Part shown: positions 1-64,000 of the stretch, in pieces
Layout of the letters: each line of letters begins with the position of its first letter
How positions within the stretch are numbered: the stretch's first letter is position 1
DNA from: Candidatus Thalassarchaeaceae archaeon
GTDB taxonomy: Archaea; Thermoplasmatota; Poseidoniia; Poseidoniales; Thalassarchaeaceae
Direction of reading: 5' to 3'
Length of the DNA: 64,000 bases
Assembly: GCA_943841885.1 (NCBI GenBank)
Contig: CALSZZ010000001.1
Span: 265,156 to 329,155 of the forward strand
Program-made: the position numbers and the translations under genes
The notes under the pieces: model-generated
The model's database searches: none
What the model was told of the DNA's origin: nothing
The model's input: the letters and a program-made list of their open reading frames with translations, nothing else

Positions 1-177
1 GTCTCGGAAGAACCAGAGTATTTCAGTTAAACCGTATAATATGAAAACGCCCCACCACATCCACTCATATGGCCCAATCCACATAATACCACAGAATATA
101 GTGACAAAAAAATGTAGTAAATAGAAAATATCAGCGATTCTGTTATTTATCCATTTTACTTCTAATGAAGTTTCCAA
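1..177 (-). CDS. partial hypothetical membrane protein (runs off window start)
   Basis: Frame is open from the window edge up to TTG at 175-177, just downstream of trxB on the same strand. Translation ...IADIFYLLHFFVTIFCGIMWIGPYEWMWWGVFILYGLTEILWFFRD looks like TM helices. No family recognised. Confidence 0.2.
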   Translation of the reverse strand, partial: METSLEVKWINNRIADIFYLLHFFVTIFCGIMWIGPYEWMWWGVFILYGLTEILWFFRD

Positions 178-186
178 TATATCACC

Positions 187-1116
187 TTAATGTTGGTCTT
201 CTAGCCATTTTTCTGCATCCATCGCTGCTTGACAACCCATACCGGCAGCAGTTATTGCTTGCCGATATCTAGTATCAACAACATCTCCTGCTGCGAATAT
301 ACCAGGAATGTTTGTCATAGTATATTTACTGGGAACTATATATCCAGATTCATCAGTTTTAATTTGATCTTCTAAGAAATTTGTTATTGGTTTGTGCCCT
401 ATGGCAATAAATGCTCCCGTACAAGAAATTTGTTCTTCGGTATCGTCCCTTGAATCTTGAAGTACTGCACCCACAAGACCTTTATCGTCGGATAGCCATT
501 TCTTGATATTTTTAAAAGTCTTAATCTCAATCTTTGGATGGTTTGCTGCCCTCTCGTACATTACCTTTGATGCCTTGAAAACATCTCTTCTATGAATAAT
601 TGTAACTTTATTAGCGAACCTTGTTAAGAAAGTTGCCTCTTCCATTGCAGAATCTCCTCCCCCAATTACAATTACTTCTTCATCACGAAAAAATGCACCA
701 TCGCAAGTAGCGCAAGTACTTATTCCCCTTCCTTTTTGTTCTTGTTCTCCCTCTGCGCCCAGCCATGTAGATTCAGCCCCAGTACAAATTATTACTGATT
801 TTGACAAGAATAAATCTCCTTCTACCCAAACTTTGAAAGGGCGTTTAGAAAAATCCACACGATCGACATTTTTATCATGTACTTCTAAACCAAATCTCTC
901 TGACTGTTCACGTAATTGTAACATCATTTCTGGGCCTCCAATTCCTTCTGGGTAGCCAGGAAAGTTCTCAATATCGGAAGTAAGCATTAACTGGCCGCCA
1001 GACATATAGCCAGCAAACATCAATGGCTCAAGTAACGCTCTAGCAGAATATAGCCCCGCAGTATATCCTGCAGGCCCAGAGCCTATGATAATCACGTTAC
1101 GCACTACATCGGTCAT
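187..1116 (-). CDS. trxB: thioredoxin-disulfide reductase
   Basis: FAD motif IIGSGPAGYTAG, redox-active CATCDG, NADPH motif GGGDSAMEEA. Start moved to ATG 1116, which has GGAGGG 3 nt upstream; the track ORF extends to 1149. Confidence 0.9.
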   Translation of the reverse strand: MTDVVRNVIIIGSGPAGYTAGLYSARALLEPLMFAGYMSGGQLMLTSDIENFPGYPEGIGGPEMMLQLREQSERFGLEVHDKNVDRVDFSKRPFKVWVEGDLFLSKSVIICTGAESTWLGAEGEQEQKGRGISTCATCDGAFFRDEEVIVIGGGDSAMEEATFLTRFANKVTIIHRRDVFKASKVMYERAANHPKIEIKTFKNIKKWLSDDKGLVGAVLQDSRDDTEEQISCTGAFIAIGHKPITNFLEDQIKTDESGYIVPSKYTMTNIPGIFAAGDVVDTRYRQAITAAGMGCQAAMDAEKWLEDQH

Positions 1117-1162
1117 ATACCCTCCAATATGGGATGTGTTTTTGAACATTAACTTGTAGACA

Positions 1163-1570
1163 TTATTTTAACATTTTAGCTACGGCTTTTACTGCGGCTA
1201 TTGAATGGGGCTTTATTCTTGGAGCGATATGTTCTTTTTTGGCACCAGGACCTATTATTCCAAGACCTATTGGAATATTATATTTTAGTTGTAAATTAAT
1301 TATTGCACTTATGACAGCTTGGCCTATGACTACGCCATGTTGTGTCTCTCCCTCTTCTATAATTCCAAGAGTTACTATACCTTTCAGATTATTCTTTTTT
1401 AGAATCCTATTTACAGTCAGTGGAATTTCCATAACTCCTGGAACCCATTCTATTACTTCCAATTCAAGACCATTGGAAATTAATTCTTCAGAAGCATGAT
1501 GTAACATCATGTCCATTTCTTCTTTATGAAATGATGTACATATTATACCTACTTTCATGATATCACTCAC
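1163..1570 (-). CDS. ribH: 6,7-dimethyl-8-ribityllumazine synthase (archaeal short form)
   Basis: 135 aa. VPGVMEIPL, GIIEEGETQHG and GLGIIGPG follow the lumazine synthase pattern. Overlaps ribE by 8 nt within a riboflavin cluster. Confidence 0.8.
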   Translation of the reverse strand: MSDIMKVGIICTSFHKEEMDMMLHHASEELISNGLELEVIEWVPGVMEIPLTVNRILKKNNLKGIVTLGIIEEGETQHGVVIGQAVISAIINLQLKYNIPIGLGIIGPGAKKEHIAPRIKPHSIAAVKAVAKMLK

Positions 1571-2180
1571 TTATTTTTAATTGTTCTTTCATCATTGAGG
1601 ATACTGTTGTTACAATTGCTTGAGTCATCGAGTCTATTTCTATATTCACCATACTGCCCTCAGTTTTGGAATTAATTGTAGTTCGGCCAATAGTTTCTGG
1701 AATTAAATGTAAGTTGAAAGAATTGGAATTAACTGCTCCTATGGTTAAGCTTATTCCATCAATGGCAATATATCCTTTTTCCATGATAAATGGCTTCAAC
1801 TTTTCATTTAAAGATATTTCAACATCTACTCCTTCTCCATTATTTTTTTTAGATATTACAGATGATGTACACATTATATGTCCCGAAAGAAGATGCCCTC
1901 CCAATTCATCACCTACTTTGAGCGCGCGTTCTAAATTGACCAATCCTCCTTCTTTGACATTTCCAAGTGTTGTGCGTGAGAGAGTTTCTTGGATTACGTC
2001 AAAATAAACTAATGTGTTTTCTTGACTTGTAACTGTCAAGCAGACACCGTCTATTGATACACTTGAACCTAAAGTTAAATTTTTACTTAAATTATCTAGA
2101 TCTATAGAAAAAGTTGAAGATGATATTTTTCGGTCGATGGAGACGATAGTTCCAGTGCCTTGTATGATTCCTGTGAACAT
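1563..2180 (-). CDS. ribE: riboflavin synthase, two-barrel (bacterial/eukaryal) type
   Basis: Canonical N-terminus MFTGIIQGTGTI. The second internal repeat starts at GGHLLSGHI. About 205 aa. Confidence 0.85.
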   Translation of the reverse strand: MFTGIIQGTGTIVSIDRKISSSTFSIDLDNLSKNLTLGSSVSIDGVCLTVTSQENTLVYFDVIQETLSRTTLGNVKEGGLVNLERALKVGDELGGHLLSGHIMCTSSVISKKNNGEGVDVEISLNEKLKPFIMEKGYIAIDGISLTIGAVNSNSFNLHLIPETIGRTTINSKTEGSMVNIEIDSMTQAIVTTVSSMMKEQLKISE

Positions 2181-2642
2181 CTAATCTTCCTCATATGGTC
2201 CGCCTTTTTTACTAGGCCAGATATCTAATATCTTTGCAATAATTTTCCTAGTACCATCTAAATCATCAGAAAGTCCTTCCACCCTAACAACCTCGATATG
2301 CCCAAAACCATGCTCAATTAGTCCTTTCTTTATTGAATCGATTGAATGTTTTTGATCATATCCTAGTGCGATTTTACTTGGCATTACTTTTTCCAATATT
2401 TCAAAGATAGATATTTCAGGAGGATTACCTATTATTGATTCATCAACGGGTTTTAGGCCACCTACCATTCTTCTACGTAAATTATGATTCGTTATAGGCT
2501 CATGTTTACGCTTTCTCACAGTTTCATCATGAGCAACTACAACAATTAATTTATCACCCAACGATTTAGCTTGCTCCAAGTAATGTAAATGACCGGCATG
2601 AAGGAGGTCGAAAACTCCTACTGCCATAACTACGGTAGACAT
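2181..2642 (-). CDS. ribL: FAD synthase, archaeal RibL-type nucleotidyltransferase
   Basis: GVFDLLHAGHLHYLEQAKSLGDKLIVVV cytidylyltransferase-fold motif, about 150 aa, inside the rib cluster. Start moved to the internal ATG at 2642. Confidence 0.7.
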   Translation of the reverse strand: MSTVVMAVGVFDLLHAGHLHYLEQAKSLGDKLIVVVAHDETVRKRKHEPITNHNLRRRMVGGLKPVDESIIGNPPEISIFEILEKVMPSKIALGYDQKHSIDSIKKGLIEHGFGHIEVVRVEGLSDDLDGTRKIIAKILDIWPSKKGGPYEED

Positions 2643-2673
2643 GTAATAAACCCTCCAGTACAACTCATATTTG

Positions 2674-3384
2674 TTAATATATCCCGGATGCGCTCAAAAT
2701 ATCTTCACCGGTTAACATTGGTATTCCATTCTCAATAGAATACTTTCTAGCATCTTCAACTGTTAGCGCACCATCTCCGTCGGGCTGTAACATTTCTGCA
2801 CCAATAGTACAGGCTGGAAGGCCTGCTAGTCGTGCTATTGCAACTGCTAGTTCTGTATGTCCTTGGCGTACTTTAAGTCCCCCTGGCGATTCACGGCATA
2901 ATGGAATATGACCAGGAGTTCTGAACTCTTTACCTAATGCTTTACGAGCATATGATTTATCTGATTTGTTAAAAAATAATTCATCTGTTAACTCTCCAAA
3001 TCTACGCGTAGTCAAAGCTCTATCTTTATCTGTTATTCCCGTGAATGTGTCTCTATGATTTAGTGATAGTGTGAATGCGGATTTTGAGTCATATTTCAGA
3101 TCATCAGTAATTAATTCAGACAGTACCGGATTTTCTTCTACCAATTTAGGATGAGAATGAATATCTTGTAACCAGGGTAATCCGAATAATTCTCCTACTT
3201 CATTTCCTATTGCCAAGAAGAGTAAACCCCCACAATCTTTTCTCAATCTCCTCATTATTCCTGGTGTGGCTGCTGATGCAGGCCATAGTAAGTCGGTTTC
3301 TTGCTCCCTAAATGAAGAGTCGAAAATCATCACTGGCTTACCACTCGAAAACGCCTCAACCGCGGCTTCCACATCAGACACCAT
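2674..3384 (-). CDS. ribB: 3,4-dihydroxy-2-butanone 4-phosphate synthase
   Basis: REQETDL and RQGHTELAVAIARLAG motifs, about 236 aa, riboflavin cluster context. Confidence 0.8.
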   Translation of the reverse strand: MVSDVEAAVEAFSSGKPVMIFDSSFREQETDLLWPASAATPGIMRRLRKDCGGLLFLAIGNEVGELFGLPWLQDIHSHPKLVEENPVLSELITDDLKYDSKSAFTLSLNHRDTFTGITDKDRALTTRRFGELTDELFFNKSDKSYARKALGKEFRTPGHIPLCRESPGGLKVRQGHTELAVAIARLAGLPACTIGAEMLQPDGDGALTVEDARKYSIENGIPMLTGEDILSASGIY

Positions 3385-3459
3385 GAGGGTCGGAGGGAGT
3401 ACTCATACCCATTCTTTTCGGTCGGAAAGTATCAATTTAGAATACCGCTAGCATACCCT

Positions 3460-4335
3460 ATGGTAAAGCGCATAGAGGTCAGAGTCCCTGTCAGAGTAGA
3501 TTTAGCAGGAGGTTGGACTGATGTGCAGCCATTTGCATCTGAATTTGGAGGAGAAGTAGTAAATTTTACTATTGATAAATATATCAAATTCTCAATGGAA
3601 AAGGATGAGCAAGGAAAGAAAAAAGTGGAATACAGAAGTGATGTCCCAACAGGATCAGGATTGGGTACGAGTGGAGCCATGAATGTTGGATTAATAGCCA
3701 CAATAGCTGGAAAAAATAAGACCCCAGAAGATATTGCAGAATTAGCATTCAAATTTGAAGAATTATTGGAAAATAAAGGAGGGAGGCAGGATCAGTGGGC
3801 ATCTGCCAAAGGCGGATTTAATCATTTACTTTTCATTGGAGATCAAGTAGAGCCATTACCATTTGAGCCAATGCGATCTTCAAAAAATTGGTTACATAAA
3901 CATTTCATAATTTTATATTCTGGAATTGAACATAATTCTGGCGCGTTACATGAAGAGGTTTGGAAAAAATATAACGATGGCGATGAGTCGGTTTTAGAGG
4001 GACTACATACAATTAGAAAGGCGGCTAGAATGATGGCAAATGGATTACAACAAGATAGGAGAGAAATCGTTGTAGAGTCACTTAGAGAGGTTTGTAAAGG
4101 AGTAGATATGTTAGATTTGAGAATTCATGCTCCATTTCATTCAAAACTCAAACCGTTAATAGACAGTAAGAAAATTATGGGTTGGAAGGCATTAGGTGCC
4201 GGTGGCGGTGGGTCTGTGGGTTTACTTTGTGCACCTAATAGTAAAGAAATGGTCATTAAAGAATTAGAGAGATTCGGATGGGTAAATATCAATTGGAATT
4301 ATGATGATTTAGGGATTGTAATTGACGAAAAATAG
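3460..4335 (+). CDS. GHMP-family kinase (fucokinase/HddA-like sugar kinase group)
   Basis: N-terminal RVPVRVDLAGGWTDV, GHMP motif II PTGSGLGTSGA, C-terminal GAGGGGS. Substrate cannot be called. Confidence 0.6.
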   Translation: MVKRIEVRVPVRVDLAGGWTDVQPFASEFGGEVVNFTIDKYIKFSMEKDEQGKKKVEYRSDVPTGSGLGTSGAMNVGLIATIAGKNKTPEDIAELAFKFEELLENKGGRQDQWASAKGGFNHLLFIGDQVEPLPFEPMRSSKNWLHKHFIILYSGIEHNSGALHEEVWKKYNDGDESVLEGLHTIRKAARMMANGLQQDRREIVVESLREVCKGVDMLDLRIHAPFHSKLKPLIDSKKIMGWKALGAGGGGSVGLLCAPNSKEMVIKELERFGWVNINWNYDDLGIVIDEK

Positions 4336-4428
4336 AAAGAAAATAAAACGAATTTGAAAGTATGATAAATGTCAATTAATGATTTTTTTGTGCCAAATAT
4401 CAAACGTTAGATTACTTTCGTCTCCTAC

Positions 4429-7400
4429 ATGGTTGGGCGGAGGGCACTATTGGCTAGTTCTCTTATCATGATTTTCATTTTACCATTGGCAACTTCTGCC
4501 ATACTGCCATCTGATAACTCCAGAGGAGGTTTGGATGCCAAAGGAGTATGGACCGAGAGAGTAGAATCTGGAATCCATAATGAATGGTGGTTGGATTGGA
4601 GTAGAGATAAGAATTCAAACAGTATAGACGACAGGATAGAATGGTTACTACAACAGCCCTCTGAAATTCAAAATGAATGGTGGAAAAGAGCCCCCGAAGG
4701 AAGTTCTAGAATATTTGTTAACTTTGATCATCACCCAACTGATGCTGATGTAATCGCAATTGAAGAGTTAGGCGGAGAAGTCACATTTAGGCCAAAACAT
4801 CTTGATAATTTGATAGTTACAATTCCAATAGAAGAAATTACTAGTCATTCAGGGATTTTAACATTACAAGGAGTAGTTATGATTGAAGATTTAGGTTTAG
4901 CAGAACCTAATATGCATGAAGCAGTTCCTAATATGGGCGTAAATAATGTTTGGAATGATTTAGGATTAGACGGTACAGGTTCAACTATTGCAATCTTAGA
5001 TACAGGAGTCAGGGGAGATCACGAAGGATTGAATGACATGGATGACGATCCATTAACTTGTGTAACTGAGCCTCCTAATCCTTTAGATCCTAATCCTCAA
5101 CCAATATCTGATTGTGATCCGAAAATAGTAGCTTTTTATGATGCGGTTTTTACAGATGAAGAGCAAGACCCTTCTACATCTTATGATTCGGGCACACATG
5201 GTAGTCATGTTGCTGGAATTGCTGCAGGAACTGGGGGCGGACAAAGTGATACAGCAACTGGATTAAGATATGTTGGGGCGGCCCCTGGCGCATTTCTTGT
5301 CACGATACTTGCATGTTGTGATGGGGACATAGAAGATATAATCCAAGGCGCACAATGGGCAATGGAAAATAAGGAAAAGCATAGTATAGATATACTTACT
5401 TCGTCCCTTGGAGAACAGCAAATAGAAAATCATATTGATAACGATGGGAGTTCATCATGGAGTAGACAAATGGACTATGTAGTTGAAGCGGGAATTATAA
5501 CTACTTTATCTGCTGGAAATGAGTTCGGCGGAGCGACTTTTGCGGGTTGTAATACCATTGACAGTCCTGGAGATGCAGAACTTCCAGTGACTGTTGGTAG
5601 TTTGGATAAGAACTTGGGATTGGCAATATATAGTAGTAGAGGATATACCTCTGATTTGAGAGTAAAACCTGATGTGGCAGTAATAGGGTCCAGTATAATG
5701 GCACCTGATGCGGCAACTAGTGACGGTTATACTAGTAAATCAGGAACGAGTATGGCAACTCCTTTGATGGCGGGAATAGCGGCATTGATGATACAGGCTA
5801 ACCCTGATTTAACTCCTGAAGAATTTAAAGATATTATCAGAGTAGATTCGATAGAAAGAGAAATAGTATTACTTGATGACCCGGGCTTTAATGATTGTAG
5901 TTTATTAGAAACTAGACCTGATAACGAATTTGGATATGGCCAGGCCGATCCTGTAGCATTTGTGGAATCTGCAGGAAATATAGACCGCTCGCTTAATATT
6001 TCTATGAATATACAAACTCTACAAACCATACACAATGAGAGTTATATTTCTGGAACATCTTCTGGAGCAATTTCAGGCCAAGGAGGAGAAGTACAGGTAA
6101 GAGTAGGAAGTGGCGAATGGAATGGAGCTGCAGACGTAGGAGGAAACGGAGATTGGTCGGAATGGCGAGTGAAACTTCTCCCTCATGAAGAATCAGGAAA
6201 TTCTACAATTTATGCTAGGTTGGTAATCTCAGAAGACAGGATTTCAACTGTTGATGCAAAACGTGTTTTGCTTGTCGATCAAGTTGCTTCAAATATGGGC
6301 GATGATGGCGATTTAATATCAATAGGGTCGTATATATTCTTCATTCCATTCTTCATTGCATTAGCAATTTTGGCCTATGCTGCAATAAGTGAAAGATGGA
6401 TAGATAAACTAGAGAAAAAGGGTGAAATATCTCAAAAAGAAAGTTTTGATATCAACAAATATGATCCGAGAAGATTTCCGCAAGTAATCAGAAACATAGT
6501 TAAGGAGTGGAATAATGGTGCATCATTAATAGAAAATCAATTTAGAAGATTGGTATCTTTATGTGTCCTGTATTTAGCGCAAGGATTACCTGCCGGATTT
6601 ACTTATGTTGCATTTGTAGCATACTTATCTGATAACGGAACTCCTCCGGAAGAAATAGCGATTCTCTTTGCTACAATCGCACTTCCATGGACTTTCAAAT
6701 TCGTATGGGGTCCAGTGATTGATTTACTAGTAATTCCAGAATATGGTAGAAGGAGGCCATGGATCTTATTTGCTCAATCAGGGATGGTGATTTCTCTTGC
6801 AACTATTCTCTTCGTACCTAATATTATAGATAAAATAGCATTAGTCACGATTTTGTTATTCATTCATAATCTATTCTCCTCATTGCAGGATGTGAGTGTA
6901 GATGCTTTGGCTGTTGATGTATTACAGCCCGATGAAGTAGCCAAGGCTAATGGAATGATGTTTGCAACAAAGAGAGGAGGGATAATACTTGGAGGGGCGG
7001 TTTTAGGCATGCTAGTTCCAATGTTTGGTATTAAATTTGTAATAATGATACAAATTCCATTACTAATTTTGATTATGCTATTACCACTATTTTTACGTGA
7101 GAAACCTGAAAATAAGTTATTTCCATGGGATAATTCAAGAGTCGAGAATGATAGTGTCGACGAAGTATTGACTGATTCCAAAGAAGATTTAAATTTAGCA
7201 TGGGAAGAAAATGAAGATTCTAAATTCAGAAGTGCTCGTTGGACTGCAAATAATATATACGAAAATAAAATTAGTATTTCTGCTGCATTATTATGGATTG
7301 GATTAGTGACCTGGATTTTTGGTAGTGGAATAGATATTATTTACCTAATTAGTGAGCCACTTATTGAAGGCATCGTGAAAGAAATTTTTGTAAAATTATC

Positions 7401-8256
7401 CATTATTAGTACTCTTGGAATATATTTGATTATGGCATCTATCTTAATGATAGTTGTAGAAGGTTTCGGGGTTAAATTACCAGAAATTATGAGTCCGTTG
7501 GCATTTTCCCCGTCCAATGCAAAAGTAAATGTTGCCAATACAGCGTATTATATTGTACAAGGATTTTCTACTCGCTCATCATTCTTACTAATATTTTTGT
7601 GTTTACTTTCCGACTTGGCATTATTCGTAGACCCAATAATCGTTGATATTTTCATTAATGAAGCAGGATGGTCACAACAAAAATACAATGCAATACTTGG
7701 AGGAATAGTAGTTTTGTTCACGATGTTGGGGCAAATATTTGGAGGATTTTTGGGAGACAGATATGGAGTCAGAGAAATAGCAATGATTGGATTTACCCTT
7801 CTTGCTCTAGCGAATGCAGGACTAGCATTACTTAATGCATATTGGGAAGATACCACTATCATGACTATTTATTTGTGTATAAAGGCAATAATATACGGAA
7901 TTGCTTGGATATGTGTTATATCAGTATCTATGAGACTTACATATAGTAAAGCAGGAGGAACGCAATTTACTGCATACATGTCAATGTTCAATCTTTCTGC
8001 TGTGCTAGCATATCTCTTTGCCGGGAGGATGATTGCTACTTTTGATTACATAACAATGCTATACATTGGTGCTGCTCTAACCTTAATTTCCGTAATTTTC
8101 TTATTATTCATAGATCCGGATGAGACAGATAGGGTTCTTGAAGGTAGATTTGGAGATGATGATTCAGGAGGAGATTTAGGAGAAAATCTTTGGTTAGAAA
8201 ATGAAGACCCGAAAGATGCCATATTAGTTGGAGGGACAGAAAATGTCACAGCTTAA
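4429..8256 (+). CDS. fusion protein: secreted subtilisin-like S8 protease + TM anchor + AmpG/PAT-type MFS permease
   Basis: Single uninterrupted 1275-aa ORF. Signal-like N-terminus, S8 motifs AILDTGV (D191), SGTHGSHVAG (H257), SAGN (N363), SGTSMATP (S441). TM at aa ~631-653, then a multi-TM domain with LPWTFKFVWGPVID...GRRRPW. Confidence 0.75.
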   Translation: MVGRRALLASSLIMIFILPLATSAILPSDNSRGGLDAKGVWTERVESGIHNEWWLDWSRDKNSNSIDDRIEWLLQQPSEIQNEWWKRAPEGSSRIFVNFDHHPTDADVIAIEELGGEVTFRPKHLDNLIVTIPIEEITSHSGILTLQGVVMIEDLGLAEPNMHEAVPNMGVNNVWNDLGLDGTGSTIAILDTGVRGDHEGLNDMDDDPLTCVTEPPNPLDPNPQPISDCDPKIVAFYDAVFTDEEQDPSTSYDSGTHGSHVAGIAAGTGGGQSDTATGLRYVGAAPGAFLVTILACCDGDIEDIIQGAQWAMENKEKHSIDILTSSLGEQQIENHIDNDGSSSWSRQMDYVVEAGIITTLSAGNEFGGATFAGCNTIDSPGDAELPVTVGSLDKNLGLAIYSSRGYTSDLRVKPDVAVIGSSIMAPDAATSDGYTSKSGTSMATPLMAGIAALMIQANPDLTPEEFKDIIRVDSIEREIVLLDDPGFNDCSLLETRPDNEFGYGQADPVAFVESAGNIDRSLNISMNIQTLQTIHNESYISGTSSGAISGQGGEVQVRVGSGEWNGAADVGGNGDWSEWRVKLLPHEESGNSTIYARLVISEDRISTVDAKRVLLVDQVASNMGDDGDLISIGSYIFFIPFFIALAILAYAAISERWIDKLEKKGEISQKESFDINKYDPRRFPQVIRNIVKEWNNGASLIENQFRRLVSLCVLYLAQGLPAGFTYVAFVAYLSDNGTPPEEIAILFATIALPWTFKFVWGPVIDLLVIPEYGRRRPWILFAQSGMVISLATILFVPNIIDKIALVTILLFIHNLFSSLQDVSVDALAVDVLQPDEVAKANGMMFATKRGGIILGGAVLGMLVPMFGIKFVIMIQIPLLILIMLLPLFLREKPENKLFPWDNSRVENDSVDEVLTDSKEDLNLAWEENEDSKFRSARWTANNIYENKISISAALLWIGLVTWIFGSGIDIIYLISEPLIEGIVKEIFVKLSIISTLGIYLIMASILMIVVEGFGVKLPEIMSPLAFSPSNAKVNVANTAYYIVQGFSTRSSFLLIFLCLLSDLALFVDPIIVDIFINEAGWSQQKYNAILGGIVVLFTMLGQIFGGFLGDRYGVREIAMIGFTLLALANAGLALLNAYWEDTTIMTIYLCIKAIIYGIAWICVISVSMRLTYSKAGGTQFTAYMSMFNLSAVLAYLFAGRMIATFDYITMLYIGAALTLISVIFLLFIDPDETDRVLEGRFGDDDSGGDLGENLWLENEDPKDAILVGGTENVTA

Positions 8257-8512
8257 TGAGCATTTTAAAAAAAGTAAAACTGACTTTTTGATGTTCTCAC
8301 AAACTATCTGTGTTTATTGTTCAATGGCGAAAAGATACTTGAAAAGTAAAGGACTGAGTTATACAGAAATAAATTTGGATCACCATGATGGATTAAGAAG
8401 AGAATTGGTAATGGAAACTGGCCATAGGACTGTTCCAGTACTATTTGACCTTAGAGGAGATGAAATAGTATTTGTCGGCGGTTCTGATAATTTGATAGAA
8501 TACAAATTATGA
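8243..8512 (+). CDS. glutaredoxin/NrdH-like small redoxin
   Basis: CVYC active site, TVPVLF and GG motifs of the thioredoxin fold. ATG 8243 has GGAGGG 7 nt upstream and overlaps the end of the preceding ORF. Confidence 0.75.
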   Translation: MSQLNEHFKKSKTDFLMFSQTICVYCSMAKRYLKSKGLSYTEINLDHHDGLRRELVMETGHRTVPVLFDLRGDEIVFVGGSDNLIEYKL

Positions 8513-8552
8513 ATTTAGAATTACTTATTAGCCTCCAAAGATTGGCAAGTTT

Positions 8553-8759
8553 ATGAAATTTAATGCAGTTACCTTAGTGCTAATATTTTCGATATCTATT
8601 TTTGCAGGATGTATTGAAGGCGGCAGTAGTGCAGGAGATAGGGAAAAGATATCTTCACTAGAGTTGGAAATAAATTATATTTTACTGCTACAAATATTGA
8701 ACCTTATCCAACAGATGGAAGACAGATGTACTTTTATTGGGAAAATCCTGGTCCTGTAA
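8553..8759 (+). CDS. small putative lipoprotein (possibly frameshifted)
   Basis: Signal peptide plus lipobox SISIFAGC. The downstream part reads better in another frame (8642-8770). Confidence 0.3.
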   Translation: MKFNAVTLVLIFSISIFAGCIEGGSSAGDREKISSLELEINYILLLQILNLIQQMEDRCTFIGKILVL

Positions 8760-8843
8760 TTAATATTTGAAATAGGAAAATTTAGAAAAATAATTTATTT
8801 TACATCCCATCTATTTTATTACATCGTATAATTTGGTATTGAT

Positions 8844-9728
8844 ATGGACTCAGAACCTCCGGGGTTAAGAATTAAACCTCTGTTTGGAGATGGAGACGGA
8901 GATAAGATTCCAGATATTGAACTTATGGAAGTTAGGACGTTAGGCATTTTTGCAGTTTGGTGGGATAAAAGGTTTGAATGGGAAAGTCGTGCAAATTTTA
9001 TCTTGAAAACTTTATACAAAGTTAGAGAGGATTGTATTAAAAATTTAGGAATGAGTGACCCCAAAAATGTCAGATTGGGTTTTTATCTTAATGTCTACAT
9101 TCATGACTCTGATTTGTATTACTCAGGATCTACAAAAAAAGATGATTTATTCCCAGATAAGTGGTATGCCATGGTTAAAGATAACAGAATGGGTCTACCT
9201 TACATGACTTTACCGTGGCAAGACACAGATGGCGATCTGGTTAGACATGAAGGTTTTCATGTCTTTCAGAATGAATGGTATAGAAAAAGGACAAAACAAT
9301 GGCACGAGTTGGGTTGGTATATTGAAGCATCAGCTAGTTGGTATGCTGCCGATCGTGCAAATCAAAAAGAATCCGTCACTAGTTATGAGAGAGTTCATTT
9401 CATAACAGCAAATCCTCATTTAGCCATATGGCATACAGAACATAATAAGAAAATTGGCGATCCAAATGAAAAAGAGCTTAATCAACGTCAATATGCTTTG
9501 GAATGTTATTTGTTCTTTCTTTGTGAGGTATGTAATGTTCCAAAAAATATTATAACTGATATATTTAAAATAAAGGATAAAGTAAATCCTGCAGAATACC
9601 TGTTTAGAAAGATTGGAAGTCAAAATTTACGTGAATTTTTTACATACTGGGCTGCTTGTAACACGGATGATTTTAGTTATCTTTCCAACGTACAAAAAAA
9701 AATTTATAGATATACAAAGGTGGAATAG
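8844..9728 (+). CDS. putative HExxH zinc metallopeptidase (MA-clan-like)
   Basis: HEGFH followed about 22 aa later by WYIEASASWY, a candidate third ligand Glu. No signal peptide. Family not identified. Confidence 0.4.
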   Translation: MDSEPPGLRIKPLFGDGDGDKIPDIELMEVRTLGIFAVWWDKRFEWESRANFILKTLYKVREDCIKNLGMSDPKNVRLGFYLNVYIHDSDLYYSGSTKKDDLFPDKWYAMVKDNRMGLPYMTLPWQDTDGDLVRHEGFHVFQNEWYRKRTKQWHELGWYIEASASWYAADRANQKESVTSYERVHFITANPHLAIWHTEHNKKIGDPNEKELNQRQYALECYLFFLCEVCNVPKNIITDIFKIKDKVNPAEYLFRKIGSQNLREFFTYWAACNTDDFSYLSNVQKKIYRYTKVE

Positions 9729-9833
9729 TAAAAAAATCTGTGTTAAATCAATTGGTTCTTTAGATGGAGTTCAAGGAATTTAAAAATAGGAGATTCAAAC
9801 GAGAATATTATTTTCCATCCAACGGAGAAATTA

Positions 9834-10175
9834 ATGCCTAGAGGCTGGTCATATAATGTTCTAGAATTAAAGAATGATTACGGAGGAAAAGGAAAGTATG
9901 AATTTAAATTGGAAGGTGATGCTTTTGGAAGTGAGGGAGCACCGTCATACTTTTCAGGAAGAGTGTTGATTAAAAAAAATTGGAGTGCTTACCGGGAGAG
10001 AAGAAGAATTACTGAACATGTACCCTTCATAATGAGTGGAGGCATTGGAGGTAGAGCGTCAATCGTAGCAGATCGGGGTGATTTGATTTATGTCATTATT
10101 GCCTCAGTACCTGAGTATTTTACAAGTAATCAAACATACAATTACAGACTAACTTTCAGCAAAAAAGAAATCTAA
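9834..10175 (+). CDS. hypothetical protein (beta-rich, 113 aa)
   Basis: ATG with GGAG 8 nt upstream. Same frame as the preceding ORF, separated from it by TAG, TAA and TAA. Confidence 0.35.
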   Translation: MPRGWSYNVLELKNDYGGKGKYEFKLEGDAFGSEGAPSYFSGRVLIKKNWSAYRERRRITEHVPFIMSGGIGGRASIVADRGDLIYVIIASVPEYFTSNQTYNYRLTFSKKEI

Positions 10176-10189
10176 ATTCATTATCTTCT

Positions 10190-10306
10190 TCGACCGCCAC
10201 CGGATCTACCGCCGCCACCGGATCTTCTACCGCCGCCACCGGATCTACCGCCGCCACCGGATCTTCTACCGCCGCCACCGGATCTACCGCCGCCACCGGA
10301 TCTTCT
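10190..10306. repeat. GC-rich tandem repeat, 39-bp period x3 (18-mer ACCGCCGCCACCGGATCT x5 plus one 15-nt copy, with TCT after every second unit)
   Basis: Read directly: units at 10193, 10208, 10229, 10247, 10268 and 10286. On the minus strand it encodes SGGGGR/RSGGGGR repeats ending at TAA 10181-10183. Confidence 0.9.
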
Positions 10307-10313
10307 ACTCCCT

Positions 10314-11729
10314 CTAGGCCTTCCTCCACCACTTTGAACGGCTCATCGCCCTCCTTCCTCTTCTTCCTGATGAAGATCTATGAAAATGACGTCTTCGCCT
10401 GAAATAACCATATGGCCTGTAAAATGGGCGATAATACCAAGGTCCAGTGAAAGGAGGCATTCCTTCATAGCCGCCATATCCTTGATCTCCTCCTTGGAAA
10501 CCTACTTGTTGGTCATAATTTGAGAAACGGACATAAATAAATGATATTAATAAAAATATTATCAATAATAACATGCAACAAAATAATTCATCAACAGTAA
10601 ACTTATTAGGATGTATTTCAGCTGATTCGGAAGGATTTTCTGGATTAACATATACCTGAACTACGGATTCTATTGGGTATTGGCCTTCTATATCACTAAT
10701 ACAAGGAGTATTGGACGAAATGGATGAGGTAGAGAATGAGCCAGTATAACTTGTTTCCACTGCAGAACCAGAAGAGTATGTATAAGAATATAATAAATCA
10801 GCATAACATGAATAATATAGATAAATATCATAAGAATCTGCAGGAAATAGTAATATTTCATTCCAAACTGTTCCTGAAGGAGATCCATGAGAAATAGCAA
10901 AAACCTGATAGTCGGAATGATCATTTAAGTTTACTTCAATAGACACATTATCCCCTATTTGGAAATAAAATTCTATGTCTTCCAAACAAGGCCACTCGCC
11001 CGATATTTCTGGAGTATATTGCCAATTAATATAAGAAACTCCATCTAAAGAATATGATAAATTTAGATCGGCATAACATACGAAATAATCATACCATTCG
11101 GTGTATGTATCACAATATTCATCTCCATAATCATCATAATAACAGTCCTCATACGTGTATGATCTTTGTGATACATCTTCGAACCACCCTGTTTCATTTT
11201 CTATAGTAGCATTTATTTCCATCCACTGAATGTCATCTGAACCAATCAATTTAGCATCAGTTAACTCCCAATCAACTTGATTAGTGAACTGATATGTCAT
11301 CAATATTGATGACCCGATTGTCAATATTAGCGCGATAGAAACGAAAATCAATTCACCTGGAGATAACCAATTAGGTAGTGAAAAACTAGTTTGTTTTACA
11401 ATTTCTTCGTCTTCTCCTGATTTTAAATTATTCAAATTGTTATTTCCCATTGGATTTTTTATTTTTGGAATGTTTGATGATTCTGAGTTAATTAAATTAC
11501 CATCAGGTCCAACTTCAGGAATTCCTAAGCCCGGGCCATTTACGGCATCAGATGTAAGATTTTGAAGCTGTGATATTTTTAATTTATGTTCCGCTTCTGC
11601 AATTTCTTCCTCTCTTTGTAGTCTTTTTTTCTCGGCCTCATTCAACAAATCATTAATTTCTTCTTTTGGAGATTTTTCTTCTTCATCGGCTGAATTCCAC
11701 CATTTGTCATCTTCCATAAGTATTCTCAT
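10314..11729 (-). CDS. two-TM membrane protein with duplicated Cys/Tyr/Asp-rich ectodomain (DUF3592-like) and R/G/Y-rich tail
   Basis: Acidic coiled-coil-like N-terminus. TM helices LIFVSIALILTIGSSILMTY and LFCCMLLLIIFLLISFIYV. Internal repeat CYADL..SY...PC..DIE..V.V..N appears twice. Tail reads GGDQGYGGYEG...RRRRHFHRSSSGRRGRR. Confidence 0.6.
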   Translation of the reverse strand: MRILMEDDKWWNSADEEEKSPKEEINDLLNEAEKKRLQREEEIAEAEHKLKISQLQNLTSDAVNGPGLGIPEVGPDGNLINSESSNIPKIKNPMGNNNLNNLKSGEDEEIVKQTSFSLPNWLSPGELIFVSIALILTIGSSILMTYQFTNQVDWELTDAKLIGSDDIQWMEINATIENETGWFEDVSQRSYTYEDCYYDDYGDEYCDTYTEWYDYFVCYADLNLSYSLDGVSYINWQYTPEISGEWPCLEDIEFYFQIGDNVSIEVNLNDHSDYQVFAISHGSPSGTVWNEILLFPADSYDIYLYYSCYADLLYSYTYSSGSAVETSYTGSFSTSSISSNTPCISDIEGQYPIESVVQVYVNPENPSESAEIHPNKFTVDELFCCMLLLIIFLLISFIYVRFSNYDQQVGFQGGDQGYGGYEGMPPFTGPWYYRPFYRPYGYFRRRRHFHRSSSGRRGRRAMSRSKWWRKA

Positions 11730-11822
11730 TACTTGTTAAAATAGACTTAGTATTTATGTATATTCAAAATTTTGAGATATCGGATATGAATAATTTATAC
11801 ATAGAATATAGACGCAAGTTGT

Positions 11823-13079
11823 ATGACAGAAGATGAAAGATTACACTTTGACCCAAAGATGCTAGATATAATGGCCGAAGTATGCATTAAATTTGGTTTA
11901 AATTTACAAAATGGACAAGATTTAATTATTACTTCTACTGTAGAATCGCTGCCTCTTGTCAGAAGGATTGTAGAGGAGGCATATCGAGCGGGAGCAGGAG
12001 TTGTGACTACTCTATTATCAGACGAAGAAATAAGTCTAGCAAAGTACAGGTATGGTAACGAAGAAAGTTTCGATAGAGCTCCTGAATGGATGTTCAAGGG
12101 GATGGCAGAAGCGTTTGGGAATAATACTGCTCGTTTGGCAATTTCAGCTGATAATCCAATGTTATTGTCTGGTCAAAATCCAGAAAGAGTTTCGAGATTA
12201 GGTAAGGCGATGTCTATTGCATCTAAACCCGCCATGGAAAAAATAACAAATTTTGAAACTAATTGGAATATAGTATCATATCCAGGTAGTAAATGGGCCA
12301 AGCAAGTATTTCCAGAATTATCAGAAGAAGATGCGGTTAAAAAACTAGCAGAGGCTATTTTTTCTGCTTCTAGAATTAATGGAAAAGATCCCATTAGCGA
12401 ACTGAGAGAGCATCATTCGAATCTCAAAAAGCGACAAAAGTGGTTAAATGATTATTCATTTAAATCGTTACACTACACTGGACCTGGTACAGATTTAATT
12501 ATTGGCTTAGCGGATGGACATGCCTGGAAAGGAGGAGCAAGTATGGCCAAGAATGGCATTATTTGCTCACCGAATATTCCAACTGAAGAAGTATTTACTA
12601 CTCCTCACGCGGATCGGGTTGATGGTTATGTTAAAGCTACGAAACCGCTTGTTTACAGAGGCACATTGATTGAAGATATTGAAGTACGGTTTGAGAAGGG
12701 GAAAATAGTAGAAGCAAGAACATCATTAGGAGAGGAAGTTTTTCTTCAGATGTTAGAAACTGACGATGGTTCTAGAAGGTTGGGCGAGGTAGCATTAGTA
12801 CCTCATTCATCTCCAATCTCCCAATCTGGAATTCTATTTTATAACACACTATATGATGAAAATGCCGCATGTCATATTGCACTTGGGCAATGCTATTCAA
12901 AGTGTTTTATAGAAGAGATTAGTTTGGACAAGGAAGCAGTTAAGAAATCTGGTGGAAATAGTTCAATGATACACGTTGATTGGATGATTGGGTCAGGAGA
13001 ACTAGATATAGATGGTATAACTCCTGATGGAGATATTGTACCAATTTTTAGGAATGGAGAATGGGCAGAAGAAATGTAG
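11823..13079 (+). CDS. aminopeptidase, M29 (AmpS/PepS/aminopeptidase T) family
   Basis: 418 aa. EVALVPHSSPISQSGILFYNTLYDENAACHIALG and SMIHVDWMIG are typical of M29 thermophilic metalloproteases. Confidence 0.8.
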   Translation: MTEDERLHFDPKMLDIMAEVCIKFGLNLQNGQDLIITSTVESLPLVRRIVEEAYRAGAGVVTTLLSDEEISLAKYRYGNEESFDRAPEWMFKGMAEAFGNNTARLAISADNPMLLSGQNPERVSRLGKAMSIASKPAMEKITNFETNWNIVSYPGSKWAKQVFPELSEEDAVKKLAEAIFSASRINGKDPISELREHHSNLKKRQKWLNDYSFKSLHYTGPGTDLIIGLADGHAWKGGASMAKNGIICSPNIPTEEVFTTPHADRVDGYVKATKPLVYRGTLIEDIEVRFEKGKIVEARTSLGEEVFLQMLETDDGSRRLGEVALVPHSSPISQSGILFYNTLYDENAACHIALGQCYSKCFIEEISLDKEAVKKSGGNSSMIHVDWMIGSGELDIDGITPDGDIVPIFRNGEWAEEM

Positions 13080-13173
13080 AAATATCATTATTTAATCCAT
13101 CAATAATAATATCATTATGATATTATATAGATATATTTATAATATTCTATTTACCTTAAGGATTGAATATAAC

Positions 13174-14067
13174 ATGTCAGATGAAGTAATTAGGAAAGAA
13201 GAGATTATACAAGATATTGAAAAAGGGAGCCTAAATGGTTTTGTGGGTTTAGCATTACATCTCGTATTAGGATTGTTTAATTTAGTAATTTTAATTTCAG
13301 GGAGTTCAGCGGGTGCTTTAATAATAATCACTGGCCCAATGTGGATGATATATACCAACAGTTATATGATTATTCAACCAAATGAAGCCAAAGCATTACA
13401 ATTCTTCGGAAAATATTCGGGTACAGTTAGAGTAGAGGGTTTTAGATTTCTAATAAATCCACTATATCAAAAAACAGCTATATCTCTTCGTATTAGAAAT
13501 TTTGAGTCTAACAAATTGAAAGTAAATGATGTAAATGCAAATCCTGTTGAAATTGCTGCTGTTGTTGTCTGGAGAGTTTTTGATGCGGCTGAAGCATTAT
13601 TTGAAGTTGATAATTATAATAATTATGTTCAGATTCAGAGTGAAGCGGCACTAAGAGCAATGGCTACAAAATATCCATATGACATTATTGAAGATAAAGA
13701 CATTGGAGGAATTGCGCTTTCTAGTCACCAAGAAGAAATCGCCATGGAGTTACAGAGTTCCGTAGAAGCAAGACTCAAACGTGCAGGAATAGAAGTTTTA
13801 GAAGCACGTATCAGTCACTTGGCTTATTCTCAAGAAATTGCTCAGGCAATGCTACGCAGGCAACAAGCTAGTGCAGTTGTCGCAGCACGAAGTGAAATAG
13901 TAAAAGGTGCCGTTGGGATGGTAGAGTTAGCATTAGAGCAATTAAGTGAGAAAAATATTATTGAATTAGATGAAGAAAAGAAGGCTAGCATGGTCAGTAA
14001 TTTATTGGTAGTACTTTGCTCTGAGACAGACACAACTCCTGTCGTAAATACCGGTACCTTATACTGA
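13174..14067 (+). CDS. SPFH/band-7 (stomatin/prohibitin-like) membrane protein
   Basis: N-terminal TM segments then an SPFH core (NEAKALQFFGKY...VVVWRV...EAALRAMA...AQAMLRRQQA). Start taken at ATG 13174. Confidence 0.75.
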   Translation: MSDEVIRKEEIIQDIEKGSLNGFVGLALHLVLGLFNLVILISGSSAGALIIITGPMWMIYTNSYMIIQPNEAKALQFFGKYSGTVRVEGFRFLINPLYQKTAISLRIRNFESNKLKVNDVNANPVEIAAVVVWRVFDAAEALFEVDNYNNYVQIQSEAALRAMATKYPYDIIEDKDIGGIALSSHQEEIAMELQSSVEARLKRAGIEVLEARISHLAYSQEIAQAMLRRQQASAVVAARSEIVKGAVGMVELALEQLSEKNIIELDEEKKASMVSNLLVVLCSETDTTPVVNTGTLY

Positions 14068-14113
14068 TAATAATTATTTATTCTTTGTTTTTTTCTTGGA
14101 GATATAGATAGAC

Positions 14114-14263
14114 ATGAGTAAAAAGAAATTTTTGACACGTATCGACTCTAAACTTTACGAAAGTATACGTAAATGGGCAGAAGATGATTTTAGATCCGTT
14201 AACGGGCAAATTGAATTTTTGTTAAATCAATGCGTAAAAGAAAGAAAGCGCCTAAATAAATAG
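14114..14263 (+). CDS. Arc/MetJ-type ribbon-helix-helix DNA-binding protein (49 aa)
   Basis: Not in the ORF track (under 60 aa). ATG 14114 has GGAGA about 10 nt upstream. MSKKKFLTRIDSKLYESIRKWAEDDFRSVNGQIEFLLNQCVKERKRLNK fits the RHH beta-alpha-alpha pattern. Confidence 0.6.
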   Translation: MSKKKFLTRIDSKLYESIRKWAEDDFRSVNGQIEFLLNQCVKERKRLNK

Positions 14264-14295
14264 TAATTTAAATATCATAACCTCTTGATGGCATT

Positions 14296-14709
14296 ATGAA
14301 TGAAAAATTGATGCTCTTGCCTTTACTAGGGCAAGTTTTACTAACATTCTATGTAGGAATTGTTGCGAGATTAAGAAGAGAAAAATCTGTCAAAGAAGGT
14401 TTCAACTGGAGATATTTTAAGACATTTGAAGGAGAAAAGCCACCAAGATTTGTCTTACAAGCAGATCAGCACCTAGTCAATCTTTTTGAGGCTCCTGTGT
14501 TATTTTTTGCCGCAGGAATTTTAGCTATAACTTTAGAAACAGTTGACATTATTATGCTAACTCTTGCCATATCTTATGTAATATCTAGAATTTGGCACGC
14601 TGGAATAACATTAACCAATAATAGACTTTTATGGAGGGCGCGTGCATTCATATTATCTTGCTGGATTCTACTGATAATGTGGTTATGGCTTGTGTATATT
14701 AATTTTTAA
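14296..14709 (+). CDS. MAPEG-family-like membrane protein
   Basis: 137 aa, about 4 TM. NLFEAPVLFF and SRIWHAGITLTNNRLLWRARAF resemble MAPEG motifs. Confidence 0.5.
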   Translation: MNEKLMLLPLLGQVLLTFYVGIVARLRREKSVKEGFNWRYFKTFEGEKPPRFVLQADQHLVNLFEAPVLFFAAGILAITLETVDIIMLTLAISYVISRIWHAGITLTNNRLLWRARAFILSCWILLIMWLWLVYINF

Positions 14710-14750
14710 TATAAACATTATTTCATAGCCAAAGACTACTACCGCCTACT

Positions 14751-15248
14751 GTGAAGATACGTCAAGTGATGATTTTTGTATTAGTTTCTTTAACCCCTCT
14801 ATGGGCTGTAGAAGCATCTTTTTTGGAAAATGAAAACTCGAATACTCAATCGGATAAAATAGTTACTGTGGACAGTACAAACTTTAGATTTTCTCCCTCA
14901 GAAATAACGCTTAATGAGGGAGAATCGGTCCGCTTTTTCTGGAGTGGGGAGTTTTTAGGACATAACGCTGTTGAAGAAAATGGCTTTTTTGACTCAGGAG
15001 ATCCTGAAACAAATGTAGATTATACATTTAATTTTGAAATTGGAACTAATGGGACGTATACATATGTATGTGAACCGCATGAACAAATGGGAATGATAGG
15101 TACTATTATTGTGAAACCTAGTATTGCTGATTCAGATGAAGAAGATGATGATGAAGTAAAAAATGAGGCAATTCCAGGATTTTTATTCTATAATGTTATT
15201 TTAGTATTATTATTAGTTTCAATAATAAAACCAAAGCAATTTGTGTAG
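14751..15248 (+). CDS. membrane-anchored blue copper protein (halocyanin/plastocyanin-like cupredoxin)
   Basis: GTG start per the track. Type-1 Cu ligands GHNAV and YVCEPHEQMGM (C-x-P-H-x4-M). Acidic linker DSDEEDDDE and a C-terminal TM helix. Confidence 0.8.
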   Translation: MKIRQVMIFVLVSLTPLWAVEASFLENENSNTQSDKIVTVDSTNFRFSPSEITLNEGESVRFFWSGEFLGHNAVEENGFFDSGDPETNVDYTFNFEIGTNGTYTYVCEPHEQMGMIGTIIVKPSIADSDEEDDDEVKNEAIPGFLFYNVILVLLLVSIIKPKQFV

Positions 15249-15267
15249 TTTCAAAAACTCTATAAAT

Positions 15268-16182
15268 TTAGAAAGGAAGTTCTTTATCAAGCCTATTGGT
15301 CATTTGTAAATATCTATCGGTATGATCTGTATCTGGCATATTAATTACAAATTGCCAATATCTCCAAGCAGCTATTGATAGTGTGGCTAAACGATGTAAA
15401 TGAGGTAATGCAGTAATCTCTTCCTCAGTTAATTTACGTATTGATTCGTAGCCTGCAAGTAAAGAAACCCAGCGCTCAGACACTGGCAAATTATTTTCCC
15501 ATCCAAAGCCAACAAAAGTCATGACTAGATCAAATGCAAGAATATCATTGCAAATTTCTTCAAAATCGAGTATTGATTTGACTTCGCTATTCGAACCCAA
15601 CACGTTATCGGGAAATAAATCTCCATGAATAATTCCTCTTGGAAGATTTTCAATGAGATTACTTAAAATTGAGCTTTCGGTTTTTAACATAATAAGAAAA
15701 TCTGTCCAATTATCTTTTTCTTCGGCTAAAGTGAATAATTTTTGAAATAATTTATGGCCCATGGAAAACTCTTCTTTCAATTCTAGAGGCGGTTTTATGA
15801 GATGTAAATTAGCCTGAATTTGGCCAAGAGAATATAATGATGAGTGGTTTGGCTTTAACCAATCTCCCTCAATAAATGGAAGTATGGTCCAAGCCAAGTT
15901 ATTTTTTATGAATAAAAATTTATTATTTTTGAATTTTATTGGTTCTGGAGTAGGGACGCCATTTTTGGCTAAGTAAGATGTCATAGTAAGTAAATATTCT
16001 ACCTCTTCTACAGATTGTTCATTCCATACTTTTAATACAAATTTATTATTATCTCGTAAATTCAATATATAATTTGAATTTGCCCATCCTCCTGCCAATC
16101 TCTGTATAGAGATTATATCAGAAAGATTGGTGTAGCCAAGTACTTCTGAGGCATCTGCCAATGAGACTTCTGTGTAAGCCAT
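15268..16182 (-). CDS. APH-fold kinase (homoserine kinase type II / hydroxylysine-kinase-like)
   Basis: GGWANSNY nucleotide-binding region and catalytic IIHGDLFPDNVL...ILDFEE. 304 aa. Confidence 0.7.
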   Translation of the reverse strand: MAYTEVSLADASEVLGYTNLSDIISIQRLAGGWANSNYILNLRDNNKFVLKVWNEQSVEEVEYLLTMTSYLAKNGVPTPEPIKFKNNKFLFIKNNLAWTILPFIEGDWLKPNHSSLYSLGQIQANLHLIKPPLELKEEFSMGHKLFQKLFTLAEEKDNWTDFLIMLKTESSILSNLIENLPRGIIHGDLFPDNVLGSNSEVKSILDFEEICNDILAFDLVMTFVGFGWENNLPVSERWVSLLAGYESIRKLTEEEITALPHLHRLATLSIAAWRYWQFVINMPDTDHTDRYLQMTNRLDKELPF

Positions 16183-16267
16183 ACAATTTTGCTGAAGTAA
16201 ATACCTTTTTTGTATTATCTGTGGTTTTTATCAAAATATTAAATTATCATAGGCCATATTAAGCATT

Positions 16268-17563
16268 ATGGATGTCGAAGAAGTGAGTACTGATTATTCG
16301 ATAGATGAGTTATTAATGCAACGGGAAAAATATGTTGGTAAAGCACTTTCAATAGCACATGAAAAACCCCTGCATATTATTAGAGGAGATATGCAATATC
16401 TTTATTCTGCTGATGGGAAAAAATATCTTGATTTGGTGAATAATGTCTGTCATGTTGGCCATTCTAATCCTAGAGTAGTCGAAGCAGGACAAAGGCAAAT
16501 GGCATTACTAAATACCAATACAAGATATATTTACCAAGGACTAACTGAATATATTGAAAGATTGGCCAGAACTCTTCCTCCTTCATTGAATGTAGGATAC
16601 TTGGTAAATTCTGGCAGTGAAGCCAATGAATTAGCAGTACGAATTGCTAGGTCATACACAGGTAAGAAAAATATGATTGTAATGGAGGGTGCTTACCATG
16701 GACATACTACTATGCTGATTGATCTAAGTCCATACAAATTTAGAGGCCCCGGCGGTAAGGGAAAATCTGAACCTTGGGTACATGTAGTTCCTATCCCTGA
16801 TACCTACAGAAGAAGAGGGAGAAATTATGCCAAAGAATTTAATACCGTTCTAGATAAATCTGGCCCCATAGCAGGTTTCATGGCAGAGACTATGCTTTCC
16901 TGTGCGGGTCAAATACCGCTACCTGAGGGATATTTGTCCTCTGTATTCAAACAAGTGCGTGCCGCTGGAGGACTTTGTATTATTGATGAAGTACAAGTTG
17001 GTTTTGGGCGTTTAGGAACTCACATGTGGGCATTTGAAGAACATGATGTAGTGCCAGATATAGTTGTGATGGGAAAGCCAATAGGTAATGGGCATCCAAT
17101 GGCTGCAGTTTTTACGACATTAGATATTTCTGCTTCATTTGAAGAAATGGAGTTTTTCTCCACGTTTGGAGGGAATCCTGTTTCATGTGCCATTGGATTG
17201 TCCGTTTTGGACGTAATAGAAGAAGAAAAATTAATAAAGAATGCAGAAAAAATTGGTAATATTCTTATTGATGGGTTACTAAAACTGAAAAAAAAGTATT
17301 CTTTAATTGGCGATGTTAGAGGGAAGGGTTTATTCCTCGGCATTGAATTAGTTAAGAATAGAGATACCTTAGAACCTGCTATTTATGAGGCTAAAGAAAT
17401 AGTTAGAGAAATGCTAAAAAATAATTTTTTACTGAGCATAGACGGGCCACTTAAAAACGTAATAAAAATTAAGCCCCCCATGGTCATAACAAAAGAAGAT
17501 GCAATAAAAACTCTAGATACATTTGATAAGGTCTTATCTAAAATCGTAAGTAAAGGCTCCTAA
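16268..17563 (+). CDS. class-III PLP enzyme of the AGXT2L type (phospho-lyase/aminotransferase)
   Basis: NNVCHVGHSNP, LNTNTRY and DIVVMGKPIGNGHPMAAV (PLP Lys) closely match my recollection of human AGXT2L1/ETNPPL. Confidence 0.7.
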   Translation: MDVEEVSTDYSIDELLMQREKYVGKALSIAHEKPLHIIRGDMQYLYSADGKKYLDLVNNVCHVGHSNPRVVEAGQRQMALLNTNTRYIYQGLTEYIERLARTLPPSLNVGYLVNSGSEANELAVRIARSYTGKKNMIVMEGAYHGHTTMLIDLSPYKFRGPGGKGKSEPWVHVVPIPDTYRRRGRNYAKEFNTVLDKSGPIAGFMAETMLSCAGQIPLPEGYLSSVFKQVRAAGGLCIIDEVQVGFGRLGTHMWAFEEHDVVPDIVVMGKPIGNGHPMAAVFTTLDISASFEEMEFFSTFGGNPVSCAIGLSVLDVIEEEKLIKNAEKIGNILIDGLLKLKKKYSLIGDVRGKGLFLGIELVKNRDTLEPAIYEAKEIVREMLKNNFLLSIDGPLKNVIKIKPPMVITKEDAIKTLDTFDKVLSKIVSKGS

Positions 17564-17577
17564 GATTTTAATTGTAA

Positions 17578-18198
17578 ATGCAACCTTGGATATTTATGGG
17601 TGTGTATGAAGCCTTGGTCGCTCTCTCCATGGGCATAGGCATATCAGCAGCTGCAGGATTTAGAATATTTCTTCCTCCATTTATACTTTCATTAGTCATA
17701 AAGTTTGGAAACTTAAATCTGGATCTGGGAGGTACTTCTTTCGAATTTTTTGAAAGTGAGATTACAATCTTTCTACTGGGAGCAGCAGTAATAATCGAAA
17801 CATTGGCATATTATATCGCATGGGTAGATAATTTACTAGATGGTATTGCCAGTCCAGCGGCAATAATAGCGGGAACAGGGATGACTGCGATGCTTCTTGG
17901 AGAAGAAATGAGTCCGATTCTACAGTGGTCATTAGCAATAATAGCGGGAGGAGGAGTATCGGGAGGAATTCAAGGAGCAACAGTTGTCACTAGAGGTTTT
18001 TCCACAGTATTAACTGGAGGCGCCGGGAACCCCATAGTATCAACCATAGAAAATATTGGTGCCTTATTTTTTACGATATTTGCATTAATACTTCCATTTT
18101 TAGCAGCTTTTGCCGCGATTTTAATATTGTCCATTACAATAAAGAAAGTGGCAAATAAAGGAATAAGTAAACAGAATACTAATCTAAATACTGAATAA
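17578..18198 (+). CDS. integral membrane protein (DUF4126-like)
   Basis: Gly/Ala-rich TM helices. IIETLAYYIAWVDNLLDGIASP resembles the DUF4126 core. Confidence 0.45.
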   Translation: MQPWIFMGVYEALVALSMGIGISAAAGFRIFLPPFILSLVIKFGNLNLDLGGTSFEFFESEITIFLLGAAVIIETLAYYIAWVDNLLDGIASPAAIIAGTGMTAMLLGEEMSPILQWSLAIIAGGGVSGGIQGATVVTRGFSTVLTGGAGNPIVSTIENIGALFFTIFALILPFLAAFAAILILSITIKKVANKGISKQNTNLNTE

Positions 18199-18285
18199 AA
18201 ATTTAGATCACATCACATATGTAGAGAGATATTTGAATTTTAAACCACTAGAGACAATTAAACGAATGTAGTACTTCGGATTAAT

Positions 18286-19101
18286 ATGACAAAACCTTGG
18301 GCTCCTTCCCATGTAAGCGAAGTTGCTAAAGGCATGGGAGTGGATAAGCGAATTTCCGGAGATGTCAAAAAAACATTGGTCGAATTATTAAATATTGAAC
18401 TGAATAGTATTACTGAAAATATGGAGAAAAAAATATTATTAAATGATTCTAAGAGAAAAACGCTTGGAGATCCAGAACGGACTAGATTGAGTTACAGTAG
18501 AACTAGGGGTTTGATGGTAGATAAAATCCAAAAATTAGATTCTGTCGGGAGTTCTGCCGTAGTTTCTGCCAATGAAATATTAGAAAAATATCTACAAAGA
18601 TTATTATCCTACGCATCTGATTCTGCTGATTCTGATAAAATGGGCACTATTATGCAACGTCATCTAGACTCTGCACTCGAAATTATTGGTAAAAATAAAA
18701 CAAATATTCAAACTGATGAGATGTTAAACGAAAAGCATTTGAATAATGATTCTAGAAATAATATTACTCAAAAAGAGATAGTGGCCCCAGGAGATATTCT
18801 CTCAAAGGCAAACATTAGAATGATGGTTCGTGATATTGAAGGAATGAAGATAGAAGAGGATGCAATAGAGGATTTATTATTGGTATATTATGACCATGCT
18901 GCACGGTTGCAAGAGGATTTTCAGAATATAGTAACTAAAGGTTCAATGGAAGAATTAGAAATTAATGTGGAACGTAGTCGTACTCTGATGAAGATGGGGT
19001 GGTTAAGGAGGATGCTGAAACACGCCGCAAATAATGCTAAATCAGATAATTCGGCAAAAATATTACTTAAACACGTAATAAGAATAGATCCTTGGGAATA
19101 A
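18286..19101 (+). CDS. hypothetical protein with two histone-fold-like segments
   Basis: aa 5-66 APSHVSEVAKGMGVDKRISGDVKKTLVELL...SKRKTLGDPE and aa ~172-268 follow the archaeal histone pattern. Recognised by eye only. Confidence 0.35.
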   Translation: MTKPWAPSHVSEVAKGMGVDKRISGDVKKTLVELLNIELNSITENMEKKILLNDSKRKTLGDPERTRLSYSRTRGLMVDKIQKLDSVGSSAVVSANEILEKYLQRLLSYASDSADSDKMGTIMQRHLDSALEIIGKNKTNIQTDEMLNEKHLNNDSRNNITQKEIVAPGDILSKANIRMMVRDIEGMKIEEDAIEDLLLVYYDHAARLQEDFQNIVTKGSMEELEINVERSRTLMKMGWLRRMLKHAANNAKSDNSAKILLKHVIRIDPWE

Positions 19102-19159
19102 AATAAATTAACAATAAAATCAAAGAAAGTATAATCAGTATTTTTGCTTTGGCATTAGT

Positions 19160-20215
19160 GTGGCTGAAGGCGAAGATACAACAAAAATAGCATTTGAATT
19201 CAATGTATCGAAAATAAAAATTGCGTTTTTTTTAACGGCGATGATGCTACCTTTGGGATACATGGGAATCGGTTATATGGTAGCTTCTGCTTCCCTTTCG
19301 ATTAATCCTGGTTGCGGCATGTGGTCAAATAATACGCCAGATAATTGGACTACTGATGATGATTGGGAGAGTTTTGAACCATGGAATGATTCTGCTGAGA
19401 GAATAGATATCCGGAAAAATTTAGATGTATCCAATTATCAAATTGATTCGTATCAGAATGTTAGTTTTTCACCGAGAGGAGATAGTGAAATAACTCTCAA
19501 AGGTTGGTATGTAGAAGTAGATATTAATGCCCCTGTTGTTATCCTAACACATGGTATGCCAATGAATGGAAAATGTAAACCAGAGATGCTTTTGATACAA
19601 GGATATTTGACAGAAGGGGGAATAAATACATTATCATTTGATCTTAGAAATTACGGTGAAAGTGAAGTAGTGGATGATTACTTTGCAGTTGGACAAATTG
19701 AGTATAAGGATATTTTGGGGGCTTATGATTGGCTAATAACTGAGAAAGAATACGCACCAGGGCAGGTTGGGATGTCTGCTTTTTCAGCAGGTGGTGGTGC
19801 AGCAATAGCATTTGCAGAAGAGCCAGGGATTGGAGCGATGTGGCTTGATAGCGCCGTATTAGATTTCCCACTATTGGTAAAAAATGAATTAGGACGATTA
19901 GGGTATCCTGAATTCTTTGCAGGCCCAGCAGTTAGAGTAGGTGGCTGGTTAATAGGAGTTGAATTAGATGCTCGTTCGCCAATGGAAGCCGCAACAAATG
20001 CAGGAGATAGAGAAGTATTTCTAACTCATGGGAAAGAAGATCCAAGGGTTTCAATAATTCATTCTGAGAACTTTGAAGAAGAAATGAATAAAGAAGGAGG
20101 AAATGTAACTACATGGTATGTTAGTGATCGAGGTCACGTAGATGCAATATGGGGAGAATCTGATGAATATAAGTCTAAATTGATATCCTTTTTCAAATCA
20201 TCTTTGAACAATTGA
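19160..20215 (+). CDS. membrane-anchored alpha/beta hydrolase
   Basis: GTG start. N-terminal TM, VVILTHG oxyanion region, nucleophile elbow GMSAFSAGG, C-terminal DRGHVD. Confidence 0.65.
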   Translation: MAEGEDTTKIAFEFNVSKIKIAFFLTAMMLPLGYMGIGYMVASASLSINPGCGMWSNNTPDNWTTDDDWESFEPWNDSAERIDIRKNLDVSNYQIDSYQNVSFSPRGDSEITLKGWYVEVDINAPVVILTHGMPMNGKCKPEMLLIQGYLTEGGINTLSFDLRNYGESEVVDDYFAVGQIEYKDILGAYDWLITEKEYAPGQVGMSAFSAGGGAAIAFAEEPGIGAMWLDSAVLDFPLLVKNELGRLGYPEFFAGPAVRVGGWLIGVELDARSPMEAATNAGDREVFLTHGKEDPRVSIIHSENFEEEMNKEGGNVTTWYVSDRGHVDAIWGESDEYKSKLISFFKSSLNN

Positions 20216-20244
20216 AATATTAGAATATCGTGAATTTAAAAAAT

Positions 20245-20736
20245 TTATTCATTTCTTGTTAACCAGCTAATGTACATTGGAGAATTAAGTTTTACTCTTC
20301 TAGTGCCTAAACGTGCAGCCTTGTCTGGCCACAAGGACTCTAGTTTCCTAAAAGTAGAACAGTGCCTGAATCCTAATGCGTGCAAATATTCATGATAAAG
20401 AACACTGGCTGCTAAACGTTCCCACTGAGAATCAGCCAATAGATCAGGATGTATGTCTATTTTCCTGACATCATCGGGACCTAACGTATTTTCATATGGC
20501 CAAAAATCTTTTCCTCTTTCTATTATCTCACCTCTCTTATTCCTCCTTATCCACCTACTATTCTTTTTATATCTACAACATCCAAGCATTGTTTTATTAT
20601 TTTTTCTTAAATATCCAAGTGGTATTTGTTCTAATTTATCTATTTCAAAATTAGTTAATTCTGGAATTTTTAAAATTTCATCTATAACTAATTTGCCGAG
20701 AAGGTCAAGGTGCATTGTATATCTGGATTGGTTCAT
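20245..20736 (-). CDS. YgjP/DUF45-like zinc-dependent hydrolase
   Basis: HEYLHALGFRHCSTFRKLESLWPD matches the HExxHxxxxxHxxxF(W)xxxxxxxPD pattern of DUF45/SprT-like zincins. Confidence 0.5.
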   Translation of the reverse strand: MNQSRYTMHLDLLGKLVIDEILKIPELTNFEIDKLEQIPLGYLRKNNKTMLGCCRYKKNSRWIRRNKRGEIIERGKDFWPYENTLGPDDVRKIDIHPDLLADSQWERLAASVLYHEYLHALGFRHCSTFRKLESLWPDKAARLGTRRVKLNSPMYISWLTRNE

Positions 20737-20831
20737 TCAATTAAACTTGTAATGAAAATAGGACTTTTATCACAAATAGATACAAGGATTCATAATGAAT
20801 AACAATTTAGTAATGGCCAAGGTAGTTAATT

Positions 20832-21002
20832 ATGAGTGGACAAATAGCAAAAATTGGATTAGTAGCAAGTATGTTTTCGGTAGTAGGGTCATTGTACCTA
20901 TATTTTATCGGTGATGATGAAATGTTAGGAATATTTGTAGGCCTCTGGGCTCCAACATTGATACTAGCCAGTAACGAAATAGAAGCTTGGATGGAAGAAT
21001 AA
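20832..21002 (+). CDS. small two-TM membrane protein (56 aa)
   Basis: Not in the track. MSGQIAKIGLVASMFSVVGSLYLYFIGDDEMLGIFVGLWAPTLILASNEIEAWMEE. Preferred over the antisense 75-aa track ORF 20807..21034. Confidence 0.35.
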   Translation: MSGQIAKIGLVASMFSVVGSLYLYFIGDDEMLGIFVGLWAPTLILASNEIEAWMEE

Positions 21003-21653
21003 TCAAGGATAAAGCCGAGTTTTTTTCCATTCATTATTTATTGATTGTAAAATCACTCTTTCATGTAATCTGCTAGGTCTTCCTGACCAATATTCTATCG
21101 ATTCTACCAAAATTTTGTACCCGCCCCAATGGTCCGGTAATGGAATTTTCTTATCTTTGTACTTTCTTTCAGTAGACTTAAATTCTTCGTCGAGTACTTC
21201 TATAGAAACTAATTCTTTACTTTGAGTAGATGTATACGCGGCTATCTGACTTAGTCTTGGCCGTGAAAAATGATAATCTGATACAACGTCGCGTGTAAAC
21301 TCAGAGGCCGTTCCCAAAATTCTGACTTGTTTTTCTAATGGAGGCCAAAACATTGTTATTGCTACTTTTTTATTCATATTAATTTCCAAAGCCTTATCGC
21401 TGTTCAAATTTGTAAAAAAACCAATCTCAGTGTCGTTAATATGCTTCAGTAATACCATTCTACTTCTTGGGGTGCCATCAATACCAATCGTTGAAAGGCA
21501 CATTGCATTTGCTTCAATTAAATTTTTTTTCACGGCTTCGTTTATCCATTCTTTGAGCAAATCCAATGGACCGGCACCTTCCGGAATTAGTATTCGACCT
21601 CCGTCTCTATAATCAACTCTAATCTCTTTAACCATAAATAACCCTAAAGCCAA
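21003..21653 (-). CDS. pdxH: pyridoxamine 5'-phosphate oxidase
   Basis: About 216 aa PNPOx. SRMVLLK, FFTN..S.K, WGGY, LHERV and C-terminal W..TRLYP. Confidence 0.85.
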   Translation of the reverse strand: MALGLFMVKEIRVDYRDGGRILIPEGAGPLDLLKEWINEAVKKNLIEANAMCLSTIGIDGTPRSRMVLLKHINDTEIGFFTNLNSDKALEINMNKKVAITMFWPPLEKQVRILGTASEFTRDVVSDYHFSRPRLSQIAAYTSTQSKELVSIEVLDEEFKSTERKYKDKKIPLPDHWGGYKILVESIEYWSGRPSRLHERVILQSINNEWKKTRLYP

Positions 21654-21749
21654 TATTGTATAAAGTTGGGTTTTAAAATTTATTAAAAAAATGATAATAA
21701 AATCGTGTAGAATACAACTACTTATAACTCATTGATTAATGGCCGCGAT

Positions 21750-22604
21750 ATGAACGGTACGATATCGTCAAAAATTAGCCTAAAAAAGAATGTTATAGTG
21801 TTGACCTTAGTTGGAATAGCATTAATGATTGTTCAGTCAGTAAACGCTGCAACAGTCAACCCCGAAGTAGAATATGCTGGAGATAATTTAGGAAGAGCTA
21901 CTTTCTTCCTTTTCTTCATTGGTTATATCTCAATGGGTGCTGCTTTTGTGTTCTTCATGAGTGAAAGAAATAACGTTGCTCCAGAATTCAGAACTACTAT
22001 GACAATTTCTGCATTGATTGTAGGAATAGCTGCATTCCATTACTATTACATGCGTGGCGTGTACATAGACACTGGCGCAGTTAGTACTGATTACCGATAC
22101 ATGGATTGGATCATCACAGTACCTCTAATGGCCCTGAAATTCCCTTCCCTTGTTGGAAAAGATGCAATTACCGATAACAAAGTGTTAGGCCTCGGTTTCA
22201 CAGGAGTATGCTTCGTTGGTGCTTTGATAATGATTTCATTTGGATACCTTGGAGAAACAGGTGTAATAAATGAAGCATTAGGTCTTATTCTTGGTGGAGT
22301 AGGATGGGCAATGATTATGGTAGCAACTGGTTTACCATTCGGATTATATGATGGATTAGGAGTAGACAACAGTAAAATCAGAGAAGAGTTAGTTTGGAGT
22401 ACAAATGCCCTAAGAACTTTCATCCTAGTAGGATGGATCATTTACCCTCTTGGATACTTAGTCGGAACAGAAATGGTAGATGCAGGATCTGATGGTAAAG
22501 AGATTATGGCAATCCTATACAACGTTGCCGATATGATTAATAAAATTGGTTTCGGAATAGTTGCATGGATGGGTGCTAAGAAAGCATCATCTATGATGGC
22601 TTAA
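21750..22604 (+). CDS. proteorhodopsin-family microbial rhodopsin (helix-C motif D-T-K)
   Basis: RYMDWIITVPLMALKF (helix C) and YNVADMINKIGFG (Schiff-base Lys). 7 TM and a signal-like N-terminus. ATG 21750 preferred over TTG 21732. Confidence 0.9.
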   Translation: MNGTISSKISLKKNVIVLTLVGIALMIVQSVNAATVNPEVEYAGDNLGRATFFLFFIGYISMGAAFVFFMSERNNVAPEFRTTMTISALIVGIAAFHYYYMRGVYIDTGAVSTDYRYMDWIITVPLMALKFPSLVGKDAITDNKVLGLGFTGVCFVGALIMISFGYLGETGVINEALGLILGGVGWAMIMVATGLPFGLYDGLGVDNSKIREELVWSTNALRTFILVGWIIYPLGYLVGTEMVDAGSDGKEIMAILYNVADMINKIGFGIVAWMGAKKASSMMA

Positions 22605-22639
22605 ATTTTAAACAATAATAGATTACACCAAAAAAGGAG

Positions 22640-22690
22640 AATTCTCTGTCTGTGATTCAGGCAGAGAATTTTTCTTCCATTTTTTTAAAT
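22640..22690 (+). terminator. hairpin plus oligo-T downstream of the rhodopsin gene
   Basis: AATTCTCTGTCTG (22640-22652) pairs with CAGGCAGAGAATT (22658-22670): 13 bp, one G-U, 5-nt loop. Followed by a T5 run (22669-22673, overlapping the right arm) and a T8 run (22681-22688). Confidence 0.5.
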
Positions 22691-22700
22691 ACTTTCAATT

Positions 22701-23435
22701 ATGGAAATAATAATAATAATAATAATATTTGTTGGAGTAATATTTGCTTCGGCTTTGACGGTCCCTGCTGGTTTTGGATTGTCGACAATGTTGACGCCCA
22801 TTACACTACTATTAATGAGTCCTCACGAGGCAGTGACTGTAGTTGCGATAATACATGGGATTCATAATGGTGCAAAATATATATCATTACGAGACTATGT
22901 AGATTTTGAAGCAGTAAAGCATTACGGTGTGTGGCTAATTATTGGTTCAATACTAGGTGCATTGTTGAATAATGGTGTTCCACAAAAGCCATTATTAGCA
23001 GTAATAGGAATCTTCTTAATAATATTACCAATTTTAACTCTTAGTGAGCGTTGGACTAATTATAAAATACCTGAAGCCAATGATAAAATTGGAGGTTTTG
23101 GATCGGGATTTATGGGAGGTTTATCCGGGCACCAGGGCGCACTTAGGGCGATGTTCCTTACAAGAAGATTAAGAGATAAAATGAATTATGCTGCAACGGC
23201 CAGTATACTCGCTCTTTGTGTAGACTTATCAAGAATTCCGGTTTATTTATTTTTTAGGTATAACGACTTGATAGAATATCTTGAACTTACTATCATTTTG
23301 GTTATGGCAGCATTAATGGGAGTAAATATAGGTAAAAGATGGTTAGAATCTATGAAGAATATTTGGATTCATAATATAGTCATGGCTGGTATAATTAGTA
23401 GTGGAATATTTTATCTATTCCAATCCCTAAACTGA
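22701..23435 (+). CDS. TauE/SafE (TSUP, DUF81) family anion permease
   Basis: 244 aa, about 8 TM. PAGFGLSTMLTP and GGFGSGFMGGLSGHQGALR are the duplicated TSUP motifs. Confidence 0.75.
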   Translation: MEIIIIIIIFVGVIFASALTVPAGFGLSTMLTPITLLLMSPHEAVTVVAIIHGIHNGAKYISLRDYVDFEAVKHYGVWLIIGSILGALLNNGVPQKPLLAVIGIFLIILPILTLSERWTNYKIPEANDKIGGFGSGFMGGLSGHQGALRAMFLTRRLRDKMNYAATASILALCVDLSRIPVYLFFRYNDLIEYLELTIILVMAALMGVNIGKRWLESMKNIWIHNIVMAGIISSGIFYLFQSLN

Positions 23436-23446
23436 ATGAATAATTA

Positions 23447-23854
23447 TTACAAATCTGGAAAAATACATTTATTAGGTCTTTTGAAAATGTAATGTCTATA
23501 TTTTGAAATAATAATATAAACTGAATCTCTGAAAGGCAATGGTATAAGCCAAAAAATAGGAAATAAAATCCTATAGTGAAACTTCATATGAAGTAAACAT
23601 CTTATTCCGGCTGCGGATCTTATGTATGTTTTATCATTTTTCACCAAATATACAGTATCTGCATCTTGATATTTTAAAGAGAATTGAGAAATAATTTTTT
23701 TTGCTTCTTCGGAATTGTTGGCAATGAATTTCAATGATGATTTGTTTTTAAGCCTAGGATAAAGAAAAAGTGCAACATTTGAGCAGAGACCACAATCGCC
23801 ATCCATTAATAAAATATCAGCTCCAGACATATTATTCACCGTGTATAGGTTCAA
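23447..23854 (-). CDS. DCC-family thiol-disulfide oxidoreductase (DUF393)
   Basis: LLMDGDCGLCSN, the D-x-x-C-x-x-C signature. About 135 aa. Confidence 0.7.
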   Translation of the reverse strand: MNLYTVNNMSGADILLMDGDCGLCSNVALFLYPRLKNKSSLKFIANNSEEAKKIISQFSLKYQDADTVYLVKNDKTYIRSAAGIRCLLHMKFHYRILFPIFWLIPLPFRDSVYIIISKYRHYIFKRPNKCIFPDL

Positions 23855-24578
23855 GATTCCAAGTCTTTACCTTAACTCCTCGCGTCACGTGAACTAAGTC
23901 CGGAGAAAGATAATTTTTAATTCCTAAGTTAAAAAATTCTGTCAAAGAGTTCTTTGTGATTATCGCTTCTCCATCATAGTATTCCCACGGATTGTGTTGA
24001 GTATGTGCCATGAATAATTTTTCTTTATGTGAAACATATAAGCAATACCTCTCGAATAAAAAATATTCTAATGTATCTTTTTCAGCTTTTCTAATATTAC
24101 CTACTGATTTAGAGCTACCTTTTAATTCTAAACCATCAGAGGTACGTTTTGAATGCCAAAAATAATGTCCTTTAGAAAATTTAACATTTGCCTTTGCATA
24201 TTTGTAGGGTAGCCCATATGCCTTAGGCGCATAGGCACAAGTTATGTGACTCTGAGCATCCAGTGTTAAAAATAAAACTCCTGCCTTACCTTTTTTCTTC
24301 ACATATGTTCGGACATTGAACTCAGGAAATGTAGTGATGAATGGTAAATAAGGGAGAAAATGTGGCCTTACTTTTTCCATGATAAATGGTATTGTACCAA
24401 CATATGCTTTCCCTTCAAAGGTGTCTAATTCTAAATCTTCAGGAATATAGGGGCGTAATAATTCAGGATCAACCTCCCAATGTAAGAAAGTCAGGTTGAT
24501 CCAATTTTGCCTTAATGACCATCTTCTCTTCGGCATAGGAAATGGAAGATGATCAGACTTCCACTGTGCATCGGCCAT
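23832..24578 (-). CDS. DUF2071 (YqjF-like, acetoacetate-decarboxylase-fold) protein
   Basis: W..LTFLHWEV.PE.L...P..L.LDTFEGKAYVG..PF.M and FPEFNVRTYV. Overlaps the DCC gene by 23 nt. Confidence 0.65.
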   Translation of the reverse strand: MADAQWKSDHLPFPMPKRRWSLRQNWINLTFLHWEVDPELLRPYIPEDLELDTFEGKAYVGTIPFIMEKVRPHFLPYLPFITTFPEFNVRTYVKKKGKAGVLFLTLDAQSHITCAYAPKAYGLPYKYAKANVKFSKGHYFWHSKRTSDGLELKGSSKSVGNIRKAEKDTLEYFLFERYCLYVSHKEKLFMAHTQHNPWEYYDGEAIITKNSLTEFFNLGIKNYLSPDLVHVTRGVKVKTWNLEPIHGE

Positions 24579-24641
24579 GACTATCCTTCAATAGTCACTA
24601 ATAAAAACAATCACACAAAATGTCGTGATAAAAACTAACAC

Positions 24642-25118
24642 ATGAGTCATTTATCGTTTAACATGGGAGATAATAAATGTGCTTATGATGGATGTAATGC
24701 TCTCGAATTTAGGACTTCTGGATATTGCCTGAGACACAAAGAAGGACCAAAAACCACCTTAATTAGTGAAATTAATCCGGTAATAAATGAAATCTCAGAA
24801 GGAATAGATATGGCCAACACTTCCACGTTGGAGCATAATAATGTCGTTTGGTTTATAGTCGGACTTTTTGCGGGCCCTTTATTTGCAATAATTATAGGAG
24901 TCTTGTCAGAAGTTTTACTCCAGATAGGCGTAGAAGAAATTGGAGTATTTACAATGTGCATAATATTACCATTAATTTACATAATTGGCATTATATGGGG
25001 ACTTAGAACTAATGGACCTACCGGATTTGCATTAGGATTATTAGTAACACCATTAGTTATCGGTTTATTTGTTTTATTCCTTATTTACATTATTAGTGAA
25101 GAAGGTGTTTTTATGTAA
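24642..25118 (+). CDS. hypothetical membrane protein with N-terminal Cys/His zinc-ribbon-like motif
   Basis: CAYDGC...GYCLRH followed by 3-4 TM helices. No family recognised. Confidence 0.4.
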   Translation: MSHLSFNMGDNKCAYDGCNALEFRTSGYCLRHKEGPKTTLISEINPVINEISEGIDMANTSTLEHNNVVWFIVGLFAGPLFAIIIGVLSEVLLQIGVEEIGVFTMCIILPLIYIIGIIWGLRTNGPTGFALGLLVTPLVIGLFVLFLIYIISEEGVFM

Positions 25119-25120
25119 AA

Positions 25121-26164
25121 TTAAATTGGAATATCATATGTACCATTGACAATAGGAGAAACTTTTTGACCAATTAATTCTATTGAATCCATGAGCTGCT
25201 TATGAGATAATTTAGCATTATCCATTTGAAATGAAAATCTTGATATCCCACCTAATGCTTTACTATGACGGAGTATTTTTTCGGCAACTTCTTCTGGACT
25301 TCCTATTGCATATGCGCCTAATGGGCCTGTTTGCTCATCAAATCTCGCACGAGTGACTGGGGGCCATCCTCTTTCTTTTCCTATTCTGGTAAAAGTTTCT
25401 GCATAACCTGGAAAATATACATCCCTAGCTTTCTGAGAATTTTCTGCAACATAACCCAGTGAATGTAATCCTACTTTTAGATCTTCAGGATGGTGTCCTG
25501 CTTTTTCACCTGCTTCTCTGTATAAATCTACTAATGGCTTGAAACGATGTGTTTCACCACCAATTACAGCAATCATAAGAGGTAGGCCTAATAATCCAGC
25601 ACGGATGAAAGATTGAGGAGAACCACCTACCCCCAGCCAAACTGGTAATGGGTTTTTTAATGGCCTAGGATATATTTTTTGATTATGTAAAGAAGGCCTA
25701 AATCTTCCATTCCAATTGATTGTTTCGTTATTTCTTATTGAAAGTAATAAATCTAATTTTTCTGAAAATATCTCATCATATTGATTAAGATTCAATCCAA
25801 ACAAAGAGAATGATTCCGTAAATGAACCACGCCCTACCACCATTTCTGCCCTACCATGTGACAACAAATCTAAGGTTGAATAATTCTGAAATGTTCTAAC
25901 TGGATCTGCGGCACTCAAAACTGTTACCGCACTTGTTAAAATAATATTATTTGTACGTGCTGCGGCGGCTGATAGAATCATATGGGGTGCCGAATCAAGA
26001 AACTCTTTTCGGTAATGTTCTCCTATCCCAAAGACATCTAGGCCCATTTTATCCGCATGTTCAATTCGAACAAGAAGATCGTCTAAGGACCGGGCACTGT
26101 TTTCTGGCGTACTTTCAATATCGCCCATTTCAACAGCTGCGAAGCTATCAATACCTATTTCCAT
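25121..26164 (-). CDS. LLM-class (luciferase-like) flavin-dependent oxidoreductase
   Basis: 347 aa. GLDVFGIGEHY, SAADP.R and GRAEMVVGRGS are typical of the LLM family. Confidence 0.75.
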   Translation of the reverse strand: MEIGIDSFAAVEMGDIESTPENSARSLDDLLVRIEHADKMGLDVFGIGEHYRKEFLDSAPHMILSAAAARTNNIILTSAVTVLSAADPVRTFQNYSTLDLLSHGRAEMVVGRGSFTESFSLFGLNLNQYDEIFSEKLDLLLSIRNNETINWNGRFRPSLHNQKIYPRPLKNPLPVWLGVGGSPQSFIRAGLLGLPLMIAVIGGETHRFKPLVDLYREAGEKAGHHPEDLKVGLHSLGYVAENSQKARDVYFPGYAETFTRIGKERGWPPVTRARFDEQTGPLGAYAIGSPEEVAEKILRHSKALGGISRFSFQMDNAKLSHKQLMDSIELIGQKVSPIVNGTYDIPI

Positions 26165-26197
26165 ATTAACCCGTAAAAATTGAGATATTAAAACTAT

Positions 26198-27403
26198 TTA
26201 GTTAATTGGTTTCAGTTTTGACAAATCATCAAGAGATTTTAGCGCACAATTAACATGAATTGCAGAGCCCAATGGTAATGCATCTTCATCTACCTTGAAC
26301 ATGGGATGATGTACATCATAAATTGCATCTATTTCTGGATTGCTGACTCCTAAGAATGCAAAACAACCTGGAACTTTTTCAGTATAATATGCAAAATCCT
26401 CACCCCCCATTATTGGGGGCATTTCTATTACTTTATCGCTACCTAATATTTCTTTACCCACTGATTTGCCTAATTCCCAGCAATCTGCATCATTGATGGT
26501 AGGAGGATAATCATGACCTGGGAAAGTTACCTCTGCCTCACAACGATTGGCGATTGCTATTGATTCGGATAATTCCTTTACTCTTTTTTGTAATTTTGTT
26601 AATCCTTCTAAAGTTAATGACCTTATAGTTCCCTGTAATTCCATAGTTGATGGAATTACATTCCATGCATCACCCCCATTCATCATTGTAACACTAATCA
26701 CTCCGGATTCAAGTGGGTTTAATTCTCGAGAAATAATTGACTGTAGTTCTACTACGATTTTAGAAGCTGTAATAACCGGATCTATCGTATTATGAGGAGC
26801 AGCGGCATGGCCTCCATTCCCTTTAACCAATATCTTCAATGAACCTGCAGAAGCCAATAAAGTACCTTCTCTTGATGCCATCATACCAGTAGGGAGTTGC
26901 CCTGCAACATGTAAACCGAATATTTTCTGAACATCGGGATTCATCAGAACTCCCTCGTCCCTCATCATTTTTCCTCCTGCCCCACCTTCTTCAGCAGGTT
27001 GAAAAATAAGTTTTACAGTGCCTTCGATATATTCTTCATTCTCCTTAAGAATTCGGGCAGCTCCTAATAGCATTGCAGTATGACAATCATGACCGCAGGC
27101 ATGCATTTTACCATCTATTTCACTCTTAAAGTCTATATCTGTCTCTTCATGTATCGGTAAAGCGTCCATATCTGCCCTCAATGCTATACAGGGGCTATTT
27201 CCATTACCTAAAATTCCAACAACACCCGTTATTGCAATATCTTTCTGAAATGGAATATCGAGTTCTTTAAGGGTTTCTTGTACTAACTTACTAGTTTCAA
27301 ACTCTTCATACATCAATTCAGGGTGCCTATGTATCTTCCTTCTCTTTTCGATAATCCATGATTTTATTTCATTACTCTTAGATAATATTTCGGAGCTCTG
27401 CAT
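26198..27403 (-). CDS. M20D-family amidohydrolase (N-acyl-amino acid / hippurate hydrolase-like)
   Basis: IHRHPEL, LRADMDALP, MHACGHD, FQPAEEG, GGHAAAPH and GGEDF motifs. Confidence 0.8.
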   Translation of the reverse strand: MQSSEILSKSNEIKSWIIEKRRKIHRHPELMYEEFETSKLVQETLKELDIPFQKDIAITGVVGILGNGNSPCIALRADMDALPIHEETDIDFKSEIDGKMHACGHDCHTAMLLGAARILKENEEYIEGTVKLIFQPAEEGGAGGKMMRDEGVLMNPDVQKIFGLHVAGQLPTGMMASREGTLLASAGSLKILVKGNGGHAAAPHNTIDPVITASKIVVELQSIISRELNPLESGVISVTMMNGGDAWNVIPSTMELQGTIRSLTLEGLTKLQKRVKELSESIAIANRCEAEVTFPGHDYPPTINDADCWELGKSVGKEILGSDKVIEMPPIMGGEDFAYYTEKVPGCFAFLGVSNPEIDAIYDVHHPMFKVDEDALPLGSAIHVNCALKSLDDLSKLKPIN

Positions 27404-27518
27404 ATTTAATGTGAAGTAGTAGGGATATTAGAGTTATCTTAAAAAATAATTAAAAATGATAAAAAAAATTTAAAATATAAACCGCAATCTTGAAATCTAC
27501 AAGTTGACTAACTGATAT

Positions 27519-28604
27519 ATGGCGAAAGAGGGCATGTACTACAGAATGATGGGCAATACTGGTTTACAAGTTTCAGTACTATCATATGGATTTTGGGCAA
27601 CTTATGGAGTTAAGAATAGTTTACTAGAAGAAAATGGCATTGAAATGGCGAAAAGATGTATGACAATTGCAAGAGATGCTGGTGTAAATTGTTTTGATCA
27701 TGCGGAAGCATATGGTAATCCAAATGGAGAGGCTGAGAGATTATTCGGAATAGCCCTTTCAGAATTGAGTGAAGAAGACCCAGAAAAATGGAGAAGGTCA
27801 GAATTAATAATTACTACAAAAATTTTTTGGGGAGGGACTGGAGTTAATGAATCTGGATTATCGAGGAAACATATCTTAGAAGGTTTAGATGCAAGTTTAG
27901 AAAGATTACAACTTGATTATGTAGATATGGTATTCTGCCATAGGCCTGATCCACTTACTCCAACGTCAACAGTAGTACGAGCGATGAATGATGTCGTTAG
28001 AAATGGTTGGGCCACTTCATGGGGAACTTCAGAATGGTCTGCAGCACAGATAATGGAGGCTATATGGTTCGCCAAATCAGAAGGTTTAGAACCTCCAATG
28101 TTCGAACAACCACAATATAATATGCTACATAGAAATCGTTTTGAAAGGGAATATTTTCCTCTATTCAAGCCACCATATAATTATGGGACAACAATTTGGT
28201 CACCTTTGAGGTCGGGCTTTCTTACTGGTAAGTATAATGATGGAATTCCTGAGGGTTCAAGGCCAACTCAAGAAGGTTATGAATGGTTAATAGAAGATTT
28301 GGAAAATCGTAAGAAACAAGGACAAATTGAAATTGTTAAGAAAATTTCTGATTATGCAAAAAATGAATTCAATTGCTCACCTGCTCAATTGGCCTTGGCG
28401 TGGTGCCTGAAGAATCCTAATGTTAGTACGATACTCTTAGGTGCAACCAAACCAGAGCAGATGGAGGAAAACCTAGGGTGCATTAGTATTGCTAAAAGAA
28501 TAACAGAGGAGCACATGAATCAAATAAATTCAATTCTTAGAAATAAACCTGAAGATTGGACTGGATATGGCGGCACTGGTGCTCGCGAAATTAGAACATT
28601 ATGA
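27519..28604 (+). CDS. aldo/keto reductase, Kv-beta-subunit-like
   Basis: FDHAEAYG, VDMVFCHRPD, WGTSEWSA and ILLGATK. 361 aa. Confidence 0.8.
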   Translation: MAKEGMYYRMMGNTGLQVSVLSYGFWATYGVKNSLLEENGIEMAKRCMTIARDAGVNCFDHAEAYGNPNGEAERLFGIALSELSEEDPEKWRRSELIITTKIFWGGTGVNESGLSRKHILEGLDASLERLQLDYVDMVFCHRPDPLTPTSTVVRAMNDVVRNGWATSWGTSEWSAAQIMEAIWFAKSEGLEPPMFEQPQYNMLHRNRFEREYFPLFKPPYNYGTTIWSPLRSGFLTGKYNDGIPEGSRPTQEGYEWLIEDLENRKKQGQIEIVKKISDYAKNEFNCSPAQLALAWCLKNPNVSTILLGATKPEQMEENLGCISIAKRITEEHMNQINSILRNKPEDWTGYGGTGAREIRTL

Positions 28605-28693
28605 AAAAATGTATAAAAAACTAAAAATTTCTTATGTTAAAAAATTTTATTTTCTATAACAAGGTCGAACTTATAACTGTCTAGTATACTAAC

Positions 28694-28724
28694 CATGCTA
28701 AATAGCATACCGAAGCGCGCTTCG
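28694..28724 (+). promoter_or_regulatory. two adjacent palindromes in the helicase leader
   Basis: ATGCTAAATAGCAT (28695-28708) and the perfect GC-rich palindrome CGAAGCGCGCTTCG (28711-28724), ending 15 nt before the TTG start. Confidence 0.25.
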
Positions 28725-28738
28725 ATTAGGGATGCTTC

Positions 28739-30181
28739 TTGGTTGTATTTTCAGACTTAGGAATTGGCCCTGATTTGGTACAAGCTTTAGAAAAGCAAGG
28801 AATAGTAGAGCCATTTGAAGTTCAGAGTGAATCTATACCTGATTCCATACTAGGGCATGACGTATGTTGTAGAGCTCCAACGGGTTCTGGTAAGACGTTG
28901 GCATTTGGCTTACCTCTTCTTGCGCGTACGCAAAAGGCAAATAGAAAAAGACCCACTTCACTAATTTTAACTCCTACGAGAGAGTTAGCAGAGCAAATTT
29001 GTAGTGTCCTCAAACCCCTAGCTAAGGCGATAGGTGTGAATGTATTATCAGTCTATGGAGGAGTTTCCTATCGTAACCAGTTACGTGGACTTGAAGATGG
29101 CGTGGAGATATTAGTTGCTTGCCCGGGAAGACTATTGGATTTAATTGAAAGAAAGGCTTTATCTCTTAATGATGTGAGTATAATAGTATTAGATGAGGCA
29201 GATAGAATGGCAGATATGGGGTTTATGGAGCCCGTATGCGAAATAATAGAAATGTGTTCAGAAAATCGTCAAACTATACTATTTAGTGCCACTTTAGATG
29301 AAGATGTAATTGACATAGTTGAAACTTATCAAACAAATCCAATAACTATTGAAGTCGGGCCAGAAGAAGTTAGTATTGACAGTATGCAACATTATTTTTG
29401 GAAGGTTAAGAACCATAAAAGAGTAGAGGTTACCGCAGAAATCGTCAGAAAATCTGGAAGAAGTATTATTTTCTGTAGGACTAGAATGGGTGTCAATCGC
29501 CTAGATGAAGAACTCAAAGGAGAAGGTATATCTTGCACACCGTTACATGGTGGCTTGAATCAAAACCAAAGAGATAGGGCAATGCGTAAGTTTAGTACAA
29601 GTAGAACAATGGTGTTAATTGCAACTGATGTTGCTTCAAGAGGAATAGATGTTGAAGGCGTGAATTGTGTAATAAATTATGATCCACCAGAGAATGGAAA
29701 GGCGTATAAGCATCGGGGCGGAAGAACTGCCAGAGCAGGAACTAATGGTATTGTAGTATCTTATGTCCCCAAGTCAAAGGAAAGGCTGTACTCAAGGATA
29801 CAAAAAGAAGTTGGTGTAAAATATAGATATACTCTTCCGCAAGTAGAAGTACTCGAAGAAAACGAGTTTGAATTAATACCTCCCGAAAAGGGAGATCGGA
29901 GTGATCGTGGAAGGAGAAGAGGATCTGGAGGGAATAGAAATAGAATATCAAGGAATAAAAGAAATTTTTCTTCCAGAGGAAAACAAAAAGAAAGACCTTC
30001 TAAAGGAAGAGATAATTCAAAAAGAGGAAAGAGGGGCGCGAGTGAAAGAAAAAATTCTGGCGATAATTCAAAAAATAACTCCCAAACAACAAGAGGTGAA
30101 AAAAGAAGTAAGATAAGTGAAAATGGAGGAAAATATAATTCAAAAAGAGGGAAGAGCAGTCAAAAAAGAAGAGGGGGGTAA
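28739..30181 (+). CDS. DEAD-box ATP-dependent RNA helicase with R/K/S/G-rich tail
   Basis: Motif I APTGSGKT, Ia PTRELA, II VLDEADRM, III SAT, VI HRGGRTARAG. TTG start per the track. The tail appears truncated by a frame change at the G6 run. Confidence 0.85.
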   Translation: MVVFSDLGIGPDLVQALEKQGIVEPFEVQSESIPDSILGHDVCCRAPTGSGKTLAFGLPLLARTQKANRKRPTSLILTPTRELAEQICSVLKPLAKAIGVNVLSVYGGVSYRNQLRGLEDGVEILVACPGRLLDLIERKALSLNDVSIIVLDEADRMADMGFMEPVCEIIEMCSENRQTILFSATLDEDVIDIVETYQTNPITIEVGPEEVSIDSMQHYFWKVKNHKRVEVTAEIVRKSGRSIIFCRTRMGVNRLDEELKGEGISCTPLHGGLNQNQRDRAMRKFSTSRTMVLIATDVASRGIDVEGVNCVINYDPPENGKAYKHRGGRTARAGTNGIVVSYVPKSKERLYSRIQKEVGVKYRYTLPQVEVLEENEFELIPPEKGDRSDRGRRRGSGGNRNRISRNKRNFSSRGKQKERPSKGRDNSKRGKRGASERKNSGDNSKNNSQTTRGEKRSKISENGGKYNSKRGKSSQKRRGG

Positions 30182-30220
30182 CAATGAAAATTCAAAAAAT
30201 AACTCCCAAACACCAAGAGG
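30065..30220 (+). repeat. 32-nt direct repeat (two copies, 30065-30096 and 30189-30220, 31/32 identical)
   Basis: AATTCAAAAAATAACTCCCAAACA(A/C)CAAGAGG. Copy 1 is in the helicase frame; copy 2 lies after the stop, in the +1 frame. Confidence 0.85.
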
Positions 30221-30294
30221 CGGAAAGAGAGGGAAAGGGCAAAGTCCTTCTAGGCCTAGGAATAGACGTAAAAAATCTGACTACAGGTCTTAGA

Positions 30295-30699
30295 TTAAAT
30301 GATATCTTCGATAAGTTGTAGTTTCAATAATCTTTTAGATGCGCTGTAATTAATATTTTTGAATGCAACTTTTACTTGGCCTCCTTCGAATGGCTCTTCA
30401 ATAGTGGGTTGTCCGCCTCTAAAAAGTCCCATCACCGTGGTGTAAGCGTCTACTCCAACATGTGCTTCAATATCATAAACTGCTGATTCGGCACCTTGGT
30501 CGGATAAATCATCACCCTCTCCACCATGTAATATGGTTCTTTGAATTCTTCTTTCTACAGTTACTGTTATCTCTGAACATGGTATTTCCATTTCAACTGT
30601 GGAATTATCTCTGAGTTCTAGTAAAGAAGTTTCTCCTGCGTCTTTTATTGGACCTTTTATTACTAATATTTGTGGATTTTTCTTTGATATTTCTGCCAT
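30295..30699 (-). CDS. hypothetical protein (134 aa)
   Basis: ATG preceded by AAGGTGA. No motif recognised. Confidence 0.5.
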   Translation of the reverse strand: MAEISKKNPQILVIKGPIKDAGETSLLELRDNSTVEMEIPCSEITVTVERRIQRTILHGGEGDDLSDQGAESAVYDIEAHVGVDAYTTVMGLFRGGQPTIEEPFEGGQVKVAFKNINYSASKRLLKLQLIEDII

Positions 30700-30720
30700 T
30701 TATTTCACCTTATTTTGTTT

Positions 30721-30804
30721 CTAATTATTAAGTACTGCATTTGTATTGAATGTATGAACAACTGCTGCAACTGGTATCAATGCGTTGACAGCATCATCGG
30801 CCAT
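30721..30804 (-). CDS. candidate small ORF (27 aa) upstream of the 134-aa gene
   Basis: GGAGGGAGG lies 5 nt before the ATG. Translation MADDAVNALIPVAAVVHTFNTNAVLNN. Its stop is 21 nt before the next ATG. Confidence 0.3.
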   Translation of the reverse strand: MADDAVNALIPVAAVVHTFNTNAVLNN

Positions 30805-30938
30805 ATCTGCCTCCCTCCGATAATAATAGATAATCTTTGGTCCGTTTTTGGCGTTAAAATTAAATCAATCAGAAAAATAATTTTACAAAGTTTAAAATCA
30901 TACATACATATTGAAATGTAGAACGTTCTGCGATAAAC

Positions 30939-31400
30939 ATGTTAAATGTAGGAGATAAAGCACCTAATTTCACTTTGATGGCATATGATAGATCGATGGT
31001 AACACTAAGTAAACACTTAGGGCAAAAAGTGATTATAGCATTTTATCCAGCCGCATTTACTGGAGTTTGTACTACTGAAATGTGTACATTTTCTGATTCA
31101 TTGACGAAATTTTCTGGAATAAACGTGACAATATTTGGAATCTCTGCTGATAATGTATTTGCAAATAAAATATTTGCTGAACAAAATAATATCAAATTCC
31201 CACTATTATGTGATGTTGAAAGAACTGCAATAAAGGCATATGGAGTCGATATTGAAAATTTTGGTGCACCCGGATATGTAGCAAGTCAGCGTTCTATATT
31301 CATAATAGAAGAAGATGGTTCAATAGGATATTCCTGGATTGCAGATAATCCCGGAATAGAGCCGAATTATTCAGAAGTTTTTGAGTACATTAAATCTTAA
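30939..31400 (+). CDS. peroxiredoxin (AhpC/TSA family, AhpE/Bcp-like)
   Basis: FYPAAFTGVCTTEMC peroxidatic Cys motif. 153 aa. Confidence 0.8.
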   Translation: MLNVGDKAPNFTLMAYDRSMVTLSKHLGQKVIIAFYPAAFTGVCTTEMCTFSDSLTKFSGINVTIFGISADNVFANKIFAEQNNIKFPLLCDVERTAIKAYGVDIENFGAPGYVASQRSIFIIEEDGSIGYSWIADNPGIEPNYSEVFEYIKS

Positions 31401-32830
31401 ATTATTTTCCATTTTACACCCTCTGGGCTGTCTTCGACTGTAATGTTCATTGAATTTAATTCATCTCTTATTTCATCGGCTTTAATCCAGTCTTTCTCAT
31501 CTCGGGCCTTCTGACGTAGCATTAGTAGTTCTTCAACTCTTAATGATAATTTATTTCGCATTATGTCTGACTTTTTAGATAGTGAATTTAGAATATTTTT
31601 ATCTGGAAGAAGTCCCAAGATATTACCTGCAAACTCATCTAACCATCCCAAATATGCTGAGATATTTTTAATTTCATCATTTTTAGAAATCCCATCATTG
31701 AGTTTTTTAACCACAGATTGGACCTCAACAAATGCTATTCTAGTATTAAAATCATCATTCATGCCGCTAAAAAATCTTTCAGTAGCGGAATTAAGAAAAT
31801 TATTTCCATCCCAAACTCCCGCTTCGGTAATCTTAGATGCCTCCAAATATGTATTTAATAGTCTATTATGATGTATTTGAGATTCTTCCAATATAGATTG
31901 ATTAAATTCTATTGGTTGTCTGTAAGGGGCATTTAGTAAAGCATATCTAAGTGCTAAGGGTTCAACGGATTCGAAAGTTTCAGAAATCGTTGTAAAATTA
32001 CCTAATGACTTACTCATCTTTTCACCATCAACATTAATCATTCCATTGTGCATCCAGTACTTTACTACGTGTTCTTTTCCTAAGCAGCATTCGGATTGAA
32101 AAATCTCAGCTTCATGATGAGGGAACATCAAATCTCTTCCTCCTCCATGAATATCAAAAGTTTCTCCAAGGTGTTTCAAAGACATAGCTGAACATTCAAT
32201 ATGCCATCCCGGCCTCCCGTTCCCCCAGGGACTAGACCAATATGGCTCCCCCTCTTTCGCATTTTTCCAAAGAGCGAAATCTCTATGATCGCGTTTTCCA
32301 TCTCCCGTTCCACTAACTCTTCCTCCTGCTCCCGATCTGACCATCTCAAGTGTTTGCCCTGTTAATTGGCCATATTTCTCTGGTGCTGTATCTATTTCGA
32401 AGTATACTCCATCTTCAGCCAAGTATGCATTTTTCTTGTCTAATAATACCGAAATCATATCAATTATTTCTGGGATTGTTTCTGTGACTTTTGAATATTT
32501 ATCTGCACGCAGAACATTCAATTTGTCCATCACCTGAAAATAATTATCTATATTTCTATTTGAAATTTCTTTGAAGCCTACATTTTCTTCTAAAGCAACT
32601 TTAATGATTTTATCATCTATATCTGTAAAATTCGTTATATAAATAACTTTGAAATCTAATTTCCTAAACCATCTTGTGATTATATCAAAAGAAATAGCTT
32701 GCCGAGCGTGACCGAGGTGGCTCGGAGAGTATGGAGTAATTCCACAGACGTAAATACTAACTTCACCTTCAACGATAGGTATGAATTTTTTTTTAATACG
32801 AGAGCGTGTGTCATATATTTTCAAAACCAT
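31397..32830 (-). CDS. cysS: cysteine--tRNA ligase
   Basis: HLGHAR (HIGH), WHIECS and KMSKSLGN. 477 aa. Confidence 0.9.
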   Translation of the reverse strand: MVLKIYDTRSRIKKKFIPIVEGEVSIYVCGITPYSPSHLGHARQAISFDIITRWFRKLDFKVIYITNFTDIDDKIIKVALEENVGFKEISNRNIDNYFQVMDKLNVLRADKYSKVTETIPEIIDMISVLLDKKNAYLAEDGVYFEIDTAPEKYGQLTGQTLEMVRSGAGGRVSGTGDGKRDHRDFALWKNAKEGEPYWSSPWGNGRPGWHIECSAMSLKHLGETFDIHGGGRDLMFPHHEAEIFQSECCLGKEHVVKYWMHNGMINVDGEKMSKSLGNFTTISETFESVEPLALRYALLNAPYRQPIEFNQSILEESQIHHNRLLNTYLEASKITEAGVWDGNNFLNSATERFFSGMNDDFNTRIAFVEVQSVVKKLNDGISKNDEIKNISAYLGWLDEFAGNILGLLPDKNILNSLSKKSDIMRNKLSLRVEELLMLRQKARDEKDWIKADEIRDELNSMNITVEDSPEGVKWKII

Positions 32831-32859
32831 AAATGCATCCTCCTCGCGACCTATCTACC

Positions 32860-33576
32860 TCAACTTCGTGCTGATTTAACCAATTCAGAATATAAAATAT
32901 CATGATTTTTTCCCATCCTCTCGGGATGCCACTGAACTCCTATACAGAATCTTAAATCTGGCCTTTCAACAGCTTCTATTAGCCCGTCATGCTTAGCATG
33001 GGCCGTTACTATTAATGATCCTGGATCAGATACTCCTTGATGATGTGTAGAGTTTACTGTCACATGAGGGCCCATCAATGAAGAAATTTTTGAACCTTCA
33101 CTCGTAGTCACCACATGTTCACTTGATTGCCCGTCATAACTTCCGTGCCCCCCGTACTCTAGAGTGTTGTCCAAGTGTTGATGGAGATGTCCTCCATGAA
33201 TTATTGACAAAAGTTGCATGCCTCGACAAATACATAACATTGGCATATTTCTATCTAATGCCTCTTGAATCAAGGCCCTCTCTGAAGCATCTTGTTCAGG
33301 ATAATATGTAGCTGTACTTATGTATGATTCTTCGTGATATTCAGAAGGATTGATATCTGGACCTCCTGCTATAACTATTCCATTTATTTTATCCAAGACA
33401 GAAGTTGAAAATATAGAAGGAGGAATTAGTACTGGTATTCCTCCCGCGCGTTCGATAGCAGAAGTGTATGTTGAAGGTAAAATTGCTGCATCCATAGTCC
33501 ATTTTGCAAATTTTGATTCCCTTATAGAACAAGTAACTCCAATCAGTGGCCTATCAAGTTCAGGCGACATGTGCAT
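32860..33576 (-). CDS. class-I glutamine amidotransferase, peptidase C26 (PuuD-like gamma-glutamyl hydrolase)
   Basis: LCICRGMQLL nucleophile and GVQWHPE. Confidence 0.75.
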   Translation of the reverse strand: MHMSPELDRPLIGVTCSIRESKFAKWTMDAAILPSTYTSAIERAGGIPVLIPPSIFSTSVLDKINGIVIAGGPDINPSEYHEESYISTATYYPEQDASERALIQEALDRNMPMLCICRGMQLLSIIHGGHLHQHLDNTLEYGGHGSYDGQSSEHVVTTSEGSKISSLMGPHVTVNSTHHQGVSDPGSLIVTAHAKHDGLIEAVERPDLRFCIGVQWHPERMGKNHDILYSELVKSARS

Positions 33577-33691
33577 CTGAAATTGTTTTATAACTTAAAT
33601 TCTCGCTAAATTAGTGAAAATAAACAATGGATTATTAATTTTGGATATATTCAGGGGTAAACTTGAGTTAGTGCCCATCAGTTCGTTTACT

Positions 33692-34048
33692 ATGGAATGG
33701 TTTAATTTAATGTCAAGGGGTTTTTTTAGCGGGGCTGTAGTGGTAATTGTAAGTGAAGTTGCAAAAAAATCAGCAGTTTTTGGTGCATTATTGACCTCTA
33801 TACCCTTGGTCAGTGTATTGTCATTAACTTGGCTATATGAAGATACTAAAGATACTGCACAAGTCGCTGATTTCGCTGAAAGCATATTATGGTTAGTTTT
33901 GCCTTCAACATTATTATTCATATTGCTTCCATATTTACTTCGTAAAGGATGGTCTTTTGAAAATTCTATGATAGTAGGAATTTCTACAACTGTTTTAGCA
34001 TATGGGATAGGAATATATCTAGCATCTTCTTATGTCGCTTCCAATTGA
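33692..34048 (+). CDS. DUF3147-like small membrane protein
   Basis: 4 TM. GAVVVIVSEVAKKS...LTSIPLVSVLSLTWLY. Start taken at the internal ATG 33692. Confidence 0.45.
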   Translation: MEWFNLMSRGFFSGAVVVIVSEVAKKSAVFGALLTSIPLVSVLSLTWLYEDTKDTAQVADFAESILWLVLPSTLLFILLPYLLRKGWSFENSMIVGISTTVLAYGIGIYLASSYVASN

Positions 34049-34188
34049 TGTATGATCCATTTATATTTTATAGGATGTCGAATCCGAATTATATTTGAAG
34101 AAAATAATCAATAGATAAATATTTATTTTTTGCATTAATCTTTTGATTTAGCAAAAAAGAATTCAAATCTGAGATTTATAATTGTGTT

Positions 34189-34587
34189 TTAATTCTCATG
34201 GGCTTCTCTCATTTTCCTTGTATGGATAAAAGATTGTATACAAGAATAAGTGAATACTCCTCCGACGAATAACATGATTAATTGGGCCAAAGTAGAAGCA
34301 GAGAAGTCAGAATCAATTATCCCCTTTAATGCCATTCCTCCTCCGAGAAAGGTCAGAAGTCCTACGCTAACTGCCGCATGCATCCATACATGATTCTTTT
34401 CTGGCTGTATCTTAGCCATATATCCCAGTAATAGCAATGGTAGACCAAAAAATGACGGTATCAATGAAGTAACACTAGTCATGCCTGTGCCTAAATAAAA
34501 TGATACTCCTTCTAACATAAGTAATGAGCCGACAATCATTGTTAATTTTGGCATAGTCTGATTTAAGAATTTGAATTCATTGTCCAT
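34189..34587 (-). CDS. hypothetical 4-TM membrane protein
   Basis: Hydrophobic profile only. Lies 30 nt downstream of the Fe-S oxidoreductase on the same strand. Confidence 0.45.
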   Translation of the reverse strand: MDNEFKFLNQTMPKLTMIVGSLLMLEGVSFYLGTGMTSVTSLIPSFFGLPLLLLGYMAKIQPEKNHVWMHAAVSVGLLTFLGGGMALKGIIDSDFSASTLAQLIMLFVGGVFTYSCIQSFIHTRKMREAHEN

Positions 34588-34617
34588 AATATCAGGAAAG
34601 GGCTCGAGTTTAAGATG

Positions 34618-36618
34618 CTACTCCTGTGTTGATAACGATGTTTTTTGTATTTCTTCATCTTTGGCAACTATTTGCTCCCAAAGTAATTCTGCTACATCCT
34701 TGACGTCCATTTCAGAACCTACTGAATCTAGGCCATCCTTTACCATGATTGAACAAAAAGGACATCCTATAGCCACTGTATCGCAACCTGTTGCAGCTAT
34801 TTCTTCAGCCCTAATTTTGTTAACTCTCTTATCTGAATCTTCTTCCATCCACATTTGAGCACCTCCAGCACCGCAGCAGAAAGAGTCTTTGCCATGCCTT
34901 TCAACTTCCACATCAACGCCACCCAACACTGCCCTTGGCTCTTCGACAATGTCTCCCATTCTGCCCAAGTAGCATGGGTCATGATATGTTATGCTTTTTC
35001 CATTTTTATCCAGTTCAGGTAATTTTCCTTCATCTTGTAATTTTGCCATTATTTCGGTATGATGGAAGACTTCTAATTCATCTGCACCATAATCGCCATA
35101 TTCTTTTCCTAATGTATGGAAGCAGTGAGGGCATGATGCGACAATTCTTTTCACCCCCAAATCTTGAAATGTAGAAATATTTGTTTCTGCCAACATTTGA
35201 AATAAATATTCATTTCCTGCACGTCTGGCTGGATCTCCGGAGCATCCCTCTTGCATACCAAGTATCCCTACATCAAGCCCTGCTTGTTTCATCAAGGAAA
35301 TTGTTGCTCGGGCCACTTTTTGATTTCTTTCATCGAAACTAGCAGCACAACCAACGAAATAAATATATTCGGCAGGTTTACCTACTTTTACATCTAAGTC
35401 AGCAGCCCAATCAGCCCTTTCATGGCTTCCAAAACCATAGGGATTAGATGCCGCTTCAAGATTGCCCATTGCAACATTCAGTACTTCAGGGTACTCCATA
35501 GTCTCCATAACTGCATTACGTCTTAAATCTGTAAGTTTTGGCACATGTTCTATGTATAGGGGGCAAACATCCACACAAGCGTTACAAGTAGTACATGCCC
35601 AAACTGCATCTTCAGTAATTCGTTGCATCATGGTTTCTTCTGGTTGTCCGCCGCTAAGCAATATTGGTGCATTCTCATTGGCATAATCCCTTACATCATG
35701 GATAATCTGCATTGGGTTCAGACTTTTTCCAGAGGCATATGCAGGACAAACGTCTTGACATCTGGCACATGAGGTACAGGACCAGGCATCAATTAACTGA
35801 CGCCATGTATACTGACCAAAAGAGCTAACTCCAAATGAATCAATATCTAAATCGTCCAGAGAGACTGCTTTACCACTTTCATCTAAAGCAAGAGGACGCA
35901 TTTTACCCATTGGTTCTGTATCGTGAAAAAATACGTTGGGAAAAGCCATTACTAAATGCATATGTTTTGAAAGTGGTATCAAAATCAGAAATGTAAAAAT
36001 TGCAAGCATGTGGGCCCAATAGGATGCTATCGCAAAGGAATCTGAAAGGCCTAATGATTCAACCCAAACTCCAATGGGCTCCCAAGATATGGGATTTTCT
36101 TTTGATTCTATAATAAATGATGTTGTCGTAATAGTCAATATTAAAATCAAAATAAAATTACCTTCTAATTGAGATTTTCCTTTAAGTTTTTCAGGTGTAA
36201 AAATTACTCTCCTAATTAGTGCTGCGGAGGCTCCAACTAGTGCTGACAAATACCCTAATTCAACAACTCCATTCCAAGGGCCAATAAGTAATTCTGGCAA
36301 TATATTATCTGAGAAGAAATTGGCAGTTGCAAGATCAAGCATATCCGATGCTAGCATTAAAAATCCCCAGAACATCAATACATGCATTGTTCCTGCCACT
36401 CTATCTCTTAGTACTTTTTTTTGTCCTAACCATCCTACCATTACTTCCTTTATTCTTATGCCCCATGAATCAAATCTATCATCTGAGGAACCAAGCATGA
36501 CTAAACGTATGGCTTTACTTAAATGAAATAAGAAAAAGCTAGATGATAATCCGCCTAAGATGATTAAAATAACCCATCCAGGAACCGGGCCATAATTAAT
36601 TAATAGTGGATGTTCCAT
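34618..36618 (-). CDS. membrane-anchored Fe-S oxidoreductase (NarI/DsrM-like TM domain fused to HdrD/GlpC-like domain)
   Basis: N-terminal about 6 TM with conserved His. Two ferredoxin motifs CTSCARCQDVCP and CTTCNACVDVCP. CCG-type Cys-rich repeats (VGCAASF..., FCCGAGGAQ, CPFCS). Confidence 0.7.
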   Translation of the reverse strand: MEHPLLINYGPVPGWVILIILGGLSSSFFLFHLSKAIRLVMLGSSDDRFDSWGIRIKEVMVGWLGQKKVLRDRVAGTMHVLMFWGFLMLASDMLDLATANFFSDNILPELLIGPWNGVVELGYLSALVGASAALIRRVIFTPEKLKGKSQLEGNFILILILTITTTSFIIESKENPISWEPIGVWVESLGLSDSFAIASYWAHMLAIFTFLILIPLSKHMHLVMAFPNVFFHDTEPMGKMRPLALDESGKAVSLDDLDIDSFGVSSFGQYTWRQLIDAWSCTSCARCQDVCPAYASGKSLNPMQIIHDVRDYANENAPILLSGGQPEETMMQRITEDAVWACTTCNACVDVCPLYIEHVPKLTDLRRNAVMETMEYPEVLNVAMGNLEAASNPYGFGSHERADWAADLDVKVGKPAEYIYFVGCAASFDERNQKVARATISLMKQAGLDVGILGMQEGCSGDPARRAGNEYLFQMLAETNISTFQDLGVKRIVASCPHCFHTLGKEYGDYGADELEVFHHTEIMAKLQDEGKLPELDKNGKSITYHDPCYLGRMGDIVEEPRAVLGGVDVEVERHGKDSFCCGAGGAQMWMEEDSDKRVNKIRAEEIAATGCDTVAIGCPFCSIMVKDGLDSVGSEMDVKDVAELLWEQIVAKDEEIQKTSLSTQE

Positions 36619-36747
36619 GTATAAATCCCCTCAGATAGAGTTACTAATATTCTACCGTATAGTGTATCAGGTTTCAAATAATCGCTTTACTAATTTACAA
36701 ATATTGGTTTCCCCAATGATAATCTTCCATATCCCTTACGGAGTAGT

Positions 36748-37719
36748 ATGGTAGAAGCATTCGCGCCCGGTAAATGCATACTTTTTGGAGAACATGCAGT
36801 AGTATATGGCCATCCAGCAGTTGCCCTCGCCATTGACCAAGGAGTACGCGTTTCATTAAAAAAATCTGAAGAATGGCGGATTGGAGGGGAAAAATTTGAT
36901 CCGTTCAAACACCCACATATTTCTCATATTTTACATAAAATATTTTATTATAATGGAGAGCCACTGGATATAAAGATAGAAAGTCAACTATTCCCCGCGG
37001 CTGGATTGGGATCCTCAGCGGCCTTGTCTAACGCCATAGGTGCTGCTTTACATAAGATGATGAAACCTAACGAAAAATTAGATATTGTTAAATTGGCTAA
37101 AATAGGACATTCTGCAGAGGCAGCTGCACAAGAGGGTCGTGCTAGTCCAACTGATACTGCAACAAGTGCACTTGGAGGTTGTGTAGTAGTATCTGGAGAG
37201 CCCGTAAAAGGTACTGAGCATATTTTTAATACTGAATTAGTTACTCCTGAAGGAAAACGTTCTTGGTCAATTTATAAATCAATATTGCCTGAAAAGACAG
37301 ATGGAATATGGTTGATATTAGGATTTACTGGAGAGAGCTCCCCTACAGGAAAAATGGTTGCAGGAGTTGCAAATTTATTATCCCAAGTACCTAGTAAAAA
37401 AGATGAAATGGAGGCAATTAATGAAATTACTCTCAAAGGACTTGATGCTTTATCAAAAGGTAATTTTGAAGCCGTGGGATTGGCAATGGATGAATGCCAT
37501 GAACATCTTCAGAATCTAAATGTCAGCAGCGATTCTTTGGACAGGTTAGTTGAAGCCGTTAGGCCATACTCATTGGGTGCGAAAATGACAGGTGCAGGAG
37601 GAGGAGGATGTATTGTTGCAATATCGAGAAATCCTCAAAGAGTATCTGAACAGATAGAAATTGCAGGAGGGATACCTATGATTTCAAAAATAGGAACTAA
37701 GGGTGTAAAAATAATTTAA
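36748..37719 (+). CDS. mvk: mevalonate kinase
   Basis: APGKCILFGEHAVVYG, GHMP motif PAAGLGSSAA, KMTGAGGGGC. Confidence 0.8.
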   Translation: MVEAFAPGKCILFGEHAVVYGHPAVALAIDQGVRVSLKKSEEWRIGGEKFDPFKHPHISHILHKIFYYNGEPLDIKIESQLFPAAGLGSSAALSNAIGAALHKMMKPNEKLDIVKLAKIGHSAEAAAQEGRASPTDTATSALGGCVVVSGEPVKGTEHIFNTELVTPEGKRSWSIYKSILPEKTDGIWLILGFTGESSPTGKMVAGVANLLSQVPSKKDEMEAINEITLKGLDALSKGNFEAVGLAMDECHEHLQNLNVSSDSLDRLVEAVRPYSLGAKMTGAGGGGCIVAISRNPQRVSEQIEIAGGIPMISKIGTKGVKII

Positions 37720-37770
37720 AAAATAGTTTTTTTGTTTTTATGACTATTTTATTCAAGCCCTAAATAAAAT

Positions 37771-37781
37771 ATCATTTATAA
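37771..37781 (+). promoter_or_regulatory. candidate TATA box for a leaderless tbp transcript
   Basis: ATCATTTATAA is centred about 25 nt upstream of ATG 37804, the spacing expected for archaeal TATA-to-TSS with a leaderless mRNA. Confidence 0.3.
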
Positions 37782-37803
37782 GTGATATTATGTGGGGCAA
37801 GAT

Positions 37804-38526
37804 ATGCTTAGTGATGAAGAACGCTTAACTGTTGTAAATGTAGTAGCATCTACAAGAGTCGCAGAAGAACTAGATTTGCCAGATATTGCCATACAATTGA
37901 ATTGTGAATATGAACCAGAACAATTTCCAGGGGTAGTTTATCGCGTCGTAGATCCGAAACTTGCAATACTTATGTTTCGATCAGGAAGAGCAGTTTGTAC
38001 TGGAGGTAAAAATGAAGATAATATCCATACCGGAATTAAACGTATGACTGAGGATTTAAAGGCTGCAGGAATCGATACATGGGATCTTAAAGATGTTGAA
38101 ATAGAAGTTCAAAATATGGTTGCTACATACTCCCTATATTTTCCAGAGGATTACGATCAAATAGCAGAGAGAGATGATATTAATTGTAAACTAATAGTAA
38201 ATGAAGACGGGACTCTTAGAGCAGCAACAGACCAAGAAATAAAGGATGATGATCCAAGAATAAGAGGAGTTAAAGAAGGCGAGTTATTAGCGGGTTTACC
38301 CAGAAAATTAAATTTGAATAATCTGACATTTCATCTACCTTTTGATAAAGTTGAATATGAACCAGAGCAATTTCCAGGTTTAATTTACAGATTAGATTAT
38401 CCAAAAGTAGTATGTCTAATATTTGGCAGTGGAAAAATGGTAATTACAGGTGCTCGTCACAAGGATGAAATCTTAGAAGCAGTACAATTTATTCAAGATG
38501 AATTAGCAGATTTACTCTATCAGTAG
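37804..38526 (+). CDS. tbp: TATA-box binding protein with a ~55-aa insertion in repeat 2
   Basis: Two TBP repeats (VVNVVAS...EYEPEQFPGVVYRV...FRSGRAVCTG and VQNMVAT...EYEPEQFPGLIYRL...FGSGKMVITG). The track ORF starts at GTG 37792. Confidence 0.9.
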   Translation: MLSDEERLTVVNVVASTRVAEELDLPDIAIQLNCEYEPEQFPGVVYRVVDPKLAILMFRSGRAVCTGGKNEDNIHTGIKRMTEDLKAAGIDTWDLKDVEIEVQNMVATYSLYFPEDYDQIAERDDINCKLIVNEDGTLRAATDQEIKDDDPRIRGVKEGELLAGLPRKLNLNNLTFHLPFDKVEYEPEQFPGLIYRLDYPKVVCLIFGSGKMVITGARHKDEILEAVQFIQDELADLLYQ

Positions 38527-38565
38527 AAAACCAACTTTTATCCATAATGGCCATTGCATAGGGCT

Positions 38566-41500
38566 ATGAGAAAAGTCGGAGGTAAAGTAATTTTACTTAC
38601 TTTGCTAATTTTATCATCGATATTATTGACCATTGTGAGTTCAGAAAATAAAAATTTAGCATATAACTTGCAATACACAAACGAGGTTAGTTCGCAAACG
38701 GGAATAGTAGACGTACAAAGTTGGCAAATTAATGATAATTGGATGTATGAAGGTTATCTTGATGTTGGGAATTTCATAACATCATCAGGAGTTTCCACTG
38801 ATATCGAGTATCTATCTGGGACACTGGAAAAAACAGTTACTGAAATATACATATCGGAAATTGATAATCACTCTTCGATTACATACAAACTAGAATCAAT
38901 CGGGAATTATGGGGCAAATAATGTTAATTTGGATGGTCAGAATGGCGATATTACTGTTGATATGCTAACAACAGAGATTATTCGTGCTTCTGACATGGCT
39001 GTAGTTTCACAGTCTGCAATTGTGGAAATAGTCTTTTGTTACTATGTCTTTTTTTGGTGCATAGATATTGATGTTGCAGAATTAAATGTAACAAATTCTT
39101 ACTCTCCTGCCTTAGAAGGATTAGATTTTCCATTAAGTGTTGGTGAAACTTGGAGTGTAAATTACCATCAAGAAACAGAATACAGTGGAGAGAGCAATCT
39201 TGGTGTAGATATCCCTGATGATACAAATGATGAAAACTCGACAAGCTGGTCGGTTGTTTCTCAAGGTTATTCTGGAGTAAGTTATACTGGATGTTCTCAA
39301 TCATATAACATTACCACATACAATAGTGATGGAGAGGTAAGCGGATACAGATGGTATTGCCCTGCCATAAAAGGAGACATTAAATCATCGTTTACAGAGA
39401 GCATAGGATTCAATGCCGTACATGAATTAACTACTTATCAACCAAGTACCAGAGCGAACGTGATCGAAATAGATATCCAATACCCACTTTCCCCTTTAGA
39501 TACTGAAATATTCGCTTGGATAAATGTTACTAATCAAGGATCTCCTATTGCTAATCAGACAATGGATTTTAGATATGAAATTGAAGATGAAATTCGACAG
39601 ATAATCACTGATGAAAATGGAACTTGTTATTTGGAATTCAGCACTGGAAACTCAACAGATGATTCGATATCAAATAGTGATTTTGCAAGCCATGGCATAA
39701 TTTCATGGATTAGTAATCAGAACGTAATAGGAGTTTCTTCACTAAGTATGGATTTAGATGTCCACGAGGTAGATTTAGTAACTAGAAATGAAGGAGTGAC
39801 AGTAGAAAGGACACGCGATAATAATACAATAACTTTAGATTCCAGTATAGGATTTAATGCAATATCAGGAGATTATTTAGTTTTCTCAGTACCAGTTCTT
39901 AACAGAGGTTTGATTAATTCTCCACCCACTGAATTAAGAGTTGATTCACCAGATGGGAATACTGCTTTTACTTATGTCCCCTCACTGAGTAGTCTTGAAG
40001 AATCTAGAGTAGAAATTAACTGGACAGTTCCAGAAAATCAAATTTTTGGTTCTACTCATCTTGAATTCTTAGTAGATCCAGATGAAAATATTTCTGAAGA
40101 TGGTAATAAGTCGAATAACCAAGGTTTATTTTCAGTATATATCGGAGCTTTGCCAACGGCAGTATTATCTCTACCGAATATGATTAATACTTTAGAAGAG
40201 GTTGTAATAAGTGGCCTTTCATCTGTAGACCATGATGGTGGAGATTATGTTTGTGAGTTCGATATAGAAACTACAGGAGGTGGTTTGGATACTATTTTAG
40301 AAGATGACTGTGAATTGGAATGGACATGGGGTGATGATGGTAATTTTAGCATATATTTGACTATTATAGATGAAGAAAGTGATCAATCTTCAACAGTAGC
40401 ATCTATCATTGTGCTCAATAGACCTCCTGAAATCGTACTTGTGGCAAATTATGATACCATTCCAGTCCTTTCGGAAGTGACGTTTGAAATCACCGAAAGA
40501 AATGACCCAGATACTCAGACGCCAAACTCTCCTGTTGATATTCTTTGGAATAATACATCCTGTAAAGAAGGTCAGATAGGGGTTAAGTGTACGGTAACTG
40601 CTGTTGCAGAAGGAGGCTTTTCGATTGGTGTATCGGCTACCGATGATGATGGTGAAACAGTATATGAAACATATACCGTTGAAGTCACTAATATAGCCCC
40701 CTATAATGGTCAAATAGAGGTTTATACAGGAGCACAAAAAATTACTCCAGATAATAGAGGCGTATTTACTGCAGATGAGGGAGAAAAATTGACCATACGC
40801 GCGTGGGCAAGTGATTCCATTAATGATATCGATAGCCTACAGTTTTCATGGTCTCCGGATGCTGAAAATAATCCAGAAATTATTCATCAAAAACAAGGAA
40901 GTGAGAGTTTCATAAATCATACCTATAATTACAGTGGCCTTCAATTGGCAACTCTACAGATAGTTGATGATGATGGTGCACCATTAATTTTCGATAATGG
41001 AGAAGAAATTTTAATTATTCCGATTGAAATAATAAATCTTAATCCATCAATAGTATCCCTAAATCAGAGGCTGCCAGTAGAAGAAGGAGAGGAGTTACTT
41101 TTCAATATTGGAGTTTCGGATACCGATAATGATATTTCAGATTTATACTCATGTTTTGATATTAATCCATTACTAGATTCTGATTCATCAGGTCTGGCTA
41201 ATGATGATTGTGATTACAATAGTAATTACTTGGCTTACACATGGGATGATGTAAGTATAGCTCCAGAATATATAATATTCCATGTGTCCGATGATGATGG
41301 TGCTTCAGCGAGTATAGAAATAGAAATAGATGTTAGGAATGTTAGGCCTGCTGCAGTAGCAAGTATAGATGAAATAAATCCAGTTCAAGGAGATATTATT
41401 TCATTGAGTGCTAATGGGACAGTGGATTCAGAGTATGATATTGAAAATATGATTTATCATTGGGATACGGATGTCTCAGTAGACTCTGATAATGACGGAG

Positions 41501-41982
41501 ATCCATCAAATGATGTTGATATCCAGGGAAGATGGGTACAAGTTATTTATGACACAGAAGGTAAGAAAAATGTTAAACTGACCGTTTATGATGAGTCGGA
41601 AAGTAATTCTGTATATATGGTGGTTAATGTGGCTAAGTCTCCATTTGACTTTACAACAAGTATTAAGCAAAATTCAGCGTCTATCTTGCTAATTATACTG
41701 ATTGCTCTAGCAGGGACAATATTAACACTAAGGAATAAAGAAAATAAAGAATCAGATGCTAGAGAGGAAGAATCCGCGGTATCAATTGACCAGATATTTG
41801 ATAATTTAGATGATGAGATAGAAAAAAATAAAAGAAAATTGAAAAGGAAAATTGAAGAAGAAAATAAAGAAATAATTTCTGAATCTTTGAGTGTAATAAA
41901 TTTAGAAGAATCGGAGAAAGATAAAATGACCATAAATGAGGTCCTAAGTGAAGAAGACATCGAAGCACTCTTTGAGGAGTAG
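38566..41982 (+). CDS. large cell-surface protein with CARDB and multiple PKD-like domains, C-terminal TM anchor
   Basis: N-terminal signal/TM. CARDB-like segment (VLNRGL...VDPDENISEDGNKSNN). At least 5 PKD-like repeats (e.g. GFSIGVSATDDDGETVYETYTVEVTNIAP). TM ILLIILIALAGTILTL followed by a charged tail. Confidence 0.75.
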   Translation: MRKVGGKVILLTLLILSSILLTIVSSENKNLAYNLQYTNEVSSQTGIVDVQSWQINDNWMYEGYLDVGNFITSSGVSTDIEYLSGTLEKTVTEIYISEIDNHSSITYKLESIGNYGANNVNLDGQNGDITVDMLTTEIIRASDMAVVSQSAIVEIVFCYYVFFWCIDIDVAELNVTNSYSPALEGLDFPLSVGETWSVNYHQETEYSGESNLGVDIPDDTNDENSTSWSVVSQGYSGVSYTGCSQSYNITTYNSDGEVSGYRWYCPAIKGDIKSSFTESIGFNAVHELTTYQPSTRANVIEIDIQYPLSPLDTEIFAWINVTNQGSPIANQTMDFRYEIEDEIRQIITDENGTCYLEFSTGNSTDDSISNSDFASHGIISWISNQNVIGVSSLSMDLDVHEVDLVTRNEGVTVERTRDNNTITLDSSIGFNAISGDYLVFSVPVLNRGLINSPPTELRVDSPDGNTAFTYVPSLSSLEESRVEINWTVPENQIFGSTHLEFLVDPDENISEDGNKSNNQGLFSVYIGALPTAVLSLPNMINTLEEVVISGLSSVDHDGGDYVCEFDIETTGGGLDTILEDDCELEWTWGDDGNFSIYLTIIDEESDQSSTVASIIVLNRPPEIVLVANYDTIPVLSEVTFEITERNDPDTQTPNSPVDILWNNTSCKEGQIGVKCTVTAVAEGGFSIGVSATDDDGETVYETYTVEVTNIAPYNGQIEVYTGAQKITPDNRGVFTADEGEKLTIRAWASDSINDIDSLQFSWSPDAENNPEIIHQKQGSESFINHTYNYSGLQLATLQIVDDDGAPLIFDNGEEILIIPIEIINLNPSIVSLNQRLPVEEGEELLFNIGVSDTDNDISDLYSCFDINPLLDSDSSGLANDDCDYNSNYLAYTWDDVSIAPEYIIFHVSDDDGASASIEIEIDVRNVRPAAVASIDEINPVQGDIISLSANGTVDSEYDIENMIYHWDTDVSVDSDNDGDPSNDVDIQGRWVQVIYDTEGKKNVKLTVYDESESNSVYMVVNVAKSPFDFTTSIKQNSASILLIILIALAGTILTLRNKENKESDAREEESAVSIDQIFDNLDDEIEKNKRKLKRKIEEENKEIISESLSVINLEESEKDKMTINEVLSEEDIEALFEE

Positions 41983-41996
41983 GGTTCCGAGGCAGT

Positions 41997-42458
41997 ATGG
42001 TCAATCTCTTTCGACTTTTGGGTTTACCAAATCCTAACCCTTCAAATATGAATAAAGTCATAAAAAACTCAATTAAAGACAAATATGAATCGAATAATAA
42101 TAATGCTATGCTAATATTATCGGATCCGCGTGTTTCTGAAAGAACAGAGCGCCTGTTGGAGAAGCCTAATCGAAAAGTAATATACTTAAAACCGGATAGT
42201 CTAAATCGCTTACAACTTACTGGAATGGGCCATGAATTATCAGAAGGAAATCTTATTTTGGTAGATTTATCTGGTTTAATTCATATGCCTAGTCAAACCG
42301 CAAAATGTAATCGTGAAGTAAATCAGTTAGCAGAAAATAATGGAGTGGCTGCATTCGCTTTGAATGATTCCGACACATTGATAATGATTCCAGGGTCAAA
42401 AATGAGAATAGATACTAAGAAGCATAGGCTTGGACTATCTGAACTGAAAAAGGAATAA
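41997..42458 (+). CDS. SepF-like cell-division protein (tentative)
   Basis: C-terminal half VIYLKPDSLN...GNLILVDLSGL...AENNGVAAFALNDSDTLIMIPG follows the SepF domain pattern. Recognised by eye only. Confidence 0.4.
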   Translation: MVNLFRLLGLPNPNPSNMNKVIKNSIKDKYESNNNNAMLILSDPRVSERTERLLEKPNRKVIYLKPDSLNRLQLTGMGHELSEGNLILVDLSGLIHMPSQTAKCNREVNQLAENNGVAAFALNDSDTLIMIPGSKMRIDTKKHRLGLSELKKE

Positions 42459-42459
42459 A

Positions 42460-42696
42460 TTATTTTTTTTCTCCTGGCCTGTATGAAACATCTTTTTCTT
42501 CTAGCCATGAGTCTAGTTCTTTAGACATAATTTCTTTAACGGTTATTCTCAAGAAATCCCTATATGCCAGCCATTTATCTATTTCTTTAATATCATTACC
42601 TCTTTCTTTTTTACGTAATATTGATGCATCAGAATAGGTAATACAATGTTCTAGAAAAGATGCAACTAATTGTCTTTTTTCTTCAATTTTCATCAA
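42460..42696 (-). CDS. hypothetical protein (78 aa)
   Basis: Overlaps the bcp stop by 4 nt. No motif recognised. Confidence 0.4.
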   Translation of the reverse strand: MMKIEEKRQLVASFLEHCITYSDASILRKKERGNDIKEIDKWLAYRDFLRITVKEIMSKELDSWLEEKDVSYRPGEKK

Positions 42697-43187
42697 GCAG
42701 CACCTAATTCTATGATTAGTTTTTCAACATGCCCTTTTACTTTAACTCCATATTTTACCCATGAAATTGAGCCATCTTTGGAAATAGCAAATGTAGATCT
42801 TAAGCATCCCATGTATTCTTTACCATACATATTTTTCATTCTCCATGTGCCGTATAGTTTGTGAAGACTTGAGTCAGAATCGACAACTAAATCAAATGGT
42901 AATTTAAATTTATTAGTAAATTTTTCATGACTAGTAGACGAATCCGTGGAGACTCCTATGACTTTCCAGCCAGTTTCTTTGAATCTTGAAAAATTATCTC
43001 TAAAATCACATGCCTGAGTAGTGCAACCAGGCGTATTATCCCTAGGATAAAAATATAATATAACGCCTTCTCCTTGACTGATAATTTTAGATAATTTTAT
43101 TTTTTCACCGTTTGTAATTGTACATTCGAAATCAGGCGCAATATCTCCTACAGAAAGTTTTACTTCTTCGACCATGTCATTGCGCAA
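42693..43187 (-). CDS. bcp: peroxiredoxin Bcp
   Basis: YFYPRDNTPGCTTQACDFRD. Confidence 0.85.
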   Translation of the reverse strand: MRNDMVEEVKLSVGDIAPDFECTITNGEKIKLSKIISQGEGVILYFYPRDNTPGCTTQACDFRDNFSRFKETGWKVIGVSTDSSTSHEKFTNKFKLPFDLVVDSDSSLHKLYGTWRMKNMYGKEYMGCLRSTFAISKDGSISWVKYGVKVKGHVEKLIIELGAA

Positions 43188-43206
43188 TAGTCATCACACA
43201 TGAAAT

Positions 43207-43777
43207 CTAGTTTTTCTCGATCATTGAAGTTACACGTACAGATGATGGATTTTTAGGAGGATCGCTAAACCCAAAATTGATTGGAGATGAGATTTTTGCA
43301 ATACTTCCGAAGGATTTTCCTTTATATTTAGCAGATGCATGCCTTACCCGTGATATACTTCTTACCATATACCATTCTTTTCTATTATCTTTTGTCTTCC
43401 CATGTGTCTTTGTACCAAAAAATAAATTTGCGAAAAAATATTCAAAATTTGAGATAAACCATCTGGGACGATTGAACGGGATTGGAAAACTCCATCCCCA
43501 TTCTATAAATATGGATAAATTTTTACTTTCAATCTCTATATTTTTTTTTCTTTCTTTTGACATTTAATGGGCTAATTATTACTTCTTCAAAGGAATAGAG
43601 GTTGGATACATAACTTGCGCACTCTGGCGAAGGAGAAATGAGTATTCTTTTTCCATCAGGTCTTGCCCACATTATATTGGTGAAACTCCCAAGGGGAGAA
43701 TCTACCCAATCTCCGATGACTATTCTTTCTCCAGATGAGAAAGACGAAGACGTTATTCTACCTTTAAAAATATCCAT
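43207..43777 (-). pseudogene. hypothetical protein split by a 1-nt frame change in an A9 tract
   Basis: Track ORFs 43529..43777 and 43207..43563 overlap at T9 (43541-43549, plus strand). Removing one A joins ...PLNVKRKKKNIEIESKNLSIFIEWGW... into one protein of about 190 aa. Confidence 0.5.
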
Positions 43778-43781
43778 ATTT

Positions 43782-44432
43782 TCACTTTCTCGATTCTAAA
43801 ATAATTTGTTTTTTTGACGCAGCCCATGAACATATGGGACAATTTCGTAAATCATGCCTCAAGGCTGGACAGTGTTCCCTTCCAAAAAATATTATCTGTA
43901 GATGTCTTCTGTTCCATGTATCTTCAGAGAATATTCTTTTCAAATCATATTCAGTTTGAATGACGGATTTCCCTTTTGACAAGCCCCATCTCTTAGCTAA
44001 TCTGTGTATGTGCGTATCTACTGGAAACGCGGGTAAACCAAAAGCCTGTGACATTACCACCCCCGCCGTCTTATGGCCAACTCCTGCAAGAGACTCCAGA
44101 AAATCCCAGTCGGGCTTTATTTCTCCTCCATTATCTATTATTTGTTTAGCCATTTTTTTCAAATTTTTTGCTTTAGTGGGTGCTAAACCAACTTCTCTGA
44201 TTATACTTTGGATTTCGCCCACTTCAAGAGAGTTCATTTTAATGGGACTATTAGCAACTTGGAATAACTTAGGAGTAACTTGATTGACTTTTTTATCCGT
44301 CGTTTGCGCAGAAAGCATTACTGCAACAAGAAGTGTGTATTCATCTATATGATCCAAAGGTATTGGTTGTTCTGGATACAAATCGTCCAATAATTTTCCT
44401 ATTCTAGTGGCCTTATCAATACGGCGCATCAT
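43782..44432 (-). CDS. nth: endonuclease III (HhH-GPD DNA glycosylase/AP lyase)
   Basis: SAQTTDK, helix-hairpin-helix LAGVGHKTAGVV, VDTHI and a C-terminal Cys cluster. GGGAG lies upstream of the ATG. Confidence 0.85.
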   Translation of the reverse strand: MMRRIDKATRIGKLLDDLYPEQPIPLDHIDEYTLLVAVMLSAQTTDKKVNQVTPKLFQVANSPIKMNSLEVGEIQSIIREVGLAPTKAKNLKKMAKQIIDNGGEIKPDWDFLESLAGVGHKTAGVVMSQAFGLPAFPVDTHIHRLAKRWGLSKGKSVIQTEYDLKRIFSEDTWNRRHLQIIFFGREHCPALRHDLRNCPICSWAASKKQIILESRK

Positions 44433-44638
44433 TACTCCCTCTGATCATCTTTTAATCCCATAATAAAAGCAATTATTAAGCACAAAGCAGGTATTCCATA
44501 ACAAGGACCATACATGAATTCTCCCCCTTCCATTGAATCGGATGTTGTACCTCCTAGTGCAATGTAAGAAACAAGGCCTAGTACTAAACTTGGCAATACT
44601 GCTACTCCCACAAATACAAGCCCGCGCGCTAGTCCCAT
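44432..44638 (-). CDS. small two-TM membrane protein (68 aa)
   Basis: Hydrophobic hairpin. Its stop overlaps the nth start (TAATG). Confidence 0.45.
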   Translation of the reverse strand: MGLARGLVFVGVAVLPSLVLGLVSYIALGGTTSDSMEGGEFMYGPCYGIPALCLIIAFIMGLKDDQRE

Positions 44639-44673
44639 GCCTCCGACTGATGCTAATATTTGATGAAGGTTCG

Positions 44674-46608
44674 TTATTTGCCAAAGAGAATTTCGATTTC
44701 ATCTCCGGACTTTGTATTAAGTACATCATTTGATTCTAGCCATCCTTTTCTGGCTATTTGAGTACCATACCAAATATCATTCAATCCGTTAGTATCATGA
44801 GCATCGGGATTAATACATATTGGGACACCGATTTCTTTAGCGTATTTACAAAATTTCCAATCTAAATCAAGACGATATGGCGATGCGTTAATTTCAACAG
44901 CTTTTAAAATTCCTTCTTCATTAAATTCAGCCATAGTACGTAAAATTGAATGCATGTCTAGAGGGAATCCTTCTCTCCCTTGTAAAATCCTACCAGTCGG
45001 GTGACCTAATATTGTAAATGTAGGATCTTCGATAGCTTTTATCAATAATTCCGTATTAGTAGATTCGTCTCTATTCCTCCAACTTCCTAGTGCATGAACG
45101 GAACCTATCACATGTGAGAGAGAATTGCGAATTTCTGAGGGATAGTCCAATTTACCATTCGATAATATATCACATTCTGAACCATGGAATAATCTAAAAT
45201 TTATGTTTTCATTTTGATAATACTCATTCAATTTATTAATCTCAATAGATTGATTGATTATTTCATCACTCGGAATCCCTATTTGCCTTCCTCCGATATT
45301 TAATGACTCTGAGTGATCTGCTATTCCCAAATACTCCCAACCGAGTTTTAATGCGTGATTAGCCATTTCTTCCAATGTTGCAGCACCGTCTGAAGAAGTT
45401 GTATGATTATGGAATGCACCTTTTATATCATCAATCTCTATTAGATTTGGTAAAAGACCTTGCAATGATGCTTCTATTTCCCCCATATCTTCACGTAATT
45501 CGGGAGCAACCCAATCCATATCCAAATTCTTATAGATGTCTAATTCAGTATTACATATAAGCGTATTTTTAGCTGCTTCCATTCCTATTTTATCGCCTGC
45601 TTCCTTCTCTGAGAAAAGTCCAAACTCATTTAACCTCAATCCTTTATCAATTGCTCTCTGGCGCATACGTATATTATGTTCTTTAGATCCTGTAAAGTAC
45701 GCTAATGTAAATGGAAATGCTTCAGGACTCACTATTCTAATTTGAGCATCGATTGTAGAATTAAGGGATCTTTCTGAAATATTTTCTGAAAGACCAAAAT
45801 CTAATTCTTTTTTGATAATAGGCTCTGCCAGCATTTCTGATTCCAAAATCAAGCTAATCTTAGAAGTTCCTTGGCCCTTTACATCGGCAATTCCTGAGAA
45901 GTTCATTATTTGATTAATTATTTTTTCTTGATGTTCTATTTCGGCACTTAGAACTATGTCTAAATCGCCAATTGTTTCTCTCATTCGTCTAGCACTTCCT
46001 GCAAGTTGTGCTTTCAATACATTAGGGATTTTTGAAATTTTATTTTCTAAAGAGTGCCCATAGGCTAGGCCGATATCCATTCTACTACGGCCTTGATATC
46101 TATGGAGTAACTCGATACCTTCAAGATACTTTTCTTGACTTTTTGCTCCAAAACCTTGCAAAGAAGCTATGTTGTTATTTTCACATGCTATTTTTAATTT
46201 CTCAAGAGAGTCGATATTTAATTCTTCATAAAGTAATCTGACTCTTTTTGGACCTAAACTAGGTATTCCTGTCATCTCAATAAGGCCTGGAGGGATTTTA
46301 TCATATAATTCGCCAAGACTACCCCAGGAACCATGTAATACTGCTTCTGAGATTAGGCCACCAATTCCCTTTCCAATTCCCTTAATATCGGTAAGTCTAT
46401 TCTCTTCAACAACCAATAGTAAATCCTCTTCTAAAGTAGCCAAGGCGCGACTTGCATTTTGATATGCTATAACTTTAAATCTATTAGCTCCATCTAATTC
46501 AAGTAATACTGCTACTTGTTCAAAAGTAGTTGCAATTTGTGTTTTTGACATGAATGGAGGAGAAGTAGTACGTGGAATAGGTAGACTCCATCCAGATATA
46601 CTCGCCAT
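44674..46608 (-). CDS. polX: family X DNA polymerase with C-terminal PHP domain
   Basis: HhH motifs (IKGIGKGIG, GIPSLGPKR), GSARR...GDLDIV nucleotidyltransferase core, PHP HNHTTSSDG...ADH...HGSE. An alternative start is ATG 46551. Confidence 0.85.
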   Translation of the reverse strand: MASISGWSLPIPRTTSPPFMSKTQIATTFEQVAVLLELDGANRFKVIAYQNASRALATLEEDLLLVVEENRLTDIKGIGKGIGGLISEAVLHGSWGSLGELYDKIPPGLIEMTGIPSLGPKRVRLLYEELNIDSLEKLKIACENNNIASLQGFGAKSQEKYLEGIELLHRYQGRSRMDIGLAYGHSLENKISKIPNVLKAQLAGSARRMRETIGDLDIVLSAEIEHQEKIINQIMNFSGIADVKGQGTSKISLILESEMLAEPIIKKELDFGLSENISERSLNSTIDAQIRIVSPEAFPFTLAYFTGSKEHNIRMRQRAIDKGLRLNEFGLFSEKEAGDKIGMEAAKNTLICNTELDIYKNLDMDWVAPELREDMGEIEASLQGLLPNLIEIDDIKGAFHNHTTSSDGAATLEEMANHALKLGWEYLGIADHSESLNIGGRQIGIPSDEIINQSIEINKLNEYYQNENINFRLFHGSECDILSNGKLDYPSEIRNSLSHVIGSVHALGSWRNRDESTNTELLIKAIEDPTFTILGHPTGRILQGREGFPLDMHSILRTMAEFNEEGILKAVEINASPYRLDLDWKFCKYAKEIGVPICINPDAHDTNGLNDIWYGTQIARKGWLESNDVLNTKSGDEIEILFGK

Positions 46609-46695
46609 GACCAGTACATGGAGTCATATAACTTCATCTTGCCCCTCTTGTGTTTCATAATGCTTCACTAATCTAAACAAGTAAGAGGGTCTCCG

Positions 46696-47034
46696 ATGGG
46701 CATGGATTTGGTCAATGTAGTTGAAAACATCTCACTCAGTCTTTGTGGAATTTCTACCATACTTTGGATATCAATCGGAACTTTATCTAGAACTAAAGAA
46801 GGAGAATTATTAGCTCAAAGAGCTATTATGATATTATGTTCAACTTCTGCATTATCTCTATTTCTCCTACATTACTTAGGAGGGGAATTATGGGAATCTA
46901 GAAATGCTGCTAGACCATTGGCAGTAGTAGCAATAGTTGTAGCAATAACTGCATCGCTTAACATAAAGGGAAAAGACGTACAAGGTGAAACTAATCCTCA
47001 TGAAATAATGAAAATGCGAAGAGAAGATAAATAG
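46696..47034 (+). CDS. hypothetical 3-TM membrane protein
   Basis: Hydrophobic profile only. Confidence 0.4.
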   Translation: MGMDLVNVVENISLSLCGISTILWISIGTLSRTKEGELLAQRAIMILCSTSALSLFLLHYLGGELWESRNAARPLAVVAIVVAITASLNIKGKDVQGETNPHEIMKMRREDK

Positions 47035-47037
47035 CCA

Positions 47038-47367
47038 TTATTCGAACTCTACATTTAATTTATCATCAATAAATGAACGCATATATGCAGGTAATTCACC
47101 ATTTACGAAGATAACATCATTTACATCTTCTAGTTTCATGAGTGAATAATATATTTGCATTGCAGTCATTGGGGTAGCAGAACAGCCCGTACATCCTCCT
47201 TCCAATGAAATCATAATCACTCCATCCGCAGTATCTAGAACATTTACGACGCCGTCGTGTGCATCAAGTATGGCTTGGACTGGACCTACAGACTCTAGAA
47301 TAACTTGTTTGTCTACCATTTGGTAATCTCCCTTGATACACGGAAGAGGGGTTAGGCTTTCAAACAC
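47038..47367 (-). CDS. NifU/Nfu C-terminal-domain Fe-S cluster scaffold-like protein
   Basis: GGCTGCSATPMT, a CxxC motif in the Nfu fold context. The likely true start is ATG 47319, preceded by GGGAGA. Confidence 0.6.
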   Translation of the reverse strand: MFESLTPLPCIKGDYQMVDKQVILESVGPVQAILDAHDGVVNVLDTADGVIMISLEGGCTGCSATPMTAMQIYYSLMKLEDVNDVIFVNGELPAYMRSFIDDKLNVEFE

Positions 47368-47378
47368 TCCCCCTTACG

Positions 47379-48287
47379 GTGTCCATGGTTGGTCATATTC
47401 GGATACTACTACTTGATTTATTGGTTGAAAGAGCAGAATTTGGACACGGAGGGAATCAGGAAGTAATAAGACCATTTTTGAAGAATGCTGATGTTGAAGT
47501 TTTACTATTGACTCCTCAGATGCAATCTTTTGAATCGGGATATAAAACAGAACAGACTTCTCAATTGCCACTAAAAGAAGAAGATGTACCCAACTGGGAT
47601 AATGAATATCCTTTTTGGCAGAACAATATAGTAGATATTGAATCTAAAAAAGTAAATTTTAACAGAATAATTATGCCAATGAGTAGTGACGATTTTATGA
47701 TGAGTGAATGGGTAAATAATCTATCAATTGATGCTTTAGTATGTTCAGGATCTAGGAGAAATGTTAGTATTTGGGAAGAATGGATGGGGCCGGCAGCAAG
47801 TTTGATGAGAGTAACTGCAAAATCTGGCATTCCTACTTTAGGAATTTGTTTTGGACACCAACTACTATGTTACTCACTAGGTAGTGAAATAGAACGTGCT
47901 GATACTTTATCAAGTGGAATTTGGGAATTAAAACTAACTGAATTTGGGAATAACGATCCTTTGCTAACATCGCATTTAAATTCTGATTCACAGATATTCG
48001 GACTCTATACTCATCAAGATCATGTTGTCACAATACCAAAATCAAGTAAATTAGTGGGCATGGCCGAACATAATCTAATTACAGCAATAAGAGTATACGA
48101 TGAATCCGATAATCCACTGCCTGCTTGGGGCATACAATTTCATCCAGAGGCTGCTAGAAAGAGAATAGAACGCGCTTATGAATGGGGGCACATAACAAAA
48201 GAAGAGTTAGCATCATTCAAAGGAGAGCATGACGGTGCCAGCATTCTTTCTTCATTTGCTCGTATCGTATTAGAAAATACTAGTTAA
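47379..48287 (+). CDS. class-I glutamine amidotransferase-like protein
   Basis: LGICFGHQLL nucleophile and GIQFHPE. Carries a long insertion after the first strand-helix. Start is GTG 47379 or ATG 47385. Confidence 0.65.
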   Translation: MSMVGHIRILLLDLLVERAEFGHGGNQEVIRPFLKNADVEVLLLTPQMQSFESGYKTEQTSQLPLKEEDVPNWDNEYPFWQNNIVDIESKKVNFNRIIMPMSSDDFMMSEWVNNLSIDALVCSGSRRNVSIWEEWMGPAASLMRVTAKSGIPTLGICFGHQLLCYSLGSEIERADTLSSGIWELKLTEFGNNDPLLTSHLNSDSQIFGLYTHQDHVVTIPKSSKLVGMAEHNLITAIRVYDESDNPLPAWGIQFHPEAARKRIERAYEWGHITKEELASFKGEHDGASILSSFARIVLENTS

Positions 48288-48364
48288 TAGGTGCCTTATC
48301 ATACCTTTAATCAGGATTCCGGTTATAAGTAACTCTTTGGTCCGCGAGTCAGAAGGTAACCCCC

Positions 48365-50455
48365 ATGAATGAAAATATACCATTATTTGCAGCGGCTGCA
48401 GGAATCTTAGGATTGTTGATTGCATTCGTATTATACAGAAAAGTGAATGAAGTGAAAATTGATAATAAGACAGTAGGAGATATAACTCAAGAAATTCAAG
48501 ATGGAGCGATGGCTTTCCTGTATGCTGAATACAGAGTCTTAAGTGTATTTGTAGTGATTGTTGGTATATTACTATTTTTCCTAAATGATTTTGAGACATC
48601 AATAGCTTTCTTTGCAGGCGCCATTGCATCTGTATTGGCCGGATTTTCTGGCATGAGGGCAGCAACCTCTGCTAATGGTAGAACTGCTATGGCAGCTAAG
48701 AATGAGGGTCAGGCTGGAGCATTGGCGGTATCATACAATGGTGGAGCAGTTATGGGACTCTCAGTAGGAGGACTAGGTTTACTAGGGATATCTTTAGTAG
48801 CATTTTGGTTAGATGCAGCTAATCCTGATACAGAAAACCTATCAGCGGCGGCTGGATTTGGAATGGGTGCATCTTCAATAGCCCTTTTTGCTCGTGTTGG
48901 CGGTGGCATTTACACCAAAGCAGCAGATGTTGGAGCAGACTTAGTTGGTAAAGTAGAAGCCGGCATTCCAGAAGATGATCCGCGAAACCCGGGAGTGATT
49001 GCAGATAATGTTGGAGATAATGTAGGCGATGTAGCAGGAATGGGTGCTGATATTTTTGAATCATTTGTTGGTTCAATTATCGCTGCAATGATTATTGCTA
49101 GTAATTCCGAAGAAATGGGTGTTGATTATGTCATAATGCCGATTATGCTTGGACTTATAGGTTATTTGGCATCAATTATTGGTGTTTTCTCTATGACTTT
49201 CTTAAAAAATGGCTCTGATCCAGCGGCAGCTTTGAGGAATACTACATTTATTGCTGCAATTTTATTCTGGGTTGGTGGATATTTATCAATTACACAAAAT
49301 TTGATGGATGTTGAAATGGGAGTAATGCATTCAGTAGTACTTGGGAGCATAGTGGGAATAATGATTGGTTTAGTCACAGAATACTATACGGGTATTGAAC
49401 CTGTTTTTGGAATAAAAACTACAGCTATTCCCCACATCGGAGAGATGTCGAAAACTGGACCAGCAACAAATGCTATTGCTGGACTTTCAGTAGGAATGAA
49501 GTCAACATTTCTTCCTATAATATTAATTTCTGTAGGAATATTGGGTGCAAATGAATTCAATGGAGGAGGAGAAATGGGGCTTTATGGTATTGCAATGGCT
49601 GCAATGGGAATGTTAGCAACTGTTGGAGTCACCATGACTGTCGATGCTTACGGGCCTGTAGCAGATAATGCAGGAGGAATAGCTGAAATGAGTGCCCTAG
49701 GAGATGATGTCAGGGCGATTACTGATGAACTCGATTCGATAGGAAATACCACCGCTGCAGTTGGCAAAGGTTTTGCAATAGGTTCAGCCGCATTAACTGC
49801 ACTTGCTTTATTTGCAGCATATACTGCTGCAATAGATGGAAATTTGGAGTTAAATCTTACTAATCCAATGGTTGTAATCGGCCTACTAATAGGCGGAGGT
49901 TTACCATTCGTAGTAGCAGCTATGACCATGACATCCGTTGGTAAAGCCGCAGGAGAAATGGTGATAGAAATAAGAAGACAGTTCAAAGAAATACCTGGAT
50001 TATTAGACGGAGTTGAGGGGGTCAAGCCTGATTCAAAGAAATGTGTAGATATTTCAACACAGGCCGCACTTAGAGAAATGGTTGGCCCAGGAGTTGTAGC
50101 AGTTTCCGCACCAGTCATAGTTGGGTTGGCACTAGGCTGGGATGCATTGGGAGGTCTTCTGGCCGGCTCACTTGTCACAGGTGTTTTGATGGCTTTATTT
50201 ATGGCTAATGCAGGGGGTGCTTGGGACAATGCCAAGAAGGCTATTGAACAAGGGCACATTTCAGGTGCAGTGAAAGGAGATTCTGCTCATGATGCAGCAG
50301 TAATTGGAGATACCATAGGAGATCCTTTCAAAGATACCTCAGGACCATCACTTAACATTCTTATTAAACTAATGTCAATAGTTGCCGTAGTACTTGCGGG
50401 AACTGGTCAATTGAATGCCGAAGGTTGGTTACTTGAATTTTTGAATAATCTATAA
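48365..50455 (+). CDS. hppA: membrane-bound H+/Na+-translocating pyrophosphatase
   Basis: [58 protein letters not shown]. Confidence 0.95.
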
Positions 50456-50505
50456 CTGAACCAATTACCGTTACACTCTTGACCAATGAGCGATGTGCTC
50501 ATTTC

Positions 50506-51465
50506 ATGGATAAGGTATTTTCATTTGTAATGGCAATTTTATTTTTCAGTACAATATTGTCAGGATGTACTGCACTTGAAAATGATTCAGATGCAAATTC
50601 TGATAATATCATAGATGTCCCTACTTGGGAAATTGGAGAAAATTGGCTTTACACGTTCACCACACCAGAATATAGTGATGATACGGCTAAACTAGTCGTT
50701 GCTTCAGATAGTGAAGAAGAAGGTACGGCATACATGTTAACAATCTCCAGTTTAACAGAAGCAAGAAGGCATGCAGTCTTGAATCATAATCCTTTTTTGG
50801 GAAGAATGACACATAGTGATTTAAGCACCTTTGAAAATGGCGTCCCCCAACTAGTTATGGATTTTCCTTTAGAATTAAGCAAAATTTGGAATTATACTTT
50901 ATTCGGCATGGAATGGAGTGCAAATGTGATATCAATAGACCGAAATATTGCCGTTATTCAAGCTTCCTCGGACGAAGGGTCGAAATTAGTTTACTCTTAT
51001 GATTCAGAAATAGAATTCTTTCGAATGTTCACATGGACTGATAATGAAAATATTGAACAATTGAAGATGATGTTTGTAGAAAAAGGAGATATATATTCTG
51101 GAGATGTGTACTTCGTAAGAGGAGGAGATCTTTACTCCAACACATGGCAAAGTAACGGCCCTGATATAGAAATTGAAGATTCTTTTTTGGTCAGTAATCA
51201 TCCAAACGATGGAGAATGGGATGAAATGATTTACTTTTTAGATGCTGAATGTGGAGGTGGATCATCTTCTATTACATTGACACTAAGAGATCATTTATCT
51301 GCAACCGCTCTATTTAGGGCATATGGCCCTGGGTCAAGTGAGCTTGGAACTCTAGGAACTATTCCTTATCCTAGTGAAGAGTATACACTCACTGCAACAT
51401 TAACAGGGAATAGTATGTTAAGATTAATCTTTGCTGGTGGTATAACTCAATCTTGGACACTATGA
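50506..51465 (+). CDS. hypothetical secreted lipoprotein
   Basis: Signal peptide plus lipobox ILSGC. No domain recognised. The track ORF starts at TTG 50479. Confidence 0.5.
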   Translation: MDKVFSFVMAILFFSTILSGCTALENDSDANSDNIIDVPTWEIGENWLYTFTTPEYSDDTAKLVVASDSEEEGTAYMLTISSLTEARRHAVLNHNPFLGRMTHSDLSTFENGVPQLVMDFPLELSKIWNYTLFGMEWSANVISIDRNIAVIQASSDEGSKLVYSYDSEIEFFRMFTWTDNENIEQLKMMFVEKGDIYSGDVYFVRGGDLYSNTWQSNGPDIEIEDSFLVSNHPNDGEWDEMIYFLDAECGGGSSSITLTLRDHLSATALFRAYGPGSSELGTLGTIPYPSEEYTLTATLTGNSMLRLIFAGGITQSWTL

Positions 51466-51474
51466 GGGTCAAAG

Positions 51475-52071
51475 ATGAAAGGTACACTAGTGATGTTACA
51501 TGGCATGACTGGTAATGCGAATAAAATGCTTCCATTGGCTAAAAAAATAGTCCCTGAAGGCTGGAAAATATTTTGCCCTGAAGCAATAATCCCTCATCCA
51601 ACAAGAGGAGGTTTCGCATGGTGGCTTAGAGATGAGTTTAACGACCCTTCAGGACCATTAAATCCATTGAATGAAGTGGCAATGAAACAAGCAAATGAAT
51701 CTGTCACCAGAGTTATTCAAGAGTTACCTGAAGGTCCTTTGATAGTTGGAGGATTTTCTCAGGGGGGAGCGATAGCCTCAATGATGTTAGAACGAAGTAT
51801 TCAAGATAGGATAATAGGATTAGTACTTATTGCCACTAAGACCATAAATCCTGATGGATTGAAATCTGCTGTTTCTAAGATTTGGCCTAGGCCTATTATT
51901 TGGATGCATGGAAAAAAAGATCACCTAATTCCAATTTCAGTAGGCGAACAACACATGAATATTTTTAATGATGTTTCTTGGCCAATTACTGAATTTAAAC
52001 ATCATAAAGGGCATATGATAGATATATCCAAAACAAATGAATTAATACAAGCAATTCAAATGATGGTTTAA
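51475..52071 (+). CDS. phospholipase/carboxylesterase-family alpha/beta hydrolase
   Basis: GFSQGG nucleophile elbow, HG.KD..IP, C-terminal HKGH. Confidence 0.7.
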   Translation: MKGTLVMLHGMTGNANKMLPLAKKIVPEGWKIFCPEAIIPHPTRGGFAWWLRDEFNDPSGPLNPLNEVAMKQANESVTRVIQELPEGPLIVGGFSQGGAIASMMLERSIQDRIIGLVLIATKTINPDGLKSAVSKIWPRPIIWMHGKKDHLIPISVGEQHMNIFNDVSWPITEFKHHKGHMIDISKTNELIQAIQMMV

Positions 52072-52144
52072 GTTCCTGAAGGTAATCAATCCTTAATTGA
52101 TAAATGTCCAATAATATCTAATAGTACCGTTACTAATTTATTTT

Positions 52145-53002
52145 ATGTTTCCTGACCCTCGTACTGAGAAGGGATCGATGGGGATTGGTTTGATGATAGT
52201 ATTCGTTGCATTAATTTTTGCTGCTTCAATATCTACAACAGTAATAATGAAACAAGCAGAGGATATATCTGAAAAGGGAGATTCAGTTTCAAATGGCATT
52301 AGCGATAGCATAAATAAAAGAGTTGAGCTTGTTGGAGCATGGATTGCAGGCGGCATAGATTGTTCTGCTGAACTTTTTCAACATTCTACCTTTGGGGGTT
52401 GGTCAGTGGTCTTCGATGTAGGAGATTATGATAGAACTGCAATGGAGGCTCTAGGGGCCACGGATAATGATGCTTCTTCAATAAAGGTAGAGGAGGGGTG
52501 CAATATAATAATGTATGAAGGCGAAAGTTTTGATGGTACATGGATCGCTTACTTTGGCGCTGGAGATCATACATTAGCTTCGATAGAAGCCGCAGGAGGG
52601 GCCAATGATCAAATATCTTCAATATCAGTAATGAGTTTTTCATTAGTTTTATTTTTGGAATTAGGAGTAGGTTCATCTTCGGTATTGGTTGATGACATAA
52701 GTACATCAACAGTTTGTGCAAATGGTGATAGTTTAGGAGTTGATTATTCCCTAATTGTAGATTCTGGTGCACGCTTAATTGGAAATACCAATACACTAGG
52801 TGAAGATGCTAATATTGCCCTAGGAGAAGTAATCACTGATAAGATGACAGTTAGAGTTGAAATGGCCTTTAATCTATGTGTGCCAAATATAGACTTCAGG
52901 CTCCCTTTAGATATTAATGTAAATTATGGTGCTACCACTAGTTACACATTGCCCATTGGATCGGATGAAATAGGGTATGACTTGATGCATCAGCCTTGGT
53001 AA
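52145..53002 (+). CDS. archaellin/type-IV-pilin-like protein with inserted beta-gamma-crystallin domain
   Basis: Class III signal peptide EKGSMG/IGLMIVFVALIFAASISTTVI. Archaellin-like strands RVELVGAWIAGG and LELGVGSSSVLVDDIST. Two Greek-key motifs lie between them. Confidence 0.65.
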   Translation: MFPDPRTEKGSMGIGLMIVFVALIFAASISTTVIMKQAEDISEKGDSVSNGISDSINKRVELVGAWIAGGIDCSAELFQHSTFGGWSVVFDVGDYDRTAMEALGATDNDASSIKVEEGCNIIMYEGESFDGTWIAYFGAGDHTLASIEAAGGANDQISSISVMSFSLVLFLELGVGSSSVLVDDISTSTVCANGDSLGVDYSLIVDSGARLIGNTNTLGEDANIALGEVITDKMTVRVEMAFNLCVPNIDFRLPLDINVNYGATTSYTLPIGSDEIGYDLMHQPW

Positions 53003-53062
53003 ATTTTGAATAAGAAGCATATAATTTTTAGATTTCTTATCTTATAAATAATAGAATGGTAA

Positions 53063-53788
53063 TTATATCCTATGTGAATATAATTTTTCATATAGTGGCT
53101 TACATTCTTGATAAATTATTTCATTGGAATCTGATAAATCTATTTTGCTATTTTTGTAATTTTTGAATGCAGTCGTTTTCCAAACTTCTTGGTACCAATG
53201 TTTTGACCAAATTCCATCACATTTTTTAGGACCTAACTTCCACGACAGCATTGACTTATCAAATTTTATATCTAGTTCCATACATAATTTAGTTAGCATG
53301 GATATAGGATCTTTCAATATATCTGAGGAATCGATAATTGTTACATTTTTACCTGTAGTTTCAAGAATATATTCAAAAATTCTAACCTGTTCAATTAAAC
53401 CTGTTGAGTTTAAATTAATATTGGATATTTTGTTAGACAGGGAAAGTATTACTTCTTTTGGATCTCTTATAAGAATACAATTATTTAGTTTGGAAATCCA
53501 AGAAATATCCATTTCAGGGAGTAAATGATGCGCCATATGTTTTTGATAATGTATTTTTGCCCCATCTAGATTAGCACTACAGATTTCGTTGATTATCTTA
53601 TTAATATCCCAATTTTGATTATCTATTATTTCCGTCCTTCCAGGATGTAAAATTCCAGTATTCAATAAATAATTTGGATACAAAGGCTCATCAATACAAA
53701 TTGTATCTATTCTATTATTGAAGGAATACATTAGTGCTGTCGATATATTTCTTGGACCAGACCACATAGCAATTCTATTATTTGACAT
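53063..53788 (-). CDS. sulfotransferase-fold / P-loop-like protein
   Basis: MWSGPRNISTALMYSF N-terminus. ATG 53788 is preceded by AGGGAG and overlaps the upstream aminotransferase by 11 nt. Family assignment is from recollection only. Confidence 0.4.
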   Translation of the reverse strand: MSNNRIAMWSGPRNISTALMYSFNNRIDTICIDEPLYPNYLLNTGILHPGRTEIIDNQNWDINKIINEICSANLDGAKIHYQKHMAHHLLPEMDISWISKLNNCILIRDPKEVILSLSNKISNINLNSTGLIEQVRIFEYILETTGKNVTIIDSSDILKDPISMLTKLCMELDIKFDKSMLSWKLGPKKCDGIWSKHWYQEVWKTTAFKNYKNSKIDLSDSNEIIYQECKPLYEKLYSHRI

Positions 53789-54731
53789 GACAAACTCCCT
53801 CAATCATCTCAACATATAATTTCTGTAATTTTTCAACTATCGGTCCCCTGATGCCATCGCTTATTATTTCATGATCAAAACTATTCACTGGTATTATACC
53901 GGCAAAGGTTCCCGTGACAAAAGCCTCATCTGCTAATCTGACATCATCAATAGTAAAGTTTTTTTCAAAACAAGGAATTTGATTTTTTTTACAAATATTG
54001 ATTATTTTCTGCCTAGTTATTCCATCAAGGCAGAATTCTCCTGTTGAAGTCCATACTTCTCCATCTTTTATCATGAAAAAATGTGTTGAGTTGCAGGTGC
54101 TTACATAGCCATCTACATCGAGCATTAAGCCTTCTTCGCCACCTTTTTTTTCTGCGTCGATACAGGCTGCAATACAATTATGTTTTGAAAGACTATTAAT
54201 CCTAGGATCTTGAGAGTTATGAGTACCGCGTATTATATCTACAGTGACTAAGGAAATACCTTCTATGGTACGACCTATATTCGCTTTTTTATATTCAGGT
54301 ATAATTACCATTGTAGGAGGGCTTGAGATAACCCATGGGGCCTGATAAGGAGTTGGCTTTAATCCACGAGTAATAATTAATCTTATATGGACATCATCAT
54401 ACATTTTATTTGAATCGATAACATTTGCTATTTCTGATAAAATTTCTTCCTTTGAATATGGAATATTCAAAGATATACTTGAAGCTCCATTGAACAGACG
54501 ATCTAAATGATCATCTATGAAAACTAGGTTACCCTGATGGAGTCTGAATGATTCCCAAATTCCATCGCCTAAAAGAAATCCAGAATCAAAAACGGATATT
54601 TTGGCATCAGATCTTTTAAATAATTTTTTATTGATTGAAATCCATACATCATCATTTCGGCCATCAGTAATATATTCATGCGTCCCCATATACTTTCGTA
54701 ACTGAGTATTCTTTTCAAAGATATTTATCAT
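53778..54731 (-). CDS. class-IV (fold type IV) PLP aminotransferase, BCAT/D-amino-acid aminotransferase-like
   Basis: DSGFLLGDGIWESFR, SLSKHN.. (PLP Lys region), EGLMLD, VTGTFAGIIPV. Confidence 0.75.
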   Translation of the reverse strand: MINIFEKNTQLRKYMGTHEYITDGRNDDVWISINKKLFKRSDAKISVFDSGFLLGDGIWESFRLHQGNLVFIDDHLDRLFNGASSISLNIPYSKEEILSEIANVIDSNKMYDDVHIRLIITRGLKPTPYQAPWVISSPPTMVIIPEYKKANIGRTIEGISLVTVDIIRGTHNSQDPRINSLSKHNCIAACIDAEKKGGEEGLMLDVDGYVSTCNSTHFFMIKDGEVWTSTGEFCLDGITRQKIINICKKNQIPCFEKNFTIDDVRLADEAFVTGTFAGIIPVNSFDHEIISDGIRGPIVEKLQKLYVEMIEGVCHVK

Positions 54732-54806
54732 TAAAATATGTTTTCTGAAAAAATTCTAGAACGTAAATAGATAAGTGCGATATATTACTTCTGTCTCCGT
54801 GAGACA

Positions 54807-56237
54807 ATGGTAAAGATACTGAATAAGGAAATAGTCATTTCTTTTTTGATAGTAATAAGTACTTTTACCGCAGGATGTTTAGAAGAAAATAAGTCACCAG
54901 TAAGGGACGAGATTCCAAATTGGGACAAAGATATGGATTATGTTGATGACCCAAATAGTCACGATGATTCGAGAAATTTTGTAGTTGAAAACCCGATATA
55001 TAATGAAACTTGGGGAAATTCTTCTTGGGCGATTTTTGGTAATGAAGAAGGTGGAAATTGTTGTGAGCATTATTTGGCAGGTACTAAAGAAGGTTGGATA
55101 GTAAACTTTGGTGGCGAATATCCAACTTGGTCAGAAGATAGAGGCCATACATGGAATGAATATATACCAGGCGTGTTTTCTCAAATTGGATGTTTGGAAC
55201 CAAAACCAACAATCCCAGGGCAAGAAGGGCTGGGAGAAGGAAGCATAGTACAGGCAACTAATGGTGATTTAATTTCAATGGGGTGGTTTCCTTACCCCAG
55301 TACTAGCGGTGCCGACCAATTTTATGCTTTCTTGTATGATGCAGATAATCAAGAGTGGAATTGGTGTTTCAATAGAACTCCTGAGCCATTTTACGATAGA
55401 TCATGGCAAGTTGAAGTGATTGGCCCCATTAATGGAGGAATATATGGGAATGGCGATTATGCTAGTATTGTAATATCAAATTTTTGGCATCAAGTACAGA
55501 ATATTGGTGGGCAAATATCTACTGATGGTTTAAATTATGATTATTTTAGTTTCCCAGATAGAGATTCATCTCTAGATGTTATTGAAGTTGATCTAACCTC
55601 TGAAATATTGGGTGAAGAATGGGACTTTACAAAACCACATAAAGAAATGAGGGCTTTTCCTGTACCCTCTGGGGGCCTTTATTTTCCAAATTATTTTATA
55701 GACGGTAGTGATGCTTATGTCGATACATCACTTAATTGGTGGTCTGCAACAACACTCAATGGGTCCTCATTACCTTCTGAGTATTGTGCAATTGATTCAT
55801 CTACAGCATTACATTGTTTATTAGCAAGCGGTAGTACATTACAACACTTAATGTCTTGGGATGGTGGAGAAACATGGGAAAATAATACTTATGATTTACA
55901 AAATCATGCAAGTGGGATTGAAGAATGGGAGTTTCATTCGAATGGAGTTCATGACTTGTTTGTATTAAATGTCAGATACCAGAGTACAGAGGGCCCGGAT
56001 ATAGACATAGCATGGCATGTGAGGGAATATTCTGAAAGTTTAATACCTGATACAAAAACATATCTTGGACAGGGAGATTTAGACTCGACTTCAGGAGCAG
56101 GTGCTGACATAAGATTTGACTTTGCTAGTATGGGAATTCTCCCAGATGGTGGTTCATTTATCGCTTATCACGATTCTACTGACCCGGATCCTTTGTTTGG
56201 CCTTGAAATGTTATTACCTGAATCTTACAAAATGTGA
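54807..56237 (+). CDS. BNR/Asp-box repeat lipoprotein (sialidase-fold-like)
   Basis: Lipobox FTAGC. Asp-box motifs SEDRGHTW and SWDGGETW. Confidence 0.6.
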   Translation: MVKILNKEIVISFLIVISTFTAGCLEENKSPVRDEIPNWDKDMDYVDDPNSHDDSRNFVVENPIYNETWGNSSWAIFGNEEGGNCCEHYLAGTKEGWIVNFGGEYPTWSEDRGHTWNEYIPGVFSQIGCLEPKPTIPGQEGLGEGSIVQATNGDLISMGWFPYPSTSGADQFYAFLYDADNQEWNWCFNRTPEPFYDRSWQVEVIGPINGGIYGNGDYASIVISNFWHQVQNIGGQISTDGLNYDYFSFPDRDSSLDVIEVDLTSEILGEEWDFTKPHKEMRAFPVPSGGLYFPNYFIDGSDAYVDTSLNWWSATTLNGSSLPSEYCAIDSSTALHCLLASGSTLQHLMSWDGGETWENNTYDLQNHASGIEEWEFHSNGVHDLFVLNVRYQSTEGPDIDIAWHVREYSESLIPDTKTYLGQGDLDSTSGAGADIRFDFASMGILPDGGSFIAYHDSTDPDPLFGLEMLLPESYKM

Positions 56238-56277
56238 GCAGATTTTTAAAAAATATTAATTTAAGATAATAAATATA

Positions 56278-56652
56278 TTAATTATTTAATAAATTTAATT
56301 TATTATTCAAAGCAGAAGTGAAATCATTTACTGATTTATTACAATTTTCAAGTTCTTCAGATGATAAAATAACATGAAGGGAATCATTTGTTTGAACTAA
56401 TACACATGGAGTTTTATTTTCAGAAGCAGCTATGACTTCCGTAGATCTCTCATTTAGATGTAACAAATCAAACGGTATTGATAATTCTTTAGAGAAAATT
56501 TTCCATTCTTTTTTCATTGTAATTTTATTATGAGTAATATCGCATAATGAACAATGTATATTTCCGGTATATTTACCAAAAATATAAGCTAATTCTCCAA
56601 CTAACCCGCCATCGGCATGATAAATTCCATAGAGTTTTTCTACAACTTTCAT
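56278..56652 (-). CDS. hypothetical protein with CxxC motif
   Basis: HCSLCDITH. No family recognised. Confidence 0.4.
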   Translation of the reverse strand: MKVVEKLYGIYHADGGLVGELAYIFGKYTGNIHCSLCDITHNKITMKKEWKIFSKELSIPFDLLHLNERSTEVIAASENKTPCVLVQTNDSLHVILSSEELENCNKSVNDFTSALNNKLNLLNN

Positions 56653-56674
56653 ACTATCATGAAACTAAATGAAC

Positions 56675-59600
56675 TTATGAAGTAGTGTTAAAAAAAATGG
56701 TAACATTATCCACACTAAACTTATCAGAACCAGCAGGTATTTCACCTTGATTCAGTAATGCGTGTCCTGCTCTTGTTTCATTTTGGACATGTTGCCAATC
56801 TAGATCGTTAAGAACTAATCCATTAATCCAGACTGAGAGATTAATCATGGCTTCAACATCAAGGTTGAGTTCTTTTCTTTTTGATTGAATTCTTCTAATT
56901 ATATCTCTTGCAAGTCCTTTTGATAATAAGTCTTGATCAGTACCCATATCTAAAACAAGAGTTACGTCTCCATAATCTTCGCCAAATAAGGTAGAAGCGG
57001 AGAAATTTTCTTTTTCTATGCGCTTTATTTCGATGTCATCCATTGTTATATCATATCCCCCTAAGGCGGCTATCCCTGCCTCAATCTCTAAGAGTAAAGA
57101 TTCTGGATCCGCCTCATTTAATTGTGATAATACAAGAGGTAAATCAGATCGGCATTTTGAACCAAGTACTTTCCTATTTGGCATCAGTACTATCTTCTGA
57201 AATTTATCTAAATCGGATTCTCTAATCAAATTTTCAACATTTAATTCTTCTGAAAGAATATCAAAGAAATCAGAAACATCAGGACCTCCAATAATCCATC
57301 CATTCCGGCAGGGGAGTCTTTGCCTTCTTTCACTTTCTACTCTTATTCTTCGGCCTGATTCTGCTAAATCTCTAACGAGTTTCATTTGTTGTTCCAAATT
57401 ATAATCTTTAGGCGGTAAATTACGTTCAACTAATTTAGAACCAACGGGCCAATCTGCAAGGTGGACTGATGCCCCAGTTAAATCTCGATGTATTTTATCT
57501 GCCATGAACGGAGAAATTGGCGACATTAAGCGACAAACTACCATTAATACTTCATGTAAAGTGTTTTGACACGCCCACTTATCATTACTGTCTACTTCGT
57601 CCCAGAGGCGCCTTCTTGATCTACGAACATACCAGTTTGATAGGTCATTAACAACAAAATTCTCTAATTCCCTGCCTGCCTTATGAAATTCCCAAGTATT
57701 AAAATTACCATGGAAAGACTCTGCTACATGGCTAATCCGAGATAGTATCCACCTATCCAAAGGACTTCTTAAATCAACAGAAATTTGACTATTTTGATCA
57801 TTGGGGTCGAAGCCATCTAATGCAGCATAATCCGAATGGAAGCGGTGTACATTCCACAAAGTCAAAAACATTTTTCCATAAGTTTCCCTAACTCCATTAG
57901 GGTCAAAATTCATAGGATTCCACGGAGCACTTTGAGTTGCCATATACCACCTTATTGCATCTGCACCTTCTTTGTTAAAATGATCCCATGGGTTGACAAC
58001 ATTTCCTCTTGATTTACTCATTTTCTTGCCTTCATTGTCCAAAATATGCCCTAATGATAAGCATCTTTTATACGATATACTATCGAATACGGTAGTTGAA
58101 ACGGCTAATAAAGAATAAAACCATCCTCTGGTTTGATCTACTGCTTCACAAATATAGTCGACAGGGAAACTACCTGAAAAGTTTTCATTATTTTCAAAAG
58201 GGTAATGCCATTGAGCAAATGAAGCACAGCCTGAATCAAACCAACAATCCATGACATATGGTTCGCGAATCATCTCCCCCTTACAGTCGTCATTAGTACA
58301 ATATAATCTGACTTCATCAACATATGGCCGATGCAATTCTTTAGGGCTAGGAGAATTCTCTGTTTTCAATAGGTTCATTTCCTCTACACTACCAATACAA
58401 TGTTCATGTCCACATTCAGGACAAATCCAAACAGGTATTGGAGTCCCCCAATATCGTTCTCTGCTAATTGCCCAGTCCTTGAGATTACGTAACCATTCTC
58501 CAACTCTACCTGAACCAGTCCATTCAGGAGCCCATTCTACTTGAGAATTATATTCGATTATTTCATTTTTTACTGATGTCATGCGTACAAACCAACTATC
58601 CATTGCATAATATAAAAGTGGATGATCAGTCCTCCAACAATGCGGATAATCATGAGTGTAGATATGTTCACGATATAATTTATTTTCATTATGAAGAATA
58701 TCTATAATTATAGAATCGCAATCTTTCACGTAAAGTCCATCGAGTAAATTATGAGTACCTTTGATAAATTTACCATCTATTCCTACAGTATGTTGTGCCG
58801 GAAAACCCATTTCCATTCCAAGATTGTAGTCATCTTCTCCGTACATTACAGCTGTGTGTACTACTCCTGTACCGTCGGTGGTGGTAACAAAATCTGCAGC
58901 AACAATTGTCCATGCAGTTTTCGAGTCCTTTCTTTCTATTGCATTTGAAAATAATGGATGATATGCTTTACCAACTAAATCTGATCCAACGAATTCATCA
59001 ATTATTTCCATATGGTGCCTTAGAACAACTCCAAGTAGATCTTTTGCTAGAATTAATTCTTCACCAACCATCGTTTGCCCTCTTCCCTCCCAAGAATCCG
59101 AAGGAGGAGATGTGACCCGGACTCGACAATACGTAACATTAGGTCCAACTGCTAGTCCGACATTCCCAGGAAGTGTCCATGGAGTTGTAGTCCATGCAAG
59201 CACTGATGCGTCTTCATCAACTAATTTGAATTTAACAAAAACTGCAGGTTCTGAAACTTCTTTATATCCTTGAGAAACCTCATGAGTAGAGTAACTAGTT
59301 CCTGTTTGGGGACAATAAGGCAACACTTTGTGGCCTCGGAATAATAATCCTTTATCGTGCATTTGTTTCAATGACCACCATGCTGATTCTATATATTCGT
59401 CATGTAGTGTAACATAAGGATTATCCATATCCACCCAGAATGCCATCCTTTCTGTCATTTCTCTCCAGCTTTCTTCATATTCCCAAACACTTTCTTTACA
59501 TTTTTGATTAAATTTTTCCATTCCATACTCTTCGATTTCTTCATTAGACATTAGATTTAGTTTCTTTTGAACTTCAATTTCAACTGGAAGACCATGAGTA

Positions 59601-59863
59601 TCCCAACCACCTTTTCTCTCCACGATATGGCCTTCCATAGTCTTCCATCTACAAACCATATCCTTGTACAATCTTGACAGTACATGATGGATGCCTGGTT
59701 TTCCATTTGCAGTAGGAGGCCCTTCAAGAAAGGTGAATGGAGAATTATCTAATTTACGATTTTCAATTGATTTTTCAAATGTTTTCTCGGATGACCAGGT
59801 TTCCATTAACGAAGTTTCAAGAGCGACTGGGTCGAGTTCCCCGGGCGAATTTGGCACTACCAT
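56675..59863 (-). CDS. ileS: isoleucine--tRNA ligase
   Basis: PPTANGKPGIHHV (HIGH region), editing-domain WTTTPWTLPGN, KMSKSRGN, zinc-finger CPECGHEHC. 1062 aa. Confidence 0.95.
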   Translation of the reverse strand: MVVPNSPGELDPVALETSLMETWSSEKTFEKSIENRKLDNSPFTFLEGPPTANGKPGIHHVLSRLYKDMVCRWKTMEGHIVERKGGWDTHGLPVEIEVQKKLNLMSNEEIEEYGMEKFNQKCKESVWEYEESWREMTERMAFWVDMDNPYVTLHDEYIESAWWSLKQMHDKGLLFRGHKVLPYCPQTGTSYSTHEVSQGYKEVSEPAVFVKFKLVDEDASVLAWTTTPWTLPGNVGLAVGPNVTYCRVRVTSPPSDSWEGRGQTMVGEELILAKDLLGVVLRHHMEIIDEFVGSDLVGKAYHPLFSNAIERKDSKTAWTIVAADFVTTTDGTGVVHTAVMYGEDDYNLGMEMGFPAQHTVGIDGKFIKGTHNLLDGLYVKDCDSIIIDILHNENKLYREHIYTHDYPHCWRTDHPLLYYAMDSWFVRMTSVKNEIIEYNSQVEWAPEWTGSGRVGEWLRNLKDWAISRERYWGTPIPVWICPECGHEHCIGSVEEMNLLKTENSPSPKELHRPYVDEVRLYCTNDDCKGEMIREPYVMDCWFDSGCASFAQWHYPFENNENFSGSFPVDYICEAVDQTRGWFYSLLAVSTTVFDSISYKRCLSLGHILDNEGKKMSKSRGNVVNPWDHFNKEGADAIRWYMATQSAPWNPMNFDPNGVRETYGKMFLTLWNVHRFHSDYAALDGFDPNDQNSQISVDLRSPLDRWILSRISHVAESFHGNFNTWEFHKAGRELENFVVNDLSNWYVRRSRRRLWDEVDSNDKWACQNTLHEVLMVVCRLMSPISPFMADKIHRDLTGASVHLADWPVGSKLVERNLPPKDYNLEQQMKLVRDLAESGRRIRVESERRQRLPCRNGWIIGGPDVSDFFDILSEELNVENLIRESDLDKFQKIVLMPNRKVLGSKCRSDLPLVLSQLNEADPESLLLEIEAGIAALGGYDITMDDIEIKRIEKENFSASTLFGEDYGDVTLVLDMGTDQDLLSKGLARDIIRRIQSKRKELNLDVEAMINLSVWINGLVLNDLDWQHVQNETRAGHALLNQGEIPAGSDKFSVDNVTIFFNTTS

Positions 59864-59962
59864 CTATGCGTCGGAACAAACTCGATGTATTGAATATACT
59901 CTTTAAGAACGGAGAAGTGTAGTTTAGTAGTATTCAATAAGGATGAGGAATCTGGCTTTGTT

Positions 59963-60610
59963 ATGACTGAAACGACTAGCATAGTGGTTGAAGGAATGAC
60001 TTGTACTGGATGCTCAGAAAGAGTGAAAAACGCCCTAGAAATTATCAAAGGAGTGATAAATGCAGAAGTTTCACATGAGTCTGGTTTTGCGATTGTCGAA
60101 CACAAAAATGTATCAAAAGAAACTATGTCATCTGCTATTAAGACAACAGGCTATACTGTCGATGGAAAAGGTGTAGATTTTCATTGGAGAGATAGTAGTA
60201 TTTGGAGGCAATCAGCTCACAATACAAAATGGTGTTTAGTTGGTTGTAGTATTGGCGATTTTGGCACTATAGCAGCGTTTCAATTTATTCCATATCTTAT
60301 TGCTCTTGAATGGAGTCCGATGATGGTTATGGCATTAGCAATGTTTAACGGAATAATGACATCTATTGCGCTTGAAACATTCATATTATCTGCTCAGATG
60401 GTTCTAAAGGAAGCCTTTAGAGTTGCAATAGGAATGTCGCTGATTTCGATGATATCAATGGAGGCTGCAATGAATCTCGTAGATTTTATCTTGACTGGTG
60501 GTGCTAAACTTACTTGGTGGGTTATTATACCGATGCTAATAGCCGGCTTCTTAACGCCTTGGCCATATAATTATTGGCGACTAAAGAAATATGGAGTATC
60601 TTGTCATTAG
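59963..60610 (+). CDS. HMA (heavy-metal-associated) domain fused to DUF4396-like membrane domain
   Basis: GMTCTGCSERVKNAL, then a TM domain with WCLVGCSIGDFG. C-terminal ...SCH. Confidence 0.6.
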   Translation: MTETTSIVVEGMTCTGCSERVKNALEIIKGVINAEVSHESGFAIVEHKNVSKETMSSAIKTTGYTVDGKGVDFHWRDSSIWRQSAHNTKWCLVGCSIGDFGTIAAFQFIPYLIALEWSPMMVMALAMFNGIMTSIALETFILSAQMVLKEAFRVAIGMSLISMISMEAAMNLVDFILTGGAKLTWWVIIPMLIAGFLTPWPYNYWRLKKYGVSCH

Positions 60611-61395
60611 GAGGAATTTCTATACAAAATTGGGAAAATTTAGGAAATGAAATATCTAATTGGATTTTCGATTATGCTAAAAGTAACAATATATCCAATC
60701 TAGTTGTTGGTGTTTCAGGAGGGATTGATTCTGCAGTCACATCAACTCTATGTGCGAAAACCGGACTAAATACTATAGTTGTCAATATGCCAATTTATCA
60801 AACACCATCACAATTAAATCTCTCAAATCTCCACATCGAATGGCTAGGAAAAAAATGGAATAATGTAGAAGGTCATATAATTGATTTAACCGAAGTATAT
60901 GATTCATTCAACACTAAACTTGATAAAATCAGTACTTCAGAATTATCATTAGCCAATACCCGGGCTAGACTAAGAATGACTACTCTATATTCATTAGCGG
61001 GATCTAAGAACGGTATTGTAGTAGGAACGGGAAATAAAGTTGAAGATTTTGGAGTTGGTTTTTACACAAAGTATGGCGATGGAGGGGTAGATATATCACC
61101 TATTGCTGATCTTTACAAATCAGAAGTTTATTTTTTAGCTGAATCATTAGAAATAATTCAACCTATTCAAGACGCTGCTCCTACTGACGGTTTATGGAAT
61201 GATAGTAGAACTGATGAGGATCAAATAGGAGCAACATATGAAGAATTAGAATGGGCAATGGAAGAAGTAGAAAATGGTTTTAATCCAAAATATTCTACTA
61301 GGCAAAAAGAAATAATGGATATTTATCTAAAAATGAATAAAAATAATCAGCATAAAATGAAACCAATACCTATTTTTAAGAGAAAGTTGGATTAA
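60574..61395 (+). CDS. nadE: NH3-dependent NAD+ synthetase
   Basis: VVGVSGGIDSAV PP-loop, GTGNK.E, YTKYGDGG. TTG start per the track; start uncertain. Confidence 0.85.
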   Translation: MATKEIWSILSLGGISIQNWENLGNEISNWIFDYAKSNNISNLVVGVSGGIDSAVTSTLCAKTGLNTIVVNMPIYQTPSQLNLSNLHIEWLGKKWNNVEGHIIDLTEVYDSFNTKLDKISTSELSLANTRARLRMTTLYSLAGSKNGIVVGTGNKVEDFGVGFYTKYGDGGVDISPIADLYKSEVYFLAESLEIIQPIQDAAPTDGLWNDSRTDEDQIGATYEELEWAMEEVENGFNPKYSTRQKEIMDIYLKMNKNNQHKMKPIPIFKRKLD

Positions 61396-61405
61396 AATCT
61401 TTCTT

Positions 61406-63220
61406 TTAATTAGAATCTATGCAGCTTAAGTATGGTTCATGCATTGGAGGGAGGAAATAATCATCACAATTTCTGTAAACAGTTGATAATCCTAAGAAAG
61501 AAGAAGAATCGAGAATTAAGGTAATTGGCGTAGTTGAAATTGGACTAGGGACATAGTCTTCTCCTGTTTGTGAAATAATCAACTGGATTCCATCACCTTC
61601 AGGCACAATCACATCCATTCCGAAGAATTCCATCTTAGCCGTTACGGTTTCGCCGGGGATTAGAGTTTGGCCCTCCTTTCCGCCCGCATGGAAACGTAAA
61701 TCCATAACTGCGTGCCCTAGATGCATACCATTACTAGATTGAATCATTTCTACAAATATATGGCCGCTGGTAAATTGTGTATTTACTTGAACATGGAATA
61801 TGGGAGTTCCAATAATACGTGTTTCTTCAGTGAATAATGGGCAATCTATTGTCATAGAGGAGGTGGTTGTAACTACCTCTCCACCTGAAACTACAGAACA
61901 AATATCCATGTCATAGTATATCCAATCTTGATTTTTTGGAGGATATTCAGATTCTACTCTCCAGGCACCCATATTATCTTGCACCTCTGCTATCAATCTG
62001 GGTTGAGGTCCTTTATCTTTCAAGTAATAGTCAAACCATTCCAGTAAATCATCTGCCCAATCCCATCTCAAAGTATAGGGAAATGCTTCTTGCCCTCTTC
62101 CAGTAGACAACGATTCATGGCCGGTAATTCTATCTGGATAATCATGTCCCCATTGCCCGTAAAGGCCCTTTACCTCGAAACCTGAATCAATAAGAATATT
62201 ATGTGTTGGGAATGCCATATGAGGGTCAACATTCCAATCTTGAATACCATGGATGATATATACAGAGCCGTTATAATTTTCTAAAGACCTAGATAAAAAT
62301 GTTCTTTCTTCCCAATAATCACTACCTATCCACGCCAAATTATCTCCAGATAGATATGCGGCGGGACCTGCGTAATATCCTTCTAGATATCCTTCGCAAG
62401 CATTCTGTGAATCTTCAAGGTTACCATCAAGTCCGAAGCTTCCATAGACTCCATTGTGCATTATTGCACCTCTTGCTTCCATGCTACCATTACGCCACAT
62501 AAGATCATGTGCACCAATAAGTCCCGACATTGGAATTATTGTTTTTAGGTGTTCTGATCCCATTGCAGCAGCCTCCCACGGAGTTGACCCATCATATGAT
62601 TTACCAATTATACCAACAGCTCCATTGGAAAATGGTGCTTTTCCTAGATACTCGACTGCAGCATGAATTCCCTTTTGCTCGTCAAGCCCCATCAGATCCA
62701 TACAATGATTCGATTCGCCAGTGCCAAACACAGAAACTTGGGCAACACCAAATCCATGTGGTACGAAGTTCTCTATAAGGAAACGACCAAGTCTATCTGC
62801 TGGAGTTAATGCATCTACATCTCCATCATCATAATATGGGCCTATTTCAGCTATTATCGGAACTTTACATTCTTCAAGAATATCTGACGAATCCATATCG
62901 CAGCCTTCTATTTTAGGAAGCCACAAACCCAAATGAACTTCGGCATCTCCAGACAATCCAGCACCTCCATCTACAATAGTGATGGCTGGAACTTCAACAA
63001 ATATTGATCGTACATCATCTATTTGGTATGAACCATTTATTGAAACTCGGCTAAAAACATCATCATTTCTATATATTAGATTTGAACGATCTTCAACATC
63101 ATTTAACCAATGTTCAGAGTTATTTTCTCCAACTATTTTTTTATCGTCATCGATACAACCACTAAAACAAGAAATAAAGAATAAAAATACAAGAAATATG
63201 CTCGTAGATTTGTTAGACAT
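61406..63220 (-). CDS. S15-family (CocE/NonD, Xaa-Pro dipeptidyl-peptidase-like) lipoprotein hydrolase
   Basis: Lipobox CFSGC. GKSYDGSTPW nucleophile region, IHGIQDWNV, C-terminal beta-sandwich. Start moved to ATG 63220. Confidence 0.7.
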   Translation of the reverse strand: MSNKSTSIFLVFLFFISCFSGCIDDDKKIVGENNSEHWLNDVEDRSNLIYRNDDVFSRVSINGSYQIDDVRSIFVEVPAITIVDGGAGLSGDAEVHLGLWLPKIEGCDMDSSDILEECKVPIIAEIGPYYDDGDVDALTPADRLGRFLIENFVPHGFGVAQVSVFGTGESNHCMDLMGLDEQKGIHAAVEYLGKAPFSNGAVGIIGKSYDGSTPWEAAAMGSEHLKTIIPMSGLIGAHDLMWRNGSMEARGAIMHNGVYGSFGLDGNLEDSQNACEGYLEGYYAGPAAYLSGDNLAWIGSDYWEERTFLSRSLENYNGSVYIIHGIQDWNVDPHMAFPTHNILIDSGFEVKGLYGQWGHDYPDRITGHESLSTGRGQEAFPYTLRWDWADDLLEWFDYYLKDKGPQPRLIAEVQDNMGAWRVESEYPPKNQDWIYYDMDICSVVSGGEVVTTTSSMTIDCPLFTEETRIIGTPIFHVQVNTQFTSGHIFVEMIQSSNGMHLGHAVMDLRFHAGGKEGQTLIPGETVTAKMEFFGMDVIVPEGDGIQLIISQTGEDYVPSPISTTPITLILDSSSFLGLSTVYRNCDDYFLPPMHEPYLSCIDSN

Positions 63221-63224
63221 AATA

Positions 63225-64000
63225 TCAAACCTGTGGTAAATGGAAATTTTGTGGTTTGGCAATTCCTAAATCACTAGGTAAGTCAAGTCTTTTTTCTGGT
63301 AAAACGACTGGTATCATTTCTCTACCTATCAATGCAACTCTACTTTCTCTCCTATCAGAAAGGACTTCACGTCCTGTTAATGATGCTAATTTATCTGAAA
63401 ATTCTAATACTTCTGGATGCGAGGGCATATTTTCAATAGTATGATTATTTTGACTTTTCCCTACATGAACATAACCCTTTGCTTCAATGAACATTGGATC
63501 TGCAATATTATCTAACCTTGCATAGTCTTCATGATATCCTAATGATTCATTTTTTATTAGAGTATGACGGCAAACTGTCCTTGTATCTAACGAAGGCAAC
63601 AATTCTAAGGTTTGTTCTAATTTATTGAATGCCCCAGTATCAAACTTTGGTTTACAAATACGATCAAAAATTTCCTTATTGGGGGCATCAACACTAACGT
63701 ACAATTGAGTTGGTAATGTATCAAGTTTTTCTATAACCTTTGGAAGGCTTCCATTGGTGACTAAAAATGTAGAAACACCATGATTATGACAAATTTCTAA
63801 GAATTCACTTAATCTAGAGTATAAAGTTGGTTCGCCATTTAGAGAAATTGCAACATGTTTAGGATCTTGTGCATCTAACCATTTTTCACGCGGGACACTT
63901 GGATGACCTCCAAAACCAGTAATTAACCTACGGTGTGCACGAACTGATTGAAGAAATAAATCATAAGGATCATCGTCTATTTTATTTAGACTATCAGAAT
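63225..64000 (-). CDS. taw1: tRNA 4-demethylwyosine synthase (radical SAM, Taw1/TYW1), N-terminus outside window
   Basis: Frame is open to the window end. ...STFLVTNGSLPKVIEKLDTLPTQLYVSVDAPNKEIF...FIEAKGYVHVG. Confidence 0.75.
   Translation of the reverse strand, partial: SDSLNKIDDDPYDLFLQSVRAHRRLITGFGGHPSVPREKWLDAQDPKHVAISLNGEPTLYSRLSEFLEICHNHGVSTFLVTNGSLPKVIEKLDTLPTQLYVSVDAPNKEIFDRICKPKFDTGAFNKLEQTLELLPSLDTRTVCRHTLIKNESLGYHEDYARLDNIADPMFIEAKGYVHVGKSQNNHTIENMPSHPEVLEFSDKLASLTGREVLSDRRESRVALIGREMIPVVLPEKRLDLPSDLGIAKPQNFHLPQV

Follow-up and report, generated by a model that had tools for sequence, protein, structure and literature searches.

A subtilase fused to a PAT/AmpG-type MFS transporter in Marine Group II archaea: a candidate digest-and-import protein

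Within the window (the whole stretch of 64,000 nucleotides that was analysed, to which all coordinates refer), a single ORF (4429..8256, + strand, ATG start, 1275 aa) encodes, in this order, a predicted signal peptide, a putative Tk-SP-like propeptide, a complete S8 subtilase, a beta domain, a single transmembrane helix (TM0), a cytoplasmic linker and a 14-helix PAT/AmpG-type MFS transporter. The analysis thereby confirms the one-ORF fusion of subtilase and transporter that an earlier note on this DNA had described. We read the protein as a single-polypeptide digest-and-import unit for peptides in Marine Group II (MGII) archaea, with a probability that we put at about 0.5. In the surface ocean, MGII rank with the most abundant microbes not yet in culture, and they are believed to feed on protein. 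A conserved protease-permease fusion would represent a concrete answer to the question how single-membrane, free-living cells retain the products of their outside enzymes; it would further provide a marker by which the use of protein by archaea could be traced in metagenomes and metatranscriptomes, and it would add a new transporter design principle, namely an ecto-enzyme that covalently feeds a secondary carrier. GenBank labels the protein either "hypothetical protein" or "MFS transporter", and genome surveys of MGII list extracellular peptidases and transporters separately, without mention of the fusion (PMC6864105, PMC6336850).

Results

Conservation of the fused frame

The junction between the two halves lies inside one ORF in all 80 species-representative loci of Poseidoniales (MGII), which stem from independent MAGs and single-cell genomes, and it is split in none of them; 75 of these loci hold the whole protein in one ORF, and the remaining five end at contig ends yet still cross the junction. 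Full-length fusions form at least 120 protein clusters (63-100% identity) drawn from independent assemblies (NCBI, JGI, ENA, Tara, Logan), and related S8-MFS genes were found in 191 species-representative genomes. In DNA of ~37% GC, a chance origin of a 1275-codon open frame is impossible. That the fusion is an artefact, two neighbouring genes having been merged by loss of a stop codon, by a frameshift or by chimeric joining, has the unusual architecture as its only argument and can be rejected with near certainty on the unsplit loci, the independently assembled clusters, the smooth composition across the S8/MFS junction and the in-frame length changes of the linker (16 distinct lengths, 17-86 aa across species). 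The survey of fused versus split forms in MGII thus bears out the earlier statement that the frame is no accidental read-through. The DNA itself is of MGII origin, in line with the earlier note, which had named MGII/MGIII genomes for such a survey.

The features of the gene and of its downstream neighbour are:

4429..4500, +: predicted signal peptide, aa 1-24 (MVGRR, hydrophobic core, ATSA)
4501..4938, +: N-region (aa 25-95) and putative I9-like propeptide (aa 96-170)
4939..5943, +: S8 catalytic domain, aa 171-505
4999-5001, 5197-5199, 5518-5520 and 5749-5751, +: catalytic codons D191, H257, N364 and S441, in canonical motifs
5944..6303, +: beta-rich C-terminal domain of the protease, aa 506-625
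6304..6330, +: external tether, aa 626-634
6331..6390, +: TM0, single helix running from outside to inside, aa 635-654
6391..6537, +: cytoplasmic linker, aa 655-703, with an amphipathic helix at ~680-694
6538..7089, +: MFS N-bundle, TM1-6, aa 704-887, with motif A and D821/D825
7090..7275, +: acidic cytoplasmic central loop, aa 888-949
7276..7464, +: two-helix hairpin between the MFS bundles (TMa 950-975, TMb 982-1012; AF2, pLDDT 80-90)
7513..8106, +: MFS C-bundle, TM7-12, aa 1029-1226 (AF2)
8107..8256, +: acidic cytoplasmic tail, aa 1227-1275, and stop codon
8228..8512, +: glutaredoxin-like gene (CVYC), overlapping the 3' end of the fusion

The protease half

The S8 domain is covered by Peptidase_S8 (Pfam PF00082, aa 182-504, E 2.5e-44, 152 bits versus a 21.8-bit cutoff, full profile 1-288), and among solved structures Tk-SP of Thermococcus kodakarensis (PDB 3afg, E 4e-40) is its best relative. 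The catalytic residues follow the order Asp-His-Ser, with an oxyanion Asn, and none of the four varies among 19 diverse homologues. The earlier note had placed D191, H257 and S441 correctly, whereas its oxyanion Asn, N363, was off by one, the actual residue being N364. The signal-like N-terminus (RR, hydrophobic core, ATSA) is likewise present, at a position conserved in homologues. Between it and the putative propeptide lies an N-region that is rich in Trp and contains a DxDxN-type loop. Inhibitor_I9 gave no Pfam match in the fusion protein; the family profile aligns with the Tk-SP propeptide, starting at chain residue 40 of 3afg. What had been described as a beta-rich spacer corresponds to aa ~506-625, with strands in the AF2 secondary structure; the domain is jelly-roll-like, as in Tk-SP, gives a weak CBM_6 match (Pfam), and is included in the profile alignment to the S8 peptidase 8jmw. 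The dN/dS values are ~0.06 for N-region plus propeptide, 0.016 for the S8 core and 0.066 for the beta domain. Tk-SP, itself archaeal, consists of propeptide, subtilisin domain and C-terminal beta domain, the order that is also seen here if the putative propeptide is counted; however, it is soluble and secreted, whereas in the fusion a stretch of ~10 residues links the beta domain to a membrane helix, with the transporter behind it.

Membrane anchor and transporter half

The segment that includes the external tether (aa 616-634) stays at 17-20 residues in 75 species. TM0 (hydropathy 2.45, dN/dS 0.128) had been recognised as a single helix, but it spans aa 635-654 (residues 25-44 of the AF2 model) rather than aa 631-653. 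The linker (dN/dS 0.226) does carry positive charge next to the membrane; with 10 K/R and 9 D/E in 49 aa, however, it is not K/R-rich overall, as had been claimed. In the AF2 model of the membrane module, 15 TM helices are arranged as 1+6+2+6 (pLDDT 78, pTM 0.77), and K+R are distributed 26 inside to 6 outside. The topology put forward earlier is therefore self-consistent, with the protease outside and the N-terminus of the MFS inside. The full-length AF2 model, at a pLDDT of 46, is unusable for placing the active site relative to the mouth of the transporter.

The MFS half starts at nt 6538 (aa 704) and belongs to the PAT / AmpG-AT1-BT1 clade (TC 2.A.1.25 and relatives). Pfam assigns MFS_1 from aa 711 (E 7e-30, 104-116 bits) and Acatn at aa 711-838 (E 1e-8, 34 bits versus a 23.7-bit cutoff). 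The best NCBIfam match is the AmpG family TIGR00901 (aa 706-1226, 137.9 bits, below the 350-bit cutoff), the equivalog models NF008867 and NF008238 reach 75 and 58 bits versus cutoffs of 656 and 756, BT1 (folate-biopterin) matches are found in homologues, and RhtX/FptX siderophore models also match the MFS. By sequence and fold, the nearest solved relatives are AmpG, the anhydromuropeptide permease of the PAT family (profile E 8e-21; alignment to 9j9z over the whole MFS; TM-score up to 0.84 on the target), and SLC33A1. Pfam, NCBIfam and the PDB sequence and fold relatives hence uphold the assignment of both halves. The proton-coupled POT/PTR importers of peptides (PepTSt, DtpB), whose bacterial members also have an HA/HB hairpin between the bundles, are only generic MFS fold matches (target-normalised TM-score of 0.56-0.62 for PepTSt/PepTSo), and the sequence family is PAT/AmpG, not POT.

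When the MFS half was mapped onto the residue list of E. coli AmpG (PMC11568325), K62, W65, P67, D70, R79/R80 and W83 were found to be kept as the invariant K757, W760, P762, D765, R775/R776 and W778, and the acidic pair D125/D129 as the invariant D821/D825. Motif A (G-x-x-x-D-x-x-G-x-R) between TM2 and TM3, G761..D765..G773-R775-R776, is invariant in the 19 homologues. The disaccharide-binding Y59, K132 and Y152 of AmpG, in contrast, align with W754, A828 and K848. Since motif A and the acidic pair are kept while the sugar-contact residues are replaced, the comparison suggests the same engine as in AmpG with a different substrate. Differences extend to the architecture: the C-terminal TM13/TM14 of AmpG, which form a hydrophobic vestibule, are absent from the fusion, which ends 49 residues past TM12 and instead has the central hairpin and an extra N-terminal helix. 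The acidic central loop noted earlier (15 D/E versus 9 K/R; 60-71 aa across species) is present, and so are the extra TM segments behind it, i.e. the hairpin at aa 950-1012, which evolves fast (dN/dS 0.21) and is absent from sister clade D. The tail (15 D/E in 49 aa) carries the motif FIDPDE.DRVLEGR, conserved in the homologue alignment.

As judged from sequence conservation, both halves are working parts under strong constraint, since catalytic and motif A residues are invariant and dN/dS is 0.016 for S8 and 0.022/0.032 for the N- and C-bundles of the MFS, as compared to 0.13-0.23 for anchor helix, linker and hairpin.

Related fusions

The architecture turns up repeatedly. Another clade of S8-MFS proteins shares 41-43% identity with the present one and differs from it in synteny, and an M28 aminopeptidase is joined to a sister MFS. 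An unrelated MFS bears an S8 head that closely resembles the one described here; identity is 59% over 817 aligned residues and, by eye, much greater within the S8 half. In bacterial-looking relatives, a likely 13th helix precedes domains that are GH63-like or 3-keto-disaccharide-hydrolase-like. A sister clade with the same TM0 and MFS bears a bona fide type-1 copper (blue-copper) domain as well as two uncharacterised heads of ~200 aa; these forms outnumber the M28 form among the matches listed. The chassis is thus not reserved for hydrolases, and a hydrolase that feeds an importer is not the whole story. Forms with a cupredoxin and those with an uncharacterised head have neighbouring genes in common, suggesting that heads have been exchanged at a single locus.

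Discussion

If the fusion works as a digest-and-import unit, its N-terminus would be exported by Sec, and the propeptide would chaperone the folding of the subtilase before being removed. The mature endopeptidase and its beta domain would then be held at the cell by the ~10-residue tether, TM0 and the fused transporter, and would cleave protein, whether dissolved or in particles, at the surface of the cell. Oligopeptides freed nanometres from the membrane would be taken up by the proton-coupled permease of the same polypeptide, with cytoplasmic peptidases completing the degradation. Such kinetic coupling would limit the diffusion loss of hydrolysis products for a single-membrane cell without periplasm in dilute seawater.

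The transporter class fits a peptide-sized cargo, as its nearest solved relatives are AmpG, which imports disaccharide-peptides by H+ symport, and SLC33A1. The latter moves acetyl-CoA out of the cytosol into the ER lumen, so that family membership does not give the direction of transport, and inward movement of peptides is what we infer here. The idea of coupling gains support from the equally strong constraint on both halves, from M28 on a sister MFS and from the S8 head on an unrelated MFS, whereas it is weakened by the blue-copper domain and the uncharacterised heads on the same chassis. It has also to be considered that fragments released by an S8 endopeptidase may be too large for carriage by an MFS, and that the protease could be shed through cleavage in the tether. 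MGII are regarded as degraders of protein and peptides, and the extracellular peptidases ascribed to them include S8 and M28 (PMC6864105, PMC6336850).

In a literature search, we found neither a paper on an S8-MFS fusion nor a characterised example of one, in agreement with the earlier note. The lack of a precedent nevertheless has to be put more cautiously, since in Acinetobacter baumannii the periplasmic domain of AmpG1 binds the lytic transglycosylase Slt non-covalently and thereby couples cleavage with import (PMC13507758). There, the enzyme is a separate protein, whereas in the fusion it is a covalently attached protease in an archaeon without murein. Peptidase-containing ABC transporters (PCATs) also combine a peptidase (C39) and a transporter in one polypeptide and couple cleavage to transport; however, their peptidase is cytoplasmic and their transporter a primary-active ABC exporter of bacteriocin precursors, whereas in the fusion the protease lies outside and its partner, a secondary carrier of the MFS type, probably acts as an importer. 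Mycosin (MycP) of type VII secretion resembles the fusion in having an outside S8 domain with a C-terminal helix beside a transport machine (NCBIfam mycosin model, 8e-16, 58 bits versus a 279-bit cutoff), but it forms a subunit of its own in a protein-secretion complex, with no small-molecule carrier joined to it.

In a wider and somewhat more tentative interpretation, the protein belongs to a modular Poseidoniales family in which heads (S8, M28, cupredoxin and uncharacterised folds) are joined via one helix to a PAT-type MFS and hand a product made or captured outside directly to the carrier. If this holds, the S8 form would be the first known covalent machine of ecto-protease and secondary importer, and would provide cells without a periplasm with a minimal device for the 'selfish uptake' of protein.

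One could also imagine that the N-terminus of the MFS together with TM0 serves Poseidoniales as an all-purpose chassis on which ectodomains are presented at the cell surface, and that the MFS is a carrier for a cofactor, pterin, flavin or metal chelate to which the co-located protease is not functionally coupled. The diversity of heads, the swapping that their shared neighbours suggest and the BT1 and RhtX/FptX matches all speak for this, as does the kept synteny with riboflavin/FAD genes (ribB in 75/80 loci, FAD synthase in 71/80). The rib genes, however, are divergently oriented housekeeping genes, and synteny within one order is weak evidence. Moreover, TM0 by itself would be enough for anchoring, so that mere display would not need the 14-helix fusion, which has yet been kept through the 16 changes of linker length; and the independent joining of the S8 head to an unrelated MFS points to a value of having subtilase and permease together. 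We thus regard this explanation as unlikely.

Less likely still is an archaeal counterpart of AmpG-based wall recycling, in which the subtilase trims or matures the cell's own S-layer or secreted proteins and the MFS recovers the (glyco)peptides. AmpG is itself a recycling importer (PMC11568325), subtilases that are anchored in the membrane and act on secreted proteins are known, as the mycosin match recalls, and a short, fixed tether would hold the enzyme at the cell surface. The gene also looks core rather than accessory, given the 191 genomes and the housekeeping neighbourhood shared in the 80 loci. However, S-layer or secretion genes are not conserved nearby in these 80 loci, the sugar-binding residues of AmpG are lost, and MGII hold several such fusions with different heads; self and foreign substrates are not distinguished by any of the evidence.

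The same core-like character argues against the MFS exporting a peptide or other precursor that the outside protease then matures, similar to NisT/NisP or the peptidase-containing ABC exporters. The S8 leader peptidases of lantibiotic systems do work outside the cell, peptidase-transporter fusions are known among exporters (PCATs), and the direction of an MFS cannot be read from its sequence. Nevertheless, precursor-peptide or modification genes are not conserved in the 80 loci, the closest characterised prokaryotic relatives, AmpG and RhtX/FptX, are importers, and the M28 and glycoside-hydrolase-like heads on relatives fit nutrition better, which makes export very improbable.

The gene neighbourhood speaks against the digest-and-import reading, since genes of peptide catabolism are not among the conserved neighbours in the 80 loci, where riboflavin/FAD and glutaredoxin genes are found instead; an M29 aminopeptidase gene lies 3.5 kb downstream, but no more than two of the loci conserve it. 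The glutaredoxin-like gene (Pfam Glutaredoxin, E 7e-15) lies downstream in 73/80 loci and is probably a co-transcribed neighbour, its membership in the system being uncertain. A further glutaredoxin copy, 53% identical, adjoins the M28-MFS paralogue.

One open reading frame for a subtilase and a permease

At 4429-8256 (+), the window carries one ATG-started ORF of 1275 codons in which Pfam recovers both the peptidase and the transporter that the earlier note had read from the sequence: Peptidase_S8 is complete at aa 182-504 (E 2.5e-44), MFS_1 starts at aa 711, and Acatn covers aa 711-838. Among NCBIfam models, TIGR00901 for the AmpG family ranks first (aa 706-1226), with 138 bits that lie well under its 350-bit cutoff. 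All parts that the note had listed along the ORF are present, with coordinates that agree within a few residues; of its catalytic set, D191, H257 and S441 stand, whereas the asparagine is N364 and not N363. The base composition is smooth over the S8/MFS junction, and the window contains no further copies of the S8 or MFS domain.

Tk-SP of Thermococcus kodakarensis (PDB 3afg, E 4e-40) is similar to the protease half and has its parts in the same order, namely propeptide, subtilisin and C-terminal beta domain; the profile of the fusion family also aligns to the Tk-SP propeptide. For aa 611-1275, an AlphaFold2 model from 46 sequences of three clades (mean pLDDT 78, pTM 0.77) gives the following helices.

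Membrane helices in the AlphaFold2 model
aa 635-654: TM0, the single helix between beta domain and cytoplasmic linker
aa 704-887: TM1-6
aa 950-975 and 982-1012: TMa and TMb, the hairpin inserted between the MFS bundles
aa 1029-1226: TM7-12

Fifteen helices put the N-terminus outside and the C-terminus inside, as the MFS requires, and with the protease placed outside, 26 K+R residues are cytoplasmic versus 6 outside. With these counts, the topology proposed earlier, with the protease out and the MFS N-terminus in, is self-consistent. A full-length model (aa 25-1224, 33 close homologues; mean pLDDT 46) leaves the S8 domain unfolded and is used for secondary structure only.

Conservation of the fusion

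A homologue search covering ~5.8 billion proteins yielded homologues that are fused over their full length in at least 120 clusters (1262-1316 aa, 63-100% identical), which originate from NCBI, JGI, ENA, Tara and Logan assemblies. With one genome per GTDB species, relatives were found in 191 genomes, and among the best 80 loci, which were examined, the nearest to the window's protein is that of MED-G38 (97%). These loci belong to MAGs or single-cell genomes of the Poseidoniales (Marine Group II, MGII), except for one contig filed in a bacterial bin. Both domains lie end to end in a single ORF in 75 of them; in the remaining five a contig end cuts the ORF, but the junction is still crossed, and no split S8/MFS orthologue occurs among the 80. 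Across 75 species, the cytoplasmic linker takes 16 lengths between 17 and 86 aa without ever breaking the frame, and the external segment from the beta domain to the membrane helix is constant at 17-20 residues.

The fusion is real and is maintained by selection. That it is an artefact can be rejected on account of the number of fused clusters, the 80 loci that read across the junction and the in-frame linker lengths, and its probability is negligible. The same loci and lengths uphold the earlier argument against accidental read-through, and in the 80 loci the proposed survey of fused versus split orthologues came out entirely on the fused side.

Entries of the S8 form with a named source carry no other label than Thalassarchaeaceae or Poseidoniales; the sister clade, i.e., related MFS proteins with other heads, includes a Poseidoniaceae (MGIIa) entry. 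Two distinct S8-MFS loci per MAG were seen in two cases (L012/L027 in UBA181, L053/L055 in TMED192), which could be true paralogues or result from mixed bins; paralogues would agree with the 1-4 S8 copies per MGII MAG of a published count.

Selection and transporter type

Pairwise dN/dS (73 pairs, 0.15 < dS < 1.2) amounts to 0.016 for the S8 core, 0.022 for the MFS N-half and 0.032 for the MFS C-half, and to 0.128 for TM0, 0.211 for the hairpin and 0.226 for the linker. Since the MFS values stay low, unlike those of the drifting TM0 and hairpin, the MFS does not appear to be kept merely as an anchor, and by this measure both halves would be working parts.

In sequence and fold, the closest solved structures to the MFS half are AmpG and then SLC33A1/AT-1. 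Residues were mapped with the E. coli AmpG catalogue (PMC11568325) and a profile alignment.

Elements of AmpG and their counterparts in the MFS half
Extended motif A: AmpG K62, W65, P67, D70, R79/R80, W83; here K757, W760, P762, D765, R775/R776, W778; kept, invariant
Proton-linked acidic pair: AmpG D125, D129; here D821, D825; kept, invariant
Disaccharide contacts: AmpG Y59, K132, Y152; here W754, A828, K848; replaced
Extra helices: AmpG C-terminal TM13/14; here central hairpin and TM0; different

By sequence and fold, the transporter is a member of the PAT/AmpG-AT1-BT1 branch within the MFS and probably works through the proton-driven latch of AmpG; by the curated threshold as well as by its predicted binding site, it is not an AmpG. 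At AmpG K235/E336 the two charges seem to be exchanged, acidic for basic and vice versa, but this is not relied on, as the alignment is of low confidence there.

Related architectures

To collect relatives, the transporter half was searched exhaustively and domain scans followed. A second S8-MFS clade (41-43% identical, 1164-1200 aa, at least 50 clusters, one member labelled Thalassarchaeaceae) has a different gene neighbourhood. In some proteins (P0442 type), the S8 head closely resembles that of the second clade as far as residue ~595 (the whole alignment, of 817 residues, has 59% identity), but thereafter the helix differs and the MFS is a generic, unrelated one. The S8-MFS junction in these proteins is an independent one. 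In one such case (L084, 217-4022) a Peptidase_C26/GATase gene comes next with a 7-nt overlap, and its product may be a cytoplasmic partner of the fusion.

The Poseidoniales sister clade follows the same plan, with signal peptide, head, TM0, acidic linker and MFS. An M28 aminopeptidase or a plastocyanin-like type-1 copper domain serves as the head, or else a ~200-aa domain of one of two types. Cupredoxin heads with the Cu ligands H...C-x-P-H-x-x-M sit on TM0 plus MFS in many Poseidoniales proteins (P0128, P0297; L087 5001-6935). The two ~200-aa ectodomains (P0290/P0336 and P0341/P0353 types; L089, L090) gave no match in Pfam at E<=5 or in a PDB sequence search. One of these types and the cupredoxin-fused form both have an LTD protein and a ~990-aa protein as neighbours, so that heads may have been swapped at one locus. 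Bacterial-looking relatives carry one extra hydrophobic helix past TM12 and then an added domain (P0148, 3-keto-disaccharide-hydrolase-like; P0217, GH63-like with F5/8-type-C; P0185, FG-GAP), which, by hydropathy only, looks like a mirror-image way to place a domain outside.

Possible function

From our point of view, the most economical reading of the fusion is the digest-and-import module proposed in the earlier note, to which we assign a probability of about 0.5: protein would be cleaved at the cell surface by the tethered endopeptidase, and the resulting peptides would enter through the fused permease, with both substrate and direction being presumed. This reading fits the short fixed tether and the equally strong constraint on the two halves. 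It also fits the heads, which are peptidases (S8 in two independent cases, and M28) and, in relatives, hydrolases, as well as the size of the cargo that the transporter family carries and the accepted protein-degrading lifestyle of MGII. A functional precedent within the same transporter family is AmpG1 of A. baumannii, whose periplasmic domain binds the lytic transglycosylase Slt and thereby couples cleavage to import non-covalently (PMC13507758).

What speaks most against a pure hydrolase-importer logic are the cupredoxin heads, which, like the unknown heads, do not fit a rule by which a hydrolase feeds an importer. One could hence imagine the MFS as a platform that displays heads and carries some unrelated cargo, which these heads would suit; we consider this unlikely. 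Also against digest-and-import, what is conserved around the fusion gene is riboflavin/FAD genes plus a glutaredoxin rather than peptide catabolism. A role in envelope maintenance and recycling appears more doubtful still, and export-and-process is very improbable; a small remainder of the probability falls to none of these readings.

In surveys of MGII, S8 and M28 count as extracellular peptidases, and no transporter fused to them is mentioned (PMC6864105, PMC6336850). Each part is ordinary, and the sequences are already public under automatic labels, such as "subtilisin family serine protease/MFS family permease" (JGI pipeline, some homologues) or "MFS transporter" (among the GenBank labels of the window's own protein). 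In the literature outside subscription-only papers, no description or test of such a fusion, S8-MFS or otherwise protease-permease, was found for MGII or for archaea generally, in line with the earlier note, which knew of no characterised example. Known enzyme-transporter couplings (PCATs, AmpG1-Slt, mycosin) differ in side, energy source or covalency. The ecological relevance is high, since the host lineage is globally abundant.

Gene neighbourhood

Features around the fusion gene
187-4335: upstream block of thioredoxin reductase-like, ribH-like, riboflavin synthase-like and FAD synthase-like genes, ribB and a GHMP-family kinase (ribB and kinase Pfam-confirmed, other names read from translations)
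8228-8512 (+): glutaredoxin-like gene (CVYC), overlapping the 3' end of the fusion ORF
8844-10175 (+): 294-aa ORF with an HEGFH (zincin-like) motif and no Pfam match (8844-9728), then a 113-aa ORF
10314-11729 (-): DUF3592 membrane protein
11823-13079: M29 aminopeptidase

Next to the fusion gene, ribB is found in 75, FAD synthase in 71 and the GHMP-family kinase in 57 of the 80 loci, and the glutaredoxin lies downstream in 73. A 53%-identical glutaredoxin (CPYC; L085 7536-7790) adjoins the M28-MFS paralogue; among the forms looked up, none adjoins the cupredoxin-fused form or either unknown-head form. A solved structure of SLC33A1, from the same MFS branch, contains oxidised glutathione, and together with the glutaredoxin neighbour this may indicate thiol/disulfide handling of imported cargo.

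A peptide-catabolism neighbourhood formed by the M29 aminopeptidase and the HEGFH ORF was rejected because these are kept in just 2-3 of the 80 loci. The HEGFH and 113-aa ORFs, present in only three, are a variable island immediately after the conserved block. The DUF3592 protein ends in an extremely Arg/Tyr/Gly-rich tail, and its gene coincides with a GC peak of 0.478 at 10001-10500 in surroundings of ~35% GC.

Follow-up and report, generated by a model that had tools for sequence, protein, structure and literature searches.

A two-layer insertion, specific to Poseidoniales, in the second repeat of an archaeal TATA-binding protein

The TATA-binding protein (TBP) described here is, on good support, the single general TBP of an MGIIb-N1 archaeon (Thalassarchaeaceae, Poseidoniales), and it carries an order-specific insertion in two layers between strand S1' and helix H1' of its second repeat. 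Its gene lies in a 64,000-nucleotide stretch of DNA (contig CALSZZ010000001.1, positions 265,156 to 329,155), which was analysed as a whole and is called the window below. The first layer of the insertion is a 22-residue stalk rich in proline and aromatic residues and the second is a 34-residue acidic head that is apparently folded, judging from structure prediction; this division is likewise well supported. The explanation towards which we lean, with somewhat more confidence than doubt, is that the sole TBP of this archaeon bears an order-specific two-layer insert in which the head provides an accessory protein-docking or steric surface.

The tbp gene, its core and its TFB partner

The tbp gene occupies positions 37804-38526 on the forward strand and encodes 240 residues from an ATG that is shared by its homologues; the assignment draws on the open reading frame and on Pfam, PDB and Foldseek comparisons. 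An in-frame GTG at 37792 opens a 244-residue frame (37792-38526, forward strand), and these two starts account for the length of 240-244 residues given in an earlier, sequence-only reading of this DNA. Homologue N-termini, which begin MLSDEERL or MTTDEERL, coincide with the ATG at 37804. The motif TTTATAA at 37775-37781 (forward strand), read directly from the sequence, is the likely TATA box of tbp. Because 22 nt separate its end from the ATG, tbp mRNA fits a leaderless transcript; the rule used for this reading is the spacing expected between TATA box and start in archaea. Mevalonate kinase is encoded immediately upstream of tbp at 34 of 34 Poseidoniales loci examined (36748-37719 in the window). 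Downstream, positions 38554-41982 encode a 1142-residue protein that is secreted or exposed at the surface; it has an acidic tail and a membrane anchor at its C-terminus.

PF00352, the Pfam TBP family, is found twice in the protein (E 3.9e-53; 177.7 bits, cut-off 22.9), and matches to TBPs in the PDB reach E values down to 6e-45. The protein thus has the two tandem PF00352 repeats and the saddle fold (S1-H1-S2-S3-S4-S5-H2, twice) by which TBPs are recognized. Repeat 1, the N-terminal lobe, spans approximately residues 8-90 (37825-38073, forward strand; residues 12-90 of the 244-residue numbering for the Pfam stretch). Both Pfam and AF2 agree with the earlier description of it as canonical, and it is insert-free, with AF2 strands at 8-18, 44-48, 53-57 and 62-68 and helices at 25-32 and 71-87. 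Repeat 2 begins with strand S1' (residues 100-111, IEVQNMVATYSL; 38101-38136, forward strand), which AF2 models as a strand at 100-110 and which aligns to S1' of the M. jannaschii structure 2z8u. The remainder of repeat 2 (38305-38523, forward strand), delimited by AF2 and alignment, comprises H1' (LNLNNLTFHL), the EYEPEQFPG loop, S2'-S5' and H2'. In the EYEPEQFPG loop lie the kinking F190 and two residues that contact TFB, E186 and E188. Across a 142-sequence alignment, the kinking residues F41 and F190 do not vary, conservation of F58 and F207 is at least 90%, and the window protein has all four; E186 and E188 in VEYEPEQFPG (positions C.L3.2 and C.L3.4) are nearly invariant. In TFB/TFIIB, a conserved Arg and a conserved Thr are contacted by the glutamates at these two C-lobe positions of TBP (PMC7221094). 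Since neither the kinking phenylalanines nor the TFB-binding glutamates are altered, the saddle would be expected to bind TATA and TFB in the ordinary way.

The genome to which the window belongs is 80% complete and has one canonical TBP gene, and the count is also one in nearly all of approximately 105 Poseidoniales genomes (E <= 1e-10). As the only canonical TBP gene product, the insert-bearing TBP must serve as the general factor. The presence of this sole canonical TBP together with a canonical TFB1 suggests that it recognises the TATA box and brings in TFB and RNA polymerase. The sequence-only reading had asked whether another canonical TBP paralogue exists; none was found in this genome, only a very divergent TBP-fold protein. 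This intact, two-lobed protein of 175 residues (G000:C2, L068:1498-2025, reverse strand) scores only 19 bits against PF00352, has no EQFPG motifs and is not a canonical TBP; proteins of its type, of about 175-190 residues, are kept in many MGIIa and MGIIb genomes. TFB1 of the same genome is canonical, with 308 residues (G000:C4, L149:1474-2400, reverse strand; relatives at L172-L221), and its identity across the order is 89-99%. Most Poseidoniales genomes encode a further TFB paralogue with about 40% identity to TFB1 (e.g., G021:C38:24018-24893 and G030:C36:13077-13934); no such paralogue was found in the 80% complete genome of the window.

Position, constraint and distribution of the insertion

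Positions 38137-38304 of the window (168 nt) encode 56 extra residues, YFPEDYDQIAERDDINCKLIVNEDGTLRAATDQEIKDDDPRIRGVKEGELLAGLPR, which are residues 112-167 in the 240-residue numbering and lie between S1' and H1' of TBP repeat 2. An insertion of about 55 residues in the second repeat had been read at these coordinates from the sequence alone; the exact number is 56, and both coordinates and flanks proved right. The flanks are VQNMVATYSL (S1') on one side and KLNLNNLTFHLPFDKVEYEPEQFPG (H1' and the next loop) on the other. In alignment with M. jannaschii TBP (2z8u), residues 9-125 of the window protein pair with chain residues 10-125 and the match resumes at 182 with chain residue 126, so that the 2z8u chain is unbroken where the window TBP has approximately 56 additional residues. 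The insert is acidic, as had been claimed, with 15 D/E and 8 K/R residues and a net charge of -7. Its base composition is close to that of the remainder of tbp (GC 0.369 versus 0.344; GC3 0.196 versus 0.174), and a search for repeats and foreign composition around it returned nothing of note.

The term stalk is used here for the shared 12 + 10 residues and head for the residues nested between the two stalk arms, which number 34 in the window protein. The N-terminal arm of the stalk (residues 112-123, YFPEDYDQIAER; 38137-38172, forward strand) and its C-terminal arm (residues 158-167, EGELLAGLPR; 38275-38304, forward strand) are defined by comparison of the forms of 22, 28, 30, 55-56, 61-64 and 72 residues. 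The head (residues 124-157, DDINCKLIVNEDGTLRAATDQEIKDDDPRIRGVK; 38173-38274, forward strand) is delimited by AF2 and conservation and is missing from the 22-residue forms. Thirteen insert residues are invariant across the forms of 55-64 residues: E115 and Y117 in the N-terminal arm, G159, L162, A163, P166 and R167 in the C-terminal arm, and D125, R139, T142, E145, D150 and R152 in the head, the last six being kept over about 10 genera. In the same forms, the insert varies at the hairpin tip and in the loop that follows the helix.

In a search of 5.8 billion proteins, the window TBP was matched at 82-99% identity by more than 100 clusters, whose proteins have 237-283 residues. These insert-bearing homologues come from NCBI, JGI, ENA, Tara and Logan assemblies, some clusters occur on up to 152 contigs, and their source annotation is TBP of Thalassarchaeum or Poseidoniales; the insert is present at 80 GTDB species loci. 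Codon-level comparison gives a dN/dS of approximately 0.025 for the insert and 0.006 for the core (113 pairs with unsaturated synonymous sites), figures that are estimates rather than tests because the pairs are non-independent. At these values, the insert is best read as translated and constrained. Misassembly, an intein or an RNA intron would make the extra residues an artefact or a removable element, and the chance of this is negligible: more than 100 independent assemblies hold the insert, it is in frame and under purifying selection at the codon level, its composition is native, and AF2 folds it within the protein. Inteins are recognized by their splicing blocks, by a Cys or Ser at the N-terminal junction and by His-Asn followed by Cys, Ser or Thr at the C-terminal one. 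The boundary residues of an intein are absent here. The insert starts Tyr-Phe-Pro and ends Pro-Arg, which is followed by Lys, it has no Pfam match, and 56 residues are too few, so an intein was rejected. The number of independent assemblies and the low dN/dS also settle the earlier concern that the extra residues might be an assembly artefact.

The interval between S1' and H1' is 2-4 residues in 66 of 68 non-Poseidoniales TBP representatives and 22-72 residues in 74 Poseidoniales sequences (142-sequence alignment). The earlier statement that archaeal TBPs have few residues at this site is thereby borne out, and the insert is not general in archaeal TBPs. Canonical archaeal TBPs have about 180-190 residues and a 2-4-residue S1'-H1' turn, and the window TBP, with 56 residues there, falls outside this class by length. 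An insert of at least 22 residues is present in all Poseidoniales (MGII) TBPs examined, which form a single clade (SH-aLRT 99); it is found throughout the order and is absent from MGIII and other archaea. Many of these TBPs bear a head of 30-50 residues in addition to the stalk.

Insert length varies within the order (genus labels g1-g25 are working labels of this analysis). The 22-residue form (HYPEDYDGxDKFTGEPQAGVPR) is found in most MGIIa, in MGIIb genera g3, g7 and g8, and in part of g5. Part of MGIIa genus g17 has 28 residues and family f2 has 30. Forms of 55-56 residues occur in MGIIb g1, g4, g6, g9, g11, g12 (by repeat spacing only) and g13, those of 61-64 residues in g2, g10, one Guaymas MAG and part of g5, and the 72-residue form in part of MGIIa g17. 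All forms have stalk arms of the type [HYF][YF]PEDY... and ...GEP[LQ]AG.PR. The four long head types are very different, yet they have in common the pattern [DN]D.N..V[IY]...turn...[LIW]R..T[DE]EE, by which they look homologous; the heads of MGIIa g17 and MGIIb are recognisably so. Two genera are mixed: g5 has 22 residues in G016 and G150 and 64 in G117 and G134, and g17 has 28 in G030 and 72 in G151 and G114. Since relatives within one genus have the stalk alone, these comparisons indicate that the head is accessory rather than essential and dispensable on evolutionary time scales. Neither the tree of mevalonate kinase (MVK) plus TBP core nor that of the TBP core resolves the base of the order, and the trees agree equally well with a head that is ancestral and was lost several times, with several gains and with lateral exchange.

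Two other parts of Poseidoniales TBPs also vary in length. In g5, TBPs with the 22-residue insert (L033:439-1239 in G016, and L213 in G150) have an N-terminal tail rich in Lys/Ser/Asp or Lys/Ala, e.g., with KAKSDKKDS repeats; this tail is absent from those with the 64-residue head (G117, G134). The inter-repeat linker is a second insertion hot spot, with inserts of 20 to about 355 residues: about 355 in G014 (genus g3; a 560-residue TBP at L032:710-2389, reverse strand), about 210 in P0121 (452 residues) and about 20 in family f2; L031:1480-2175 is among these loci. The linker inserts of G014 and P0121 share the motif GGVGAT...LVAG...NGIYVVT, and no Pfam match was found for the linker inserts.

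Predicted fold and candidate roles of the head

AF2, run with the 142-sequence alignment, models the protein with a mean pLDDT of 91.9 and a pTM of 0.82, with no segment below 50 and with an insert pLDDT of 87-92. The head is predicted to be a beta-hairpin followed by a short helix and a strand, with strands at 125-132, 138-140 (after an NEDGT turn) and 154-156 and the helix at 143-147. A folded module is thus predicted where the sequence-only reading had an insert projecting from the C-terminal repeat. Helix H1' is placed at 171-175, so that on this model LNLNNLTFHL forms H1' and PEDYDQIAER does not. When the insert was modelled alone with its own 58-sequence alignment, the same elements were obtained with a pLDDT of only 63.8, and for this reason the topology of the head seems intrinsic and the confidence of its prediction dependent on the core.

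Foldseek searches with the whole model return TBPs only, with 44 TBP chains at E <= 1e-11. The best match, 2z8u, has a TM-score of 0.92 by target length (rmsd 1.7 Å) and of about 0.67 by query length, the latter because the insert is unmatched; none of the solved TBPs among the Foldseek matches has anything at the insert position. The insert itself gave nothing below E 0.046 in Pfam (hmmscan, three insert variants), no matches at E <= 10 in a PDB sequence search (phmmer), and a best E of 1.7 in Foldseek with the isolated, low-confidence model (pLDDT 63.8).

A published description of TBP groups position L2.3 of the N-terminal lobe with exposed residues of H2, on the convex side and at a distance of about 30 Å from where TFIIB binds (PMC7221094). 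Given this description and the pseudo-two-fold symmetry of TBP, the insert, which is in C-lobe loop L2, probably lies beside H2', on the exposed upper or lateral face and off the concave DNA-binding face. Such a placement matters for the idea that the acidic head mimics DNA and sits on the concave face until it is displaced, in the manner of TAF1-TAND1 or the Mot1 latch. Acidic DNA mimics are known for eukaryotic TBP, and the acidity of the module would suit this role. Autoinhibition is nevertheless very improbable, as AF2 makes the insert rigid and confidently placed (pLDDT 87-92, pTM 0.82) with no flexible tether, the stalk arms are short, and the loop leaves beside H2' on the convex side (PMC7221094).

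A head in contact with flanking DNA or with the core of TFB, where it would adjust the stability or orientation of the complex, has more to recommend it. The insert is in the TFB-binding lobe, 19-21 residues ahead of the TFB-contacting glutamates, and about 12 TFB1 changes (S93, D135, I140, A154, N179, E188, P213, K216, P222, D229, Q235 and A243) are fixed in the clade with inserts of 55-62 residues (g1, g2, g4, g6, g9, g12 and g13). Most of these fall at 178-243, near the TBP-binding Arg of CS(N/V)PRT and the inter-cyclin linker, a cluster around a conserved Arg that resembles co-evolution. At the same sites, MGIIa is identical to the short-form MGIIb genera, and the independent long-head lineages do not follow the pattern: TFB1 is fully short-type in the g5 genomes with 64-residue heads and short-type save for G178N in the g17 genomes with 72-residue heads. 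As these long-head genomes do not have the changes, the changes mark clade history rather than the head, and co-evolution of TFB1 with the head was rejected. TBPs with and without a head pair with the same TFB1, which speaks against a contact between head and TFB1 that is obligate; contact with invariant TFB1 residues remains compatible. A net charge of -7 is also unfavourable to DNA contact, and head-less forms work with the same TFB1. Direct tuning of the complex is therefore decidedly unlikely. The functional proposal of the sequence-only reading is upheld in one half: a lineage-specific surface agrees with an insert that is Poseidoniales-wide, absent from MGIII and folded in AF2. Its other half, modulation of TFB or DNA binding, finds little favour with an acidic module, unchanged glutamates and phenylalanines, a TFB1 without consistent co-variation and head-less forms that occur naturally in g5 and g17.

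Docking on the C-terminal lobe is the most likely role of the head. A rigid acidic head would add an accessory protein-docking or steric surface to the TFB-side lobe, and this surface may serve a lineage-specific partner or regulator. Four points weigh against such a reading: purifying selection on the insert could come from folding constraints alone; the isolated insert is modelled by AF2 at a pLDDT of only 63.8; the head is strongly divergent among lineages, with four types; and its loss or gain within genera is also compatible with a weakly functional passenger. Taken further, the last point leads to an indel-prone surface loop that gained a folding sequence and keeps it only because its disruption would destabilise TBP, with no partner or regulatory role. 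We regard this as unlikely. It can call on the plasticity of the site (22, 28, 30, 55-56, 61-64 and 72 residues), on short and long forms within one genus, on the second hot spot in the inter-repeat linker that takes 20 to about 355 residues, on a head that has no relative by sequence or fold, and on a TFB1 that does not track the head. It has to contend with a dN/dS of 0.025, a very low value if this surface module had no function, with the persistence of D125, R139, T142, E145, D150 and R152 over about 10 genera, and with a stalk that is universal in the order.

A bolder reading, to which we give only a small chance, is that the head is a fast-diversifying and readily gained or lost interface, which either acts as a built-in regulatory cofactor in the assembly of the pre-initiation complex or has had its surface moulded by viral conflict. 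If so, the TBPs of virus-like contigs that keep the stalk (see below) would imply that the stalk is needed with the host machinery, and head presence or absence within genera would represent regulatory or immunity states.

Significance and comparison with known systems

TBP is among the most conserved proteins of archaea and eukaryotes, and insertions into its core are not normally tolerated. MGII are the most abundant archaea of the surface ocean, and here an entire order, globally abundant and uncultured, relies solely on a TBP with a module inside the saddle that is folded according to AF2. The natural forms of 22, 28, 56, 64 and 72 residues offer a comparative system for how a basal factor gains accessory surfaces, the step from which TAFs and further TBP regulators arose in eukaryotes. 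As a molecular marker, the insert also separates MGII cleanly from MGIII. A literature search found no description of this TBP insert.

Canonical archaeal TBPs (M. jannaschii 2Z8U; P. woesei 1PCZ/1AIS/1D3U; S. acidocaldarius 1MP9) resemble the window TBP in their two PF00352 repeats and saddle fold (Foldseek TM 0.83-0.92, target-length), the four kinking phenylalanines, the two TFB-binding glutamates, and the use of a single general factor with a canonical TFB, which has 308 residues in the genome of the window. They differ in having a 2-4-residue S1'-H1' turn and about 180-190 residues in total, whereas the window TBP has 56 residues at the turn and 240 in all. MGIII, the sister order in class Poseidoniia, are the closest cellular relatives, and both groups are marine planktonic Thermoplasmatota. 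MGIII have two TBP genes of canonical length (182-184 residues, in frames of 183-246 residues) that are insert-free, whereas MGII have a single gene that always carries the insert. MGIII repeats abut, e.g., G044:C11:148296-148541 and 148566-148814.

Two divergent 201-residue TBPs, P0129 (L151:722-1327) and P0152 (L167:3361-3966 and L168-L171), have a stalk-type insert of 21-22 residues at the same site (YPEEYEG...EPLAG and FPNDYEG...QAG). Unlike the window TBP, they have a stalk without a head, their cores are only 45-51% identical to it, and they branch beside the Poseidoniales clade. Their contigs are short and marine, with packed one-strand ORFans that overlap by 4 nt, one with an adjoining ATP-dependent DNA ligase (phrog_114); by gene content they look like an MGII virus or mobile element with a captured host TBP. 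No relatives of P0129 and P0152 were found in IMG/VR, and a profile scan for viral TBPs returned canonical-length ones only.

The elaborations of eukaryotic TBP, such as the N-terminal extensions of TBP and TRF, TAF1-TAND1 and the Mot1 latch, are likewise lineage-specific or acidic additions that give regulatory surfaces to a frozen core. The likeness is a functional analogy only, and no homology of the insert to them was detected. They are tails at the termini or proteins of their own, disordered for the most part, whereas the MGII insert lies inside a core loop and, in the AF2 model, is folded. The insert-bearing TBP is a novel form of a known protein and not a new kind of system.

Follow-up and report, generated by a model that had tools for sequence, protein, structure and literature searches.

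The gene at positions 52145 to 53002 (+ strand) of the window, by which we mean the whole 64-kb stretch of DNA analyzed, encodes an archaellin paralogue with a predicted Ca-binding βγ-crystallin domain nested in its head. Our best explanation, to which we give about an even chance, is that the gene specifies an accessory modular archaellin, a diverged duplicate of the organism's own filament subunit that carries the ~93-residue crystallin domain in the β1-β2 loop of the head. An earlier note had read the protein as a filament or pilus subunit displaying a crystallin module on its surface; that reading is supported, with incorporation into a filament and a role in adhesion or stabilization as inferences.

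Layout of the gene

The window comes from a marine planktonic archaeon, Marine Group IIb. Features of the gene, by window position and strand, are as follows.

52145 to 53002, +: complete coding sequence for the archaellin paralogue with the crystallin, 285 aa and a stop codon, ATG start (ORF listing).
52145 to 52174, +: predicted class III signal peptide, aa 1 to 10 (MFPDPRTEKG), probably cut after G10 (conserved motif).
52175 to 52318, +: mature N-terminal tail, aa 11 to 58, a hydrophobic core helix and then an amphipathic half, ending at the INKR "hinge" (Pfam Arch_flagellin, model).
52319 to 52360, +: head strand β1 (RVELVGAWIA) and a short linker, aa 59 to 72 (model strand 60 to 67; aligns with KLLVTDVYV of the operon archaellin).
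52361 to 52639, +: inserted βγ-crystallin domain, aa 73 to 165, ~93 aa, with two Greek-key motifs and invariant Cys73 and Cys119 (phmmer, Foldseek).
52463 to 52480, +: putative Ca-binding motif 1, DNDASS, aa 107 to 112 (N/D-N/D-x-x-S/T-S; 6 of 6 residues invariant in an 11-sequence alignment).
52604 to 52621, +: putative Ca-binding motif 2, NDQISS, aa 154 to 159 (motif match; N154, D155, S158, and S159 invariant in the 11-sequence alignment).
52640 to 52999, +: rest of the archaellin head, β2 onward, aa 166 to 285 (hhalign, BLASTP, Foldseek).

An archaellin scaffold on both sides of the insert

The N terminus reads EKG|SMGIGLMIVFVALI, with Gly at position -1 and a cleavage motif common to 64 other (mostly operon) archaellins, and the predicted class III signal peptide leads into the archaellin-type hydrophobic N terminus x-I-G-I-G-x-[LM]-I-V-F-I-A. 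The motif G|S-[IM]-G-I-G is conserved in the paralogue clade to which the protein belongs and is identical in operon archaellins. Alignment with the mature start of M. villosus ArlB2 (AIGIGTL) places the predicted cut at EKG|SMGIGL, that is, G10|S11. Pfam Arch_flagellin (PF01917) matched aa 10 to 68 at 30.7 bits (E value = 4.8e-7; cutoff, 29.5 bits), the H. salinarum archaellin 9eq7 matched at an E value of 1.9e-5 (phmmer), and a hidden Markov model of Poseidoniales operon archaellins matched this ORF at an E value of 4.8e-22, the sole such ORF in the window. The class III archaellin signal peptide proposed in the earlier note is thus borne out by the motif and the Arch_flagellin match, but the predicted cut lies at G10|S11 and not after SMG, where it had been placed.

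The archaellin likeness spans the whole chain. In profile-profile comparison (hhalign), operon archaellins aligned with the protein over canonical positions 6 to 195 of 195 (probability 100%, E value = 4e-41), the crystallin standing out as a discrete insert that falls between canonical residues ~76 and ~84 and is absent from the operon archaellins. The C-terminal 120 aa alone matched the operon archaellin head (probability 99.2%, E value = 3e-19). This part carries the conserved Cys191 and Cys245 and a clade-specific NTNTLG motif, and BLASTP of the head against an operon archaellin (E value = 0.004) aligned both Cys residues; the C-terminal β-sandwich head is homologous to archaellin heads. 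Both flanks, claimed earlier to hold archaellin core strands, therefore show the archaellin profile match whose absence had been set beforehand as grounds for refutation. The AF2 monomer is of moderate confidence (mean pLDDT, 64.7; 74 to 86 over aa 60 to 190; below 50 in the tail). In Foldseek the full-length model matched the archaellum filament subunits 9eq7, 8rh5, 5z1l, 7ofq, 5o4u, and 5ya6, with a TM score relative to the target of 0.51 for 5ya6, a head-only crystal structure.

The protein thus shares with the Poseidoniales operon archaellins (ArlB/FlaB, PF01917) the class III cleavage motif, the hydrophobic N-terminal helix, and a head fold with two conserved Cys residues. It differs from them in the 93-aa crystallin of the β1-β2 loop, in the location of its gene outside the arl operon, and in the diverged amphipathic tail half and SG hinge.

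The crystallin insert

Two Greek-key signatures, FQHSTFGG (F-x4-F-x-G; aa 78 to 85) and YEGESFDG (Y-x4-F-x-G; aa 124 to 131), lie between the flanks, and all 11 aligned sequences, which span 43 to 100% identity, keep F83, G85, F129, and G131. The family rule for a Greek key is Y/F/W-x4-Y/F-x-G together with a conserved Ser, and both keys of the insert follow it. Each is accompanied by a motif (DNDASS or NDQISS) that follows the N/D-N/D-x-x-S/T-S rule for Ca-binding crystallins (PMC3551895), which suggests that the insert binds Ca. The sequence DDISTS at aa 183 was considered as a third Ca motif and rejected as a chance occurrence; it belongs to the archaellin head, and the N/D-N/D pair is not conserved there.

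Protein S (1prr) matched at an E value of 4.3e-11 in phmmer searches, and eight solved crystallins besides Protein S matched at E values of <0.01; clostrillin, flavollin, and hahellin are among the matches. Pfam Crystall (PF00030) reached 19.1 bits (E value = 1.5e-3), under the 25-bit cutoff, and automated annotation of the 285-aa protein gives PF01917 only and misses the crystallin. As modeled, the insert adopts the crystallin fold (pLDDT, 74 to 86), matching 3so1, 1nps, 3hzb, and 3i9h in Foldseek at TM scores of 0.80 to 0.83 and an rmsd of ~3 Å (clostrillin, Protein S, and flavollin among microbial crystallins). The two Greek keys between the flanks, the Ca-binding signature in both of them, and the crystallin fold had all been put forward earlier, and each agrees with these results; a model lacking the crystallin fold, the second outcome that would have refuted the earlier reading, did not occur.

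With Protein S of Myxococcus, clostrillin, flavollin, vibrillin, and M-crystallin, the insert shares a one-domain build from two Greek keys that bear both signatures, in addition to the matches in sequence and fold. Microbial crystallins are free-standing or are domains of large secreted proteins, whereas the one in the window is nested in another domain of a filament-subunit homologue. Its Cys pair, C73/C119, is also present in marine "GW-type" crystallins, e.g., P0028 and P0105. Among small crystallin-only proteins, no pilin-like N termini were found.

Among the segments of the protein, the insert is the most constrained, with the lowest dN/dS (0.06 to 0.08). Over the whole gene, dN/dS is ~0.11 in comparison with three sister-species copies, and the gene is under purifying selection.

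Distribution and the paralogue clade

Full-length relatives of the 285-aa ORF number 17, at 43 to 100% identity. The fused archaellin-crystallin architecture is limited to about 18 Poseidoniales species, where 18 species-level genomes, each assembled independently, contain it, and it is also present on many metagenome contigs. The crystallin archaellins sit in a single clade of orphan archaellin paralogues, apart from the operon archaellins (57/60 bootstraps). Archaellin genes typically, though not obligatorily, lie with or beside the arlC-J assembly genes. In the window, the neighbors of the gene are housekeeping genes, and it stands alone, unlinked to filament genes. The sister genome LRMED-428 (MGIIb-N1) has a copy that is 86% identical in the same synteny, and around the relatives no gene neighborhood was conserved beyond the genus.

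In a sister branch of the paralogue clade (group C), the same loop holds another module, which is Cys rich. This module had no Pfam match, occurs also at the C terminus of bacterial Flp pilins, and shares a rhamnose-binding-lectin signature. An AF2 model of a group-C paralogue built from a two-sequence alignment was unusable (pLDDT, 41.7).

Insertion site and tail

The insertion loop aligns with the GNHSGGK loop of M. villosus ArlB2, in which N70 is glycosylated (PMC8821640), and it is variable in length in Poseidoniales operon archaellins, with insertions of up to ~30 aa. It is likely that the loop faces the filament exterior, and outward exposure of the crystallin is supported indirectly.

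The tail helix of the model runs from residue 15 to 56 at low pLDDT. Identity to the operon archaellin of a sister species is 12/20 in the core and 4/25 in the amphipathic half, versus 19/20 and 19/25 among the operon archaellins themselves, and most members of the paralogue clade keep 16 to 20 of the 20 archaellin core-helix residues. The divergence in the tail would argue against simple co-packing with operon archaellins in the same lattice. At the hinge, the protein has I-N-K-R where operon archaellins have I-S-G-K, and the hinge Gly is present in 0/24 members of the paralogue clade versus 63/64 other (mostly operon) archaellins. A small Ser-Gly hinge between tail and head was proposed by Gambelli et al. 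as a marker of archaellins and propulsive filaments (PMC8821640). The H. salinarum archaellin, which forms a swimming filament, is also without the hinge Gly (V-S-N-R at the aligned site), so that the hinge criterion is weak and not decisive, and we downgraded the missing Gly as an argument against a propulsive role.

Assembly machinery and a proposed mechanism

Searches with Poseidoniales ArlH, ArlI, ArlJ, and A24 peptidase queries (tblastn) gave no match in the 64-kb window, which is the part of this genome that was covered and is without an arl operon; the earlier note had likewise seen no other archaellum genes there. The prepilin peptidase and assembly ATPase that it suggested looking for elsewhere are encoded, as is a platform protein, in the sister genome and in other carrier genomes. 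A complete operon on another contig of LRMED-428 comprises two ArlB, an ArlF/G-like protein, ArlH, ArlI, ArlJ, and an A24 peptidase. Among the other carriers, at least seven genomes encode arl machinery; six of these have ArlH/I/J, and one has a partial operon.

As an accessory modular archaellin, the preprotein would enter the membrane, where the A24 prepilin peptidase, whose gene closes the arl operon in relatives, would remove the 10-residue class III signal peptide at G10|S11. The ArlH/ArlI/ArlJ machine would then lift the subunit into the filament by its hydrophobic N-terminal helix. Within the filament, the helix would be buried and the head would lie in the outer layer, with the crystallin projecting outward because its loop would face the exterior. 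Seawater contains about 10 mM Ca. Given Ca affinities of 4 to 100 μM and Ca-dependent stabilization in microbial crystallins (PMC3551895), both Ca sites would stay filled permanently at such a level, and Ca would therefore be a structural staple rather than a switch. Stapling could make the domain a rigid knob that most likely binds particles, algal surfaces, other cells, or neighboring filaments, in which case the protein would serve adhesion or modify the surface and would not be a bulk propulsive subunit.

Ca-dependent stability is the best-documented property of βγ-crystallins, and we know of no general proven ligand for these domains, so that an adhesive role of the knob would rest on analogy. 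Grafted modules serve adhesion in bacterial modular pilins (PMC8179133). The group-C module, with its place at the same loop, its occurrence on bacterial Flp pilins, and its lectin signature, also speaks by analogy for binding, as does the case made by Rinke et al. for adhesive MGII archaella (PMC6461757). On the other side, the diverged tail, the absent hinge Gly, the lack of linkage to filament genes, the unconserved neighborhood in distant relatives, the sub-cutoff Pfam Crystall score, and the moderate confidence of the AF2 model count against an accessory archaellin.

Relation to known modular filament subunits

The definition of a modular type 4 filament subunit by Raynaud et al., which together with their survey covered bacterial IPR012902 pilins only (PMC8179133), applies to the window protein, with an archaellin as the scaffold and a βγ-crystallin as the module. 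In S. sanguinis PilB-vWA and PilC-lectin, likewise, a filament-subunit carrier bears a grafted module with no specific tie to filament biology, and in PilB the metal-dependent module mediates adhesion (PMC8179133). The module is inserted into the pilin β-sheet in ComZ and GspK, within the globular part as in the window protein (PMC8179133). The carrier in the bacterial cases is a pilin with an N-methylation motif, whereas here it is an archaellin, and for the bacterial modular pilins a position at the tip is assumed (PMC8179133). No crystallin module appears in the supplementary text of the modular-pilin survey (PMC8179133). Flagellins with functional outer domains (e.g., the proteolytic flagellins cited in PMC13357602) also combine a conserved polymerizing core with a variable, surface-exposed functional insert; bacterial flagellin is unrelated to archaellin, and the design is therefore convergent. 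Our literature searches from both the archaellin and the crystallin sides found no description of an archaellin-crystallin fusion. The statement in the earlier note that no example had been described thus holds for a crystallin in an archaellin, but the general idea has precedent in Haloarcula archaellins (PMC13357602) and bacterial modular pilins (PMC8179133).

Alternative explanations

The strongest competitor, which we regard as somewhat unlikely, is an alternative major archaellin that polymerizes largely with itself through the same ArlHIJ machine, its crystallins forming the outer layer of a sheathed filament. Such a layer would alter stiffness, waveform, or surface chemistry, making the role mechanical or protective and not adhesive, and the gene would stand beside those of the operon archaellins as an "ecoparalogue" turned on under particular conditions. 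βγ-Crystallin domains characteristically pair or self-associate, and the diverged tail, with its poorly conserved amphipathic half, would suit packing against itself and not against operon archaellins. Self-association is known for some microbial crystallin domains, e.g., vibrillin (PMC3551895). Moreover, Haloarcula marismortui ArlA2 and ArlB (PDB 9v95 and 9v96), which likewise consist of an archaellin core and an extra exterior domain, are functional major archaellins with sheath-forming outer domains whose dimerization was proposed to stiffen the filament (PMC13357602). A large archaellin usually has ~200-aa counterparts beside it, and its production was proposed to be reserved for particular needs (PMC13357602). 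The Haloarcula proteins belong to an order that also has canonical archaellins of ~200 aa, and they have no N-glycosylation sequons, and the outer domain was suggested to replace the glycans (PMC13357602); the window protein is alike in both respects, with no N-glycosylation sequon.

The likeness to Haloarcula is nevertheless incomplete. Its outer domain, D2, consists of ~250 aa in two fused β-sandwiches, is bi-lobal, and has no known homologue, whereas the window module is small (~10 kDa), recognizable, and a predicted Ca-binding crystallin. D2 is also placed further along the head than the window module, which is at the first loop; the profile match to 9v95 extends as far as chain residue ~154. 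Profile matches of the window protein to 9v95 and 9v96 are confined to the core, with no homologous D2, and ArlA2 and ArlB are the major subunits, whereas the window protein may be a major or a minor one. In addition, the module of the sister paralogue sits on adhesive-type bacterial Flp pilins, which points to binding rather than mechanics.

Less probable again, and in our view unlikely, is that the protein is not a filament subunit but remains anchored in the membrane by its N-terminal helix, with the signal peptide cleaved or not. It would then serve on the cell surface in Ca binding or adhesion, or else act, as ArlF and ArlG do, as a pseudo-archaellin at the foot of the machine. The orphan location of the gene and the divergence of tail and hinge fit this explanation, and among archaea, binding proteins that bear class III signal peptides occur widely (bioRxiv 10.64898/2026.04.22.720090). 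The weak NCBIfam ArlG match (E value = 0.054) amounts to 13.5 bits against a cutoff of 110; with a class III cleavage motif in the protein and an ArlF/G-like gene in the operon itself, we rejected an ArlF or ArlG identity. A simple membrane anchor needs neither the exact archaellin cleavage motif, nor the core helix that most clade members keep, nor a complete archaellin head with both conserved Cys residues, and their retention therefore counts against it.

A separate, nonrotating type IV pilus-like adhesive fiber, independent of the archaellum and with a different ATPase/platform pair encoded elsewhere, appears very unlikely. Archaeal pilin genes are typically scattered away from the assembly genes, as are the Haloferax pilA genes, and an orphan pilin gene would be in keeping with this. 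The loss of the SG hinge proposed as a propulsive-filament marker by Gambelli et al. (PMC8821640) would also fit, but the VSNR of the H. salinarum swimming filament weakens that point. The protein has the scaffold of an archaellin rather than that of an archaeal pilin, with the operon archaellins of the same order by far the closest relatives, and no second T2SSE/T2SSF pair was found in the window or in the gene surroundings of any relative.

A chance resemblance, an assembly chimera, or a decaying pseudogene might be suspected from a Pfam Crystall score below threshold and an Arch_flagellin score barely above it, but is effectively refuted by recurrence of the architecture across independent genomes and metagenome contigs, strong profile homology and fold statistics, and a dN/dS of about 0.1 that is lowest in the insert.

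Implications for Marine Group II archaella

Marine Group II (MGII) contains the most abundant archaea in surface seawater, which are still uncultured. Tully reportedly argued that MGII archaella serve motility. Rinke et al. argued for adhesion (PMC6461757), and archaella are not mentioned in the MGII metatranscriptome paper. A conserved extracellular module on an archaellin paralogue would provide a concrete molecular handle on whether these archaella serve swimming or particle attachment. With an identifiable module, archaellins would also join bacterial pilins and flagellins as cases of the modular filament subunit.

We further speculate, tentatively and well short of an even chance, that Poseidoniales keep a lineage of orphan "display" archaellins in which the exterior β1-β2 loop is an exchangeable socket for imported ligand-binding modules. 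One such module would be a Ca-loaded βγ-crystallin and the other the Cys-rich module that resembles a rhamnose lectin and is attached to Flp pilins in bacteria, and a single genome can carry both. If so, the most abundant planktonic archaea of the ocean would have in their archaellum a programmable adhesion organelle, an archaeal counterpart, of independent origin, of the bacterial modular pilins.

Archaellin scaffold with a nested crystallin domain

52145-53002 (+), 285-aa archaellin paralogue with a beta-gamma-crystallin domain inserted at aa 73-165

This gene occurs once in the window, and all 17 full-length relatives of its product found in the database search (43 to 100% identity) carry PF01917 as their sole precomputed label. 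One of the 17 belongs to a Candidatus Thalassarchaeaceae MAG, so the host is placed in Marine Group IIb (Poseidoniales). The archaellin-type N-terminus described in the earlier note was borne out: Pfam Arch_flagellin matched aa 10 to 68 just above its gathering score (30.7 versus 29.5 bits), and the H. salinarum archaellin 9eq7 was matched at E = 2e-5. Profile alignment with M. villosus ArlB2 (7ofq_B) places the predicted signal-peptide cut at G10|S11. When the profile of the crystallin-bearing family was compared with that of 27 operon archaellins (the ~200-aa ArlB proteins encoded in archaellum, or arl, operons of Poseidoniales), the alignment covered the entire canonical archaellin (probability 100%, E = 4e-41), with canonical positions ~76 and ~84 flanking the crystallin, a single clean insertion. 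The archaellin strands said to flank the insert were likewise recovered, as the last 120 residues alone matched the operon archaellin profile (probability 99.2%, E = 3e-19), and the match is therefore not carried by the conserved N-terminal helix. Both head-domain Cys line up with those of operon archaellins, and an operon-archaellin HMM run across the window matched only this ORF (E = 5e-22). Whole-chain Foldseek matches of the AlphaFold2 model in the PDB were archaellum filament subunits, namely 9eq7 (E = 1e-6, TM 0.55 relative to target), 8rh5, 5z1l, 7ofq, 5o4u, and 5ya6. Archaellins are usually N-glycosylated, and this protein has zero N-x-S/T sequons. Haloarcula archaellins with outer domains also have none (PMC13357602).

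Within the insert, the two Greek-key signatures (aa 78-85 and 124-131) and two N/D-N/D-x-x-S/T-S calcium motifs (aa 107-112 and 154-159) that had been read from the sequence are all present and, like four Cys, invariant in an 11-sequence alignment reaching down to 43% identity. Residues 77 to 165 matched Myxococcus Protein S (E = 4e-11), as well as hahellin, flavollin, and clostrillin, but Pfam Crystall stayed below its threshold (19.1 bits, cut-off 25). In the AlphaFold2 model built from the same alignment (pLDDT 74 to 86 over aa 60-190), the insert superposed on microbial beta-gamma-crystallins in the PDB with TM 0.80 to 0.83 and rmsd ~3 Å by Foldseek. None of the small crystallin-only proteins inspected had a pilin-like N-terminus.

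Insertion site

The insert occupies the loop joining head strands beta1 and beta2. By profile alignment, its counterpart in M. villosus ArlB2 is "LGNHSGGK", whose Asn is chain residue 58, or N70 in precursor numbering. Because N70 is reported as glycosylated in the filament (Gambelli et al., PMC8821640), the loop is placed on the filament exterior. Several Poseidoniales operon archaellins have insertions of 10 to 30 aa in this loop; a major subunit could not accommodate these if the site were buried. Archaellin length in or near arl operons varies from 180 to 342 aa. Some of these proteins have large acidic insertions farther along the head, some have Cys-containing insertions at the beta1-beta2 loop, and the exterior of Poseidoniales archaella seems to be hypervariable. 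Variable examples, by collected Poseidoniales locus (L-number), are as follows:

L062 (ORF at +7051), L044 (+10635), L072 (+10690), L075 (+10681), and L073 (+10012)

Distribution, variants, and selection

A survey of homologues with and without the insert, as the earlier note had proposed, separated fused proteins from operon archaellins, which lack the crystallin. Among 1.84 billion representative proteins searched with hmmsearch, the full architecture occurred in only three 50%-identity clusters plus fragments; the remaining strong matches were crystallin only or archaellin only. A crystallin HMM found nothing beyond these paralogues in about 1.5 Mb of Poseidoniales DNA, and among crystallin-only relatives, the best matches were a protein of Maribacter and a transcript from a marine eukaryote; on these sequence matches, the module looks imported. 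The scaffold occurs in three variants:

Variant A, the type in the window
Variant B, L017 to L022 (for example, L019 10034-10930), crystallin with an extra DPDGDG-containing loop
Variant C, L023 6937-7713, L024 133-909, L025 9899-10753, L026 9968-10744, and L027 10034-10744, paralogue of ~258 aa whose beta1-beta2 loop carries a different insert, Cys-rich and ~65 aa long

Variant B has a "DFLDPDGDGxxEA" loop ahead of the first Ca motif and "NCGGxxC" ahead of the second; Pfam missed its crystallin, but the family HMM matches variant B end to end. Variants A and C occur together in four genomes, with L010 and L023 on one contig. On scaffold columns, 57 of 60 bootstraps group the three variants as a clade separate from operon archaellins.

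Against three sister-species copies, overall dN/dS was ~0.11 (crystallin, 0.06 to 0.08; rest of the head, 0.09 to 0.12; signal peptide and tail, 0.20 to 0.23), figures that are approximate with dS close to 1. Operon archaellin tails are near-invariant across the order (core, 19.0/20; amphipathic half, 19.3/25); insert-bearing proteins share 11 to 20 of 20 core and 4 to 12 of 25 amphipathic positions with their own genome's operon archaellin (12/20 and 4/25 for the genus of the window). An S-G hinge (SG, AG, or GG) is present in 63 of 64 other, mostly operon, archaellins and in 0 of 24 clade members. At the aligned site, the H. salinarum archaellin reads S-N, so the missing hinge is not proof of a nonmotile role.

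The variant C module

The variant C insert has no Pfam family. Its profile matched L-rhamnose-binding lectins (5h4s, E = 7e-8 over three repeats; CSL3, E = 2e-3) through "N-x-V-F-G-D-P-x-x-G-T-x-K", a match spanning only ~25 residues. That signature is the rhamnose-binding (SUEL) lectin signature. As a query, the insert alone retrieved 25 small proteins (P-numbers), some of them tandem module repeats, including the small secreted proteins P0174 to P0176. At least seven (P0182, P0189, P0190, P0192, P0193, P0195, and P0196) are bacterial Flp/Tad pilins, so called from a PF04964 hit in five, the JGI name Flp pilin in three, and the Flp N-terminus sequence in P0189. In these, a pilin helix ("GQGLVEYALIL...") is followed by a Pro/Thr linker and the C-terminal Cys-rich module, which looks like an unannotated module displayed on pili. 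That a sister branch's module is also mounted on bacterial pili supports the view that the clade consists of display subunits. In a eukaryote-like secreted protein, P0072, several beta-gamma-crystallin repeats occur together with a SUEL-type lectin domain at the C-terminus, resembling the pair of module types that Poseidoniales archaellin paralogues carry one at a time.

Archaellum machinery and gene neighborhood

The gene lies among those for an H+-pyrophosphatase, an uncharacterized 328-aa protein, an alpha/beta hydrolase, a sulfotransferase, a class IV aminotransferase, and Ile-tRNA synthetase. The closest genome match (86 to 87% identical; includes isolate LRMED-428, labeled MGIIb-N1) has the same synteny; a 43%-identical relative has a wholly different neighborhood. 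In agreement with the earlier note, tblastn with ArlH, ArlI, ArlJ, and A24 peptidase found none in the window; the same queries matched 18 to 42 Poseidoniales loci. The window also had no tRNA genes or Rfam matches. Other proteins in the window are as follows:

50479-51465 (+), conserved flanking protein, 328 aa
54807-56237 (+), conserved flanking protein, 476 aa
4429-8256 (+), 1,275-aa single ORF, protease-transporter fusion (S8 subtilase, aa 182-504; MFS, aa 711-1010 and beyond)
38554-41982 (+), 1,142-aa protein with CARDB, a cell-adhesion-related domain

Both flanking proteins have N-terminal hydrophobic segments, match no Pfam family, and are syntenic within the genus only. The subtilase-MFS combination is unusual; the host is thought to live on proteins. 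The CARDB protein is possibly another surface or adhesion protein.

Poseidoniales loci were gathered with the family profile. The genome with the 86%-identical copy contains a complete archaellum operon, including the peptidase and assembly ATPase that were to be sought elsewhere:

L056, two ~200-aa archaellins (full-length PF01917), ArlF/G-like protein, ArlH (KaiC), ArlI (T2SSE), ArlJ (T2SSF), and A24-type prepilin peptidase
L056 3809-8800 and 8797-9831, giant and ~344-aa upstream proteins, with equivalents in about 50 other loci

Such operons are preceded by the conserved giant protein (1,660 to 1,730 aa) and the ~344-aa protein (52 and 53 loci by tblastn), and the archaellins are separated from the ArlF/G-like gene by genes for two conserved uncharacterized proteins (272 and 158 aa). 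ArlH/I/J were on another contig in at least 7 of 18 carrier species-level genomes (L056, L067, L034, L037, L060, L054, and L072), and one further carrier (L075) had a partial operon ending at a contig edge; these counts cover 80 of 198 loci, the other ten carrier genomes falling outside that sample.

Proposed role

The best-supported reading, to which we give roughly even odds, is an accessory modular archaellin polymerized by ArlHIJ. The A24 peptidase of the arl operon would cut the signal peptide, ArlHIJ would polymerize the subunit via its hydrophobic helix, and the crystallin would project from the filament surface. Seawater contains about 10 mM Ca, so, given the affinities of microbial crystallins, the sites would be constitutively full and Ca would serve as a structural staple, not a signal. 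Those affinities are 4 to 100 µM, and Ca stabilizes the proteins (PMC3551895).

The main alternative, which we consider doubtful, follows the example of Haloarcula marismortui (PMC13357602): an alternative major archaellin whose thin crystallin sheath would alter the mechanics of the filament. The diverged tail suits this reading at least as well as the accessory role. A membrane-anchored, nonpolymerizing protein is unlikely, and membership in a separate pilus system very unlikely. Recurrence and purifying selection exclude an artifact or pseudogene.

For the accessory archaellin, we infer that the crystallin may have a binding or adhesive role from the sister module and from Protein S, which shows Ca-dependent surface assembly. 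The well-described modular pilins of bacteria (PMC8179133) and the adhesion hypothesis for archaella of Marine Group II (MGII) (PMC6461757) point the same way.

Structural work from 2026 showed that archaellins can bear additional outer domains, and the same paper notes large archaellins of this kind in various archaea (PMC13357602). Our literature and database search found no description of an archaellin head that encloses a recognizable Ca-binding beta-gamma-crystallin, in line with the earlier note, nor of crystallin archaellins restricted to an orphan-paralogue clade of Poseidoniales or of module exchange at one archaellin loop. Through the crystallin archaellin, motility versus adhesion in MGII becomes experimentally approachable.
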